Virus record (IMG/VR): IMGVR_UViG_2526164634_000018
Length of the DNA: 14,574 nucleotides
Reading direction: 5' to 3' (one strand)
Source: a virus
Lineage: Duplodnaviria > Heunggongvirae > Uroviricota > Caudoviricetes
Shown: one piece after another, positions 1 to 14,574 of the stretch
Position numbering within the stretch: the first letter of the stretch is position 1
Layout of the letters: each line of letters opens with the position of its first letter
Notes under the pieces: model-generated
The model's database searches: none
Told to the model about the DNA's origin: nothing
Seen by the model: only the letters and a program-made list of their open reading frames with translations
Program-made: the position numbers and the translations under genes

Positions 1-9
1 ATGTTCATG

Positions 10-33
10 GTAACCGGCTCATTTAAACCGTCT
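10..33. repeat. IS66-family left terminal inverted repeat (copy 1)
   Basis: Begins GTAACCG and shares CATTTAAACCGTCT with the copy 2 left end (11066..11090 reverse complement); imperfect match to the right end. Confidence 0.6.
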
Positions 34-92
34 GGTCTGTTTCCTCCGGCTCTACAAAAATAATGTCCATCATTTTTAATGGACACTATCGT

Positions 93-740
93 ATGAAACA
101 CCGGACCTGGATCACTGAAGCTTTACGTCTTCACTTTGAAGAACATTTACCCCGGGTTGTGGCCGGGCGTCGCCTGGGTGTACCAAAATCAACAGTTTGT
201 AATATGTTCGTGCGCTTTCGGAGAGCTGGCCTTTCGTGGCCTTTGCCCGCAGGCATGTCGGAGCAGGAACTTGATGCCTGCCTTTACGGACAATTTTCCA
301 CGGTACCAGTCGTACGTCCTGAAAACACCGTTATATCCGAAGCCCCCGTGATAAAAAAACGTCCCCGGCGGCCCAACTTCCCTTATGAGTTTAAAATCGC
401 CTTAGTGGAGCAGTCACTGCAGCCCGGAGCCTGTGTGGCGCAGATCGCCCGGGAAAACGGAATCAACGATAACCTGCTCTTCAACTGGCGCCATCAATAC
501 CGGAAAGGTGGCCTGCTGCCTTCCGGAAAAAATATGCCGGTACTGCTTCCCGTGACGTTAACGCCGGAGCCGGATAATAAAATCCCGGCCCCCGCACAGG
601 AACCAGAGCAGATAAATACACCGTCCGACAGTCTGTGTTGTGAGCTGATTCTGCCGGCCGGAACTCTCAGGCTTAAAGGTAAACTGACGCCGGCGTTATT
701 ACAGACACTTATCCGCGAAATGAAAGGGAGCAGCCACTGA
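93..740 (+). CDS. IS66-family orfA-like protein: N-terminal HTH module fused in frame to the canonical IS66 TnpA region
   Basis: Six-frame ORF 63..740; the ATG at 93 (MKHRTW...) aligns with the start of the copy 2 homologue, so 93 is the likelier start. C-terminal part (PRRPNFPYEFK...LQPGACVAQIARENGINDNLLFNWRHQYRKG) is the IS66 TnpA HTH region. Stop TGA 738..740 overlaps the orfB ATG (ATGA coupling). Confidence 0.75.
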   Translation: MKHRTWITEALRLHFEEHLPRVVAGRRLGVPKSTVCNMFVRFRRAGLSWPLPAGMSEQELDACLYGQFSTVPVVRPENTVISEAPVIKKRPRRPNFPYEFKIALVEQSLQPGACVAQIARENGINDNLLFNWRHQYRKGGLLPSGKNMPVLLPVTLTPEPDNKIPAPAQEPEQINTPSDSLCCELILPAGTLRLKGKLTPALLQTLIREMKGSSH

Positions 741-1087
741 TGATATCTCTCCCTGCCGGTTCGCGTATCTGGCTGGTTGCCGGTATCACCGATATGCGAA
801 ATGGTTTTAACGGCCTGGCATCAAAAGTTCAGAACGTCCTGAAGGATGACCCGTTCTCCGGACACCTGTTCATCTTCCGCGGACGCCGGGGTGACCAGAT
901 AAAAGTGTTGTGGGCTGACAGTGACGGACTGTGCCTCTTCACCAAACGCCTGGAGCGGGGCCGCTTCGTCTGGCCAGTCACCCGTGACGGCAAGGTGCAC
1001 CTTACTCCGGCTCAGTTATCCATGCTTCTTGAAGGTATCAACTGGAAGCACCCGAAACGAACGGAACGCGCTGGAATCCGCATATAA
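740..1087 (+). CDS. tnpB: IS66-family accessory protein TnpB (orfB), intact 115 aa
   Basis: ORF MISLPAGSRIWLVAGITDMRNGFNGLASKV...; typical IS66 orfB size and position between orfA and the large transposase; start overlaps the orfA stop. Confidence 0.9.
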   Translation: MISLPAGSRIWLVAGITDMRNGFNGLASKVQNVLKDDPFSGHLFIFRGRRGDQIKVLWADSDGLCLFTKRLERGRFVWPVTRDGKVHLTPAQLSMLLEGINWKHPKRTERAGIRI

Positions 1088-1106
1088 CCCGTTGTAAAGT
1101 GAGGAT

Positions 1107-2677
1107 ATGGACACCTCACTTGCTCATGAGAACGCCCGCCTGCGGGCACTGTTGCAGACGCAACAGGACACCATACGCCAGATGGCGAATACAACCGCCT
1201 GCTCTCACAGCGGGTGGCGGCTTATGCCTCCGAAATCAACCGGCTGAAGGCGCTGGTTGCGAAACTGCAGCGCATGCAGTTCGGTAAAAGCTCAGAAAAA
1301 CTTCGCGCTAAAACCGAACGGCAGATACAGGAAGCACAGGAGCGAATCAGCGCACTTCAGGAAGAAATGGCGGAAACGCTGGGTGAGCAATATGACCCGG
1401 TACTGCCATCCGCCCTGCGCCAGTCTTCAGCCCGTAAACCGTTACCGGCCTCACTTCCCCGTGAAACCCGGGTTATCCGGCCGGAAGAGGAATGCTGTCC
1501 TGCCTGTGGTGGTGAACTCAGTTCTCTGGGATGTGATGTGTCAGAGCAACTGGAGCTTATCAGCAGCGCCTTTAAGGTTATCGAAACACAACGTCCGAAA
1601 CTGGCCTGTTGCCGGTGCGACCATATCGTGCAGGCACCGGTGCCTTCAAAACCCATTGCACGCAGTTATGCCGGAGCGGGGCTCCTGGCCCATGTCGTCA
1701 CCGGAAAATATGCAGACCATCTGCCGTTATACCGCCAGTCAGAGATATACCGCCGTCAGGGTGTGGAGCTGAGCCGTGCCACGCTGGGGCGCTGGACTGG
1801 TGCCGTTGCTGAACTGCTGGAGCCGCTGTATGACGTCCTGCGCCAGTATGTGCTGATGCCCGGTAAAGTCCATGCTGATGATATCCCCGTCCCGGTCCAG
1901 GAGCCGGGCAGCGGTAAAACCCGGACAGCCCGGCTGTGGGTCTACGTCCGTGATGACCGTAACGCCGGTTCACAGATGCCCCCGGCGGTCTGGTTCGCGT
2001 ACAGTCCGGACCGGAAAGGTATCCATCCACAAAATCACCTGGCCGGTTACAGCGGTGTGCTTCAGGCCGATGCTTACGGTGGTTACCGGGCGTTATACGA
2101 ATCCGGCAGAATAACGGAAGCCGCGTGTATGGCTCATGCCCGGAGAAAAATCCACGATGTGCATGCAAGAGCGCCCACCGACATCACCACGGAAGCCCTG
2201 CAGCGTATCGGTGAACTGTATGCCATCGAGGCAGAGGTCCGGGGCTGTTCAGCAGAACAGCGTCTGGCGGCAAGAAAAACCAGAGCCGCGCCACTGATGC
2301 AGTCACTGTATGACTGGATACAGCAACAGATGAAAACACTGTCGCGTCACTCAGATACGGCAAAAGCGTTCGCATACCTGCTGAAACAGTGGGATGCACT
2401 GAACGTGTACTGCAGTAATGGCTGGGTGGAAATCGACAACAACATCGCAGAGAACGCCTTACGGGGAGTGGCCGTAGGCCGGAAAAACTGGATGTTCGCG
2501 GGTTCCGACAGCGGTGGTGAACATGCGGCGGTGTTGTACTCGCTGATCGGCACATGCCGTCTGAACAATGTGGAGCCAGAAAAGTGGCTGCGCTACGTCA
2601 TTGAACATATCCAGGATTGGCCGGCAAACCGGGTACGCGATCTGTTGCCCTGGAAAGTTGATCTGAGCTCTCAGTAA
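1107..2677 (+). pseudogene. tnpC: IS66-family transposase (orfC), disrupted by a 1-bp frameshift near 1188
   Basis: ATG at 1107 with GAGG upstream; the frame ([28 protein letters not shown]...) hits a stop after ~46 codons, and the remainder resumes in another frame as ORF 1214..2677 (487 aa). Copy 2 (8417..9988) is intact at 523 aa; copy 1 reads GCGAATACAACC where copy 2 reads GCGAAATACAACC. Confidence 0.85.
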
Positions 2678-2682
2678 ATATC

Positions 2683-2707
2683 AATACGGTTCTGGCGAGC
2701 CGCTTAC
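2683..2707. repeat. IS66-family right terminal inverted repeat (copy 1)
   Basis: Reverse complement reads GTAAGCGGCTCGCCAGAACCGTATT, matching the copy 2 right end at 8387..8411. Confidence 0.7.
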
Positions 2708-2875
2708 TATTTTCGTGTTTATCCTGTCCTGCTCCGGAATAATGCCATTCTCATCTGACTCCAGAATGTCTGCCGGTCCCAGTCGCAGTAGTGCTGTAAG
2801 CGACTGCACGTGTTCACGGCCATCATGCTTTCCGCAACCACACAGACGCTGCATAAGTTTTTTTAGTATATTCAT
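2708..2875 (-). pseudogene. 5' fragment (56 codons) of an unknown gene downstream of the tail fiber, truncated by IS copy 1
   Basis: ATG at 2875..2873 lies 1 nt after the tail fiber stop (TGA-C-ATG). Frame MNILKKLMQRLCGCGKHDGREHVQSLTALLRLGPADILESDENGIIPEQDRINTKIV runs straight into the IS end; the last residues of the 77-aa track ORF (SGSPEPY) are encoded by IS sequence. No homologue recognised. Confidence 0.4.
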
Positions 2876-2876
2876 G

Positions 2877-4189
2877 TCATTCTCCTGTTCTGCCTGTATC
2901 ACTGCCCACTTCATTCAGCCCCTTAACATCCTGCCACGGCCCGTCACCAAACCTGACCTGCAAATGCTGAAACAGCCCCTGAACCTGTGTGGCATCTTTG
3001 GGGTCAAGAAAGGTCAGTCCGGTGATGAGTGCGCCATCTGTATCCGGGAACCAGCCATTGCTGTTTGTCTCAATAATGCTCGCCGGCCCCAGACGAAAAC
3101 GGATTTGTGTCTCCCCCGGGTCGCCCTTTGGTCCCTGAGGTCCGGTTGCCCCCACCGGGCCAGCCGCACCTGTTTCTCCTTTCGGTCCCTGTGGGCCAGC
3201 CGGGCCTGCCGCACCGGTATCTCCCTTTGGACCCTGTGGACCTGCATTCCCCGTCAGACCGGTCTCTCCCCGCTCTCCCCTGTCGCCTTTCGGTCCCTGT
3301 GGTCCTGCCGGACCAGCATCACCTGCCGGTCCCCGTTCGCCGGTTGCCCCGACAGGGCCGGTGTCACCACGCTCTCCTTACTCCCCTTCGGCCCCTGAGG
3401 GCCAGCGGGCCCCTGTTCCCCCTTTGGCCCGGGAGGTCCCACCACGGTGGGGATTCGGTTTACGGCGTCTTCCGCCGCTATCCTGCTTTGTTCCGCTGAC
3501 TGTGCGCTTTCTGCTGACTCCCGGGCTTTTTCTGCTGCGGTCGTTGCATCCCTGGCTGCATTACCGGCTGCACTTTCTGCCGTCTTTCTTGACAATTCAG
3601 CTTCTGCTGCACTTTGTGATGACTCACTGGCTTTTTGAGCGGCCGCAGAAGCCGAGGACGAGGACGCATCCTCTGACTGCTTTGCTGAGGCTGCACTTTC
3701 TGCCGCCTGCCGGGCTGACTCCGATGCCTCCCCTGCTGAAGTGTCAGCATTTGCAGCGCTCTCTTCTGCCTGACTGGCTGATATGCCGGCATTCCTCGCT
3801 GACGTCTCCGCCTCTCCGGCATTCTTCTTCGCCTCCTCAGCGTGACGCGCCACCTCTTCCACCATCAGTTCAAAAGGGCGCAGTGCCTCCGGCCGGACAT
3901 CATCCTCCGTCATTGCACCGAGGAAATCATTCAGTGTGCCCGGCTTTGAGTCCTCATACACGGTGATAATCCCGGCGTGTGACGGCGGAAAACCTTCAAC
4001 CAGCAGGGTGACGCTGTACTGACCATGCTCAACATCCATGCTGTAACGTCCGGCTTCATCCGGATTTTCAGAGGCCACCGTGTTCACCACCACCGTGCTG
4101 CTGGTTCGTCTGGCCTTCAGCACAATGGTGCAGTTCTGTACTGGTTTTCCTGTGCCATCTTTAAGCACGCCAGAAATTTTTACTGTCAT
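2877..4189 (-). pseudogene. stf: Lambda Stf-like side tail fiber with Ala/Ser/Glu-rich linker, Gly-X-Y repeat tract and C-terminal globular domain; 1-bp frameshift near 3378..3380
   Basis: N-terminus MTVKISGVLKDGTGKPVQNCTIVLKA...GQYSVTLLVEGFPPSHAGIITVYEDS matches the lambda Stf N-terminal domain as I recall it. Frame A (3254..4189) leaves the Gly-X-Y register after GPQGPKG; the register continues in frame C (2877..3377) through to a C-terminal domain. Restoring one A in AGTAAGGA (to AGTAAAGGA) gives a continuous ~437-aa protein. Confidence 0.8.
3108..3440 (-). repeat. Collagen-like Gly-X-Y triplet repeat tract (~37 triplets) within the tail fiber gene
   Basis: Minus-strand translation gives [19 protein letters not shown]... 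then [31 protein letters not shown]...[12 protein letters not shown] with strict 3-residue periodicity; the frameshift lies inside it. Confidence 0.8.
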
Positions 4190-4200
4190 ACTTTTCCACC

Positions 4201-4235
4201 AATAAAAAAAGCCCGCAGCAGTGACGCCACGGGCT
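4201..4235 (-). terminator. Putative Rho-independent terminator downstream of lom
   Basis: On the minus strand, stem AGCCCG / CGGGCT (4209..4214 pairs with 4229..4234) followed by a run of 7-8 T (A-run 4202..4209 on the plus strand). Confidence 0.5.
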
Positions 4236-4340
4236 TCAGGACAGTGTAACTTTACGTTTCCTCAAACGCAGTTCACCCCATAAGGTGGATGAACCTGCGT
4301 ATCATAACAATATTTACAGAAGATAAATCGGCGTCTGTTG

Positions 4341-4940
4341 TCAGAAACGGTATCCGATACCAACAATAAATGCATCCGTTCGCCAGTCGCCACTACCGGA
4401 ACCTTCATAAGCAAGGTCAATGGTCACGGATTCGGTCGGGTTAAACTGCACGCCAGCCCCCCACGCCAGAGACGTGTTGCTGTGGCGACCGTCATCACTT
4501 CCGGTCAGCACATCGTGCGTTTTCCCCTTGTTGTCAGTTACGCGGAGATAATCCCCGGAGAAAGTCGACACACGGCTGTAAGCCACACCCACCATCGCAT
4601 ACGCGCTGAACCATTCATTCACGCGCACAGACGGCCCCGCCATCACGCTGAACCAGCGGTTACGCACGGAATCTTCATGCCAGCGGGTATCGCTGTAGTG
4701 CGTTTTTTGCTCATCCTCAGCATTGGCATAACTGAAGGACGTAATCAGCCCCAGCGCGTCCGTAAACTCATAACGGTATTTCACGTTAATCCCGTTCAGA
4801 TTATCGCTGCCGGGAGCGTTCGTACGGGCATGAAGATACCCCGCGCTCAGTGTGGACTGATGTTCAGACGCCCATGCAGGCGCACCGGATACGGACAGAC
4901 AGATGGCTGCGGACAAAATGGCTGCACAAACTTTACGCAT
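4341..4940 (-). CDS. lom: Lom outer-membrane protein (Ail/Lom/PagC/Rck family), 199 aa with signal peptide
   Basis: ORF MRKVCAAILSAAICLSVSGAPAWA... with conserved motifs GINVKYRYE, SAYAMVGVAYSR and AYEGSGSGDWRTD...IVGIGYRF ending in aromatic F; same position after J as in lambda; SD-like GAGAGGT upstream of the ATG at 4940. Confidence 0.9.
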   Translation of the reverse strand: MRKVCAAILSAAICLSVSGAPAWASEHQSTLSAGYLHARTNAPGSDNLNGINVKYRYEFTDALGLITSFSYANAEDEQKTHYSDTRWHEDSVRNRWFSVMAGPSVRVNEWFSAYAMVGVAYSRVSTFSGDYLRVTDNKGKTHDVLTGSDDGRHSNTSLAWGAGVQFNPTESVTIDLAYEGSGSGDWRTDAFIVGIGYRF

Positions 4941-4961
4941 AATTACCTCTCGCTTTTCTGC

Positions 4962-4990
4962 AATAAAAAAGGCGCCATTTCTGGCGCCCG
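4962..4990 (-). terminator. Putative Rho-independent terminator downstream of J
   Basis: On the minus strand, GC-rich hairpin GGCGCC-AGAAAT-GGCGCC (4971..4988) followed by TTTTTTATT (4962..4970). Confidence 0.55.
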
Positions 4991-5007
4991 TATATGGGTT
5001 ATAAAAT

Positions 5008-8000
5008 TCAGCTGATACTGATGCCTGCGGTGGCTTTCTTCATCACCACAACCAGCAAATCGCTGATACTTGCTGTGGGATACCAGTTATTTACCAGCCA
5101 TGCTGACACCGAAAACTCCAGCGTCATGTGACCGTGACCGGCAGGCATATCAATAACACCACTGTAAATCAGCGTATTATCCAGCGCGGTACGGTTATAA
5201 ATTTCAGCACCGTTTTTCCGCACTATCAGACGGCATGAGGAGTAAATATCAGTATGCTCTCTCTCATGCTTAGCGCCACTGAATGCCACCGCCGGAATAA
5301 CAATTTGCCGGTCAAACGGCTGATCGTCATAAACCCTGACGGTAATGGTCCCTGATGGCCACCGCTCCGGTGCACGGGAGTCCCGGGGGAAAGCTTTGCC
5401 CACTGTTTTAACGAGATCGCCTTCAATCTGGTTGGCGGACAGTTTTCCCAGAACCCGACAGTTTTCGTTAATCGTGACGTTGTTGAGCGTCCCGGAGTTC
5501 GCATTCACGTTACCGCTGATATCGGCATTTTTCGCCGTCAGCCGCCCGTCCGGTGTCAGGGAAAATGCCGGAGGATTACCGCCGCTGGTAATGGTGGGAG
5601 CCGTCAGGTATTTCAGGAACACTTCGTTCATGAATATCTGATCGCCCTGACCAACAAACATCGGCTTTGTGTTGCCATTCGCAGGATTAATCATCGCAAT
5701 CCGGTCAGCAGCCAGAAGCACCTGACTCTGCATACCTGCTGGCGTATTCTCAATACCGGCTCCGATACCCGCAATATAAAGGCGTCCGTCCTGCATCTGC
5801 TGCAGTTTCACGGCCCACATGCTGTTCAGGTTATTATTTGTATCAACCTGAACTTTCTGTATCTGCTGGATTGCCGCACTCTGGTCTTCCAGTTTTTTAT
5901 TGACGGTCTGCGTGATTTCATTGCTGACATTCGTAATGGACGTCCTGATTTCAGCCAGGTCCGGCGCAAGCTGACCGTTATCAATCTGCGTCCACAGCTC
6001 CTGGGCCAGATGTGTTTTCCCGATTTCTCCTTTGAAAAAATCCAGGTAACCTTCCGCATCATCGCTCGCCCGACCGACAGCCTCCACGAATGCCGATTTG
6101 CCAACGGTGTTCACACTGCGAACGTAAAAATAATAATCATGGCCCGGTTTGATATTGATACTGGCGGCTATCCAGTACAGCGCCGTACCAAGATAACGCG
6201 CGCTGGTTTCAACCTGCCTGATATCAGCAATCCGTTTTTCCGAGAACCAGAACTCAAACTGTACCGTCGGATCATAAACCGCAAAATGCGGCGTGGCGGT
6301 TATCTGAAAATAGCCCGGCGTCAGCTCAATCCGCGACGGTGCTGCCGGTGCGGCAATCCGGAACGATACCGATGCCGGATCGCCCTGCTGTCCCCACGCA
6401 TTTACCGCCCGGACTGTCAGCCTGTAATTTCCCAGCGCCAGTTGCGTGAAGCGGTATGTAGTTTCCGTCGTCCTGGCCGTGCTGACCAGCCGCTCACTGC
6501 CATCGTCCGCTGCCACGGTCAGGCGAAGCAGGAAGCTCACGCCCTTCACCACCTTCGGCGTGTCCCAGCGCGCCAGCACCTGATATTCCCCACTGTCTGC
6601 GGTGACTTCTGCGGTCAGGTGCTGCACCGCTGGCGGCGTGACACCATTCACCGTGCCGCTCTGGTCGCCGTCAAAGTGCGCCCCGTTATCCACGATGGCC
6701 TCTTTTTCCGGTACATGCTGCACGGCGGTGATGGCATACGTGCCGTCGTCGTTCTCACGGATACTCACGCAGCGGAACAGGCGCTGGCGCAGCATCGGCA
6801 GCTTCAGCCCCCACACGCTGTACTCGGCAACGCCGTCAGGAACACGGCTCACTTTTACCTTCACGCCATCAGTGACGGACTGAACCTCCACGCTGACCGG
6901 ATTGCCACTTCCGTCAACCAGGCTTATCAGCGTGGTGCCGGAAGATGGCAGCGTGATTTCACGGTCGAGCGTCAGCGTCCGGGTCTGGCTGTTCACCGCC
7001 AGCACGCGCCCGCCGGTGCTGATACCGGCATAGTCATCATCACAGATTTCAATGACATCGCCCGGTACATGGCGAAGCCCTTCTGCACCCACGCTGAAGT
7101 CCACGGTCTGCGTTTCCAGCAGTTCCGTTTTAATCAGCCACAGCCCGGCGCGGTGCACCTGCCCCCGGCTGGTACAGCCAAAGGCATCCATCTTCGTGAC
7201 GTGACGACCGTAACGGGCAATGGCCTGCGTATCCTCCACAAGCTCTGTCGCCGTCTCCCAGCCGTTGTTCGGGTCAATCCAGTTCACCTCAACGGCATTA
7301 TGGCGGTCCTTCAGGGCGCTGAAGCTGTAGCGGAACGGCGCGCCATCATCCGGCATCACCACATTACTGCGGTTATAGGTCCACACCTTATCTGATGGTC
7401 GGTCCTGCACGAACGTCAGCGTCTGCCCGTTCCATACCGGCATACAGCGCATCGCCGAGCAGAAATCACTGAGCACATCCCACGCCTTGCGCTGTGTGGT
7501 CAGGTACGCATTACAGGTAATGCGCGGCTCCGTGCCGCCAAAGCCATCCGGCACTGACTGGTCGCAGTACTGGCCGATGACATACAGCGCCCATTTGTCC
7601 ACATCCGCCGCACCAAGACGTTTCCCCATGCCGTAGCGTGGATGGGTCAGCATATCCCACAGACACCAGGCCATGTTGTTGCTGTATGCCGGTTTAAACG
7701 TTCCGTCCCAGATACCGCTGTATTGCCGCGTCTGCGGGTTATAATTCGACGGCACCTGCAGAATACGCCCGCGCAGATGATAATTACGGCTCACCTGCTG
7801 GCTGCCGAACTGCTCCGAGTCCACCTGCACGCCGACCAGTGCCGTGTTCGGGTAGCCCTGTTTCACATCGATGATTTCGGTGTATGACGACCAGAGCGTT
7901 TTGTTCTGCAGCTGGTCTGTGGTGCTGTCAGGCGTCATCCTGCGCATCCGGATATTAAACGGGCGCGGCGGCAGGTTATCCACCACCACCGAGGCCAGAT

Positions 8001-8386
8001 ACTGCGAGGTGGTTTTGCCCTTAATGGTGATGTCTTTTTCCGTCACCCAGCCACCGTTACGCTGTATCTGAACCAGCAGGCGGACTTCCGACGGATTCCG
8101 GTCCCCCTTTGAGGTGGTTTCCACCAGTGCCTGCACACCGAAGGTAAAGCGCAGACGGTCGATGTTTGCCGACGTGATGGTCCGGGTGATCGGCGTGTCA
8201 TATTTCACTTCCGTACCCAGCACCGTCTCGGAGCCGGAGGATTCAAATCCCTCCGGCGGTGTCTGCTCCTGCTCACCTGCCCGGAACACCACCGTGACAC
8301 CGGATATATTGGTATTCCCCTCACTGTCCAGCACCGGCGTACTGTTCAGCAGCACGCTTTTTAATCCGTCCACCGGACCTTCAACC
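5008..8386 (-). pseudogene. J: Tail tip / host-specificity protein J, large 3' fragment (codon ~37 to stop), separated from its start by IS copy 2
   Basis: 1121-aa ORF; the first ~780 residues ([16 protein letters not shown]...[41 protein letters not shown]...) are near-identical to lambda gpJ as I recall it, while the C-terminal ~340 residues diverge. The upstream reading frame runs directly into the IS end at 8387. Confidence 0.9.
8379..8386. repeat. 8-bp target-site duplication CTTCAACC (right flank of IS copy 2)
   Basis: Identical 8-mer immediately outside both ends of the IS (8379..8386 and 11091..11098); 8 bp is the usual duplication size for IS66-family elements. Confidence 0.85.
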
Positions 8387-8411
8387 GTAAGCGGCTCGCC
8401 AGAACCGTATT
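8387..8411. repeat. IS66-family right terminal inverted repeat (copy 2)
   Basis: GTAAGCGGCTCGCCAGAACCGTATT, identical to the copy 1 right end. Confidence 0.7.
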
Positions 8412-8416
8412 GATAT

Positions 8417-14574: not shown

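Follow-up and report, generated by a model that had tools for sequence, protein, structure and literature searches.

A gene whose coding sequence is divided between two reading frames, with the junction lying inside a collagen-like repeat, raises the question of whether its parts belong to a single protein, what that protein would do, and whether the break is a property of the organism or of the assembly in which it was found. Such a gene occupies positions 2877..4189, on the minus strand, of the window analysed here, a stretch of 14,574 nucleotides that makes up the whole of contig AIHD01000054.1 in the draft assembly GCA_000250275.2 of E. coli DEC12D. We conclude with considerable confidence that it is an ordinary copy of the published EPclA-type side tail fibre gene, carried by a lambda-like prophage of this strain. 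EPclA to EPclD are the collagen-like proteins of EHEC prophages that were named by Ghosh et al. (2012, PLoS One 7:e37872; PMC3368898), and EPclA has the layout PfN, PCoil, Col, PfC from its N-terminus to its C-terminus (PMC3368898). The architecture, the biophysics, the variability and also the frame-lost copies of EPclA were already published in 2012, and the structure of the anchor has been solved.

The gene, its domains and the repaired protein

Translation begins at an ATG at 4189 and ends at a TGA at 2879..2877, a span of 1313 nt, which is one base short of intact homologues that measure 1314 nt and encode 437 aa. Three-frame translation places the N-terminal domain, an Ala/Ser/Glu-rich segment and the first seven Gly-X-Y triplets (3377..3439) in the frame set by the ATG (frame A, 4189..3254; 311 aa), which continues past triplet 7 for 40 out-of-frame codons before it reaches a stop. 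The remaining 30 triplets (numbers 8 to 37, 3108..3377) and the C-terminal domain are found in a second frame (frame B), which runs from 3377 down to 2880, begins with GER GDT GPV and closes its collagen with GDP GET. When a single G is added, the two frames become one protein of 437 aa with 37 unbroken Gly-X-Y triplets at residues 251-361. A preliminary description of this DNA had suspected as much, in that it placed the loss of frame inside the repeat tract, estimated about 37 triplets and took the two frames for parts of one tail fibre protein; the one-nucleotide gap does fall within the collagen tract, the count in the repaired protein is exactly 37, and the homologues are uninterrupted.

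In the alignment to other lambdoid prophage tail fibres, which the same description had proposed as a check, these homologues share the 437-aa layout at 95-97% DNA identity. In global alignments of intact 1314-nt genes the figure is 96.7% for E. coli FDAARGOS_1059 and 94.8% for H0004 of phage VT1-Sakai, which is annotated 'tail fiber protein, similar to lambda Orf-401'. Copies covering at least 80% of the gene are carried by 693 of 5426 complete E. coli genomes, with up to 16 matching places per genome, and go under the database label 'prophage tail fiber N-terminal domain-containing protein'; a near-full copy is present in 141 phage records, mostly those of Stx-converting phages. The gene order in the window, H-M-L-K-I-J-lom-fibre, matches that of lambda, and between lom and the start of the fibre gene lies a terminator-like hairpin followed by a T-run (4208..4237, minus strand), recognised by consensus match only.

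The N-terminal anchor, PfN, comprises residues 1-133 (3791..4189), which in the repaired protein match the Pfam family 'Prophage tail fibre N-terminal' (PF08400) over profile positions 1-133 of 134 with E = 2e-67. BLASTP aligns 160 residues with lambda orf-401, which represents the N-terminal part of Stf, and 116 of them (73%) are identical (E = 1e-73), in agreement with the earlier statement that the first 130 or so residues match lambda Stf; past residue ~160, it finds no significant similarity to orf-401. Within the anchor, residues 1-94 (3908..4189) are the counterpart of the Stf collar, since they match a 94-residue 'Tail fiber protein' chain of PDB entries 9E7M (chain Ta) and 9MGH with E = 6e-48, the match to 9E7M covering residues 1-94 in both proteins.

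The segment that follows (residues 134-250, 3440..3790) had been described as a low-complexity linker, and it is indeed rich in Ala, Ser and Glu, which account for 38, 24 and 15 of its 117 residues, respectively. However, Fourier analysis of its Ala and Ser positions yields one strong peak, at 3.5 residues, and their autocorrelation has its maxima at 7, 14 and 21, a periodicity that marks the segment, as judged from its sequence, as a coiled coil of heptad pattern (PCoil) and not a featureless linker. The collagen tract itself is far beyond chance: Pfam Collagen (PF01391) matches the repaired protein with E = 4e-18, collagen chains in the PDB match the tract with E down to 2e-71, and the triplet periodicity on which the earlier reading depended is present as 37 uninterrupted Gly-X-Y units. 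Pro (18), Glu (7) and Asp (5) are prominent at the X position, and Ala (8), Thr (8), Lys (6), Gln (6) and Arg (5) at the Y position. No match to the Pf2 repeats (PF03406) was found by Pfam in the repaired protein.

A distinct C-terminal domain had also been proposed, and the last 75 residues do contain one, PfC, at residues 363-426 (2913..3104), which match 'Putative prophage tail fibre C-terminus' (PF06820) over the full profile (1-64 of 64) with E = 1e-35; an 11-residue tail separates it from the stop codon at 2877..2879. AlphaFold2, applied to the 75 residues with an alignment of 12 sequences, gave a model of the PfC fold that is unusable (mean pLDDT 42.8, pTM 0.27) because the domain is trimeric and its family very shallow. 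A profile search of 1.84 billion representative proteins returned 48 matches to PfC at E <= 1e-3, nearly all of them fragments of the same E. coli family, and the few long repetitive proteins among them look spurious; so narrow a family offers no deeper alignment.

By homology, the intact protein would be a trimer of four parts. Recombinant EPclA, about 95% identical to the fibre considered here, was studied by SEC-MALLS, CD and EM and proved to be a trimer. Its PCoil and PfC each trimerise, whereas isolated PfN stays monomeric; the CD spectrum of the Col part is that of a collagen, with a melting temperature of 42 °C against ~52 °C for the coiled coil, and in shape the molecule is a dumbbell of ~50-62 nm that is hinged where coiled coil and collagen meet (PMC3368898). 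In the cryo-EM study of Ur-lambda by Yu et al. (2025; PMC12617516), 12 Stf collar domains encircle the tail at the gpV/gpM junction, and every three of them extend, by way of a flexible linker, as one of the four trimeric fibres. If the DEC12D protein is built in the same way, as its sequence suggests, its N-terminal domains (about residues 1-94) would join a 12-subunit collar at the gpV/gpM junction and give four fibres per virion. PCoil and PfC would bring three chains together, and between them, beyond a short hinge reading NRIPTVV, the 37 triplets would form a collagen triple helix stable at body temperature, a property that has been shown for close homologues. The 64-residue PfC would trimerise at the distal end as the presumed cell-binding knob, and fibres of ~60 nm with a hinge may carry it to the cell surface and speed adsorption, by analogy with Stf, which does so for Ur-lambda via OmpC. 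As sequenced, the gene would yield only a 311-residue product consisting of anchor and coiled coil without a tip, and the break has no designed function.

The collagen tract, together with the appearance of BclA among the PDB matches, brings to mind a different role, in which the protein is a bacterial surface adhesin comparable to Scl and BclA that is carried as prophage cargo and forms no part of the virion. Virulence cargo is in fact encoded downstream of such fibre genes (NleB, an OspG-like protein, Cif and NleG in L004; TccP2 in L001). Yet the fibre protein has no signal peptide and no cell-wall or membrane anchor, its N-terminus is homologous to the solved Stf collar on the lambda tail, the gene sits in the stf position after J and lom, and its PF08400-type N-terminal domain heads 13 PHROG tail fibre families whose lengths range from 72 to 1376 profile positions. 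A surface adhesin is very improbable on this evidence, and the protein is treated here as a side tail fibre.

Repeats, length variation and the fibre tip

The preliminary description saw CTGCACTTTCTGCCG-like units in the Ala/Ser/Glu-rich segment and supposed that the repeat tracts change length by slippage and that distal domains are swapped. Imperfect repeats do exist in the coiled-coil part, where a repeat finder identified a 36-nt unit (family D3) that contains TGCACTTTCTGCCG, the sequence noted in that description, and that occurs in four copies, at 3503, 3569, 3608 and 3692, with 64-78% identity; these copies are, however, dispersed and not tandem. In the collagen part there are five copies each of 29- to 33-nt units at spacings of 45, 54 and 63 nt, and the spacings in the three families found there (D1, D2 and D4) are multiples of 9 nt. 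Tandem Repeats Finder reported only two period-9 micro-arrays, both in the collagen part, and no true tandem array.

The supposition that length varies holds well. Among representatives of homologue clusters the number of triplets ranges from 4 to 38 (4, 5, 8, 14-16, 19-21, 25, 26, 32 and 34-38), and the collagen deletions relative to the repaired protein all remove whole triplets (3, 15, 33, 36, 48, 51, 54, 63, 66, 69, 87, 96 or 99 aa); collagen lengths of 27 to 322 aa had been reported across other strains (PMC3368898). Relatives also show deletions of 28, 41 and 63 aa in the coiled coil. The 41-aa (123-nt) deletion equals the spacing between the repeat copies at 3569 and 3692 and is flanked by an exact direct repeat of 17 nt, which is the very unit that the preliminary description had noticed. 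Since several length variants are located on complete chromosomes, assembly collapse cannot explain all of them. Alternative distal ends are likewise found, in that the PfN-PCoil-Col stem carries PF06820, Peptidase_S74 (in Shigella and some E. coli) or other C-termini.

The idea that slippage is the only mechanism did not stand. With repeats that are scattered and no more than ~65-90% alike, unequal recombination, whether between the repeats or between paralogous prophages, fits at least as well as replication slippage, and an explanation by tandem-repeat slippage alone was dropped because the repeats are imperfect and form no tandem array. The fibre gene also differs from that of the O111:H2 strain 12A at 43 positions that are gathered in two patches, nt 207-351 and nt 1058-1275 of the gene, the second of which takes in the last stretch of collagen and the greater part of PfC, with flanks that are >99% identical. 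This pattern is compatible with gene conversion among prophage paralogues and also with a chimeric consensus. Variation in tract length or in the tip may alter host range. Modular fibres of this kind vary in length and tip among prophages of pathogenic E. coli and may influence which strains are reached by phages that carry Stx or effector genes, a possible influence that was already stated in 2012 (PMC3368898).

Downstream of the fibre gene, a small ORF starts at 2875, one base past the fibre stop codon, and is cut after codon 56 by an IS66-family element (2708..2875, minus strand). When intact, as at L004:377-646, it encodes 89 aa. Its product is a paralogue of PfC, being 38% identical to the fibre's own PfC and matching both PF06820 (E = 6e-11) and phrog_576. 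The 89-aa paralogue is found in 296 phage records at at least 88% identity, mostly labelled 'hypothetical' (e.g., L0122 of 933W), and the paper of Ghosh et al. (2012; PMC3368898) makes no mention of it. No Tfa-type chaperone gene (Caudo_TAP) lies directly downstream of the fibre, and the PF06820 paralogue is there instead. The slot is one that is otherwise held by a fibre chaperone or adhesin gene, namely Tfa, or the Gp38_N gene in the S74-type.

Fibres of the PfC type are followed by the PfC paralogue, and fibres of the S74 type, with the same stem, are followed by a gene of the Gp38_N family. Because the downstream gene tracks the type of the tip, it seems that the two are swapped as a unit. 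It may be speculated that the fibre tip is a two-gene cassette in which the paralogue serves as an assembly factor or cap, or else determines receptor specificity by trimerising together with the fibre; we consider this rather unlikely, and if it were true, the paralogue would represent a tail-fibre accessory protein of a new kind, one that arose from the tip of the fibre itself. It is the only loose end at this locus with some promise, and since the paralogue is truncated by IS66 here, the window is a poor place to study it. A fusion of the fibre with the small ORF by frameshifting, as hinted at by the 494-aa proteins P0105 and P0118, was also considered and was rejected, there being a stop codon in the connecting frame in this DNA.

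The missing base in the collagen tract

Global alignment and BLAST agree on a single gap of one nucleotide at gene position 812, about 3377 in the window, where the GGG of intact genes is reduced to GG. Two substitutions adjoin the gap (the whole site spanning 3375..3382, minus strand), such that the context reads AGT AAG G.. here and GAC AAG GG.. in intact genes. An exact-pattern scan of the representative genomes of 185,579 species did not find the frameshift allele, and an 81-nt megablast against the 5426 complete E. coli genomes recovered no copy of the allele or of the adjoining AGT codon, the best 81-nt matches differing by the gap and by both adjoining substitutions. The 311-aa product, EHX42298.1, is present on contig AIHD01000054.1 only.

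A clonal relative, the O111:H2 strain 12A, provided a complete genome with which indels in the contig could be compared. Unique DNA is 99.2-100% identical between the two, and the interval 11089..12829 is 100% identical without an indel. Six single-base indels were observed, one at 3377 in the fibre gene, one at 1186 in the first of two IS66 copies, and four in the second copy (10195, 10519, 10610 and 10791); none of the six lies outside multi-copy DNA, and in four of them it is the length of a homopolymer run (at least two bases) that differs. The second IS66 copy thus holds four indels against three substitutions, and such a 4:3 ratio is what errors of sequencing or of consensus building typically leave in repeats, rather than evolution.

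We lean slightly towards the view that the frameshift is a sequencing or assembly error in the draft contig. The allele is unique, it is a homopolymer contraction, and the fibre gene is present in multiple copies per genome, all of which favour an error; against this, no indel occurs in unique parts of the contig (11089..12829), so the contig is not poor throughout. To the possibility that the one-base deletion is a real and recent mutation, by which the fibre gene has become a pseudogene decaying in an already defective prophage, we would give a little less than an even chance. In its favour are other lesions that are hard to blame on sequencing. The second IS66-family element (8387..11090) has inserted within codon 34 of J, where 8 bp of target sequence, CTTCAACC, are perfectly duplicated on its two sides, and joining the two parts of J restores a gene of 3480 nt; because J is interrupted in this way, the prophage is defective and no infectious tail is possible. 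The first element (9..2707, plus strand), which is ISCro1-like, is the one that cuts the small ORF downstream of the fibre, and it has no matching target duplication. In addition, EPclA copies 'with frame-loss between domains' are on record for EDL933 and Sakai (Z1382, Z3309/Z3307 and ECs2159/ECs2158; PMC3368898, Table 2), frame-lost copies are common among database homologues (P0185; P0202, with 37 members; P0206), and the 5.5 kb of fibre-lom-J DNA holds only one indel. Set against a real mutation are the facts that the allele, including its two adjoining substitutions, occurs nowhere else in the genomes searched, that the change is one of homopolymer length accompanied by five further single-base indels in the draft contig, all in repeated DNA, and that the 4:3 ratio of indels to substitutions in the second IS66 copy is unlike normal evolution.

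It can also be asked whether the break is put to use, either by programmed ribosomal frameshifting or by phase variation of the G-run, such that full fibre and anchor-only protein would alternate. A short G-run inside a repetitive tract and two frames that are both open over a long distance are what one might look for in such a case. However, a -1 shift would be needed exactly at AAG|G, where the junction AGT AAG GAG is not a slippery X XXY YYZ sequence; the second frame has a TAA directly upstream; and a run of only 2-3 G is too short for phase variation. The relatives point the same way, since the best copies in the 693 complete genomes and the 141 phage records span 1314 nt, the nearest copies in the 5426 complete genomes all have the extra base and are read through without a break, and where other alleles have lost the frame, they did so elsewhere in the gene. 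The want of a slippery site, the upstream TAA, the shortness of the G-run and the in-frame relatives together exclude a designed frameshift, and a regulated use of the break is scarcely credible.

The gene is best annotated as a side tail fibre gene of EPclA type, disrupted in frame and carried by a defective lambdoid prophage, with the frameshift flagged as unverified. The locus has little importance beyond its annotation; the interest of the family lies in collagen helices that are free of hydroxyproline and stable at 42 °C.

Relation to known fibres and collagen-like proteins

The closest known system is EPclA itself, as exemplified by ECs2717 and ECs2941 of Sakai and Z0982 of EDL933. The modal EPclA of O157:H7 EDL933 and Sakai is 437 aa long, of which PCoil takes up 116 aa and collagen 111 aa (PMC3368898), and once repaired the DEC12D gene has the same modules and lengths and occupies the same locus after J and lom, its DNA being 94.8% identical to VT1-Sakai H0004. 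PfN, PCoil and PfC are all present in the sequence as it stands, whereas a single unbroken collagen domain appears only after the one-base repair. The differences are that a base is missing here at triplet 7/8, in resemblance to the frame-lost copies designated 'EPclA*', that a small number of substitutions are specific to this allele (Ser in place of Asp at the break, and changes at those PfC positions that are commonly polymorphic), and that the host is DEC12D, of the EPEC O111:H2 lineage, and not O157:H7. A literature search found no later functional work on the collagen-type side tail fibres of Stx prophages.

Lambda Stf, which is split into orf-401 and orf-314 in lambda PaPa and is intact in Ur-lambda, shares 73% identity over 160 aa with the DEC12D fibre and has the same position after lom. 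Its proximal shaft is likewise rich in Ala and Ser, and the copy in laboratory lambda is also inactivated by a frameshift. The two part ways distally, where Stf has a long coiled coil, Pf2 repeats and a T4 gp37-like tip that binds OmpC, with the Tfa gene downstream, while the DEC12D fibre has a collagen helix and a small PfC knob, with the PfC paralogue downstream.

The EPclB and EPclD types (L0121 of 933W and ECs1228, and the 'peptidase S74' fibres of Shigella and E. coli) have the same stem of PfN, coiled coil and collagen. EPclB differs in having two collagen domains split by a Pf2 repeat, and the EPclD or S74 type differs in its end, a Peptidase_S74 intramolecular chaperone, which is followed by a gene of the Gp38_N family and not by the PfC paralogue. 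More distant are Scl1 and Scl2 of Streptococcus pyogenes and BclA of Bacillus anthracis, which likewise combine a hydroxyproline-free (Gly-X-Y)n helix and a domain for trimerisation at the C- or N-terminus. These proteins are displayed on the cell surface or the exosporium and bear signals for secretion and anchoring, whereas the fibre described here bears a domain for binding to a phage tail.

IS66-family elements in J and at the contig end

The prophage is defective irrespective of the state of its fibre gene, because an IS66-family element (8387..11090) has inserted into the tail tip gene J. The insertion point is codon 34, where the element is flanked by a perfect 8-bp target duplication, CTTCAACC (8379..8386 and 11091..11098), and joining 11199..11099 to 8386..5008 restores a J gene of 3480 nt. 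The nearest relative of this element is an IS679-like copy in O111:H2 strain 12A, a clonal relative with a complete genome.

A second IS66-family element occupies 9..2707 and ends the contig; it is ISCro1-like and shares 99.6% identity with its counterpart in strain 12A. No target duplication was found at this element; its 8-base flanks differ (ATGTTCAT versus TATTTTCG), and this dissimilarity points to a rearrangement, a deletion, or a contig that merely breaks in a repeat. Related prophages carry type III effector genes directly downstream of the fibre cassette, encoding NleB/SseK, an OspG-like kinase, Cif and NleG at one locus (L004:823-5502) and TccP2 at another (L001:8419-9314), whereas in the window IS66, at the end of the contig, stands in place of this effector-gene region.

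Single-base indels and substitution patches

Six single-base indels separate the window from the complete genome of strain 12A, at 1186, 3377, 10195, 10519, 10610 and 10791. All six lie in multi-copy DNA, four of them in homopolymer runs of at least two bases, and the genes that they break are tnpC of IS66 copy 1, tnpA and tnpB of copy 2, and the fibre gene itself. As a set, they look like a sequence-quality fault in the repeats of a draft contig.

The fibre gene differs from that of strain 12A by 43 substitutions, which are grouped in two patches, the first covering the end of the N-terminal PfN domain (gene nt 207-351, window ~3839..3983) and the second the end of the collagen tract together with most of the C-terminal PfC domain (gene nt 1058-1275, window ~2915..3132). 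This clustering, set against flanks that are over 99% identical, suggests that paralogous prophage fibre genes have undergone gene conversion or that the assembly consensus is chimeric.

A hairpin and additional reading frames

Between lom and the fibre gene, on the minus strand, lies a strong terminator-like hairpin (4208..4237) of 13 pairs followed by TTTTTATT, which ends approximately 18 nt ahead of the fibre ATG. Judged from its sequence, fibre expression past this hairpin would require read-through, for example by Q-antiterminated late transcription.

A 116-aa ORF is located between tail genes I and J (11266..11616, minus strand). Its product has a lipoprotein-type signal (…IIALTGC…) and matches phrog_914, a family of unknown function, with no match in Pfam or NCBIfam; the ORF is also present in strain 12A, where it is annotated as hypothetical, and it appears to be a small cargo ("moron") gene within the tail operon. 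Opposite the fibre gene, two plus-strand ORFs of 227 codons (2715..3398) and 201 codons (3361..3966) carry nothing that marks them as genes, and their length is to be expected of G+C-rich repetitive coding DNA without stop codons. They are comparable to orf206b, which is annotated antisense within orf-401 in the lambda record.

A PfC paralogue downstream of the fibre gene

One base past the fibre stop, a small minus-strand ORF (2708..2875) begins whose product is a free-standing paralogue of the fibre's PfC domain, to which it is 38% identical. The intact form is 89 aa long, as in the copies at L004:377-646 and L010:3627-3896, and in the window it is truncated after codon 56 by IS66. It is present in 296 phage records at 88% identity or more, annotated as hypothetical.

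Several database proteins related to the fibre are hybrids that involve PfC. P0054 joins the N-terminus of the small ORF to the PfC C-terminus of the fibre, a layout that recombination between the two paralogues of PfC could have produced. In P0105 and P0118 (494 aa), a frameshift within PfC links the fibre to the small ORF, and in P0050 and P0061, IS66 transposase sequence is fused to PfC. In other Stf-type fibres, the slot occupied here by the small ORF is held by a chaperone or adhesin gene.
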